The position numbers were made by a program, and so were the translations under genes. 64,000 nt of DNA from Utricularia gibba (lineage: Eukaryota; Plantae; Magnoliophyta), in NCBI GenBank assembly GCA_002189035.1, contig NEEC01000004.1, positions 744,001-808,000 of the forward strand, written 5' to 3'. Below are positions 1-64,000 of the stretch, piece by piece (within the stretch, counting starts at the first letter, position 1; every line of letters begins with the position of its first letter). The notes beneath the pieces were generated by a model that saw nothing but the letters and a program-made list of their open reading frames with translations, was not told the DNA's origin and did no database searches.

Positions 1-515
1 TTGTACGTTATGCGTTAGCTGTTGTCCATAGGCGGCATAAAGTGGGAATCTATCCAATGGAATCTGAGGATCCTACGAGATATTCAACTCGCATTAACTG
101 AAATATTTTTTGTGCATTAAATTAAAAGAAAAAATATTATGGAATTAACTTTTTTAAAATATTTTTTTAATCAAGAAGTTTCTTTTTTTTGTTTTCGAAA
201 ATTAGGAGGAATAAAAGAGAGGCAATATAATAATAGAAAGCTTTTAAAGGGGAAAGATTTGCGGGGGCTTTCTCTCTGATTGGGCGAAAAAAAGGTAAAG
301 GGGGCTCTGGTTGAATGATCCAATCCTGTGTCTCGACCGCAGTCGTCCGTCAAACCTAGATTTCGTGTGTGGATCCTCATCTGCTCCGCCATACACTCGT
401 CGCGAACTGGACTTCTCCGATATCTATGTATTGGGCGACAGTGCGATTTAGGGTTTCTTTTCGTCTCTGTTTTATTCCTCGGCGCGGGTTGATTTAGTCG
501 CCCGACTCTGTGCCG

Positions 516-3500
516 ATGCTCGCCGTGCTTGGGTTTTGATTGTTTTCTTTGCTATTGTTCGTCATAAATGGAGGAATGCGGCGGCGAAGGAGGAGGAGAT
601 TTTGAGGCTTGTAGCTATGGCTTCCGAAGAAGAGGCGGAAATTGCGATGCGAGAAAAGGATGAATCTTCTGAATCTCCTCCTCCGGACCAGCTGACCCAG
701 CTTCAGCAGCGTTATTATTGTGCCGTTTGTCTTTCCGCCACCACCACTAGGTGCTCTCAGTGCAAGGCTGTAAGATACTGGTGAGCGCTTTTTGTACTTT
801 ATTTGTGTTTATGCATCGTTTTGGCTGATTGAATGTAAACTGATATGGGAACGGATCTGTAGCTTGCAATTCTATATATTCTCGATTTAAAGTTAATCAA
901 TTTTCAGTTACTTTATTTGAGATTATGGTCTAGTTTGTGTACTTCTTTTTTGAAGTTTTGTTCTTTGAGCTCAAAAAGAGTGTTGTTCTAATATATGATG
1001 TTTTATTAATTGCATTATATGAACGTTATTCAGTCTAGACTCCTCTTTTTGATAGCTCGGGAAAGTGTCAGATAATTCACTGGAGGAAAGGTCACAAGTA
1101 TGAGTGTCGACCTGCAGCTCTATCTCGTGTTAGCATTGGAAATGAATGTTTCGCGGCAGGTGTTTCTCGTAATCAGGATGAGATGCCTATTAATGATGAA
1201 GAAAGACATCTTCTTGCAGATCATGGAATTGTAAATTTCAAAACTTCGAGTGATTCAGTGCCTTCGTTTTCCTATTCCTCGGAACAAAGTGAAGTCGCTT
1301 CAACCAGTGAGATTCATGACTCAGATTCTCAATTTGGGTCAGTCCAAACAAGTTTTGAAACCACCTATTCTCATTCTTCTGAACCTACGGACTCCAATGT
1401 AGTCGATACCCACAAGCAGTCTGTATTGAATGGTGCACATTATGTACCCTTGAGTAAGAGAACTGATGGTACAGTGTTAGAAGAGCTTGTCCTGGAAAGC
1501 TCTGATGTGAGGAGTATGCCGCCTTATAGTTCTATGAGAACTTTTTCTTCATCAGAAGCTCAAAGAGCTCGACCGTTTTCAGATAGTGGAGATGTGATAA
1601 AATCCTTTTACAGGGGGGGATCAGGCAAGCGTCAAGTAATAGATACGGAGCTAAAGAATTCTTACTGTTCAAGACCTGCAAGCATTGCATCCTCTATACA
1701 GAACTGGAAAAACGAGGCTCAAATGTCCATTTCTAAGGAATCGCGACCTGTGTTGTATAGGAGTTCAGGAAATGATCAAAATAATAGCAGGAAGCCTGAT
1801 ATATTGCGTTCGTTTATTCATGAGACAGGGCCAAAGTCTAGTAACAAAGGTCTGAAAACATTCCGAAAATTTGTAGAAAACTTCAAGGCTTCAAAGCAAT
1901 CAACCCCCTATATAGTTGATATTGGCAAGAACTCGAAAGACATTTACAGCAAACAGGTTATCATCCTTTATTGTGTCGTCAAGTTTCATTAATCGAACAG
2001 CTCTTATTTTTTTGTATGTCATCTAAAGGATTTTTTTCTATTACAGGTTTTAGTTCTTCCCAATATTTTCCCGCAGTTGTATTCCTTTAGTACTGTAGAA
2101 CTTCAGCCGTTTGGCCTGACAAACTGTGGAAACAGGTGCCTCATATTTTAAAATATCATTATTTGTCACACGCTCTGAAGCAATTTATACTGCAATATAT
2201 GTATTATTTTCTCGTGTTATATTGGTTGTATTTTTTTTGTAAGAAAAGCAATGCATTACTTCTATGTACTAATCAGCTTGTTTATTCGTGTTACAGCTGC
2301 TATGCAAATGCAGTGCTACAGTGCCTCGTTTTTACACGGCCTCTGGCTTCTTATTTTCTGCAGGGGTTGCACTCTAATACCTGTTAGTATATCTGTATGG
2401 CTGTGCTGTGTTTAAGATCTATGATGGCTTGCCTTTTTATCTCTGAATTCTGTTTCCCATATCTTTAGGTCGTAAGAAGGATTGGTGCCTTGTCTGTGAG
2501 TTCGAACATCTGACAAGAAAGGGACAAAGAACACACTATCCTCTGTCTCCTGTTAGAATCTTGTCTCAAGTAAAACGAATCGGGAGTCATCTAAGTGTAG
2601 GGCAACAAGAGGATGCACATGATTTCCTGAGGTTGTAAAAATGTTTCACATTTTGAGGGATTCCAGTGAAAGTTCATTTCTAACTGTTTTTGTTCTTGGT
2701 TCAGAAATCTTGTGGAGAAGATGCAATGTATATGGCTTGAAGAAGCTGGGCTTTCTGGATCTTTGGCTGAAGATACGACCCTTCTTGGCCTGTGTTTTGG
2801 TGGTTATTTACAATCTAAGGTTTGACTACATTTGGTGGATCCTTTTATGCCAGACATAAGGATCGAATTTGCTCATTGTGGTGTACTACATTTTTTTCTT
2901 CGAAGTAATACGTGTTTTTTCCAGATAAAATGTATGAAGTGTTCTGGAAGGTCAGAGCATTGTGACCGTGTCATGGATCTTGCTCTGGAGATAACTGGAA
3001 ATATTTATTCGCTCGAAGAGGCTCTTGCTCAATTTACAATATCTGAAACACTCGGTGGTGATGATAAGTATAAATGTGGCAGGTTAGGGCTTTGGAAACA
3101 AACTAAATTTACATTATATTTTGGTGGTTTTAGATGATTCCTCATCTGCCATTGCATTTCATTGCGATTTGAATTACAATAAGATTTTTAAAAAGGATGT
3201 ACAGATGATTAATTGTGCACGTAAAATCTGCTGCGAGATTGTATATCTAGAATTGATTTTATTCCGACTGTGTGTTGAATGGTTATCATTTGTATGTCTT
3301 CAACTGTTACTGATAGATTTTTCAAATGAAGGTGCAAATCTTATCAGAAGGCTAAGAAAAAACTGACTGTTGTGGAGGCTCCCAACATTCTTACTATAGT
3401 TCTGAAGCGTTTCAAGGTATCCATCTTGACAACTTTACGAGTTTACTTCATGAAATCTGACACTTATTCACAATTTTGATACAGTCTGGCAACTCAGAAA

Positions 3501-4421
3501 AGCTGAATAAGTTTGTTCGGTTCCCTGAGGATTTGGATTTGACTCCTTATATGAGCAAATCGGGTGATGAATACCCACTGTATAATCTATATGCTGTGGT
3601 TGTTCACTTGAATACGATGAATGAGTCTTACAGTGGTCACTACATAAGCTATGTGAAAGATTTCAGAGGAGCATGGTATAAAGTTGATGATTGCAAGGTA
3701 TTGTGGCTTTTGATGTTTACAGTCCTGTCCTTGTCTTTGGTCACAATGGCGTGTGATTCCTTCATAATAGAAGTTGGCATCTTAAAATGCTGCAATTCTT
3801 TCTCAAGATTTACTGAAACGTTATGTCCTGATAACAAACTGAAACCCGATAGAATACTTTTCTTGGTCTTTCACTCGAGCAAAATGGAGATTGAGCCTGA
3901 GAAATTCCTCTTCCAGGTTAGCCATGTGGACGTGGAGGCCGTACTATCCGCTGAAGCGTATATGCTTTTCTATGCAAGGTGATTTCATTTCGCATTTAGT
4001 TGTTACAGATGGTTTCCCTTCTTTCTATATGTTAAAACTTTATATGGTGTCCTTTGGCAGGCATGCAGTACGGATACATTCCTTTGTTTTGAACGGCAAC
4101 ATGTATCCTGATTGTGACAACAAAATGAGCACAGAACCCAATTCTGCCCATAGCAACGCCAAGCACAAAACCTCCAAATCCAAACCGAGTTCCCAGTACC
4201 CAGAGCAGTCCATAGAACATCCCTATTGGAGACCACCTAATGACTTCTTTGGCAGCTCCAGGGACGAGAGTGAGTGGAGGAATTCTACGCACAGGAACCC
4301 AGTGCTGGATTCATCAAGTGATAATTCTTCAATCTTTAGTACATCAGATTCCGGGTCCTACAGCACAGACAGCACCAAGGACTCCGAAATATCTGGATAC
4401 ATATTTGGATACCAACCGTAA
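516..4421 (+). CDS. UBP17: Ubiquitin carboxyl-terminal hydrolase with N-terminal TM and zf-MYND (UBP16/UBP17-like), about 11 exons; needs +1 base at about 531-536
   Basis: Spliced exons give MYND finger CAVC..TTRCSQCKAVRYC/SGKCQIIHWRKGHKYEC, Cys box GLTNCGNS/CYANAVLQCL, QQEDAHDFL, His box YNLYAVVVH..SGHYISYVK, AYMLFYAR. ATG at 516 (MLAVLGF) is one base out of frame with LIVFFAIVRHKW. Stop at 4419-4421. Confidence 0.9.
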
Positions 4422-5284
4422 ATTTTATGGGTAAGGGAACATGTGTGATCCCGTCATTTCCATAACCAGGATACGAAAGCTACAGGAAATCATCCCAGTG
4501 TCTACTGAGAATTGCCTGGTTTTCTTGTCTACACAAGGGGCAAGCTGAATGAATTGGGGTGGATGAACCCCCTCCAGAGCAGGGCATGCCATGCCATGCC
4601 GTGTCCTTGTGTTACATTAAACTGGGGATCAGCAACATTGGAATTCTGCAGTTTCACCAGTCATTCTGATAAGAACTGCAGAGGCTGATCATGGCTCCCA
4701 TACAAGGACTCAGGAGCGAGAGGCAGGGCCATGTCTCGAGCTATCATCGTCCGTGTATATACATGTCTACAATGCATGTCAACCTCCGAGTACATCCTCG
4801 ATCACCTGAATCTAACCTCTTTGTATTTCGTCTAGCTTTACAGAATGGCTGCACCTTCACTGAACTGCCTGATCTTCTGCCGCATCCAAAGGGAGGGCGG
4901 TTCAAGGAGATGAACACAAAACATTTTTTGAGCGTTTTGGGTTGAGGCCAGTGGGTGTCTGGATGCATGTAGCTGTTTTGTATTTATCCTCATTTTGAGC
5001 GCGGACATAGCCGGTATCTTGTTATGAATTCACTTGTATCCATCTTAATTCAAGTGCTCAGATTAAATATGAAAATGGCATGCAAACAATGCATGTAGCT
5101 GCATAAAGTGTACGGTGATACACTGCCTCAATCCTTGAACAATCTCAAGTGAAGCAGAACAGAAGAGGGATGATAGCGAGAGATACAGAATTCCAACACA
5201 AAGCAAACAACTGATAAAGTAAGATAGAATAGTGAGCAGCACAGTAGACAGATATCTCATGAATCAGTACGATGGTGGTGATGA

Positions 5285-5785
5285 TTAGGGAAGATCCTTG
5301 GCAACTGCGGGAATAGACGGGATTGCTTCAAGTATTGGCTTTGGAAGCGTAGCCGGGAATGGAATCTTTGGAAATTCCAATTCAGTGGTCTTCGGTATTG
5401 GCAAGGTTGGCAGTGGTACTGGCTCTTCTCCCAGTTTTGGCAACTCTGGTAAAATCAACTTCGGGTAATTTGGAAGTTCTGGTAATATAGGCTTTGGCAA
5501 CTCAGGCAGCTCAGGTGGCACTATCCCCTGCTTTGGAAACTCTGGAAATGGAGGTAACTTTGCAGGAATTTCCGGCTGTGTCGGCTTCAGTAAAGGCGGC
5601 AACTCCGGCACCGGCTCCGTTCCAGGCAACTCAGGCGGCGGTGGAGTGGCGTATATCGTCCCTTCAGACAGTACTGGGATCACTGGCACCGACAGCAGGC
5701 TCCGAGCCTCCGAGCCCTGGTAGACGCTTGAGAAAGAGACCACCATACTCAAACAGAGAGCAATGTGGAAGCTGGTAGCCGCCAT
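5285..5785 (-). CDS. Secreted proline-rich cell-wall protein with PELPK-type repeats
   Basis: Intronless 166 aa ORF with signal peptide (MAATSFHIALCLSMVVSFSSVYQGSEAR) and repeated PELPxLPKP motifs. TATA-like TATATAA about 60-70 nt upstream on the minus strand. Confidence 0.9.
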   Translation of the reverse strand: MAATSFHIALCLSMVVSFSSVYQGSEARSLLSVPVIPVLSEGTIYATPPPPELPGTEPVPELPPLLKPTQPEIPAKLPPFPEFPKQGIVPPELPELPKPILPELPNYPKLILPELPKLGEEPVPLPTLPIPKTTELEFPKIPFPATLPKPILEAIPSIPAVAKDLP

Positions 5786-6088
5786 GGATGAGAAATAGTT
5801 AGCAGGTTTTGTTTCATCTTGACCCTCACCTGCTTTCCTTCCTTATATAATGCACACAGTCCGAGGACTGACGAGAAGTTGGTTGGGATACAGATCTGGT
5901 AAGTGCGATAACAGCCCCGGTAGCTCAACCCTGCGCATATTTCGTACAACTGTTCAAATGTTGGTGAAATGCAGTTCAGCGGTTTCCTCTCAGAACCTCG
6001 TCCTTACGAAATAGAGTATTTGAACATGAAGATTCTTTTTTTAGAAGTGAAAGATGGTGTTTGCAGATTCTCATTTAGGATGCCCCGA

Positions 6089-6697
6089 TCAGGGACAGAA
6101 AGCGCACTTATCGATGACTAGTTTGAGAGCTCGTCTCAGCATGGCTAAGCCCACGTCAGTCTGGTTGTGGATACCGAGTCTGATCCACAGAACACTCATG
6201 GTTCTTCCCCAACTGTGGACATTTCTGCTCTCACCACCTTCGCTTCCACGGACTTCAAGGCCTGCACCAGGTCCATCAGAATATCAGGTCTGTCTTCGCA
6301 GCACAAGGTCGCCTTGACGAGGCCCGGATCATCGCAGGGGCACAACTTGAGCTCATCTGTTTCGCTTGGGAACAACTCCAATTCTTCAGTTGAGCATGAT
6401 GACAGCTCCTGTGCCGCTTTGTTCAGCTCCTTTACCCTCCTCACTGCTTCTCCTAGCAGGGAAGCCTTGTCCGTCTGCAAAGAGAAGAAGATAAACGTCA
6501 GTTACAGATACATTCTCTCCCTGAGATTCAACCGGAGGAGCAAGTTAAGTTAGTAACCCCACCTTGACCACGTTGGGAAGAATGGTCTTGAGTGTGGCGA
6601 TGTGGCCATTGATCCGGTTTCGCCGGCGGCGTTCGGCCTCCTTGTGGCTGTTGCTGCTCGCGGCGGCTCTGGTCTCCATGTCCCCCCCGTCTTCCAT
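6089..6697 (-). CDS. bHLH transcription factor with C-terminal ACT-like domain (bHLH30/131-like), 2 exons; needs +1 G at 6207-6210
   Basis: Exon 1 (6697-6563) MEDGGDMETRAAASSNSHKEAERRRRNRINGHIATLKTILPNVVK. GT-AG intron 6562-6475. Exon 2 TDKASLLGEAVRRVKEL..ATLCCEDRPDILMDLVQALKS..RAEMSTVG, then GRTMSVLWI..LRRALKLVID in the shifted frame. Stop at 6089-6091. Confidence 0.85.
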
Positions 6698-8016
6698 CGT
6701 GCCCGAGTCAAGTCACTGGTACTGATCGGGAGGAGATGGATGGATAGAGTAGGAGGATGCATGGCGCGTTTTATAGCAGCTGCGCAGTCATCCATTCCAT
6801 GCAAAATTTGTCGTATTTTCACATTCTCTTTCGTCACACGGAGAAGAAAAAATAAAGTGTTCGCCGATCAACGAAATCGGACATCACGCATCATCTTTAT
6901 CGATCATATAAAAGAATCCACCGCCACCCCTTTTCAAAAACAACCAACTTGGACCAGCCCATGCCCAGAGACCATGGCCATGCCTTCAAATTCATGACAT
7001 TTAACTTTTGAAAGGCCAAAAATCCGTGCTAGCTTCTGATGATCAGGAGGAGTAGTCTGCGTCTCCGGGAGAATGGGTAGGAGGGCGCCAGGGCCAATGC
7101 AGACACGACCCCTTTCTTGGGATGCGGTGAACAAGTTGAAAAATGGCGGAAGAATTTAGGGAAGATCGCACACAAAAGCAGCCATCGGATCTGAGCAGAT
7201 CAAACCCCACCCCACCCACCACTTTCCCCACTCCAATTCAAACAAATGCCCAAAATTCAATCTTTAAATTTCCGACGTCCAAACGCCTCCGGGCACCGTA
7301 CTCGTAGCCCCCATCGGATATGCCGGTGATCCAAGTGTTTACTTTTCATAAACCCGACGGGCAGCTGATGCGTTTTAAAATATTATAAAAATATTCGATA
7401 ACATTTTAAATAATAATAATAATAATTTGGTAATCAAGAAAATTAGGAGCATTAGAGAAGTAAGTTTTGGTATAACCAAAACTAATTCGATCAAGTACAA
7501 AATGATTTTCAATCATTAAGAAAAATGTATTTTCAATTATTCATGATCTCGTATTAATTTTGATTATTAAGAAATTATTTTAAGGTTTTAACTGGGGAGT
7601 AGAACGAGGACATTTAAGTTATTGTCGTTTTGCTTCTAAATCATTCGTGATCTTTGCATAAGACGTCTTACTTTAGCACAAGGACAGGCATACGGATTCC
7701 ATGGGGGCCCTTTGTAGCCCCAATAGGTGCAGAGTTGTCCCCCCTCCACCTCCACAATGACTAAACCCATGCCCAAAAGGTACAGATGCAACTGGTACAC
7801 AGATTTGTGCTCGTGGATTCTGGAGTGGAGTGGAGGTCTCTAGTTTCTGGGTTGTGTTCTTTAACTGGAGTGTCTCCTTCCTTTGTTGTTTTGTTTATGG
7901 GGTGAGGCGTCTTGTGCTCATCTGGATCTGAGTAGTGGTTTTGGTGATAGTGAAGTTTCTGGTCTGTCTCTTCGTTTTATTTATTGCCCTTTAGCTCTAC
8001 ATCTCTTTGATCCGCT

Positions 8017-8026
8017 CCAAAAATGG
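8017..8026. promoter_or_regulatory. Perfect CArG box (CC[A/T]6GG) upstream of the MADS gene ATG
   Basis: CCAAAAATGG ending 66 nt upstream of ATG 8092. A few such 10-mers are expected by chance in 64 kb, so function is unproven. Confidence 0.35.
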
Positions 8027-8091
8027 CTAACTGACGCCATTTTGATTTCCCCCCTGCTGTTATCTTGAAACCCTTTTGAGAAATACATCCC

Positions 8092-9700
8092 ATGGCAAGA
8101 GAAAAGATTGAGATTAAGAAAATCGACAACACAGCGGCGCGGCAAGTTACTTTCTCCAAGAGAAGAAGAGGGCTTTTCAAGAAGGCTGAGGAGCTTGCGG
8201 TTCTATGTGATTCTGAGGTTGGCTTGATTGTCTTCTCGGCCTCCGGAAAACTCTATGAATACGCCAGCTCCAGGTTTTGTTTCTTTAAAGTAATGATTTT
8301 TTTCAGAACATTTCAAGACGACAGCTTTTTATGTGAGATCAGAGATCCATGGCTTCTTTTGTTTATTCATTTTTTAATAAATGAATCCATTCTATTGGAT
8401 GGGAGAATTGCTTGCTGGGATCCTATTGGAGAACAGTTTGCTGGTTCTTTTTTTTTTTAATACATACTTTAGAGCCAGAAGATCAAAATCCTGGCTTGGT
8501 TTCGTACGCACATTTAGTGCACCCATCGGTGTTGTGTTTACAGCTCAAGCTCAATGAATAAGACATGAACACACTTTTCACTTTTCTTCCATATCTTGTC
8601 CACGTGATCCAGATCCAATCTTTTTACTCTTTTTCATTCATTTTTATTTTCCCATGGTATTCAAGCTTATATCTTTAAAAGAGCCTATAAAACTTTGACA
8701 AGTTTAGATGAGAATGTTCGGTGCTTTGTTCCCAGCATGAAGGAAATACTGGAAAGGCGTGATTTGAATTCAAAGAACCTCACTGCAAATGGGCGACCTC
8801 CGGTTGGCATGCAGGTTCTGCTCTGTTTATGCAGATGTTTTTATTGCTTCTCAAGTGATGTGTTACATAAAGTATCTGATGTTCAGTTGGCCGAGGACTC
8901 CAATTACTCCAGACTGAGCAAAGAAGTTGCTGACAGAACCCGTCATCTCAGGTATACTGCATACCTATTTGCATGTGTATGTAGGCTTATGAAGTATCAA
9001 TCAACTCTCAATTAGGCTCATGAGAGGAGAAGAGCTACAGGGATTAAGTATTGAGGAGCTGCAACAACTCGAGACTTCCATTGAATCCGGATTAAACCGT
9101 GTCATGGAGAAGAAGGTCAGTGTTTCAATTTTCTAGCAGTTGCAGTGCCAACTCAAAAAATATTAAGAAGTTCCATCAAGCTTTTTGTGCTCAATCTGCT
9201 CAAACATGGCCATTCTCATTTCTCTAAACAATTACGGTTTTGTAGGGGGAGAAAATCATGAGCGAAATCGGACGGCTACAAGAAAAGGTCTGTGTGCTTG
9301 TGTGTTTCTCTTTTTCATTTCTTGATATCCGAACTTCTTTACTCAGGGAAAACAACTCATGGATGAGAACGAAAAGCTGAATCAACTGGTATATATACAC
9401 AACCGAAGCACAAAAACACATGAAACTCGCCTTATCCTATAAAAAAGTGTTTTTTTTTAACTTAAGGTGGCGGATATAGCCTACTATGGCAATGACATGG
9501 TAGCGGCAGAGTCGATGAACATGGGCAGCGATGAGGGCCCCTGGTCAGAGTCCTTGAGTTCCAGCTCGAACGGCCCTCCCCAGGGCTGCCATAGCTCTGA
9601 CGCTTCCCTTAAACTCGGGTCAGCAGTCATTGGCATTTCCATTTCATTCCTTACCATTATGTAACTGAGTTGGTTCTTAGATTCTGACAGGCTCCCATAA
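8092..9700 (+). CDS. SVP: MIKC MADS-box protein, SVP/AGL24/JOINTLESS (StMADS11) clade
   Basis: [44 protein letters not shown] domain; K-box exons [30 protein letters not shown]; C-terminal DASLKLG/LP* with final mini-exon 9691-9700. Confidence 0.93.
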
Positions 9701-10806
9701 TCTTGTCAACAAGGGGAAGGAAGGAGACGATGACCTGCATTTCTTGCCACGCTTTACCCGTCTGAACTTGCTCCACTTTTGTGATTCCATCTTTTCGGCT
9801 GTGTATTTCCTCCTGTGAAATGGTGCTGAACAGGTTGAGTCAGCAAACTCCCCACTTTTGTTCTGTTTTCAGTTCCTTGCGAGTACCATATAAGCCTGCA
9901 ACTTCGTTTTTTCTGCCATTTGCGTAATCTCTCACGCACACGAACTCGAAAAAAGGAATATAATGGGGGAAATAAACAAAGAAGCTAGAGTTCCTGTTTT
10001 CTGGGTAGTATGTAGCCCAGCCCAGGTATCATTTGTAAAAAAATGTCAACCTAGAGTGGGTGGCTGTCGGGATTTTAAAAATAAACTAGCTTTGGATTTG
10101 GTTGGATTTTCATGGTCGTTTGGATTTGTTTGCTTTCGATCTTTCGATGCAGAGGCGGCCACTCGCCAGAAATGAATGGAGTCGGCCGTACACATTCGTC
10201 TGCGACTGGACACGTCGTGGAGATAGAAATGGCACCACCGTTTTCTCTCTCTAGCTCGTGTCCCCAAAAAATGTTTCCGTTTGGGAGTAATCAGTAATCA
10301 AGGCCAACGGCTCCTGTCCCTTGTGAAAGCGACAGCCTCAAAAGCGCGATCAGTTGCCTGCAAATATTTCCATACTGAGGAAAATCGCAAGAGTTCGTTT
10401 CAGCCGCGGTGTTTATTCTGCGGGTGCCGATGCATAAAGTATGTGTCTGTGTGTCTTGATGGGCTTGGTTTCATTAACTTTTTGGAAGGAGACCCGACCT
10501 CAAAGTGGTCTTTTTTTCTTTGGGATGGTTTTCAGGAGTATTGATTGTAACAAGATAGCTCGTGGTTCGGATTTTCCCAGCGTAATTGTGAAAAGGGGCG
10601 GTCTTTAATTCTGTGATGGTAAACATAAGGGTGAGTGATTTATGAAGATGGCGATTTACATTCTCTCTCTTTGAGGAAAGCTACAGATTGTGTGGGGGGC
10701 TTTCGCGAAGACTGCTACCGGAGGCAGGCGCCCATTTCTTTCTTTTTCTGCTTTTTTTTTCTTCTGCGACTGTGGGAGAAGAAAAAAGCCAGATACTTGG
10801 AGCCTC

Positions 10807-13627
10807 ATGAGGCAGCAGCACTCTGTTTCTCATACTCAAATCCATAAGGGAGCCATGGCTGCTGCTCTTGTGCTGCTCCTTCCCTGTTTTTTTCCAAGCT
10901 TGTTCACTCCTTTGAGCCATGCCTCTCCATCTGTACTCTCGGTATGCTTTTCAGTTTCCTTACTTCTGTGATTTTACTTCTATCTTTATTTGCATTTCTT
11001 GTGTTTGAATTTGTTGGTGATGTTCTCGGGGACTATTGAATCTGGGCTATATGTTCAAGTAATCTATCTGGAATCACTGAAGTCTGTCTGTTTGTGATGT
11101 TCAAGTGGTGGGCATGGAGCAAGAGCACCCAAAAATGGATATTGTTTTTGTCTCCGTGTGTGTGTTTTTCATCGTTGATTTTCTTGCTGATCGGTATTTG
11201 CTATCAGCTCATGTTCGTGTAATATAATATAGCTCCAGCATAATCAGATTTTTCACGTTATTATAGCATCTCCTTGAATATATGAGGACGAAATGAATTT
11301 GAACCACACGGTACATGTTTTTTTGTGGACATCTATTGGTAATTTTATTCACTACCCCGATCGCTGTACCTGCATTCCCATGGCTCTGTTTTGATGCAGG
11401 AGTGGAATGCTCCCAAACCTAGGCACTCCCGACTGCTGAAGACTGCATTACAACGCAAAATAGTGAGCATGATTGAGTGTCTATATGAAAAAAGCCTGTG
11501 TTCTTCCTGCAATGATGCTTAACATTTTGATGTTTTTTATCTAGTCTGATCAACAGATGCCTGAACTTTGGGCGCCCTTGCCACCTCAACCATGGAAACC
11601 TTGCACTCGTTACACTTCCACTTGTATGTTAGTTTCCTGTGTGTTTTTCTACGTTTTGTTAATTGGGTCAGATTTTTCATTCGTAACTATCATTGGCTTT
11701 CTTGGACACCAGCACCGCCTCAAAAATCTCAGAGATATATTCAGGTGTTCCTTGATGGGGGACTAAATCAGCAACGAATGGGTGTAAGTGTGTACTTCAT
11801 TTGGTCTCAGTCGTTGCCACTTATTGTGTTTCTAGTAACTGTTGATTCCTTGCAGATCTGTGATGCAGTTGCTGTTGCCAAACTACTGAATGCAACACTA
11901 ATTTTACCCTATCTTGAAGTGAATCCTGTTTGGCAGGACTCCAGGTAGGTCCCTAGCAAGTTCAGACTCCTCAAAATTATTTCTTTTGGAATGGAAATTT
12001 ATTGGAGTGCTGAGCTGAGTTTATTCCTATGCTCTTTATCCTTTGCAGCACGTTCATGATTCCTATGCTCTTTTATCCTTTGCAGCACGTTCATGGATAT
12101 ATTCGACGTGGATCACTTCATCAATGTATTGAAAGATGATGTATCTATTGTGAAGGAGTTACCTAGTGACTATTTCTGGAGCACTAGGGAGTATTATGCT
12201 TCAGCAATTCGAGCCACAAGAGTGAAAAGTGCACCTGTTCATGCTTCAGCAAAATGGTATCTAGAAAACGTTCTGCCTGTACTTGAAAGGTTGGTGGGGA
12301 GTATGTCTTTTCTTCCTTTCTATTTTGATGTCTCTTTGTATTTTGAGTGCTGAGTGAGCTGATTCCTGTGGTTTTACTGGTTTACTCATTTGTACTCACT
12401 CTGCATTCTTCAGTTATGGGATTGCTGCAATCGCACCATTCTCTCATCGCCTGGCATTTGACAACATGCCTCCGGATATTCAAAGACTGCGGTGCAAAGT
12501 GAATTTTCAAGCACTGGTTTTTGTTCCTCAGATCAGAGCCCTTGGGGAGGTTCTCGTGAGTCGCTTGAGGCATTCTCCACGCAGTGGAAATGGAGCTGAT
12601 GCTGCAAATGAAGCAAAACAAGTCAGTGAGTTAAAAGGAAACAAAGGCACTGGAAAGTTTGTTGTCCTCCATCTTCGTTTTGACAAGGTATGCTCACTTA
12701 CCTGGAATCAAATCACATGTAACGCATATGGCTCAGCTTGAGCCGTATGTAGATTCGACAATTCGCATCACCGCGATTCCGAAACTGGATTTCTCTTCCT
12801 AATATGGCCAAATGTTGCACACAGGATATGGCTGCACACTCAGCTTGTGACTTTGGTGGTGGTAAAGCTGAAAAACTTGCTCTAGCCAAATATCGACAAA
12901 CCATTTGGCAAGGACGGGTGTTGAATTCTCAGTTCACTGATGAGGAGTTGAGAAGTCAAGGAAGATGCCCTTTGACACCGGAAGAGATTGGCTTGTTATT
13001 AGCAGCATTGGGATTTGACAATTCCACTCGTTTGTATCTTGCTTCCCACAAGGTTACTACTGTTTTTTACTTGAAAGTTGTTTTAACTTGCGCATCCTAT
13101 ACCATATCTATGAACAAATTTTGCAGGTATACGGCGGCGAAGCTCGGATCTCGACGCTGCGGAGCTTGTTTCCTCTGATGGAAGACAAGAAGAGCCTGGC
13201 CTCCAGTGATGAAAGAGCTCATATCAATGGAAAGGCCTCTCTGTTAGCTGCGTTGGATTATTACATCAGCATGCAGAGTGACGTCTTCATTTCTGCATCT
13301 CCTGGGAACATGCACAATGCTGTGGTGAGCCAAGCGCAGTAGAACTGAACATGAGAACAAACTGTGGTTTTACTGCTAATATATTCGATTCTATGTGTCA
13401 TACAGGCCGGCCATAGAGCTCATGAAAACAAGAAGACCATCAGGCCTAACATGGCGCTGTTGGGGCAGCTTTTCCTGAACAAGAGCTTGAGTTGGTCAGA
13501 ATTTCAGGAAGCTGTTGTTAGCGGGCACAGAGGCAGATTAGGACAACTGAGAGTTAGGAAGCCACAGCAGTCTATATACACTTATCCAGCTCCAGATTGC
13601 ATGTGCTCTTCACTTGACTCCGTATGA
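10807..13627 (+). CDS. GDP-fucose protein O-fucosyltransferase family protein (At4g24530/At5g65470-like)
   Basis: MRQQHS..MAAALVLLLPCFFPSLFTPLSHASPS TM region; QVFLDGGLNQQRMG/ICDAVAVAKLLNATL; VVLHLRFDK/DMAAHSACDFGGG; GRCPLTPEEIGLLLAALGF; QSIYTYPAPDCMC. Confidence 0.95.
12023..12095 (+). repeat. Tandem 36/37-nt duplication spanning a 3' splice site
   Basis: ATTCCTATGCTCTTTATCCTTTGCAGCACGTTCATG (12023-12058) followed directly by ATTCCTATGCTCTTTTATCCTTTGCAGCACGTTCATG (12059-12095). Confidence 0.97.
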
Positions 13628-13886
13628 AATGCCACAGCTATAGACAGTAATCAACTAGTACTCCTTTTTTCATGTTGAGCTTTATGGCGCCTCTAGTATA
13701 ATAAGACTGGCTTTTATGACACTGCCTGTGGGGAAAAAAGCTGTATTTAGCCTACTCAATAGTCAGTAAATTTGCTTCAGCTGACTTTTATTCTGCACTA
13801 GAAAAAGAGGTAAAGCAACACCAAGTTGCAATCATCCTGTGCTGTGAAAGTATGAATTTACAGAGCCAATAATGTGAGGACATGTA

Positions 13887-16833
13887 TCATTGGTCTTGCT
13901 GGTGGTCCACCTGATCTGGGGAGGGCCGTTTAGATTCGCTTTTTTCCTTTTCACTGCCAATAGGGCCATTGCTGCTTCGCAGTGCTGCTAATTCCTTTGC
14001 ATCACCCGCTTGATCTGATGATGAGGGTGGCGCTTCTTCATCAATGGGAAGAGTTCTCTTTGAACCATCCAAAGCAACACCAAGAACGATGTTATCTTCC
14101 AAAGATGGAGTTACACTGGTAGAGGTAGTCTGCTGTCCTGGCTGCCTTGTATCTTGTCTCTGCTGCGATGTGACGGTGCCTTCCGGTGACTGAGGTTTAC
14201 TATCGGCCGTGGAGGACTTGGAGGACCGTGTTGCGGAGAGTGATTCTTCATCCTCATCTGCTTGTGATGTTGGTCTTCTCGTCTTATCATCTCCGGTGGA
14301 CTTGTAAGACGGCTCAACAAGCAGCAAAGAACGGCGTGAAACGGCTCCATGAGTAAACACAGAATCCGGGAACTGGGTTTCGAGATCAGGTGTACCAGTG
14401 ATTAACTTCTGGATTGTACGAACCGGAGTTGCTAGTCGGGCTCTGTGGTGAGAAACAACTCTGAGAAGATCCAGCAAAATGCCTTCCTGTAGAATATGGG
14501 AATCATGAGATGAAGATTATGCTGGGAAAAGAGCAGCAGCTCACTCACCTTCACACACAAATATTCTTCAAAGCGAGAGGTCTTCACAAAGCAGGAGATC
14601 ATAATCTGTGTTGTGGGGTGAGCATTCCACGAAAGAAAGCAAGCAACATTAGGATCACTGGTAGTTATGCAAGATGAAACAGGGGAAGGCCACAACTCAC
14701 CACAAGGGCCTGGTTTTCTGGATTAACGTCATCCAAGAACACTCTTCTATGCAACTTCTGTTGCTCCACTTGAGGATTCTTTGCCAAAACTTTCCGCATA
14801 TCGGCGACAATATTCTGCACAGACAAACAGTTTGGATTATTCTTCTACAGAAAAAACGGAAGGGTGAACACACCAAAGTCTCACATTGATTTTGCCAACG
14901 TCCAAGTGACTGATTGCAATGTGGGTTTTGACACGCCAGTGAGTTTTTTGACTGAGATTTCTCAAGACGGTGACGGTGAACTTGTGATTTGGGATGTATA
15001 TGGCTTCACGGTCATCACCTCTTATAATTGTTGGAGACCACCATCCCACACGCTGCAATGGAAACAAGATGAAAGAGGGATTAATATCAGCAAAATGCAG
15101 CTATGCATGCAACACGGGAGAAGGAGGATGAGTTCTGATCTGTCATCATCATCCTTGATACCGGAGACAAACCTCGACAGTTCCCGAAACCTCGTACCCT
15201 TCTATTTTAGTCTGAATCCATTCATTCAAAACGAATGGCCGGGTCGCATGTATAATGAGACTTGAGAGAAAATTTGTCAAGATCTGTTCAAAAAGATAAA
15301 AATGGCGATGAGACTTGAGAATGAGAAGCGAAAGAACCTGAAACCAAAGATTCATGAAATGTTCAAACCTCACGTCCTGCTAATGTAAGCAAAACTGTCC
15401 AAGACCTCCTGCTGTGAGCCATTTTTGGGTGGAGAAACCTAACAACTCCATGAACAAAGATACGGAAGCAACCCATACAGCCGTGTATATGGCTCTACTT
15501 GCAAACAAAAAACCCATCTGCAGTGGAATGATGATGAAGAAAAAAAGATCAAGACTAGCACTGCATGCCGTTTTCTTTTACACAGCACTGAACTCTCCTT
15601 CTCTAGGTATCTACTAAGCATGGTAATGCACAAAGTTTCAAATGAAACATACATTTCTAGAGTCATTCGGATCATTTGTTTCTGTGAAGAATCTTTGCGC
15701 TTGTTGAGTTATTCTGCAAAAAACATCAGCACAGGCTCATCTTCTATCAGTGTGAATACAACAGGGCTGTCTCCATTAACCGATTGCTTTTTTCATATAC
15801 AGCATACCTGGAAAGACAATACGCGAACACCAACATTGTTGACAATGATTTCACAAAATTTATGACCCGTTGTTTAACAATTTGGCTGGCGTCTGATGCA
15901 AGTACTACCGGTTCCAATGCTCTACAAGTAGCCAAATATCCATTTCAGTACATATCATTTTTCACTATTCCCTGTCAACAGGGAGAATCACGAAACCTGC
16001 ATATGAAGAACACTCCAGCCCATATCAGCAAAGGTTGAACATAAGAGGTCGTAATGGAGTACATGTTACTTCTCTTCCAACTGCTATTACTTTTCTGCAT
16101 CAAGCATAAGAGAGTTATAGAGAGTATGTAGAACACAGTCTCTTACATCTACAAGTACATGTATCCACATACCCGGAGAAACAATCTCCTGCTTTGTTGC
16201 ATAAGCGGACAAAGTCCCCATATCGAAAATACTACAATACTTGTGCCTGCAGCCAGTCTGACCACAAGAGAACTTCCGGATAAATTACAGAATGATCTGC
16301 AGAATGAAACAGAAAACCCATTATGCCTTTCCACAGAAGATGCAACAAAGTACGAATAGGTAAACCTTGCTAACGATAAGTAGGCACTCTTCACTGCTTT
16401 TAGGAGTAAAAAAGGGTCAGGATTGACTGAACAGTGGCATCTAAGTTGCTGAATCTGGGATTGGTTTACTTGCACTCGTCTGAGAACCCTCCTCGAAACA
16501 AGCGCAGACCACGAATTCTGTAAAGGAAAATGAAAAATGAACAAAGGAACCCATTTCTCCCGAACACTTGAAATTAGGGCATGATTTGAAATGATAGCGA
16601 ATCAGAAAACACATACCTGCGAAACTGAAGAGAAATCAGTGCCGATCACACGAACTTTGCTTCTTGCCCCCTGGAGGAAAGACCATACACGTTACGATTG
16701 TTCTCGAGAAGATGCAGAAGTAAATTTCCTGCAAAAAATTGCAGACCCGTAACCGTAGCCGTTTGCCACTCCCATGACTGCCGCGAATTCCGAACTCAAG
16801 GGAGAATTGAAACGGGGAACTACATATACTCAT
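13887..16833 (-). CDS. MSL2: Plastid MscS-like mechanosensitive channel (MSL2/MSL3)
   Basis: [38 protein letters not shown]; [35 protein letters not shown]; [25 protein letters not shown]; [19 protein letters not shown]; C-terminal [26 protein letters not shown] at 16833 ([10 protein letters not shown]). Confidence 0.93.
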
Positions 16834-17390
16834 ATTGAACGATCGCAAGCCCCTTAATGGAAATCAAGATAAATATTTTCTCCCAGAAACCACATATTGG
16901 TTTAATCAGAACTCACGAATTCAATAGATTTCCAGGTATCAGTTGACGGAATGAGGTTTTAATACAAAGAAGACTATGGGTCTGGTTAAGCTCCCACGTT
17001 GTTGGGAGTATGAAAGCCACCGGCTATTCCTACCGACGTGGCGCCGAGGAAATGTGGCCGATGGTTCCCTCTGCAACCCTTATCTACTACTCCTCTTGCG
17101 TGAAAAAGAAACGAGGACAAAAACACAAAAAAGAAACGTGCCCGAAAGCGAAGCTTGGGTTGACCACCATCAGAATATTATCAAAAATCCCAACCCAGAG
17201 AAAACCCACGAGTTTTTCCTTCAGAAATGTCGAAGTTAAGGTTAGGCGGATAAAAGAGGTTTCTTGCCAGTGCTGCGACAAGTCTAAAAATGGGTTGTCG
17301 AATGAGAAGATAAGTGGTTCAACAGTTACCTTGGTCCGAAGAAGCCTCACGAACCAATGATCCAATGAAGCCGGCCATTCTTGTGTTAAC

Positions 17391-17670
17391 ATCATCTTTA
17401 CTCGTTTCCGGAAATATTGACGTAGTATTTCTGAAAATAAGGTAAATGTTTTGAAAATGAATAAATTTGTTTTTCATTTTTTTCAGAATCGAAAATACTG
17501 AAACCCGATTTATTTTCGAAAATGATTTGAAATATAATTTATAATATTTATTTTAATATTACCATTTCCGAAAATTGATATAAAAGTAACGGAAACTTAA
17601 TAAAAAAAATCCAATAACTCAATTTTCGAAAATGTCATGTCAACATTTTCGGAAACTGAGTAAAAATGAT
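17391..17670. mobile_element. MITE-like element (280 bp) with about 49-bp imperfect terminal inverted repeats
   Basis: 17391-17438 ATCATCTTTACTC-GTTTCCGGAAATATTGACGTAGTATTTCTGAAAAT vs reverse complement of 17622-17670 ATCATTTTTACTCAGTTTCCGAAAATGTTGACATGACATTTTCGAAAAT: 39/49 identical, all 9 mismatches transitions. AT-rich interior; no clear TSD. Confidence 0.8.
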
Positions 17671-17756
17671 ATAAAAAAAAGTGATTTCTTGCTTTCTTCC
17701 TCCGTTTCTCGATCCATGCCATGCGTAGGCACGTTGTAATTTCTTCTATTACCATC

Positions 17757-19790
17757 AAAGAATTTGTTAAGAGCTCCTACGAAAGTGGGTTTGCGAATTA
17801 TTGGGAGATAGAGAACCAGATCATGGAGAAACAGGACAAGGTGTGCAAGCTTTAAGATGAGTATGAGGTTGAGCCACTGATCCAGGACAATGAAGCTCGG
17901 GCTCCGTCGCCACTGTAGATGTACTCATCTATTTTGTTTCCAAAATAGATGAGGTTGAGAAAAGATTAATGAAATAGATGTAGTTTTTGTTTTGATTTAA
18001 TAAATAAATTATGTTATTAAAATATTAAATTACAAATGATAAAATCAATTTTTTGAAATAAATGTAATAAGATTATAAATCATTAAAGAACAAATAAATG
18101 ATTTTTACATTTATTTTAAATTTAAACAGATGTTTTATAAATAATAATTTGATTATTTTCATATTTTATAAATTAGATATATGATTTTATAAAATTATTT
18201 ATGAAAAATTCTATAGCAATGTTAATTTAGAGGACGCTCAAATACAGCAAGAGAAGCTAACATTTTGCAGCTTCCTCTTCACATCCAAATCAACATCTCA
18301 ATTGGGTCAGTGTTGGCTACGTCTAATCACAAAAAAATCAGAAGATCTGAATAAATGCTTTGAATTAAACAGTTTTATTAAATATATATATTGAATAGTT
18401 TAAATTATGTTAAAATATTATGGAAATAATATATAGTTAATTAATTACATTTACTAATATTTACATAACTAAACATATTAATTTTATTTCAAAACTCATT
18501 TATTTTACAAATCAAAACTAAAACATCATCTAATTTACAAACACTTTTTAAACATCATCTATTTTGAAAACTATAAACAAAAATTACATCTAAACACGTC
18601 ATTTACACGCTCGGCTCGGGCACTGAGGGTGCATTGAAGTCTTGTCAGGAAACTTTAGCTGCTTTGCAGGAGAATGCTACAAGAGAAGCAAGTGAGGAGT
18701 ACAAGAAACTAGATCGTGCTCCGGAGCTTCTTACAACTCATAAAAGACAGGTATATGAAAGAGCAATTATAATTTTGAAGATAGGAGCAGGATGATACAC
18801 GAATTCAAAGAAGATGGGATACCTGAGAAGCATAGTGTTGCAAAAGACACGGAGTTTCGATCTTCTCGAGAAGTTGATGAGTAAGGTGATCAACTTAGAA
18901 AGTGCAGTTTCATCACGGACACTCTTATAGACACACCTATCCTTAGGAACTGCAAGGACGTTAAGAAAAAGTTGAGCGATGGTCAAAATGAAAGGGCTGA
19001 AAGAAGCTATGTTGAAGAAGGATAAACAAATTTGTTATCTTCAACAAGAACTGAACCATGTTCAGGCAACTGAGAATAAGGGTGGCCCATCACTTGATTT
19101 GTCGACGAAAGCATGGAATCTAAATTCACGGATGATCACAAAGAAGATTACATTAAGTTGATTTATATGGACGGATCAACAAGGAAATCACCTATAAAAG
19201 AAAAGCAGCGCCTAGATACTGATGTGATACTAGATGAGAACCTGGATTTCTGGCTGAGATTCAGCAATCATATCATGAGGTACAAAAATTCAAGAGTGAA
19301 GTTAGTGACTTGGAGTATGAAATATCCAAGCTCAGCCAGAAAAGGAAACAAGAAGGAAGTGATACAAACAGAGCTAAATACATGGTTGGAGCGCACTGCT
19401 TCTCTCAAAGATGAACTGAAATGCAGATTTTCTTCGATTTGCAGCACCGAAGAGGCAATCACAAGGATATTGAGCGAAGGTGTTGAAGAGGCTCTAAGTC
19501 ATAAAGCTGCAAAGTTCCAAGGTGAAATTTTGAACATGAAACAAGAGAATAATAAAGTAAGTAAAGAACTATAGTTATGCTTTGAACAAGTGGGAGAAAT
19601 TCAAGTGAATGAGGAGTTCGCTATATTTACTAACCAACCTTAGCTGAAAAATTCTATGATCAGGGCTAAAGTTCCTCTAAGGTCTTTCATATTTGGGACC
19701 AAACTGAAGAAGCAGAAGCATTCACTTTTTTCTTATATTCATCAGAATAAAAAAGTTCCGGTAATGAGAGCTGGTATTACTCATTCTAAC
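17757..19790 (+). pseudogene. NET2: NETWORKED2/KIP1-like actin-binding coiled-coil pseudogene, 5'-truncated and TE-interrupted
   Basis: KEFVKSSYESGFANYWEIENQIMEKQDKVCKL*DEYEVEPLIQDNEARA (TAA at 17853-17855); after the insertion ALKSCQETLAALQE; DVILDENLDFWLRFS; IQTELNTWLERTASLKDELKCRFSSIC; AAKFQGEILNMKQENNKVSKEL*; KVPLRSFIFGTKLKKQKHS. Several stops and frameshifts; no NAB domain visible. Confidence 0.85.
17903..18613. mobile_element. Non-autonomous DNA transposon-like insertion (about 710 bp) with about 83-bp imperfect inverted repeats and candidate 8-bp TSD
   Basis: 17916-17998 aligns with the reverse complement of 18509-18592 (TAGATGTA..CAAAATAGATGA(G/T)GTT..GTTTT(T/A)GTTTTGATTT). GCTCGGGC at 17895-17902 and 18614-18621. 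NET2 coding sequence resumes on the far side. Confidence 0.7.
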
Positions 19791-20530
19791 GGTAGTGTAG
19801 ACCATGCTTCTAAGTCAGTTGGATAACAGATGATAAACATGGAAGTGTAGCTCATAAGGTTCGTGCAGTTCCGTACAGGATTCAGCAGAGAGTTTACAGT
19901 TTTTATCTTGCTTCTTCAATCAGCCATTCAAAATTTGATTGACTAACAAACATGAGAATCCATCCTCTGATTGAGGAAACAAACAAATAAACCATCATTT
20001 TCAGGGCATTACCAAACTACATCTCCAGGTATTCTAATAAAGAGTAACTTTTATCACACTTGTCTATTATGCGTGTTCTATTGGTCAATAAAAAAGAAAG
20101 TGACATTTGATCAGATAACTCATAACAAGGAAGTAAAGATTAGTCCATATCTTCAGCAAATCTTCTTGTCGTACGGCTAAAGTTAAATTGGGAAGTTTGA
20201 AGCAATGCGCACCAGGTGCAGTGGAGTCGCACTGTCAGTGGAGAGTGACAAGGGTGATTGAGTAATTTCACCAATAACCGATAATGACGGCGGAGGGGCA
20301 GCCCAAAAACGAAAGGTACTTTCTTCGGATCCCTGGTCCTCATCTTCACCGCTACATTGACTACCAAATGCTGTTCGCTGCTGTTTGTCAACAAGTGTAG
20401 AAAAATTTGCTATCGTCTTTTGCTGTATGGGTTACAGTGAATGTGAGAGGTTTAAAAAGGAATCAAGTTCGGTGGGTTTTTTAGTTTGATATTTGACGGA
20501 AGAGCATTGGAAAGCATTTTTTAGCTTGAA

Positions 20531-23500
20531 ATGGATGGTGGGTCGAGCTGGGAAAGGGGTAAAAGGGATGATAGGAGGAAGGGTGAGGAACAAGGATTCG
20601 GCTTGGAACACAAGATAGAGCCTTTTGTGCCGAGGAAAGGGCATGATCCAACTGAGCTGAGATCTTGGGCTAAGAGAACGGGTTTTGTATCAACGTTCTC
20701 TGGGGAGAGCGAAAGAAGTTTGAGTGTGAGGAGGGAATTTGATTTAGGTCGGAATGTTTTACAAAATGACTCTGGTGATGGGATTGACTTGGAGAAAGTG
20801 GGTATTGGAAAGACCGACTCCGCGTCACCAAAAATTGAGATCGATCCCGTTTTAGGAAGGACTCAGAAGAGGAGGCCCGAGATTGTGCCTGTTCGTGGCA
20901 ATGGGAGACCTGATGATGGTGCTTTAGGGTATAGAGATGGGCGTGTGGGAGATGAAAGAGAGACAAGGATTAAAATAGCTCCACAGCCTGCAGCTGGTTC
21001 CGCTAATGTAGCTGCTGCTAAAGATGGGCCTGATGGAAATGATACAAGGGTTGCTCCTGGCGTTGGAGCAAGTTCAAATTCCCCTGTTTTGGAGCAGAAG
21101 ACAGGTGAGGAAGATTCAGGAAATGGAGCAGCAGTTGATAGGTTTGCTGATGGAGAGGATGCCGGGGGTAATGGTGGATGGTATCCATCTCCACGGATGG
21201 CAATAGGCCTCAAGGATAATCCGGGCTACGGTTAGTTTTAGCTGTCATTGGTTTACCATCCCCGTTCATATTCTTATCTTTCATCAACATCAACTGGAAA
21301 TATGCTGTTTTGAACTACAGTTTCGTCAGTATTTTATGGATTCCAGCACTATCTGTCTTTGGCTGGTTCCTTGATTTTCATTCCTCTGATCATTGTACCT
21401 GCAATGGGAGGGACCGACGTAAGCTTAAGCTTTCAACTATTTTATTAGCATATAATCAACAGACATTCATTCTTGTTCCCAATGCTATCAGAAGGATACT
21501 TCCTCTGTGATTTCTACTATGCTCCTGCTGTCTGGAATTACAACAATACTTCATTCATACTTTGGTACGCGTCTGCCACTGGTCCAAGGAAGTTCATTTG
21601 TTTATTTGGCTCCTGCTTTAGTGATTATTAACTCAAGGGAATTCCGCGAACTCTCTGAAAATGTAAGCATCTCAAATCATGTGAAAATTAGGTTGGAGGT
21701 CTTTGTCTTCGGTTTCTGAAGTATTCAATATCCCTTTTTGTCTTCAGCGGTTCGGCCTCACAATGAGGGAGTTACAGGGAGCTATAATTATAGGCTCCCT
21801 TTTCCAATGCATAATAGGTTTCAGTGGCTTGATGTCCCTACTTTTAAGGTTATCCATACCAGAGAACATTGCTCCCTTGTGACATTTTCCTTTCCTTCTG
21901 AAAACTCTCAACTTTTTCTCTCTAACTCTGCAGGCTAATAAACCCTGTTGTAGTTGCACCCACTGTTGCGGCAGTGGGATTAGCATTTTTCAGCTATGGC
22001 TTCCCTCAGGCTGGCGCCTGTGTGGAGATTAGCGTTCCTGAGATCTTGTTGATTTTACTGTTTACATTGGTAACATGTTGATATCATTTCACACATTCCT
22101 TTCCATCCATTATTTTTTTTTAACTCTATCTGAACAACTCTTGCTTGCTTTGCAGTATCTAAGAGGGGTTTCTGTCTTCGGCAACAGAGTTTTTCGAATC
22201 TATGCAGTAAGTGGCGGTAATATCTAGCAATGTATCAAAACAAGTTCTGAGGTTTGAACTCGTTGCAGGTTCCTCTTAGTGTGGTGATCATATGGGCATA
22301 TGCGTTTTTTCTAACTGCTGGAGGAGCCTACAACTTCAAAGGCTGCAGCCCAGACATCCCCAGTTCTAATGTCCTCAATGATTCCTGTAAAAGGCATGCA
22401 TATACCATGAAGCATTGCAGGACAGACGTCTCTGATGCAATGAGGACAGCACAGTGGATCAGGATTCCTTACCCTCTGCAATGGGGTATTCCAATTTTCC
22501 GGCTGCGAACCTCCCTCTTGATGATATTCGTCTCCCTTGTTGCGTCTATCGAGTCGGTTCGCACTTCGCTCTCTATCCCCAAGTACTTGGAATTTTAACA
22601 GCAAAACCAGTTCTTTCTCTTGAATTTGTGTGCGGAAGTTTGCTGCAGGTAGGGACATACCATACAGCTTCCATAAGAGTGAATGCCAAGACCCCAACCC
22701 CTGGCACAGTTAGCAGAGGAATAGCCATTGAAGGCTTCTGCAGCTTATTAGCTGGACTCTGGGGTTCAGGAACTGGTTCATCTACTTTGATCGAGAACGT
22801 GCATACTATAAGCTCAACTAAGGTTGCAAGCAGAAAAGTTGTAGTGGTTGGATCAGCTTTCATGATCGTCTTCTCCTTGACAGGTACAGCATACAAGTTG
22901 CAGGCCATCTTCACATTGGAAGAGTAGCTAGTTTCTAAGAAAGGAATGCTCCTTTGTGCACAGGTAAAATAGGTGCTATTCTTGCTTCCATACCACAAGC
23001 ACTTGCAGCGGCTGTCCTCTGCTTCATGTGGGCTCTGGTAGTCGCCTTAGGCCTGTCAACTCTGCAATACACGAAAACGGCGAGCTTTCGAAACATAACC
23101 ATCGTGGGTGTCTCGTTGTTCCTCGGACTATCCATCCCGGCGTTCGTCCAGCAGTATCCTCCCGTCTCATCCCTCGTCCTCCCCAGCTACCTCATCCCTT
23201 ATTCCGCAGCTTCCGATGGGCCGGTTCGCACGGGAAGCAAGGAAGTAAGACACTGCTGTCCGTTTCTCTTGTAGATACAAGCCAGTCTAATGCTGTTGGT
23301 TTTTCAGGTGGATTTCATGATCAACGGGGTGCTTTCACTGAACGCTGTGATGACTTTGTTGATCGCATTTGCGCTGGATAACACAGTACCCGGAAGCAAA
23401 GAGGAGCGTGGAGTCTACGTATGGTCGAGCGGCGAAGAAGATGACGACGACCCATCTTCACTCTCTGATTACCGTCTTCCGGGAAGAATCGCTTCCTGCT

Positions 23501-23532
23501 TTCGTTGGGCCAAGTGCCTCGACATTCGATGA
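20531..23532 (+). CDS. NAT11: Nucleobase-ascorbate transporter, NAT11 type
   Basis: N-terminal KIEPFVPRKGHDPTELRSWAKRTGFVS; YGFQHYLSLAGSLIFIPLIIVPAMGG; GTRLPLVQGSSFVYLAP; NAT signature TLIENVHTISSTKVASRK; ends RIASCFRWAKCLDIR*. Confidence 0.94.
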
Positions 23533-23626
23533 AACAATGACAGGAGAATTTGTCAAACACCTCTTAATTCATGTGAACTTCTTGGAACAAGATAACAGAT
23601 TATCCGTAGGATCAAACATCAGACGG

Positions 23627-24262
23627 TCAGGATGACAACTGGGCTAAGCCATTACGAGCCTCCGGCATGGTGGGCAGGATGTTCAGAGCCTTCTCGTAAG
23701 CGGCTTTAGCTTGTTCATTCGACCCTTTGAGTTGATAGCACTGACCCAGTAAGCAGAAGGCCCGGGCGTTATCTGGGCTCAGGCGCGCCGCCTCGAGGAG
23801 GTCTGTGACCGCCATGTCAACGCGCCGCCGTCGATTCAGATCCAAGTGCAACTCTCCCCTTTTGACGAGGGCGTCGGCCTTTTCACCATCGGAGAGCATC
23901 TTCACCGCCGGGGGAGAAAGCGCGGAGTCCAGTGACTTGAGGGCGGAGGTTTTGCGGCCCATGGCACACAAGGCCATGGCTTTGAGAATATGCGACGCGG
24001 CGTCTCTGGGCTCCAGCGCCAGCGCTTTGTCGGCTTCATCGACGGCGGATTTGGCTAGGTTTTGGGCTGTCGATTTGTTTCCAGCTGATCGGGCTCTAGC
24101 GAGGAACTGCGCCCCCTGTATGAAGTGGCGATTAGCCTGATTGTTTTGGCGGGCCTTCGATCGGAGTTTGGAGAGAGCGCGCTTGGGAAATCTGAAAAGA
24201 ACGAAGAAACTGGCGACCGTAAAGATCAGAATCCCAAATTGCACTACTATCTCCGTCCCCAT
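23627..24262 (-). CDS. Intronless TPR-repeat protein with N-terminal transmembrane anchor
   Basis: 211 aa ORF: hydrophobic IVVQFGILIFTVASFFVLF followed by TPR-like helices (ADKALALEPRDAASHILKAMAL; AARLSPDNARAFCLLGQCYQLKG..AKAAYEKALNILP). Confidence 0.85.
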   Translation of the reverse strand: MGTEIVVQFGILIFTVASFFVLFRFPKRALSKLRSKARQNNQANRHFIQGAQFLARARSAGNKSTAQNLAKSAVDEADKALALEPRDAASHILKAMALCAMGRKTSALKSLDSALSPPAVKMLSDGEKADALVKRGELHLDLNRRRRVDMAVTDLLEAARLSPDNARAFCLLGQCYQLKGSNEQAKAAYEKALNILPTMPEARNGLAQLSS

Positions 24263-24567
24263 TCGCCGGCAAAATTGGATCCAACGGCAAACCCGCGACG
24301 CCCCCAGAACGAAACCAGCTTGCCCTTTACTGCTTTGCCGAAAGATTTAAATAAAAATCCTGTCTTTATTTCAAGCTCCGACCCCAAATTCCGTCTTCTT
24401 CATTTTCCAGGTTAACAGTAACGAAGTATATCTCAGTGTTAATATACTCCTCAAAGTTTGCATCTTTGCGTAACCAATTGCAAAAGACAGCGCCTTTTTC
24501 ATTTATTGATCGATGAAGCCTGGTGCAGTAGAGATACTGCACAATATGTTCCATAAAATTGCATGCA

Positions 24568-25967
24568 TCAGTCCGTCTCATCCCTGATGGAATTCCCAAC
24601 ATCGATTACGAACCGGTACTTGACGTCATTTTTCTCCAAGCGTGCCATGGCTGTGTTGACATAGTCCATCGGAATCACTTCGACCTCTGGTAGTACGTTG
24701 TGCTGTACTGCAAATTCCAGCATTTCTTGCGTCTCCCTGATCCCTCCAGTTGCAGTTCCAACTATTGATTTTCCGCCTTCATTTTGAAAGGTAGATAGAA
24801 GCGTTGATGATGACAGTAGGTAGAATAAAAAATGGAGAGTCTTGACATGTACCTAGAACCAAGGGGAAAATGGGAACCTCGAGCTTTTGAGGAAGACCAA
24901 CCAGGATTAGATACCCATGGGGTTTCAGCAGATTCACCAAGGGAAGAAGGGAATGCTCCCCTGATACAGTATCAATCACCCCATCCAGTGTCCCTGCAGC
25001 AGCCTATATACAACACAAGAATATCCGAAATCTTATAGCTGTGTCGTTGTTGTGAGATGGAGATCTTCATATTTCACCTGGAAGGAACAGTGGGTACCTG
25101 CATCTGGTCTTGGTCATCGCTGAGCAGGAAGTCATCTGCACCAAAGATTTCCATGGCTTCCTTCTTCTTAGCAGGGGATCTACTGATGACTGTGACTCTA
25201 GTTCCCATTGCCTTAGCGAACTTGACAGTCAAATGGCCAATCCCACCAAGACCAACGACTCCGACACTCGAACCAGGCTTATCGAGGCGAAAGCGTCTCA
25301 GGGGGCTGTACGTGGTGATCCCAGCACAAAGAAGAGGAGCACCAGCATCTAGAGCCAAGCCTTCAGGCCAGCGAATAACAAAGTCTTGATGGCAAACCAT
25401 GAGGTTGGAAAATCCACCGTGAGTGATGGTTCCATCAAAGTCATAAGCATTGTTTGAGATCACTCGCTGTGGACAGTAAATTTCTTCACCCTTTCTACAC
25501 TCTTCGCACTGGTGACATGATCCAACTATGGAACCCACGCCTACATAATCCCCAGTTTTGAATTTCTCCACATTCGCTCCCACCTCAGTCACTTTCCCCA
25601 CAATCTCATGCCTACTCAAACCCCCGTGTGTTAGTTTGTACAAGTCATGAATGGCTCAATCAGGAAGAGAGGCAGAAGGGTTACCCAGGAATGACGGGGT
25701 AAACTGTAGCACCCCATTCGTTCTTCGTCAGGTGGAGATCCGAATGGCATATACCACAATACAAAACCTTGAACTGCACATCATGCTCTCCAGTCGCTCT
25801 GCAGTGGAAAATCAGTGAAGGAAAAGCGGTAAGACTGAAAAGAAATCGCATTTATTAGTACAACACCTTCGTGAAAACTTGAATGGAGAAAAAACACCAG
25901 AACTGTCGTGAGCTGCCCACGCGAGGGCCGTCACAGTATGTTGTGTACTCGGAGACGCCGCCATCAT
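24568..25967 (-). CDS. CAD: Cinnamyl alcohol dehydrogenase-family Zn-dependent ADH (CAD6/7/8, ELI3/mannitol dehydrogenase-like), 5 exons
   Basis: [25 protein letters not shown]; [17 protein letters not shown]; PGHEIVGKV; GDYVGVG; [15 protein letters not shown]; [10 protein letters not shown]; ends [17 protein letters not shown]. Confidence 0.95.
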
Positions 25968-26346
25968 CAGGATAAGAGACCAGATGCACTGACGATAACC
26001 CTATTGTTCAGCATCCCTTGAATATAGAATAAAGGATTGCTTTCCTGTTGCCACATAGTGGACCCATAGAATAATCCCACAACGAGTGTTCCAAGTGCTT
26101 GCCCCAAAATGGAGACAGTTCCATGTGAAGTTAATGAAAAACATAACATTTTTACTAAAGAATATGCATTGTGAGTGGTCATTTTCTTTCTACAACAACA
26201 ATTGAAGTATGTGCTTGCCAAAAATGCTTTAGCATGGCCCGTACTTGCAAAGAATCAACTTTCACTCTTTTTTCTCTCTGTAGTCCCAAGAATGTTGGGT
26301 AAACAGCGGGAGATAGATTTTGAAAGAATGAGGGGACCAGGAGGAA

Positions 26347-27998
26347 TCAGGTGGATGATGGTCCTTCAGAAGGATGTTGTCTGAAGTACAATTTCCCTGA
26401 TTCGCTTCTGTTGAAGAGCTTCTCAACCAGCTCATCCCAGTTCGTATTAGCATCTTTAGAAGGGTGATCTCCTGCTTGCACCGTTATCTCTGAACTTTCA
26501 CCTCTTTTGTCTCCTGATTCATCATCAGGTTCTTCTGCAATGTTTTCAGCATTGGGTATTTTCAAGCTGAGAGCCCTAACCACTGCATCCTTGTGTTCTT
26601 TCTCTAAACTCTGTATCCTGTCAAACTTCTGCTGTGGTGGTGGCGGCGCCGTCATTGTCTCCACCTCCGCCTTCATCGCCTGCAGTTACACCAAGAGGAA
26701 GATAGATTAGTTAATACGCAGCAGCTGCACGTTGGGGTATGGTCAGTTGAGTTGAGTTCATATTCTTACTAGCATGGCGATTCTTGTCTGTCGTTCGATC
26801 CAAATGATCGAATGGTCAGAGATGGCGTTGTGGGACAAGACGATATGCTCAAATCTTCCTTCCACAGGAATGGCTGTTCTCACCTCCGGAGGAAACCTTC
26901 CACAACTGCCAGGAATGGATCAAGCTTTTGAAATTGTCTGTTTAGCTCAGTAACATGTGCGGATACCTGCAGAATTTCCTGTCAACAATGTGATACATTC
27001 GACCAGGTGCATACAGTCTTCTTGGATCTCTTAGCTTTCTCCCTTCTGGTATGAAGGTGTCTCTCAAGCACACACAGAATAATAAACAGGGCAAGCTGTT
27101 GACAGAGACAATGCCTGGTTTTAATACTTGAGTGAAGAAAGCAGCGACACTGATTTTGACTACGGCACTAACCAGAACACAGATTTGAAAATGTCCTCCA
27201 ATGGAGTAGATGTTCTGGGTAAGAAATCATCCTGAGACACCTCAAAAAGAATCAGATTCTGTCATCAGTTTAAAACCTTGGAAAGATGGAAGACAACTTG
27301 ACCTGCAGCACAACAGAGAAGACGATATCGGCATACTTGACAGCCAAATTGAGAGACATACACCTAGCCGGAGCTAGAGCATAGCCCCTCAACAAGCTCC
27401 TCGGAATGCGGAGTTTATCCCGATCATTCGCAGCCATGACCGCCATCAAAGCCGCAACTCCAGAACCCAGAGAATGACCTGCAAACACCATTTTGTATCC
27501 CCTCCCATTTTCCTCCCACAGCCTTCTCAATGTTTCTGATTCCTCATTCAACACCCAAAGAGCCGATTTGAGGAGACCACAGTGCACGTACCCCCCGTCA
27601 AACATCTGCCTACCCAGCCGATTATCAAGCAGCACCTTGTAATCACTTTCCTTGACTAAATTCAACCCACGCATCGCAAGGACTATCTCGCGATTGTCGT
27701 GATCGAGGTAAATTAAGTAAGGTGGAGCATTACCCTGGGTTTGCTGATAGCTTACGCGCTTGATCACACAGTCGGAATTGAGCCCGTAGCCGCCTTCAGG
27801 GGCGTATTTGGGGGATTCCAGGTCTCGTTCGTAGACGGCCAAGACTGTGCGGCAGGCACGGGAAATGGGTTCGAATTCTTCATCCGTCGCGATCGGCCAG
27901 GTGGCGCTATCGTAGCCGCCGATGTAGGTGCAGCGTTTCCAGCCCCAGCGCAAGCAACCCAGAGCCACCATCCATTCCAACCCACAACAGACCGACAT
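26347..27998 (-). CDS. Class-3 lipase family alpha/beta hydrolase (At5g37710/At3g49050-like), 5 exons
   Basis: MSVCCGLEWMVALGCLRWGWKRCTY; GHSLGSG nucleophile motif; exons DDFLPRTSTPLEDIFKS, RLYAPGRMYHIVDRK, GRFPPEVRTAIPVEGRFEHIVLS. ORF 26347-26676 (NWDELVEKLFNRSESG) is the last exon. Confidence 0.9.
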
Positions 27999-30900
27999 CT
28001 CGACGGAATCTGGATTCCACAGCTGTGCAGTACAGATATCTTGCTTGGTGCTTTCGAGCGGACAAGAATCACTCGCTGTAAAGTAAAGACGACGACTTCC
28101 AGGTTATGAAATCAAATTCGGAAAGCAGAAAAAACGATTCTTTGTGCGATGACTGCCGTTGGATGGCCGGAAGAAGAGAAGAATCCGCGCAGCGCAGGCA
28201 ATCTCACCGACTCCGACGCGATGACTGCCGTTAGTAACAGCAACTACTTTTTTCGTTTCATTATTTTAGAAGGTGTACAGACAAATTTAACGAATCCTTT
28301 GAATAATCAGAAAATATATTTCAAATTTAAGAATTTGACGTCAAATACAATGTGCATACATATCATTCAAGAGAAGAGTCCATTTTGATGCATGGAATTC
28401 ATTACCGAGTCCAAGTCAAAGAAATAATTAAAATAATATAATCTATATTGTAAATATAATTGAAATTACATTTGTAATTTCATTATTACATATATTATTA
28501 TATTAATATCGACGTACCTAAATCTCGAATTCTTGATGTTTCTTGGATCCGAGGTTCTATGTATGTGTGGTGCTTTCACTTTATGGTCTTCTCATAATCA
28601 ATGTTTAGGCACCGGAGTCGTCAACAAGTAGAGGGGTCCAAATTTTCACATGCATTTACCAAATCACTAGCGGGGCCCGTCTCTCCCCCATTTTTAGCTC
28701 CCGGTTAATTGCGCAATTAAGCCAATCAACTTGGGTTTATGTTGGATGAATTACGAAACTCACCATGCTTAATGGTAATACTACATTTAATTTTTTTGAC
28801 TGAGTGTGCCAGAGATAAAGAGTGTTCACTTTTCTAAATGATTAGTTTATGTATGTAATACTTTATAAAAATGCTTCAAACTTCTATTTTGAAACTGGTA
28901 AAGACTTATAAGTTTTATTAATTTTAAAATTATTTCTTATGTAGTCTTTTATGAGATGTAATTTTATTTGAAATTATATATTTTTTTAAAAAAATGTAAT
29001 CGTATATTTACAAAAGTAATCACTTTCAAAACATTTTATATCCTATTTTCGGTTTATCGATCGAATATATTCTTTAAATATTTTTTATTATATATCTATC
29101 TATTTTCCATATAATATTCTTATTAAAATATTCCTCGATATATCAATTTCTCCTAAACAAATACATCGATAGAGACTCAATTTATATGTTATTAAAATTA
29201 ATTTTCGATTTTTTTAAAAAAAGAAACTTATATCTACGTCAATCTCCACAACTGACTAAGAAAGAGTAACGGATTTGGTAGTTGGGCTAAAAGCGCCCAT
29301 TGGGGCAATTAAAATCGTTAAAGATCATATGGGCCTGATGAGGCCCACCCCAATCAATTGATCGCATGCATGATCCATCAGGCCCAGACCCCCGGCCTAC
29401 AAGGGAAGTGACGTCATCATTGCTTGTCTCTGTAATGTACCCGAACAGAAGCACCTAGAATGGAATTAAGAAAATGCCAAGTGTACAGTCGGTCCGGCCC
29501 ACCATTGGAAAATGCCCTAAATCATATTTCCGTTTTTTTAGTAAATTCTGTCTAAAAATACATATTTTAGATTTAAATAAAGATAAAGGATGTGATAATT
29601 GTATTTAAATACGATATTTGAATTTAATTAAATCCTAAAAAAGTATGTGTGTTTCCACGTGTAGGGTGATGGTGGAGTTGGGAGTAATTGCCCATAAAAG
29701 CAAGCAAGCACGCACACTTCACAATTCCACTAACTTGTACCTGCTGTCGTGTCTAAATATCTTTTTATTTGGAAATTAGCACCCCCGGATGCTTACATCA
29801 TGCTTACACCATCATTGTGTCACGCTCACCACCAACCAACCCTTCCCTCGATCCCGACCCATTAAACATTGGAGTATCCCACCTTGTAAAAGAAAGGATA
29901 GATTTAAAATTGTAATTTTTCTTTTTTTTTCCATCAAATAAATTAATATTAAATATCAATTTTCGTATGATAAAGATGACTATTTTTATAACTAACTTTA
30001 TAATATAAAAAGGGATATTAAAAAATGAATATCAATTTTCGTGTGAATAATAGTAAGTTTTCAAACTAATTAATTCAAAAATATAAATTACTGAAATTCC
30101 TAATATTATTCATTTCAGATTAATTCATTTCAAAATCAATTCTTTTACGAAACACGATTGATTTCTATTTTAAAAAATTTAAAAACATTTATCTTCATTA
30201 AAAGATAATAAAGATTCAAAAAATTCGATTTTAATAAAAGTTGTGACATTTGGTATCATAGACAAAATTGGACGGAACACCCTTTTGTGTTGTGAAGTGC
30301 TAACACGCATTCCCTAATAGTGAGCATATGATAAATGGGTTTGTATACCTTCTTATTTTCTATATTTAATATAATCATGGTTGATTAAGGATGTTAATAT
30401 AGAATTGGGGGCGCCACCCCCCCCCCTAGCAAGAGTGCCCCCGCACTAACCCCCTAGACTAGACTCATAGGTGATGACCCTCGCCCCCATTGATTTTTAT
30501 CCAGACGACAAATGGGTCCTTATGTTATTTTTTCGCATAAATTATTCATTATATACTCCTGACGTGACCAGGGAGATGGCACAAGCCTCAAAAGTCATAC
30601 CAGATATTATTTTAATATTCTATTTATTTATTTCTTAAATATCCTTCCCAATAGAATCAATGGATATGATCCCAACCTGTTACATAAGTGACATAATCTA
30701 AAGTTAAAAAGGATTATATTTATTGATTATTGAAGAATGTACAATTTAATAACTAGTAAAAAATATAAAAAAACAGTTCAGCTGCAGTGCGGTCTTTTAT
30801 TTTTATTTTCTTCAAATTTTTTAATTATTTGAGAGGGTTGGCGTGTCCTAGTTATTTCGTAGGCTTTAATTCTTAGCGGGGATGTGAGCTGTTTTGTAAT

Positions 30901-31327
30901 GTCTGAATGGGTTGCTTTAAACTAAGGGATTCGGACCCCCGGAAAACTAAGCTTCACCAACTAGGAAACTGACCCTTTGAATCTCGCTAGTCATCGCTCT
31001 CCACTATTATTTTTAATGTCATTCTTTTTTAATTATAATTTTTAAAACTATACTTTAATTATCCAAAAAAAGAATGTCGTGTTTTGACGGTTTTGCCCCT
31101 ATAGGGCAAATGTGTGTGGTGTGTGGCGGTGTCTGATGCGCCACCCCTCCGGTGGGCACGATAAATTTGTGTATTAAATAATTATATGAATATTTCATGT
31201 ATAAAAAAAAGGTTTTCCATTTTTTTGAGCGAATTTCGATGCTTCTGGTTGCGGATCATTGGTGGGGTGTTGGAAGGCTTTGGATTAGTATAAAAGGGGG
31301 GAAGGGGAGTTGTTGGTGGTGGGTAAG

Positions 31328-32167
31328 ATGGGAAGACAGCCTTGCTGCGAGAAGGTTGGTCTCAAGAGAGGGCCCTGGACTGTGGAGGAAGACAAGAAGC
31401 TCATCAGCTTCATTCTGAACAACGGCCAGTGCTGCTGGAGAACTGTTCCTAAGCTCGCAGGTTCGTTCTTTCGTTGTTTTTTGTACTTGTTTGTGTGTTC
31501 TTGCTGATGACTGGAGAAAAGGGTGTCACTGCAGGGCTGTTGAGGTGTGGGAAGAGCTGCAGACTGCGATGGACAAATTACCTGAGACCTGATGTGAAAA
31601 GGGGGCTTCTGTCTGAGCATGAGGAAAAGCTCGTCATTGACCTCCACGCCCAACTCGGAAACAGGTGAGCGTCTGAATGCAGATTAGTAGTAACTCACTC
31701 CATTGAGTTGGGAGTTCAATGTGTTTTCTGGTTGCAGGTGGTCCAAGATCGCCTCGCATCTACCTGGTAGAACCGACAACGAGATCAAGAATCACTGGAA
31801 CACTCACATCAAGAAGAAGCTGAAAAGAATGGGCATCGACCCTCTCACGCACCAGCCTCTTCCCCTGCCGGCCACGGAGGCGCAGCCACAAGGACCCGAA
31901 GAGACGCTTCTTCCGGGGAAACACGATAATGAGAAACAAGTGCTGGTGGACACCGATTTCGGCATCGACGAAATCCCCGTGATGGATGATCCCTGGGAGA
32001 TTTTTCTGCCAGCCGACGGCAATTCATCGTCCACTCCGTCGTCCTCATCATGCTCATCGACCAACATTCTCGACGAGCTCGGATTTCCGCCGTATCCAGT
32101 GGATGACGGCGACATGTGGGTGACCGACTTATGGTCTGAAGAAGTGTTTAGGTTTGAATTCCCATGA
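31328..32167 (+). CDS. R2R3-MYB transcription factor, MYB20/43/42/85 (ODORANT1-like) clade, 3 exons
   Basis: [109 protein letters not shown]. Confidence 0.95.
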
Positions 32168-33324
32168 GAACAGATTAAAAAAAGAAAAACTTGACAGAAA
32201 AATTGTAAAGAAAGAAATCGAGGAGAACTCTGGAGTCTGGACTCCGAGTTCTCCTCTTTTCCAATAGTTTTACGCCACGTGGATTGATGGATCCTGTGTG
32301 CACTCACCCACTGTTGTTCCCTTGCAATCAACTCTTCCTCTCCCACGCACCAACCGCGACAACGCTAATGGTTAACAATGTTCTACAAATAATTATATTA
32401 TCATTTTTATTTTAAAAAACTTATTATCTTTAAAATACTTCAAAATCTTATTTTCCATTTTTCCAAAATCAATTATCAAAAAATACTTTATTAAAAACCC
32501 TACAAAATACCCTCATCCACAGAGCATCTTACAGACACAAGACACTAATTCAACCTCATCATGGCGTCCACCAACCCACTCACGTGGTCCCCACGTGGCA
32601 AATGGGCCCACCGCATTCCACACATCAATAACAACACCCCTCGCCAGGCCCAACAACCAAGTCCAGCGACGGGTCTTCAGTTGAGGGTTCACAGAGCCTG
32701 CAGCCTTCCTTAATGAGCCCCCAAAGACTCTGGGCGAGCCGGGCCCAAAATTCTCAGATTCCGGATATGAGAATAATTTTGTACAAAATAAGGTGAAAAT
32801 ACTTGATTTTTTTAAAAAAAATGAAAACATGTACGTTATTTAATTCCAAGACTATTATATTTGTTACCATATACCATATTGATTATAGATGAAAAAGAGC
32901 ACGTGTTTAAATAAAAAATATTAATAATCTTGTATGATATTTTTTAATAATAAAAGAATATAGAATAATAGAGATATTTGAAGCGAACAATATCGTAAAA
33001 TAAAGTATTTCATTTGGTATCAAATTAAATATCGATATATTTAATATTGGTGGAGAGCATAATATCATGGAATAAACATTGATGGATGGTGTAAGATAAT
33101 GACGACATAATTTGCAGTAAAATGGAAAGCGGCCAGAGAGCCAATAATTAATTAATCACACATAAATTGGCATTAAATGCGGTGTGGGTTTCCTTTCGGT
33201 CTCTCTCTCTCTATCTCTATTTTTTGATTATTTTTAATTTAATGATAAATGGAAATTAAAGAGATATTTCATAATGTACACTTTAGTGCCTGAAAAGCTG
33301 GTTTAGCGACAAGGCGAATTAATC

Positions 33325-34644
33325 TCACGTGGTACAGTTGGTCCTGCCCAAACCTACCCTGCGATTAATCAGATCGAACTCAACCCAGAGGTTTTGCTGG
33401 TGGAAGTTTCCGATGATGTTGCTCGCCACGCCCAGGGATTCCGACCGCCCGATGGCGAGGCAATGCACGCCGCCGCCGACGTGGTCGAGGTTGCGCTCCT
33501 TGTCGATCACGATCTCCACTCCGTTTTCGAGTTGGAAAGCGATTTGCCCGATCATTCTCCCGATCTCGAAGGGGTTGCCGTCGAAGCACATGTCCATTGC
33601 GCCGGCGAAAACGTAGTCCTTCTTCAGTTTCCACCCCGCCAGCCTCATGACTTGCTCGCGGACCTTGGAGTAGGCGGCGTCCACGAGAAAGGTGTACTGT
33701 GTGCCGGAGTCAATGATCGTCTGCCCAGATCCGCCGGCGTTTGGACGGAAAACGGATTGTGGGATGTTGAGCTTTGCTCTACCGAATCGGATGCCGGTTA
33801 GGGCGATGGTGTAGGCGAGGGGATCCAGATTGGGCATTCGCTGGCTCTCCGGGAAGGTTAATAGCTTGACGTACCGGAAACTTCGAGAGTAGGGATTCGG
33901 GCCGAGGTAAAATGTGCCGTTGGCGCTGCTCTGCCCTCGCGATTTCACTGGCACGCAGTAAGAAAACCTGGGTACCCTAGCTTGAGAAGCGAACGATAAC
34001 CGGCCAATGTTCATTCCCAGAATGCCCTCCGCCTCGCCGGAATCGGTGGCGCACCCGAGGATCAGGGGAGGGGTAACTCTGGAAGGGGAAAATGTGATCT
34101 TCTCCTTGACCAGATTTCCCTCAGCCAGAGTTCCATCGGCGTAGAAGTAGGAATAATGGCAGAGGCGGTTCTGGTCGCAGGTGGTGGGGAGTGTGAAATC
34201 CGGAATTCTGGGCTTACAGACGGGGTGCGTGCACGGCAGAACGGAGAAAGACGAGGACAGAGACGGGATAAACGCCGACGCCGGCGGCAGCCTCTGCATC
34301 GTCCTGCCATGGCACTGAATCCACGACAGCTGACTCCCGGTATCCAGTACCATTCTCTGCGTCTGCGGCGGGGTCCCGATGGGCAGCGACACAACCAGAG
34401 CCATGGAGTACCTGAAAGAGTTATGGTAATTGTAGTAGAAAGGCGGCCGCGAAGCCGCCGCATCCGGCGTTTTAGCAACCGCAGCAAGCGAAGAAGAAAA
34501 CAGTTGGGACTTGGCGCACAAAGAAGCTGTGGTAAGATTGAATGAGATCGGGAACGGAAAGCGGTGGCGGTCGGGTTTCTGAACAGAGAGGCGCAAGATA
34601 AGAAAAAGCACAAGGAAGAAGAGAGGCTTGTGGAGGGCAGCCAT
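33325..34644 (-). CDS. Intronless A1 aspartic proteinase (PCS1-like; At1g66180/At5g37540 type)
   Basis: 439 aa ORF with signal peptide and both catalytic motifs (VLDTGSQLSW; IIDSGTQYT); SNIIGNFHQQNLWVEFDL. Confidence 0.95.
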   Translation of the reverse strand: MAALHKPLFFLVLFLILRLSVQKPDRHRFPFPISFNLTTASLCAKSQLFSSSLAAVAKTPDAAASRPPFYYNYHNSFRYSMALVVSLPIGTPPQTQRMVLDTGSQLSWIQCHGRTMQRLPPASAFIPSLSSSFSVLPCTHPVCKPRIPDFTLPTTCDQNRLCHYSYFYADGTLAEGNLVKEKITFSPSRVTPPLILGCATDSGEAEGILGMNIGRLSFASQARVPRFSYCVPVKSRGQSSANGTFYLGPNPYSRSFRYVKLLTFPESQRMPNLDPLAYTIALTGIRFGRAKLNIPQSVFRPNAGGSGQTIIDSGTQYTFLVDAAYSKVREQVMRLAGWKLKKDYVFAGAMDMCFDGNPFEIGRMIGQIAFQLENGVEIVIDKERNLDHVGGGVHCLAIGRSESLGVASNIIGNFHQQNLWVEFDLINRRVGLGRTNCTT

Positions 34645-35455
34645 GGATGAAGAAGAAGAGGAGGAGAGTGAGCTGGGAAGTGGATGAATCAGTCAGTCCA
34701 TATATAGTAATAGCAGCACTCATAGCAGCTTAGCTGTGGACTACACCCGGAAACAAGAAGAAGAAAGTGGTCCCCACCGAAGTCTCGCGCTGACGCGTTT
34801 TCCCAGTTTCATTTCCTAGCCCTTAGCGGTGGTGGATATTGTTCTGTTGGCACAACTTTAAAAATGCAGTTATAGAGCTTTGAAAATTTTTTCAAAATTA
34901 TTATTATTATTATTTTATTCTTCCACAATAAAAATAATATTATTAGCAGTTTCACATTAAATTCCTTTGTCTAAAAATAATATCTTTTATCATATTTAAA
35001 AGAATATAGTAAATGTTGAAAAATATTTGACATTATGATAATATTAAAAAAAAAGAAAAATAAATTAAACACGAGCGTTCCCCATAAACAAATACTAAAA
35101 AAAACTTTTGATACCGGATGTCGGAAGCGGGTAGGGTCTTGAACTTCGGGTCGTCATCATATTGGGCCTGGGCTGGCGTGGGGAAATGGAATGGATTTAG
35201 AACAGCTAGGGCCCAATAATGAGATGGGCCAAGGCCCAAGGGTGTTGTCTTCGGTGTTCTCATCTGATTGTCGGAGAGGAAGAGGCGACGGGGACGAGAG
35301 GATCGCGTCTGGTGGTGTTGTGAAAGCTTGAGAAGTGCTGCTGGGAAACCTTTGAACATTGCCGAAGTGAAGCAAGACAAACTTTGAACAGAAAAACAGA
35401 GGAGGAGAGCATCCACGACGTCTCTTGTTCAGTAAAAATTCGATCTTTTTTTTTC

Positions 35456-36025
35456 CTAAACGAAGCCTTTGAGGTACTCAGGATCACGCTTAGCCCTTTC
35501 CTGAAACTTCTTGAACCACCTATCCATGATGTCCATTGGCACCACAAGCTTCGATCCATCAACCCCACAAAACGATTGCATAAAGTTGAACAAGTTTTCC
35601 CCAACTTTCATCGCCAATCGCTCAATCTTCCTCTCAGCAGTCACATCGAGCGAGGGCAGGGCTGCTAAATCCTCAACCGAGACACCAATTTTCGCGGACA
35701 AATTGGGATCACCGGTCGCCGGAAGCTGAGGCACTCCTCCCGTCCCGGGCTCCGTCCAAGGGAGAGAAAGAACTGCGGAAGGACGGGAAAGAGTAACGGC
35801 CCCGCAGAAGATGAAAGGGGCTCCAGGGGATTGGATGTAGAGAGCGAGAGCTTTATCGGGCGGGAGAGTGAAGCTGTTGAGGAGAAAAATGCAGATTTCG
35901 CGGATGGAATCGTATGATTCCCCGACGAAGTGGTTCATGTCGAGGAGCCAGTGGGTTCCATCCACTTGGGCGAAAGTTGAGATGTCCAATGGAAAGCTTC
36001 GATTGGGGAATACGACGCCGAACAT
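35456..36025 (-). CDS. OPI10/Hikeshi-like protein (DUF775), intronless
   Basis: Likely start MFGVVFPNRSFPLDISTFAQVD at 36025; PDKALALYIQSPG; KIGVSVEDL; KVGENLFNFMQSFCGVDGSKLVVPMDIMDRWFKKFQERAKRDPEYL. Confidence 0.92.
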   Translation of the reverse strand: MFGVVFPNRSFPLDISTFAQVDGTHWLLDMNHFVGESYDSIREICIFLLNSFTLPPDKALALYIQSPGAPFIFCGAVTLSRPSAVLSLPWTEPGTGGVPQLPATGDPNLSAKIGVSVEDLAALPSLDVTAERKIERLAMKVGENLFNFMQSFCGVDGSKLVVPMDIMDRWFKKFQERAKRDPEYLKGFV

Positions 36026-36443
36026 CGTCGGGAGACAACGATTCCTCTCGCAGTTGCTCTCCGGCGATCTGCCCCGATTTCGATAAACTCCGTCGCAGAG
36101 GAAGAGAAGTGAAAAGGTTTCTGCGCGGAACAATCCAGAAAAGTCCAGTTAGAGTTGGAAGATTCGGGAGCCCAAAATCATCATCAGCCCATTGGGCGCG
36201 TTGTTTGTTTGTCTGTTTTTTTTTTTTTTTCTGTTTTCAAGAAACACGCTTATTATTCTTCAAAGTTGATAGAAATAGGAACACAAACAGGTTTGATGTT
36301 ATATGCTTTGTGAACACTACAGTATCTAGAACATTCTAGAATTATTATCCATCCAATGAAGAAATATTACATGTATTATTAAGTGTGAAGTACTAAAACC
36401 TTGTACTCTTTCTGTGCTTTCATGGGAGGAAGCTCTTCTTGCA

Positions 36444-40390
<3,947 letters not shown>

Positions 40391-41050
40391 TTTACGTACC
40401 TTCGAGATCTATAGGTATGTAAAATGGCAGTTAGCTTGGCCTATAAACAACAAAACGGGTTTCCATGCCCGCGAAACCGATGAATCCGTCGCCACGTGTT
40501 TGACGTGGAAAATTGAAACAAAATATAATTTTTTAAATATTAAAATCGATTTGGGCTTAGTCTTGGGCTTGAGAAGGTTGAAAGCCCAGTGTAGATCGAA
40601 ATTATACCGGAGCTCCGGTTTGGGTTGACGGAAAGATTCGCCGGCGTGCTGCAGAGCAGTTGACGAGACGGTGTCGCTGGAAATATTGCCTTGGCATCGC
40701 ATTTCCGGGAAACTAAGTCATACTGATTTTTATGCCTCATTATTATCTGGGGCTATTTGTAGTTTCTCATATCAATGCAAGATTTGTGTAAGATGAATGT
40801 ACGATTCAACCTTTATAAGTATTCGTTGTTACAGTGTTTCATATGCAGAGACATTTCGCTGAGTTTCAGAATGCTATTCTTGTACTCACGCGTGAAGTGT
40901 AATGGCAGGCGGGCAAGTCCATGATTCGTATCCTTGTGAGCCGTGGATTAGTTGTGCCCAGAATCAGCAAAGTCCCAGCGTCCTTAATTACAAGCCAGAA
41001 TCATCTTTAGCTGAGCTTTTCTGGATTTCTAGACACATTATCAGGCAGGC

Positions 41051-44000
41051 TTACCTCCAGAAGGTTATTTTAGATGCCCTGGGGAAAAAGAAAGGAAAAA
41101 AAGAGGGAATTAGATATGGGGTCATCCTTAGGAGGATAAACTTGCTAGATTTAAGTAATAAAAAAGCATGCCTTTTCCTGAGCGGTTGCCTTGGTTTCTC
41201 CCTTTCCTCTTGTTTCTGCTCCGGTATTTGATCCTTTTTCACAGCCAGGGTGCTCGCCTGTTTCACATAACGATCAATCGACTGGCAATACGTGTATGAT
41301 TCCAATACATGTAAGCGTACCGATCTTCTGAATTCAAGGTTGTAAAACATTTGAATGTATCTCATTTTAGCTTGCTTTTCCTTGTCATATAGCTGTCTCC
41401 AGAAGCCATAGATGCACCCCATGTTCAGCATTTTGTTCGCGTATATCTTCCAGGTATAGCTTTCAAAAGCAATGTAAAAAACAATATCAGTTTTCATAGC
41501 TGAATTCAGGTAAAAGATTGTTTTTTTAGTTGATTGGAAAGTTACCACTCATTTATACGCTGCAGCCCCTGAAGAGAAATTCTGGTCCAATACTCGGGAT
41601 CATCCTTAGATTTCTGGAAAAAGTCTGCTAACTTGTTGCTGGATTCATCACCATGGAATGGATCTATGTGAAAGCCTGAGACTCCATCCACAATAATTTC
41701 TGCAGGGCCACCTTGGTTGGTGGCGAAAGTTGGCAAACCAGAGTTCATAGCCTCGATCACGGTAAGTCCAAACGCCTCATACAATGCTGGTTGCACAAAA
41801 GCCCCTCTTGTATCAGCAATGCAACGATAAAGCTCACCATTCCTTTTCCTGTCTGTCTGAGCTGCTATCCATCTCATCTGCCCATTGAGATTATACTTTT
41901 CTATCAGCGAGTGCATCTTCTTAATTTCTGCTGCTTCTTCTCTGTCTTTGGAATTGGTTGGATTAAAGAAGCCACCAACTATAACAAGGTTGACAAGGCC
42001 ACGCAGCCGCTTATTTTTTCCATACCACTCCGTTAGTCCGGTAAGATTCTTCACAGTGTCTAACCTTGCCATTGAGAATATAATGGGCTTGCTTTTGTCT
42101 TCCAAATGCCCACTAAAGACAGGTTAAAAGTAGAAAATCAGTAGGGGAATCCCTGGTTTAATAAAGTCGCAAGAAAAGGAGAGAAGGAAACCGACATGTG
42201 CTCAGTACTTTCAACGCCACTGAAGAGAATTTCTTCAATCGAGGGTCGGAATTCTGAAAATCTCTTTTCTTTCTCTGTGTAGGGGAAATAGACTGACTGG
42301 TCTGCCCCAGGTGAAGCAATGTTGAATTTGGGGCTGAAGACATTGATCCCATTCACAACTCTATAGAGCCCCGGCATGGTAAATGCAGTGTGGCTTTCAT
42401 ATTGCCCTGGCCTATTATGGCTGCAAATAGCATGGCAAGATTTCAAAGAATTAGAAAACTAATGAAGCATGTGCTTGCCCATGAATTATACCAACCTTCC
42501 AGCTATTTCCTGGTACGTGCTTGTTATGATGAAGTCTGCTGAGTTCATTGCTATCAAGTCTGCTGAGAACTGTAAGGAGAAATGATACTTGGGGTCAAGC
42601 TCCTTCCACTTGATGTCTGAATCTTCGTACTTCGTTTTCTCGAGTGCATGAGCAATGGTGCCCTGATCCAAGGCTTCATTTCAGCAATTTATTGTGCAGT
42701 AGTTTCGAGCAACAAGTTGAAGGTTGGTTCAGTACCAAGGTAGTATCCAGTTTACTCGCCATGAGTGAAGCAACCAGATTTCCGTCAGTGTAGTTGCCAA
42801 CAATCAGATCAGGTTTGCCTTCCATGACCTCAATGATTCTTTTGGAGGCATCCTGATAATATAGATATGCATAATTATGTACGTGCATCAGGAAACCACA
42901 AGCGTCTGTGTTAAGATTCAAGTGCAAACCTGAGCAAACCTCTCAAGATAAGGATAAATGTCAAATCGAGACACCCATTGTTGAAGAACTCCATTTTCCG
43001 TGTTGAAAGGAACTCTAAGTATGTGGGAATGCTTGGTCTTAGCAACAGGCTCAAGTTCCACATTACATTTAGTGCCCTGTGCATCTGGGATCAATCGAGT
43101 TACCTGCATCATGAAGAAGAGAATCAACCACATCCCTTGAAAGCTTCAGTTGAAAAACTCAGATGTCGTCAGGACTCACAATAAGAATCTGAGGTTTTGC
43201 ATTGAGACCTTGTTGCTTGATTCTTAGAAGCAGTTCTTCTTCTAATGCCACTACTTGATCCAATATGTAAACCACCTGTCCACCTGTATCTGGCAAACCT
43301 AGAACATCGGATTGGCCGAAGTACCCGTGGACAGAGAAAAGCACGACTTTGAAGATGATTGGAAGCTTCCCAAAGAATCTTTCAATGTTTAGTGGATCAG
43401 GAGCTTGGAGGATTTCTGAAAGAGAGTGCATCATCTCCTCAACTCTTTCAGCATTGTCTCCCCATCCCTTTTCAAAGCCCCACTCTTTGAATCTGCACTT
43501 GGTTAAAAATACCGTTCTGTGGTAACTGAATGGCGTTGATGGAGAAAACATGATAAAAAGTAAGTTAACTCCATTACCTCAACTCAAAGCTCTGGAATGG
43601 AGTATCTTTTGGTAGCTTTGATAATGCTGCTTTAGCTATGACCAGTGCAGCCTGAAGCTTAGGAACAGTGTTGATGGAATCATTGATCATGAGTTTCTGC
43701 ATGAACCATGAGACATGATTATCCACTGGTAACAAGGTAAACATGAATGTACTGAAGAGATAAAGTAAATACTTCTCCATGATGATTCAATGAGAGCAAG
43801 TAGTCAACTAGAAGCTGTGCAGTCCCAGGGCTATTGATCTTGGAAGGAAGAAACTTGGATACATATTTGACCCCATTTCCAATGGAAGAAGGAATCGTCA
43901 AGTGAGGCAATGAATGATCAGTTGCTCCGAAATCCAGTTCCAAGGCGTTTTCATCCTTTGCCCTGTAACAATAGTGAAGTTGCAGGCCCAACCTTATGAA

Positions 44001-44488
44001 TAGTAAGTAGATTTACAATGATCAGCATGTACCAGTCCTCATCCGCAGATATCTCCTTAAATTTAAGGTACTCCTTTGCTGAGATGCCATCTACAGACAG
44101 ATCATTGGAATTAACTTTTAGATATTCCCAGCAACCAGGAGATGGCCTCACGGCAAAAGCAACATCCGGAGGTACAACCGCAGCTTCCTGAAAATTCAAC
44201 ATATTGAAACAACAGAATGTGTTGACATGAAATGGAGAAAAAGGTAGGTACTTGAGTGGTCTGTAGTATGTAGCCCAGCAATCCCTCAAGAAGCTGTGAC
44301 CTCTCAACCTTGTCCTCTACGACTTTCTCCATTTCATCCATCAAATGGTGCATCTTCAGCACCCTTTTTCCCCTTTCAACAAACTTCATGAAGCATCTCT
44401 TCATATGGTACCGGTTTTCCCGCAGTGCATCAGGCATCGTGTCCACTATTGTCTCGGACCTTTTCATGACAGGTGAACTCAATACCAT
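41051..44488 (-). CDS. SUS: Sucrose synthase, group III (SUS5/SUS6-like)
   Basis: [33 protein letters not shown]; [18 protein letters not shown]; [17 protein letters not shown]; [11 protein letters not shown]; [20 protein letters not shown]; [18 protein letters not shown]; YTWKIYA. The exact 3' exon structure is inferred. Confidence 0.93.
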
Positions 44489-45105
44489 TTCCACTGACTG
44501 CTTCAACACGATAGACAAGGGGCAGATGATGCTGATGGTGCTTTCCAATGGCTTCCCATTGTATTTATAGGAAGATGATGGATCAGGTTGCCCCTTCATG
44601 TGTTCCCCTTTCAATACGGAAAGGGCAAGCAAAGGATACAACCCAGACATGATTCCTTACTCTGGGAAAATGATGGAGGAAAGAATATCCATTTGTAGAG
44701 GTAAACCAAGTGTGCTACATTGGTTTTACGGTCGTTGGATTTATATGTTGTTTCTGTTTTTACAAGTTTTTGGGCTAGCACCATGAACACCAAGTGTTCT
44801 TTGCAACATCTCAACCATTGCTAATGGCAAGCTGATTATCGTCGTTATTCCATCAAATTAAGAATTTTTATAGGTTTCGAATGATATGATACGAATCAAT
44901 AGACATCGCCAGAGAATAAGCAAACGAAGATTCAGATACGATGATTCGTCTTTGATTACAAATGAAGTTACACAAAAAGCAAATATAAGTCAACGAGGCA
45001 GCTGCTATATATACTTGAGTAGAAGAAACAACTAGTACATGAACACACAACACGCAAATGCAGACATTTTATTTGCTTTTAAGAACAGGAAGAAGAAACA
45101 ATGGA

Positions 45106-46714
45106 TCACGAACAACATGAACCGCCAGCTTGAGGTGTTTGTGCAGTTCTGTCAACTAGAACCATCCCCGATGGATTTTGTGGTGTAGGTGGAGCTGAAG
45201 ATAATCTCTTTGCTGAAAATACAGATAAACAATATTCAGGATCTAACCATGGTTTGTTTGTCCAGGAAGGCGTTGGTATATGATCATGAAACTCGGTTGA
45301 TCTAATTTCGGATCGGTACGCACTCAAGAAAATGGAATGGGGAGCATAATTCTCATCATAACCCAAAACAGCGTGAGATATAAAAAGGAAAACTATGTGA
45401 TCCGAAGGATGTGGTTAATGTACCTATTTCATAGAACACATCATTGACATTAGCAGCTGTTTTGGCTGATGTTTCCATGTAAAAAAGACCATTTTCTTTT
45501 GCGTAAGCGCTGGCTTCCTGAAATATATTTAAAAATAAGTATGCAAAATGCAAGCTGGTCAAACTTCTGAAATATGAAGCTGAAAATAAGACTTGGCTTC
45601 AATAAAAGTGAACTTTGATCCATCTGTTTGCCCCCATCAGACAGTAATCACAGATTTAATGGGTTCCTGTCATCGAAGGAGCAATTCTAGCAGCTCTAGA
45701 TTTCCAATAATTTGCTTTCACATCATAAATACTAACAGTTTATCAAAAAGAAGCAACAGCGGTTTTTCAAGCACTGCTGTGTAAAATCATGAGGAAGATT
45801 AAGTAATGCAATGGATATGAATAGAACCAATTAACTTACTTCTGTAGTCACACTCCTCTTGTCTTCAAGATCACATTTATTTCCGGCCAGTGCCAAAACC
45901 ATTTTAGAATTGCCTGAAATGCTTGCAACGTCATTAGAGAGTTGGATATCCTCACAATTATATCCCTCAATGCACGCACATATCTTTTCTATTCATTCTT
46001 CATTAGTAGCAGGGGAAAAAAAGGAAAAAAAGTGAGGCAAGTAAATCACTAATACCTTGATTTTGCAACTCCTGCACCCATTTCTTAGCCCGTAAAAATG
46101 AATCCTGAATCACAACGCATAGACAGAATGAGTTTTCGCATAAACAAGCATCCCGTGGAGCAACTCAAGATAACAAATTTATACCGATATTTACTTGTAG
46201 ACGTGAGAAGAAAATCCCCAACGACGCAGAGAAAAAACACCAGATGCAGAGGAGAACCAAAGTAAAAAGCATGGAATACGTGATTACCGCGTTACTGATG
46301 TCATAGACAATGATTGCAGCAGCAGCGCCCCTGTAGTACATAGGTGCCAAGCTATGGTACCTTTCCTGACCAGCAGTATCCCAGATCTCGAACTTGACGG
46401 TGGCATTGTTCACGGACACGGATTGAGAGAAAAAAGCAGCCCCGATCGTGGACTCCTAAAAGGCAGACCACAAAGAAAGGTCTAAACTGAAACCGAATCA
46501 ACCCAATCAAAAGATGCAAAATTTGATCCAAGAAAATTACTTGGAATTCAAGAAACTGGCCCTTGACAAACCGCAACACAAGACTCGATTTTCCAGCCCC
46601 CATGTCCCCAAGCAACACCTGAACATCGATTCACATCCCATATTAATCAAGCCGCTAAAATTCATAGAAGAATGAAACACTAACAAGCTTCGCGTTGAGA
46701 TTGTTGTGGCCCAT
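45106..46714 (-). CDS. RABF2: Rab5 GTPase, RabF2 (RHA1/ARA7) type
   Basis: [45 protein letters not shown]; [20 protein letters not shown]; LAGNKCD; METSAKTA; C-terminal GGSCCS* prenylation motif. Confidence 0.95.
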
Positions 46715-47283
46715 GATCGCTTCGCTGCTCACACACAGAAATCCTCTGATCGCAGTTACGACACAGCTGAACAGAGAATTGAAAATCGTCGGTGGCCTCG
46801 CCGATCAGGTAGGGGTTTCTTTTAATACCCGTCTAAATTGCATGAAGATTTGATTAAATATCTAAAATATATGATTCTCGCGTATTGTTTTTATATTAGA
46901 TATATTTGACAAAAATATTTAAAATACGTATATTTTATCAAGAATCCATCCAATACAACTAGCCGCAACCCTAATAAATCAAAATCAAAATCAAAATCAA
47001 ACTCATCAAGAATGTGAAAATTTAATTTTTTCTATAATTATTATTATCTGGGCTTTAGAAAGTATTTCAGATAAATATTTAAATCAAAATCTAAATACAA
47101 ATTTAACCACTTAATTAAATTAATCCGGTTAGCATAATTAGCGGTAAATCACCACTTAATTAGTAATTATACTACCACATTTAATAAAATGTTTTACTTT
47201 TAATTTTAAATATATTATTAAAATAAAAATTAGAATGTGTACAAGTTTGTTTGTCCAGCAACTGGATACCATGTTTGCCTTCT

Positions 47284-49014
47284 TCAGTCTGCATCCTTCT
47301 TGTAGTTCACCAAATATATCGCTGCTAGGGTTACGACTACTCCCACGAACTGCAAGGGCGTGAAGGTTTCACCCAGGCAAATGTACCTGAAGATTCATTC
47401 GTTCTCAAGGCGCGGTACTTTCAAAGGAAAACCAGGGCAGAGACAGAGCCATGGTGAGGGATTGTTTTACCCGAAAGCGAGCGCGAACATGGGAGTGAGG
47501 AAGGTCAGGGAGCTAAGCTTCGTCAAGCTACCTGCAAAAGACCAGGGAGTGGTGTAAGCCAATGTTGTGCTGCAAGTGATCTCAGTGCCTGGAAGATCGC
47601 ATTTTTGCTTACCCCTGGTGGCATTATAGAAGAAGACTCCGTAGCTGATGGCGCTCCCGAAGATGGAGGTGTAGAGAAGAGATAGCCCATCACTAGCGGT
47701 CAGCTTTTCGAAGCATGAGAAACCAGGGTCGTTGTTGAGGAATGAGATGGCCAGGAGAGGGATGCCTCCAATCACCATGTGCTGCAGTGAAATGAATTAT
47801 CCATTCCTGTCACCTCCTGTGTAAGCTGGAATTCGAATAACAAGCTTATCTCACCCAACCAGTGGCCATCACCGGATCTGAGAACTTAGAAACCCACCGG
47901 ACCATCACGGTGCCGATAGCCATGCTTTGTGCGGCAAGAAGCATCCAGAACTCCCCACTGTCCCACAATGACGTTTGTGTAGCATCGAATGTAAGAGAAG
48001 GTGCCTGGAGGATCAAAGGCAGTGAGTGCTGTGGGACATGTGAACTTAGAGAATGAAACTCCTACATTGTGCAAGGGTGGATACCTCAAGCAGTAAAAGC
48101 CCCATAACGCCAAGAACAAGTCCAATCGCCCCAACGTAGCCTATCGATTCTCCGAAGAGCAGGGATGCTAGAATAGCCACGCTAAGAGGCTGGGAATCAA
48201 TTATTACCTGCAACATTTTTTTCCAGAATCTATTCAAGCTTTTACTTTCTACAATCACTAGTTGAAGGTCAGCCGATTGGGTCACTCTATGTAAAAGATC
48301 ACGAGAACTGAGAGTGTCTGCCAACATACACTTCCTAAACCAGCTGTTGTCCTCTCCAGCCCCTCAGCAAGAAACCCCTGTTCATTATCAGTAAAATAAT
48401 GACTACATAAGAAAATGAAACTCACTACCATATCCCATGAATACTGATGAGGCAATTTGCACATCAGGAACCTGAAAAAATGAAGCATCCACGAGAGCAA
48501 AGGCTGCAATGGAAAGCCAAGCATTGAATCCAGACGGCATCTTCCGTCCTCTGGAAAGAGCAAACCCAACCAATAGGAGACCAGCAGGAAGGAGCCTAAA
48601 AGAGGATACAAAAAAAGGCCCAACTTTTGGAAGAACTCCCTTCATTACTACCATGGAAGTTCCCCAAAAAAAGAAAGGCGATACCAAAAGTCCCCATTCC
48701 AGCGCTGTTCCGCCAAACGTCTTCTCCACAGGTTCCTCCTCTGAAAAATTATCACTAGTATTGACCACACACTCAACTTCTAACCCGGTGGCAATACAAT
48801 CAATCCCCGAGGTGGACGTCGCATCAGCTGCAACTTCTTTGTCTGGCCCTTTTCTGGTAGCGCTGCAATTCGAAGTGAGGATTCTAGTTCTAGAACTCGC
48901 ATTTCGCTTCCTAAAACTGAGTACCAAATGATTGCTACTCCTCGTGGCCGTGAGGACGGAGGGAGCTACGACGATTGCAGGGGAACAAGAGAAACGCGGA
49001 TGAGTCCACGTCAT
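47284..49014 (-). CDS. Plastid-targeted EamA/WAT1-related transporter (At3g02690-like)
   Basis: Transit-like MTWTHPRFSCSPAIVV (alternative ATG at 49110); LEWGLLVSPFFFWGTSMV; GFLAEGLERTTAGLGSV/IIDSQPLSVA; GSGEFWMLLAAQSMAIGTVMVRWVSKFSDP; GSLTKLSSLTFLTPMFA; ends LVNYKKDAD*. Confidence 0.9.
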
Positions 49015-51290
49015 CCCCTTCGATATCGCACTCCACACACGAGAATCGCTGTGAACGAAAAAGGCACAGAGGCTAGGCCTAATCACGTCCAGCCCATCGG
49101 AATAAGCCATCGGCTAACCAGCAGGAACTCAAAGCCCAATAGCCCACCTTGCCTGGTTTCATCCTACGTTGCACCAAAATCGATGATTCGTTAATTTGAC
49201 GAATCCGATTTTTTGGGTATGTTATTTTAATAATAAACATGAAAATTTCATGTGTTGTTGGCATTGATCAAATAAGAGGAATATACAAGCAACAGATCAT
49301 TCAATCTCAAAATTCAACTTATAGAATAAAAAAATATAAAAAAACTTTGATTTTTATAAATGTTCGTTTTTAACGGTTAAATATATAACATATATATATA
49401 TGTGTTACATTGGTTTCATTTACATCCAAGTCTACTGCTGCTACTCCACGATGGTGCAAAACTCGAAAATAATTTTATTTAAATATTATAATTAATCTGA
49501 TAAGTTTATCTAATATTTTTAAATATTATCTCATCTTTTTTATAACTGATTCCATCTTTTTGAATAGCATGATTCCAGACTCGAGTGAGGACAACTGGAT
49601 TGGTTTGGGCCTGTCGGCGGAAGCTCGCCTGTGTGCCCCATTGCTCCTGTCGAAGGGAGGGCAACGCCGACGCGTGCGGCTGGCTGGCTTCTCCAACCGA
49701 CAACCCATCCTTTTCCTTCTTTGTTTTTTCCCCTACGAGGCGCGGTGGAGGGCGTCAAGACCCGGCGGAGAGTACTGATTGCTTCCGACGCCGAGGAGGA
49801 ACTGGAGGGATTCCCGAACAACTCTGGGAGAATGTGCCGGCGGAGGTGCTCGGCGCCGGCATCGATACGGTCAATGCGCCACGTGGAAGTGGAAGGAAAC
49901 GCCTGAGCTCTCCCCCAACCAAATCCTGTGCAGGAAAAAAATGATGCATTGTCGGGTTGGAAAGCGACGAGAAACGGGAGGAAAGAAATTCACGGCTGGC
50001 GGGTGGGGGAAGCGGTCCACGCTCCCCGCACGTGACTATTTATTATTTTCCATAATTACTTTCTTGTCCTCAGCCCTCCTGCACGACGCAGTAAAAGCCC
50101 AATTAATCACTTTACAGTTTTTCTTATTCTTCTTCTTATTATTTTTTTACCTTGGATCCCACATCGGATGCATCAAACGTGTGATCCCATTTACTGCCAC
50201 CGTCATTACACGATTCCGTAATAATGCAACTCTTCCTTTGTCGCGTAGCGTGCCCCCGGCTAATCATGTAATAATGCGCCTCTAACCACTAGGGTATTCT
50301 GCAATAATGCAATCGTATTTAACAAGACCATCAACTTGCCCATCCATAACATGTCACATGTTTGCCCGAATCTCAGACGCGACTGCAACCTCCTAATCTA
50401 AAGTTTTTCTCGAATTAATATCATAACGACAAATCCCAATACGTATTTGGAATAGTAATTTTCACATCAACACACAAGACATTACATGAAGGAGGGGACC
50501 AACCACATCTGATGATGGCTGCGTGGTTAAATATGTGTTTATTGCCATAATTGTATTATTTATGAAAATTTAATCTTTCTTTGATTTTTTTTTCTTTTAA
50601 AAGTATTTTTTAAAAATTTATAAATGGAATGTGTGATATGAAGAAATAGGGTAGGGGTGGAAAGGTGTGACAAAAGTATTTGAATGGAAACATGAAAGAA
50701 GAGGAAATAAAAAAAGGGTTAAATTTTGAAGGGGCCTCTCGTGACCTTCACGACTGCGGTTCTGCGTTCGCCTTCTGAGCTCTGACCCACTCACTACGCT
50801 TTTCCTGTGCAACAGGGAAATACTCTCCGGTGCATCTGTCTTCTGCTGCGGTGCAGCGTGGCTGAGGTTTGAAGGTTGGGGAATGCAGATGTATGGCTCT
50901 ACCTGCATTTGACTGCTTGCTCGCTGGGTTTGTTGGTTTCGTTTTCTGCTCGCCATGCTGTATGCTATGTTTCTGATTCTTGATCTAAGATCGAGGTGAA
51001 TGCTGTGGTATGGGGAGCTTGGGATTTTTTTAGTTGTTGATGGATGTTTTTCTTTTCTCCCGTTTGTTTGGGATTGTTTTGGATCTCAGATTTTGGGGAT
51101 TTTTTCTCGGGTTTTTAGTTGGATTTCGAGGTATTTGTTGAGTACGGTTTTAGTTTGGTATTCTTTTGTTGATAGCTCGTCTTCTTCGCCTCAATGCAGT
51201 GATTCTTGTGGGGCGTGATAGAAGGGAGGAATACTCAGGGGTGAAAATAGCTTCCAGATGGTTTAATTGACGACTTAAATGTTCGTGAAA

Positions 51291-54200
51291 ATGACATCTG
51301 ATATGGCACATAACTTGAGATCGAGCATGTCAGGCTCTAGCAATGGCTTTCAAACCCCCTCTCACCGCTCCTTTTCAACGTCGAATGGTGATGAGTACGA
51401 TTCTGATGGATCCAATTTCATTCCGCTGTAAGTTTGTTTATGTCATTGTCTTTGTACTCGTTGCCTGTGGAAGCATACCCCATTTATGATTTAAAGCAGC
51501 TAACCATGACTGCCCGTGGCGGGGACTGAATTTGCTATTGCACTTGCAGCACCCCTAATGCCATTTCATCAGCCATACCCCAGAACTTGCTAGTGCTATA
51601 CCGCTCATCGATAGGTTTCAGGTTACACACCTATCTTCTTGTATCGGGTCTTTAGAATGTGTTCGTTGCAACAGCCTGAATCTGCCATCAGTATATTTAT
51701 TTGTTAACGGATGGATGTCTGATGGTTTGCAGGTTGACGGATTTCTAAGAGCTATGCAGAAGCAGATTAATTCTGGTGGTAAGCGTGGTTTCTTCTCTAA
51801 GAGAACAAGTGGAACACATGCACGTGAGAAATTCACTTTTGAGGATATGCTCTGCTTCCAGAAGGTCTGGAATGTAGTATTTGATGCTGCTTTGCTTTTT
51901 TCCACTCATATTCCTAAATGCCGAGGGCATCTGTTTACAGGATCCTATACCAACATCGCTGCTTAAAATAAACAGTGATCTTGTTAGTAGAGCAATTAAG
52001 CTCTTCCAGGTGATCCTTAAATACATGGGGGTTGATTCATCAGACCGAGTTCTGTGCGCTAGTTTAGATGAACGGATAGACCTTGTTAGCAAACTGTACA
52101 AACATGCTTTGAGACGTCCTGAACTTCGAGATGAACTTTTTATGCAAATTTCCAAGCAGACAAGGAATAATCCGGAGAGGTGTGTAATTTTATAGTTGGT
52201 ATCTACTATTCTACAACTGCATTTCCCTAGAGTTTTGATCATGTTCCCCAATTTATTGCGTTATCTATTGATCTTATACCGCATGGGTATTTCTAGGTAC
52301 TGTTTGATAAGGGCATGGGAGCTGATGTATTTATGTGCGTCATGCATGCCTCCGAGCAAGGAAATTGGTTGCTATTTATCTGAGTATGTTCATAGTGTTG
52401 CCCACAGTCCCGTCGATGATTCAGAGGTCCAGGTGATTGCAATGAATACATTTAATGCTTTGAAGCGGTCTGCTAAGGCTGGCCCTAGGCATGTTATACC
52501 TGGACGTGAAGAGATTGATGCTGCTTTGAGTGGAAAGAAGCTTACGACTATAGTGTTTTTCTTGGACGAGACCTTTGAAGAGATTACATATGACATGTCT
52601 ACGACTGTAGCTGATACAATTGAGGTAGTGAATGATGCTTCTTCTTCTTTTTTTTTTTTTTTAAACGAAATAGAAACCTGAGAAAACTGACCTGGATTTG
52701 TCTCCAGCATTTTTTTCTGTTTGTGATACAGTCTACAGAAACTTGAAACACATGTGTGGCACCTTAGCTCCTGTGGTTCCAGGCCATTCCATTGCACATA
52801 TATTAACATTTGTGGGTAAATGATATGCAGGAGCTGGCTGGGATAATCAAACTATCTGCATATTCTAGCTTTAGCTTATTTGAATGTCGAAAGGCAGTGA
52901 CCATTTCCAAATCACCAGATCATGAAAATGGTATTTACATCAAGTCTAGGACTTCTTTTCAGCTAGCTATTATAATGGCAAAATGCGAATTATGTATTCT
53001 TGTTTGTCAGAGGAGTACGTTGGTTTGGACGATCATAAATATATTGGTGATCTTCTTGCTGATTTTAAAACATCCAAGGATCGCAGTAAAGGGGAGATTT
53101 TGAACTGTAAACTAACGTTCAAGAAGAAGCTTTTTCGTGAGTCTGATGAATCCATTTCGGATCCAATGTTCATGCAGCTGTCATATGTCCAAGTATGCTT
53201 TTTTTTTTCTTGCTATGTATCCATATTCTCTTCACTGGCTTATAGCTTTAGGTATTAAGTTATCATATTTTGTCTAAGGTTTATTCCTTTTATCCTATCT
53301 ATTTTCTTTATTTCATTATTGTTGTTGCAGCTTCAGCATGATTATAGGTTGGGAAATTATCCCATGGGGAGGGATGATGCTGCACAGCTATCTGCGCTCC
53401 AAATTTTGGTTGAGATCGGCTATGTGGTTTCTCCTGAAACATGCACGTCAGTCTCTTTCCTTAATTCATGATTCATTCAGTTACACCAGCTATTTGCGCT
53501 ACAAATTACTTGACCATTTCCTGTCAATGTTTCCAGTGACTGGACATCTCTTCTAGAAAGGTTTCTCCCCAGGCAAATTGCCATTACCAGAGCCAAAAGA
53601 GAATGGGAATCGGATGTTCTTTCTCGCTATCGTTTGATGGTTCGGCCATTTTTATTACTCTTTATTAATTATAATTTTATCGTTTTGTGATGAAATCAAT
53701 GTTTGTATCTATTAGGTTACCTCAATTAAAATTTATTTTCAAGTAATGTAATCTTTTATAAATGTTTGCAATATAGGAAGATTTAACCAAAGATGATGCC
53801 CGTCAGCAATTCTTGCACATACTGAGAACACTTCCATATGGGAACTCAGTGTTCTTTGCTGTGCGTAAGATTGATGATCCCATCGGCATTCTACCGGGGA
53901 AAATTATTTTAGGCATCAACAAGCGTGGAGTGAGTATTTTATGTTAAGAAGGCTTCATTGGTCCAAATAGCTCAAATGTATCTTATTTTTCCCAAAAGGT
54001 TCATTTCTTCCGCCCTGTTCCCAAGGAGTACATGCACTCAGCTGAACTAAGGGATATAATGCAATTTGGAAGCAGTAATACTGCTGTTTTCTTTAAAATG
54101 CGAGTTGCTGGAGTTCTACATATATTTCAATTTGAAACTAAGCAGGTAAGGGCAATGATAAGTTTGGATTCTACTATGTTATATGGTTTGTTATCCTTGT

Positions 54201-57200
54201 TGGAAATCTCTTTGTACACTCATTCAGGGAGAAGAAATATGTGTTGCTCTTCAAACACACATCAATGATGTAATGTTGCGCCGTTATTCGAAAGCACGTG
54301 CTGCAGCTAATAGTTCAGTAAATGGCCATAGTTCCGACAGTACTCGACCACTTGCTGCTGATGTCAATGACAAGCGTGTTTCGGAACTGTCTAAATCTCT
54401 TGCAGAAACAGAAAAAAGATTAAATCAAGTGAGTTCTTTTTGCTTATTTACAGCTTCTCTTTAAGGTCTTGCTGTAGGAAAGAAGAAGTGCTTTAGCATT
54501 GTTGACATTGATGCTATTTATGTACAGCTTCAAGGCAATCTAAATGAAAAACAGAAACAAGAGCAAAGGATGAATGAGGCGATAGAGAGTCTTGAAAGTA
54601 TGTTGCAGTCAGAAAAGAAATATTTAGAAGAAATTGTGCGTGAACGTGATAATCTTAGAATCCTGTGCGAGGAAAAAGATGCAGCTCTTCAGGTTACCAT
54701 ATTTGTTGTAAACTAAATTATCTCTGGAATTTGTGTTTCCTAATTTTTGGGTTCCCATCAGGCTGTGTTGTTGGAGAAACAAAACCTAGAGGTGAGGAAT
54801 GCAAAACTCAATATTGAAGGTCTTGACAACTTCAAGAATGAGCTGGTTGAAAAAAATAACCAGGCATGTGTGTGCAATCATTTTTTAATCTTCCTTTAGA
54901 CGCTATCTGAGAAGTTTCACATTTTATTTTTCTCCTTTATTCACCTTACAGTTAACTGTATGCCAATAGGTCCTGCATAAATTTCAAGAAGAACTAAAAG
55001 CCCGCAGTGCAGAGTTGCATTCAGTAGAGGAGGCAAAAAGAAAGCTGTTGAATGAGAAAGTTTCTCTGGAAGAAAGACTCGCGAGGTTGGAAAGGAGTAA
55101 GGCTTCTGAGGTATATATTCTGTTTTTCCCACGAAGTTTTACACTGTGACAATAGCTTCACATGTATCAATGAAAATCCCTGTGGTTTATGAAATACAGC
55201 GTGTTGCTATACATGGAAAATTTGAAAAGGAAAGTGCGGATATGAAGCTTCACATTTCTGAACTTCAAAAGAAATTTGAAGAGATGGCAAGAGACCTGGC
55301 TGTTGCAAAATCAGTAATTGCTGCAAAGGACAATGAGTTGTCTGCATTGGAAAACAATATCCGGGAACTGGATGAACTTAGAGAAATGAAGGAGGTGAGA
55401 AGTCGACTTCTATGGATATTATTTCTTGGAAAGAGAGATACAAAAAAGGAAAAGAGGAATAATTTCGAGTGTACTTTAATTAGGATATTGATAGGAAGAA
55501 TGAGCAGACAGCAGCAATTTTGAAGATGCAAGGGGCTCAATTGGCCGAGATGGAGACACTTTACAAGGAAGAACAAACAATGAGAAAGCGCTACTTTAAC
55601 ATGATTGAAGGTGATTCAAGATTTTACTTCTCATATAGTGCAATCGATGTTAAAATCCTGAATAACCTTTGAAAACTCATGATCAGTAGGTGATGTTGTG
55701 ATAGTTTTTTTCCATGGTTCGTTCTACTTTTCAGTTTCCTAAGAACTAGTTGAGAATGGATGATTCCTTGGTCTGTGCACAAGTTATCAACATTGAAATA
55801 GCATTTCTTATTGAACATCCCATGTTAGTTGCAGATTTGAATAGATTGGATTTTTCGTTATCTCATTATCTGGCTTTTGTTCTGTATCCTATTATATTTT
55901 CTTATCAGATATGAAAGGGAAGATTCGAGTTTATTGTCGGATAAGGCCATTTACTGAGAAAGAAATGTTAGAGAACGAAAGAAATGTGCTGCATTCTGCA
56001 GATGAGTTCACCGTGGAGCATATGTGGAAAGATGATAAAGCGAAACAACACATTTATGATCATGTTTTTGATGGTAGTGCTTCCCAGGTGGATATTTTTG
56101 AGGACACGAAGGTACCCCCTGATTTATTTTCTAGGACTTGTGCTGATAATTTACTTTTTTTTTTATTATTTTTTCCATGGACCTTTATGACTTGTTCCGT
56201 TTAAATTCTTTGGTGTCAGTATTTGGTGCAATCTGCTATTGATGGATACAACGTATGCATTTTTGCCTACGGACAAACTGGTTCTGGGAAGACGTACACA
56301 ATATATGGTCCTACAGACAATCCTGGGTTAACTCCTCGTGCCATATTGGAAGTTTTTAGAATTATGAAACGAGATAGTAAGAAATACTCGTTTACCCTGA
56401 AGGTAACTAATGCTTGTCAGTCTCATTTGCTTGGTTGCAATCCAATTTATAACATACGTGGTTTCAGGCATATATGGTAGAGTTATACCAAGATACGTTG
56501 ATAGACGTCCTGCTTCCCAGAAATGGGAAGCGTTTGAAGTTGGACATTAAAAAGGATTCGAAGGTACATGACGCAAATTTGAATGTTTGTTAAATGATAT
56601 TTGTAGTGTATTCAAATGATTCGCGTGTAATTTTTTTTGTCTTGTTTGTTACAGGGAATGGTGGTTGTGGAAAACGTAACCATGTTATCCATTTCATCGT
56701 TTGATGAGTTAAAAAATATTATTGAGAGGGGACAAAACCAGCGCCATACCACAGAGACATTAATGAATGAAGAAAGTTCAAGGTCTCATTTGATTCTTTC
56801 CATTGTCATTGAAAGCACAAATCTACAAACGCAGTCTGTTGCTAGGGGGAAGGTATTGGCCATGCACTTCTCTTCTTTTGTTACACATTAGCATTAAAAA
56901 GAAGATAGGTGAGGCTTGTTTTGTGTGGATTTTCTTTTCTTGTTAACACTCTGATCCTCGTGCAGCTAAGTTTCGTGGACCTTGCTGGCTCCGAGAGAGT
57001 GAAGAAATCAGGCTCTGTTGGTAATCAACTGAAGGAGGCTCAGAGCATAAATAAATCTCTTTCTGCCTTGGCGATGTCATTGGCGCCTTATCGTCCGGCA
57101 ACCCACACATCCCATACAGGAATCATAAACTAACAATGCTGATGAGTGATTCACTGGGTGGTAATGCTAAAACCTTGATGTTTGTCAACATATCACCAGC

Positions 57201-57521
57201 TGAATCAAATCTTGAAGAGACATACAACTCGCTGACGTATGTCATCACTACCAACTTCTCTCCATGACACATCTCTACTTCTGCTTTAAGTTAAGACATT
57301 CTTGACATCATTTGTCCATGTTCCACAGGTATGCATCCCGGGTTCGATCGATCATCAACGACCCCAACAAGAACGTTTCATCAAAGGAAGTTGCTCGCTT
57401 GAAGAAGCTGGTGGCCTATTGGAAGGAACAGGCTGGGCAAAAAGGTGATGACGAGGAACTGGAAGACATACAAGATGAAGCAAACCGGAAAGATAAGTCA
57501 GATGTTCGTCATTCCATGTAA
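51291..57521 (+). CDS. KCBP: Kinesin-like calmodulin-binding protein (MyTH4-FERM-coiled coil-kinesin-14 motor); needs +1 base at 51578-51581 and at 57070-57071
   Basis: [18 protein letters not shown]; [22 protein letters not shown]; [19 protein letters not shown]; [13 protein letters not shown]; [11 protein letters not shown]; NEESSRSH; [15 protein letters not shown]; CaM-binding [18 protein letters not shown]. Confidence 0.96.
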
Positions 57522-57777
57522 GATAATCCATGTTGCAATTCCCACTACCACTATCGGTCACAGAACTGCAACTGCTTGTACTACCACTGCCCTCCCTTGT
57601 CTAGATTTTGTTGCCTGAAAGGGCGACATGCACTGGGCTTCTAGTTGATGGTGTACAGTAGATATGTAAATGATGATTATGGTTATACCATAAAATGCTT
57701 GTAGCTCTGATTCTCAAGTGTTGACAAGAACAACATAGGTACAGGATGAACGCAGTGGAAAGAAAGGTGGTAGCTTG

Positions 57778-58471
57778 CTAGAGAAATCCGTCCCTTCGAT
57801 CTTGTTCCTCAGCTTCTTGGTTAGCAACTTGCACAGATTTGAACCAAAGAAATGCCTGGAGTTACCAAATGAAGGCAAAGGCTTGTTATAAAACAGATGC
57901 GCTCGGCAGGGCTTGAGTTAGCGAAAGCAAAAATAGAAGCTGAGCTTACAGATGATGGGATGCCTGTGATGGCAAAGAATCCGAGCAATGGGGTGTAGAA
58001 GACACTGTCCGGATTCACAACTCCGAAGACTGGTCTTTGATTCACGTACTCAAAGACCGAGCCGATCTGTCAGCCACTATAGTTCAGTTCATAGACTGGT
58101 AAACCCCTGAGAACGTAAGGAATTGGATTTACCGCAGCAATGGCGGTGACAGCAGATGCGAGCAAGTAAACATAGAACGGAAACTCCGTTCCCGGTGACT
58201 CATTCTTGGCTTCTTGGCGAGCCCAAGGAGGGGGCTCATCGGAATCCGGCCGGGCCCATGAAGGCACCTCTTCTTTCTCCGGCTGATTTTCACTGGAACC
58301 CGCGGCGGTTATTACCCCCACTCGCCTCCGGTAAAGTGGCGCGAGAATCTCCGGTTTTTCCGATCCAGGCTTCACAGAAGAACAGATTGCTGTCTGGCTC
58401 CCCGGAACTAGTAAAATTTTTTCAGGCAACGATGATTTAAAGAGAAAGGAAGAAGCCATTGTCGCCGCCAT
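57778..58471 (-). CDS. Conserved chloroplast membrane protein of unknown function (At3g51510-like), 3 exons
   Basis: Transit peptide; EVPSWARPDSDEPPPWAR; FYVYLLASAVTAIAA/IGSVFEYVNQRPVFG..PLLGFFAITGIPSS/AFLWFKSVQVANQEAEEQDRRDGFL*. Confidence 0.85.
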
Positions 58472-59079
58472 GACGAGCTCCGCAAATTCTCATTCACGAT
58501 CACAAGCTTATTATCCTTCGCTACATCTCTGCTGTCTTTTATAATTTTAAAGTGTTTTATGGTGGGCTCTTAATGGGCCTATTGAGCCCATCACACAATA
58601 GTGGACCCTGAATTGATCCATTTACAATTTTGTCGCATTTGCTTCTCCGTCTCTCTGCTCTGTAAATCAGTTCTCAATACAATCTCCGAAAAAGAAGAGC
58701 TTCTTTTCCGCCATCCTTAGCATCTTTTATGCAGACAGCAGCCAATGTGGATGGGAATTCACCGGCGACCTTAAAAGTGTTTTTTTTTTTTGTTGTTGTA
58801 ACCCATAGATCGATAAGGTAAGGTGTTGTGTACGTTAACCCATTGTGCCAAAACCAGAGTACATAGAGAAGACAAAATTGCTGTCACCACGTGGAAAACT
58901 TGATGTGGGTGCCCGATTTTTTTTGGCGGCGGGTGGATAGCTGAATTTAATGTTGCCCATCAGAAAGGCGTTGTTTTCAAGGGCCGAGAATTGAGTCAGA
59001 CTACGCTAACTCCCCCCGATTCCGTACTCTGGTTGCTTCGCTAATTCCCTCCTGATTCTTTAGCATCTGGGTAGCTTCC

Positions 59080-60901
59080 ATGGCGTCGAAGGGAGAAACT
59101 GGTGAAGTGGTTGAGGGTTCAGTGTCCGGCACTTGGGAGGAGTTCAAGGGCACTCCGGGACCCTTTTTACCAACAATTTTGATGCTGTTGATTTGGATGG
59201 GTCTGTTCATTTCATCGTTCTTGTTATAATGCTCTCCTTCGTTCTTCTACCACTTCCCAAAGCAATTGGGTCGGTATTTAGTACTCATCTTGTGGTTTTA
59301 GAATAGTTTTCAGCACTTTTCTGTGTTCTCAAGTTCGCGTTTTAGGTTGGTTACAGTGTGATGGGATTGCTTCTGATATTGATAGTCATTCCTATTGATG
59401 AAGAGAACAAATGGGGAATCAAACTGTGCAGGTGAGCTTTCAGGAGATTACATGTTGTTCTTCTTTTGCTTATTTTGTTCTCTGTGTTTCAGGATTGGTT
59501 TTCACATCCATGGTTTACAATAGTTGTTGCATTTGCAGGTATTTGTGTCAACGAGCTGTTGGATATTTCCCGGTGACTTTGTATGTAGAAGACATCAAAG
59601 CCTTCGATCCCAATGAGGCGTATGGTAAACTTCCTCTTCATCTTCAAGATTGCTCCTTTTTTGTTATAGTATGCATTCTATGCCACGTTAGTTAGCTTCC
59701 TGATATGATTGGTGGATATTTCAGCTCATCTATCTGTGTTCCTTGAGAAATATTTATTGGCAATGTGTTGACTTGAGGTTCAGTTCACACGACGTCGCAA
59801 TCTTCTTCTCAAGTCCATTGACACACTATCACCATGTTCTTACAGTTTTTGGATATGCACCACATTCTGTTTTTCCATTTGGAGTTGTTGCACTCGCCGA
59901 CCTTACAGGTTTCTTGCCTCTGAGGAAAATCAAGGTCCTCGCCAGCAATGCCGTACGTCTCCTCCCAATAAGTGAATCGCTTTTCAATTCATCCTCTCAA
60001 TGGCAATGAATGCAACTTATACCACACTGTGGGGTGACTCTGTCAGGTATTTTACGTGCCATTCATGAGACATATCTGGTCCTGGTGTGGATTAACATCT
60101 GCAAACCGGGAAAACTTCAGTCGTCTTCTGGCCTCCGGTTACAGCTGCATAATTATACCAGGGGGGTTCAAGAGGCAGCTTATATGCAACATGACTCAGA
60201 GGTTTAGTCTTGTGCACCTAAGGGAATTTCTTCCTGCATCACATTCTCATTAGATGGGCCACTTGCATGTGTAGGTCGCCTTCATTCTGAATAGGCGTGG
60301 ATTCGTGCGCATTGCCATGGAGAACGGCAAACCCCTGGTCCCTGTCTTCTGCTTCGGTCAGGTGTAACCCCACAAAACACAGTTTGAAGATCATGTAGGC
60401 TATCTGTACCTTCCCCTCACCTGAAACTCATCTCAATGCATATTCACTGCAGACCGATGCATACAAGTGGTGGAAGCCTACAGGGAAGCTCTACGTGGCC
60501 TTTTCTCGAGCCATCAAGTTCGCCCCAATCGTGTTCTGGGGTGTTCTGGGGTATGTCTGAACGACAGACACCTCCGCTGCTGCTGCTTCTTACATTTATC
60601 CTGATTCTTCACCTTATCTGCCCCTTGCAGTTCACCAGTTCCGTTTATGCGCCCCGTCCATGTTGTCGTCGGGCGGCCCATTCCTGTCCAGAAAAACACT
60701 AATCCAAGTGCAGAGGAGGTCTGTCCTGTTCCATTAAAAAGAACCACCTCATTGCTTCTGTATGCTGGTTGTGTTTCTGAATCCCGAATGCGATCGCAGG
60801 TTGCCCAACTCCATGCCCAGTTCGTCCAAGCTCTGAAAGATCTGTTCTACAGGCAAAGAGAAAGAGCAGGATATCCCAACTTGGAGCTCAGAGTTGTATA
60901 G
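59080..60901 (+). CDS. DGAT2: Diacylglycerol O-acyltransferase 2; needs +1 G at 59199-59201
   Basis: [28 protein letters not shown][S]VHFIVLV; [10 protein letters not shown]; [11 protein letters not shown]; [10 protein letters not shown]/(GGVQEAAY); [23 protein letters not shown]; [10 protein letters not shown]; ends LELRVV*. Confidence 0.92.
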
Positions 60902-61111
60902 GAAATGTGTTGTAGAAGGAAGTTAGTGGAGACTGGAGAGCATGAATGAAACCTTGGGGCTTGGGCTCATAATAAGATTTGCCTTCTTTTTCCCTGCACA
61001 TCAAATATAAATATGGAATTTTGAAATTATTAAATTCAAATTCATATTTCTATATATTTTGTAATTATACGCACTATATATTGTGATGGGCGGTCCAGAT
61101 CATATCTCCGA

Positions 61112-61238
61112 GGCCCATGGGCCCAGCCCATTACAAAATACGAATCTAGGGTTCTCGAGGGACTGGATTCCCGATCTATAAAGGCGAGCGGCGAGTGCAT
61201 CAAAACCGTCTTCGTCCATTGGCAGCTGTGTAGGGTTT
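61112..61238 (+). promoter_or_regulatory. Ribosome-biogenesis-type promoter (site II x3, telo-boxes, TATA) of the snoRNA cluster
   Basis: GGCCCA 61112-61117, TGGGCC 61118-61123, AGCCCA 61125-61130; TAGGGTT 61147-61153; TATAAA 61177-61182; TAGGGTTT (reverse complement of AAACCCTA) 61231-61238. No protein gene follows. Confidence 0.75.
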
Positions 61239-61299
61239 TTCTTCTCTGTTTCTCGATGTGCTTCTGCTCCTGCCAATCCTTGTTTTCAGTTTCGTTTTC

Positions 61300-61375
61300 C
61301 ATCAGTGATGAGAAATACTGCAACAATATGAATGGTGAAATCCAATGATTCATAGTATTTAAGTCTCTGATGATG
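61300..61375 (+). ncRNA. snoR13: Box C/D snoRNA, snoR13 type (dual guide)
   Basis: Terminal stem CATCA/TGATG; C box GTGATGA 61305-61311; D' ATGA 61328-61331 preceded by ACTGCAACAAT (complementary to recalled 18S GUUGUUGCAGU); C' ATGATT 61345-61350; D CTGA 61367-61370 preceded by GTATTTAAGTC (complementary to recalled 25S GACUUAAAUAC). Confidence 0.85.
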
Positions 61376-61452
61376 TCTTATTCCCAAAAACTTCTTTTTT
61401 TTCCCGATCTGCATTCCGGTTTATTGCTGTATTGCCATATTCAAAATTTACT

Positions 61453-61600
61453 CTATGGCTCCATCTCGAGTCAGCAGCAGGTGCCTAATTTTTTGGTAAC
61501 CCGTCTGCCGCTTGGAGCCCATAGTGAGGTTGCCAGTTTGAAGATCCATGGAAGCCATGTTTTTGTTAATTTTCCATGATACAATTTACTGGGTACAATT
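61453..61600 (+). ncRNA. Candidate box H/ACA snoRNA (about 148 nt, two hairpins)
   Basis: Hairpin 1 ATGGCTCCA..TGGAGCCCAT; weak H box ATAGTG 61521-61526; hairpin 2 CCAGT/ACTGG lower stem and CATGGAA/TTCCATG upper stem; pocket TTGAAGATC + ACAATT complementary to recalled 18S AAUUGUUGGUCUUCAA; ACA at 61595-61597. Confidence 0.65.
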
Positions 61601-61634
61601 TGCTTAACGGTTTTCCTTTTTTCTCTTCTTCAAA

Positions 61635-61716
61635 TTGGAGATATGACGACGCAAATTGGTCCGTGTTTCTGACTATACGTGACAGATAACCCCTTTTTTC
61701 AAGCACTGATCTCCAA
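61635..61716 (+). ncRNA. U18: Box C/D snoRNA U18 (SNORD18)
   Basis: Stem TTGGAGA/TCTCCAA; C box variant ATGACGA 61643-61649; hallmark ATTGGTCCGTGTTTCTGA (guide to 25S AAACACGGACCAA, D' at 61669-61672); D box CTGA 61706-61709. Confidence 0.92.
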
Positions 61717-61758
61717 AAAAAAAATTCTCTTTTTTTGTGTTTCTTAAAGTTTGCAAGG

Positions 61759-61861
61759 TGAAGGAGCTCCATGATTGTGTACCCTTATGAATGGGGGAAT
61801 ATACGCTATGCTGACACTCAAATGAATCGAAACTTTTGATTTACAAATGAGAGCTCCTTCA
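61759..61861 (+). ncRNA. U54: Box C/D snoRNA U54 (SNORD54) type with degenerate C/D boxes
   Basis: 11-bp stem TGAAGGAGCTC/GAGCTCCTTCA; C-like ATGATT 61771-61776; guide AATATACGCTAT 61798-61809 (complementary to recalled 18S AUAGCGUAUAUU) then G-CTGA 61811-61814; D-like ATGA 61847-61850. Confidence 0.82.
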
Positions 61862-61887
61862 TCCTCATTCCATCATGTCTTGTTATT

Positions 61888-61986
61888 CTTCTGCTGTGAT
61901 GATTCATGAACAAACTTCGCATGTCAGACTTCAGAGATTTCTAAAAAAATCTATGAGAAGACAGCTTCATTTTCCCTGAGCAGAAG
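61888..61986 (+). ncRNA. snoR58Y: Box C/D snoRNA snoR58Y (yeast snR58) type
   Basis: Stem CTTCTGC/GCAGAAG; C box GTGATGA 61896-61902; guide GCATGTCAGACT 61919-61930 (complementary to recalled 25S AGUCUGACAUGU) before D' CAGA 61932-61935; D box CTGA 61976-61979. Confidence 0.85.
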
Positions 61987-62881
61987 TCTCCATTCCCCGC
62001 TAGCCTTTTTTCGCTTGAATGTATCTTCCTCTCTTGGCAATTAATCTTGCAGATCCATGGTGTTTAGAGATGCTTCCTCCCAAAGCTTTCCTGGAGGAGA
62101 ACCCCCTAAATGCAACAAGCTTCTACTGGAGAAATTTGCTTACATAATTCATACCGGTGCTTCTGATTCTCTTGTAGACCAAAACAAACTGTTCTGTCCG
62201 CGCGACCGAAAAGATTCAAGTATATAGGACTCGGTCCAAATGTTTAGATCGCAAGTAATGAAGATAGATTTTTTGTTTTAATATTTATGTTTCATTGTGA
62301 AAACCAGTTTTTATTGTTTTTAATTTTGAAATTATTTTTAAAAGCATATTTATCTACTATGAGATACTGTTTCCTAAGTATTAAATAATTATGAAAAAGG
62401 AATGTAATGGCTCATACTTCTTGAGTATGCCAGTATAATATTAAAATATATGAAAATTAATTATTTCTGTTTATTTGAATGTAATAAATAAGACATGGTG
62501 ATTGTCATCATCAACACATGTCATTGAACTTAGGAATACTCACATGTCATTAACTGTTTTTTTAAAACAAATTATTAATATGTAGTTAGTATCTAATATT
62601 ATAATGTTTTGTTGAGTATAAAATAATATAATATAAATACATGTAATAGATAATCATCACCAGTTAGATATCGAACCCTCACGTTATTTAGCATGAAATT
62701 GTATTATTACCAATTTCACACCGGAAAAACAGGCTCTGTTGGCTCTGAATCTCAATTACATGTGGCGGGGATGAAGCCCGCCGTGCCGTGATCACGAGTT
62801 CGGCCTTGATCTCAGAGAAGAAAGAACCAATGGATTATTGCCACATCAGACACAAGGAATCCCCAAGGCTGTGTGCGGATC

Positions 62882-63633
62882 TCACTTGACGGTGGTGAGG
62901 CTGAACGCCGCCGCGGCAGTTTTGAGCTCCGCCTGCGCAGTCTGACTCCCAACTGCACCTTCCTCCTCCAAATTGGTGCTACTAACACATCATAAACCCC
63001 AGATTACACCCACCCAGATCGCCATTTTGCTAACAAATTACTGCTGCTACTACTACTCCTACCTGGAAAGACAGGCATCCGCGTCTAAGAGAATCTGGTT
63101 TGCTTCATGATCGAGCTGGGCGGCGTCGTAGGCCTTGAAATTATCATTCTCAGAGGCGGTCGGCATCATCCTCATCATCCTAGGGTCATTAGAATGATCG
63201 ATGTTCATTCCCATCACATCACTACTAAGCTGGGTAATCATTTGGGTGTGTATCATACCATCATCACCAACACCGCGGCTGTTGTTTTTGTAGTACTCCA
63301 GCTGGGCGTAAACGTGTTGCAGCTCAGCTACCGCGCACCACGTGTCCTGCATCAGCTTGTTGATAACGTGTTTGCAACCCAGAACCGGGAACCTCCGGCG
63401 GATCTCCGCCTCGTAGATCATCGACTTTATCGCGTCGTGCTTGTGGTCCTCTCTTGTGAGGCTGTCCAGCGTCTTCGTCACTTTGGAGACGCCGAACAGA
63501 CGGTGGACGTTCTGGAAGTTCTGGAATCAGAGGCTGGGAAATAAGGGGCCAGCGTACAGTCGGGCGTGCATTTTCGGCGCTGATATTTGCAGGCAGCGCA
63601 GGCGGGGGCCGCGCCTCCTTTGTTTACTGTCAT
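62882..63633 (-). CDS. LBD27: LOB-domain protein, LBD27/SIDECAR POLLEN-like, 2 exons; needs +1 C at about 63523-63524
   Basis: MTVNKGGAAPACAACKYQRRKCTPDCTLAPYFPA then, in the shifted frame, QNFQNVHRLFGVSKVTKTL..AIKSMIYEAEIRRRFPVLGC. GT-AG intron 63062-62979. Exon 2 ..AQAELKTAAAAFSLTTVK*. Confidence 0.88.
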
Positions 63634-64000
63634 CGGCGTTTTCGACCAGAAAATCGCGGCGAGCGCATTATATTTTGGGTTTGCTTCTACGAAAAAAGGC
63701 ATACGTGGCATCCGGATAAGGCATCTTGACCAAGTTTTAGTATGATTTTTCCTTTTTTAATAATAAAAAGTTGGACTGTTGCCGAGTCTTCCGTACAACT
63801 ACTATAAAATTTAAATCACTCACCATTTTGTTAAAATTGATTGTTACAACCACCACAAGGTCATTATCTTTTTTTAAAAAAATATTTACAATTATTTCTA
63901 AAATTCCCAAATCCAAAATTAACTCAAAACCCTATATAAATATATTTATTAATTGCATATTTTCTCTGTAGAATTCATATTTCAAGAATGCAAAATATAG

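Follow-up and report, generated by a model that had tools for sequence, protein, structure and literature searches.

The locus and its neighborhood

The window, i.e. the whole 64-kb stretch of Utricularia gibba DNA that was analyzed, contains a DGAT2-type acyltransferase gene on the plus strand (59000-60990), which was recognized by a Pfam DAGAT match on its last coding part. RNA contigs reveal three introns in this gene, all of the GT..AG type (60359-60449, 60550-60629 and 60717-60797), and place the end of its transcript near 60990. Further downstream, ORFs on the minus strand (63059-63711) encode the CAACKYQRRKC...APYFP motif that is typical of LOB-domain (LBD) transcription factors. Judging from this motif, they probably represent the downstream neighboring gene. 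The DNA between the snoRNA and LBD-like genes is silent except for a low-depth 194-nt RNA contig (62745-62938), found in run X1 only.

The intergenic region after the DGAT2-type gene holds a polycistronic box C/D snoRNA gene of the kind typical of plants, composed of the four long-known families snoR13, U18, U54 and snoR58Y. The original prediction had counted five RNAs here. The four box C/D units are real, as follows from their Rfam matches, boxes and guides, whereas the fifth, an H/ACA candidate, is unsupported. An Rfam scan of the whole 64-kb window at the gathering thresholds returned exactly three matches, all on the plus strand and all within 61300-61986. A permissive scan of 61100-62250 added SNORD18 (U18) as the fourth unit. 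Three of the four C/D units are hence placed above the gathering score and U18 is matched below it (cut-offs: snoZ199, 47 bits; U54, 40 bits; snoR64/Z200, 45 bits; SNORD18, 41 bits). Going by the Arabidopsis guide table, the names given beforehand to the units and those of the Rfam families are synonymous or denote functionally equivalent RNAs.

The four box C/D units

The terminal stems, C/D boxes and antisense guides that had been predicted are all present. The units have a C box near the 5′ end, a D box near the 3′ end and a terminal stem, with deviations in U18 and U54. Antisense elements of at least 10 nt are located directly upstream of D or D′, and they form guide duplexes of 10-14 bp in which the target nucleotide lies opposite position 5.

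snoR13, filed in Rfam as snoZ199, occupies 61300-61375 on the plus strand (64.4 bits versus a cut-off of 47). Its C box GUGAUGA (61305-61311), D′ box AUGA (61328-61331) and D box CUGA (61367-61370) are enclosed by a 5-bp terminal stem. Of its two guides, the one at D′ is directed at 18S U615, and the one at D, which does not deviate from the Rfam Z199 consensus, at 25S U3301. In all RNA contigs, from four runs and three studies, an additional G stands between 61304 and 61305, right before the C box at the 5′ margin of snoR13, and closes a gap relative to the Z199 consensus. Its lack in the genomic sequence may be a 1-nt deletion in the window assembly, or the sequenced individual may differ.

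U18 extends over 61635-61716 on the plus strand. The SNORD18 match (61638-61713; local E-value 4e-4) scores 33.5 bits and so falls short of the cut-off of 41. The C box at 61643-61649 reads AUGACGA, a single deviation from the usual AUGAUGA (consensus RUGAUGA), and the same letters are read in the RNA contigs. This variant box may explain the sub-threshold score. The D′ box is found at 61669-61672 and the D box CUGA at 61706-61709, and the terminal stem comprises 7-8 bp. The D′ guide is directed at 25S A661. The D′ element matches that of rice and wheat U18 (supplement, PMC5122169). The identity as U18 was accepted because the guide is identical to the one in these species and pairs exactly to 25S A661. 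The A-run after U18 (61715-61724) differs in length between runs, with one additional A in X5 and two fewer in X9.

U54 covers 61759-61861 on the plus strand, with an Rfam core at 61765-61855 (44.5 bits versus a cut-off of 40). Its C box AUGAUUG and D box AUGA are both weak, but they are family-typical in the Rfam consensus. The D′ box (61811-61814) belongs to a guide for 18S G599, and the outer stem is perfect over 11 bp (61759-61769 with 61851-61861).

snoR58Y, corresponding to Rfam snoR64/Z200, is located at 61888-61986 on the plus strand and reaches 89.4 bits (cut-off 45). It has a C box GUGAUGA (61896-61902), a D′ box CAGA (61932-61935), a C′ box (61953-61958), a D box CUGA (61976-61979) and a 7-bp terminal stem. 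Its D′ guide is directed at 25S C675, and also at U676 in Arabidopsis. The D′ guide together with the CAGA box is letter-for-letter the D′ element of rice and wheat snoR58Y (supplement, PMC5122169). The D-side element varies between species.

Single-base differences between the runs are scattered across the locus, and the functional guide duplexes contain none of them.

The nomenclature of these RNAs requires some care. The names snoR13 and snoR58Y come from Arabidopsis, while Rfam files the same RNAs under the rice-derived Z199 and R64/Z200. The RiboMeth-seq mapping of Arabidopsis gives the names SnoR64.1, AtsnoR58Y, SnoR58Y-1 and SnoR58Y-2 for the guides of 25S C675, and SnoR63.1 and U18 for those of 25S A661 (PMC8053127). 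The name snoR64 is also used for a different Arabidopsis RNA, a member of the snoR19/20/38Y cluster whose target is 25S U2884. The name is consequently ambiguous, whereas the guide is unequivocal.

rRNA targets of the guides

The rRNA of this species is absent from the 64-kb window. For a pattern that joins the U18 and snoR58Y guides in reverse complement, a scan of metagenome contigs returned 118 loci, and in all of them the two elements are exactly 4 nt apart. The flanks of five loci (L061, L072, L085, L005 and L056) are identical to Arabidopsis 25S 652-695, which was taken base by base from the RiboMeth-seq supplement. These seed-plant-like loci span 25S A661/C675, but not the 18S region around 600 or the 25S 3′ end. 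The 18S pairings were computed on non-plant eukaryotic rDNA, with the numbering of Arabidopsis.

On Arabidopsis and seed-plant-like 25S, the D′ guide of U18 forms 13 bp with 657-669, which brings A661 to position 5. The D′ guide of snoR58Y pairs with 25S 671-684 by 12 Watson-Crick pairs and 2 G-U pairs, and here position 5 is C675. On the 18S, the D′ guide of U54 forms 12 bp with 596-607, where position 5 is the G of AAUAG (site G599), and the D′ guide of snoR13 binds 612-622 through 10 Watson-Crick pairs and 1 G-U pair, with the second U of GUUGU at position 5 (site U615). For the D guide of snoR13, 9 contiguous pairs were found with the 25S U3301 region of a non-plant lineage only; in that lineage the pairing site follows the U18 target at a distance of 2624 nt, versus 2640 nt in Arabidopsis. 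A convincing target for the D-side guides of U18, U54 and snoR58Y was not found in the available rRNA sequences.

All of these sites have been mapped in Arabidopsis, where A661 and C675 display a MethScore of about 0.98 and 0.97, respectively, and where 18S G599 was assigned to U54 and both 18S U615 and 25S U3301 to SnoR13 (PMC8053127). The Arabidopsis table also lists snoR77Y as the guide of U582. As U582 is taken by this other guide, the 18S sites discussed here correspond to yeast 595 and 611. When the guides were shuffled, the observed duplex runs were equaled in 2-5 of 300 trials each. That four guides fall on the mapped Nm sites of guides with the same names is far stronger evidence than this shuffle result.

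When the snoR58Y guide was compared with bacterial and archaeal genomes and viral contigs, five chance matches were obtained, with no snoRNA in any of them. L006 and L113 were considered as plant rDNA reference and rejected, being incomplete or rearranged. The LSU match of L005 leaves out most of the model, and L006 contains the 3′ end of the 18S without its 5′ part. The plant-like contigs L005, L006, L113, L033 and L004 may be rDNA fragments, pseudogenes or misassemblies.

Promoter and precursor transcript

Upstream of the units, a motif scan revealed a Site II cluster of four motifs (TGGGCC, GGCCCA twice and AGCCCA) at 61112-61130. It is followed by a TATA box (TATAAA, 61177-61182, plus strand) about 31 nt upstream of the earliest contig start, at 61208 in X5. 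A telo-box, TAGGGTTT (the reverse of AAACCCTA), is present on the minus strand at 61231-61238, just downstream of the likely start site, and is one of four exact telo-boxes in the 64-kb window. The TeloSII promoter of plant polycistronic snoRNA and ribosomal-protein genes is defined by the telo-box AAACCCTA and Site II elements TGGGCY in either orientation (PMC4660826). The locus thus has a TeloSII promoter with a TATA box.

Assembled contigs from long-RNA libraries of three studies (four runs) were mapped on 60300-63300. They delineate an unspliced precursor of about 1.1 kb (61208-62312) that contains all snoRNA units and continues for about 300 nt as a 3′ trailer. The span is covered by one contig each in X1 (61223-62312), X2 (61225-62281) and X5 (61208-62278), while X9 provides overlapping pieces over the same span; the single full-span contigs come from two studies and the overlapping pieces from the third. 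No splice joint occurs within 61208-62312 in any contig, and contig depth is zero at 61007-61207 and 62320-62700. All units are accordingly found on one precursor. The polycistron with a Site II/telo-box promoter, as originally predicted, is borne out both by the upstream motifs and by RNA contigs that cross all units unspliced. As the contigs have no direction, the transcript was assigned to the plus strand from the orientation of the snoRNAs and the promoter. The signal derives from RNA and not from DNA carry-over, since the neighboring DGAT2-type gene is spliced and both flanks are silent. Furthermore, the snoRNA gene is a unit separate from the upstream gene, as the transcript of the latter ends near 60990 and the depth in between is zero.

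A route from this promoter to modified rRNA can be proposed. Transcription would start at about 61208-61225 under the control of the Site II, TATA and telo-box elements, and the unspliced RNA of about 1.1 kb would end at about 62280-62312, in an AT-rich stretch. By analogy to other plant clusters, endonucleases would then cut the spacers, after which exonucleases would trim the fragments to the terminal stems, which is the processing described for plant clusters (PMC2875012). In this manner snoR13/Z199, U18, U54 and snoR58Y would be released from the precursor and presumably accumulate as mature RNAs. Assembled into fibrillarin snoRNPs, they are predicted to direct the 2′-O-methylation of G599 and U615 in the 18S and of A661, C675 (possibly U676) and U3301 in the 25S rRNA of this species.

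As a whole, the locus is best explained, and with high confidence, as an independent RNA polymerase II gene that yields a polycistronic pre-snoRNA with four C/D snoRNAs. What the analysis shows is that the units match known families, that their guides pair with the targets, that promoter motifs are in place and that one continuous transcript is made. The four families and the gene layout were already known and only the locus itself is new, so that the novelty is low. The chief value lies in annotation: an apparent gene gap turns out to contain a transcribed four-snoRNA gene that can be tied to five rRNA methylation sites.

The long spacer and alternative readings of the locus

The linkers had been described as short and mostly pyrimidine-rich. 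This applies to two of them (26-48 nt), but the spacer between snoR13 and U18 (61376-61637) is, at 262 nt, unusually long in comparison. It was here that the fifth RNA had been placed, and a functional, uncatalogued H/ACA (pseudouridylation) snoRNA in this spacer would raise the number of genes to five. Its length would suffice for one snoRNA of about 140 nt and could accommodate a lost or unconventional RNA, and clusters that mix C/D and H/ACA units are common in plants (PMC2875012). The core of the candidate is a 72-nt hairpin with an internal loop (61453-61524, plus strand), whose folding energy of -28.1 kcal/mol is somewhat better than that of shuffled sequences (z -2.1; 4 of 200 shuffles fold as well). 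An H box or ACA after this hairpin was not found, however. The spacer contains a single ANANNA motif, at 61579, and ACA occurs only at 61581, inside this motif, and at 61595, 10 nt after it. Because no hairpin of 45-95 nt fits between such an H box and ACA, the hairpin-H-hairpin-ACA layout is impossible. The ACA at 61581 does directly follow a short hairpin, yet this would-be 3′ hairpin has only 8 predicted pairs (9 with one bulged C), is devoid of a pocket and folds no better than shuffled sequence (z 0.0). Rfam returned no match at E-values up to 10, either for the 262-nt spacer alone or for the spacer within a 1.15-kb search. Neither the two hairpins with an H box and an ACA three nt from the 3′ end nor similarity to a known family could thus be recognized, and the H/ACA gene was rejected on its box layout, its folds and the lack of an Rfam family. 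What remains of the fifth RNA is one modest hairpin, most likely spacer sequence without a function, or the remnant of a lost snoRNA, instead of a working H/ACA guide. A functional H/ACA RNA at this position is considered very unlikely.

The same hairpin could alternatively be read as a microRNA precursor, which would turn the locus into a dicistronic snoRNA-miRNA gene. Such genes exist in Arabidopsis and rice under TeloSII promoters (PMC4660826), and the precursor does contain a hairpin of suitable size, about 72 nt. Within the would-be miRNA duplex, however, the stem contains an asymmetric bulge of 5 nt and several mismatches, and the miRNA families of Rfam have no match in the spacer, which renders this reading highly improbable. 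Equally little credit is given to a reading in which the 1.1-kb RNA serves chiefly as a messenger or as a long non-coding RNA with a function of its own, its snoRNA-like parts being incidental or decaying. In favor of this, the abundance of the full-length RNA sufficed for its assembly in each of the runs, and its 3′ trailer holds small ORFs, such as one of 56 codons at 62057-62227. The ORFs of the locus lack a Pfam match, though, and they lie behind a leader of about 850 nt that carries three or more upstream ORFs starting with ATG (61370, 62019 and out-of-frame ATGs in the snoRNAs). Moreover, the four snoRNA units retain family-level scores and intact guides, and the differences between cultivars or runs spare all functional guide duplexes.

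Neighboring targets of the co-transcribed guides

The four guides can be arranged in two pairs according to their targets. G599 (U54) and U615 (snoR13) are 16 nt apart on the 18S, and A661 (U18) and C675 (snoR58Y) are 14 nt apart on the 25S. The predicted spacings of about 16 and 14 nt consequently hold on natural rRNA sequences and match the Arabidopsis mapping. In both pairs the duplexes abut without overlap: 596-607 and 612-622 on the 18S are separated by 4 nt, and 657-669 and 671-684 on the 25S by 1 nt.

Of the 3655 pairs of guide families in the Arabidopsis Nm-site table, 67 have targets within 16 nt of each other. The probability that four random families include two disjoint neighbor pairs is about 0.001 per cluster, and about 0.06 across the genome if some tens of clusters per genome are assumed, for a pattern that was picked out after the fact. 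Among the subset of published Arabidopsis clusters that was compared with the list of 67 pairs, no other case of neighboring-target pairing was encountered. The two-pair pattern is real and mildly unusual.

It had been suggested that co-transcription coordinates the modification of neighboring rRNA sites, which is speculation. It is regarded as unlikely that action on two pairs of abutting rRNA segments is what keeps the four guides together in a single transcription unit. If it were true, the equal and simultaneous supply of both partners would aid an ordered or cooperative methylation on the nascent pre-rRNA. The point of wider interest in the grouping of guides for neighboring sites is whether cluster membership in plant genomes reflects target proximity.

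Comparison with known snoRNA genes

The locus resembles the TeloSII clusters of Arabidopsis and rice, in which units on one strand with short spacers form an intergenic gene with one unspliced Pol II precursor (PMC4660826, PMC2875012). Site II, telo-box and TATA box likewise precede the units in these clusters, and nothing essential differs. In contrast to them, the telo-box is located just downstream of the probable start here, and one spacer extends to about 260 nt. The predicted targets (G599, U615, A661, C675 and U3301) are the same as those of Arabidopsis SnoR13, U54, U18 and SnoR58Y (PMC8053127). The D′ variants AUGA (Z199) and CAGA (snoR58Y) are shared with the Arabidopsis and rice counterparts, whereas U18 differs from Arabidopsis and rice U18 by its AUGACGA C box and its score below the Rfam cut-off.

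Outside the plants, yeast U18 and snR58 act on the equivalent sites of the 25S/28S rRNA, which are likewise separated by 14 nt, and human SNORD54 guides the counterpart of 18S G599. Unlike the single polycistron described here, yeast U18 and snR58 and human SNORD18 and SNORD54 are encoded by separate intronic or independent genes.
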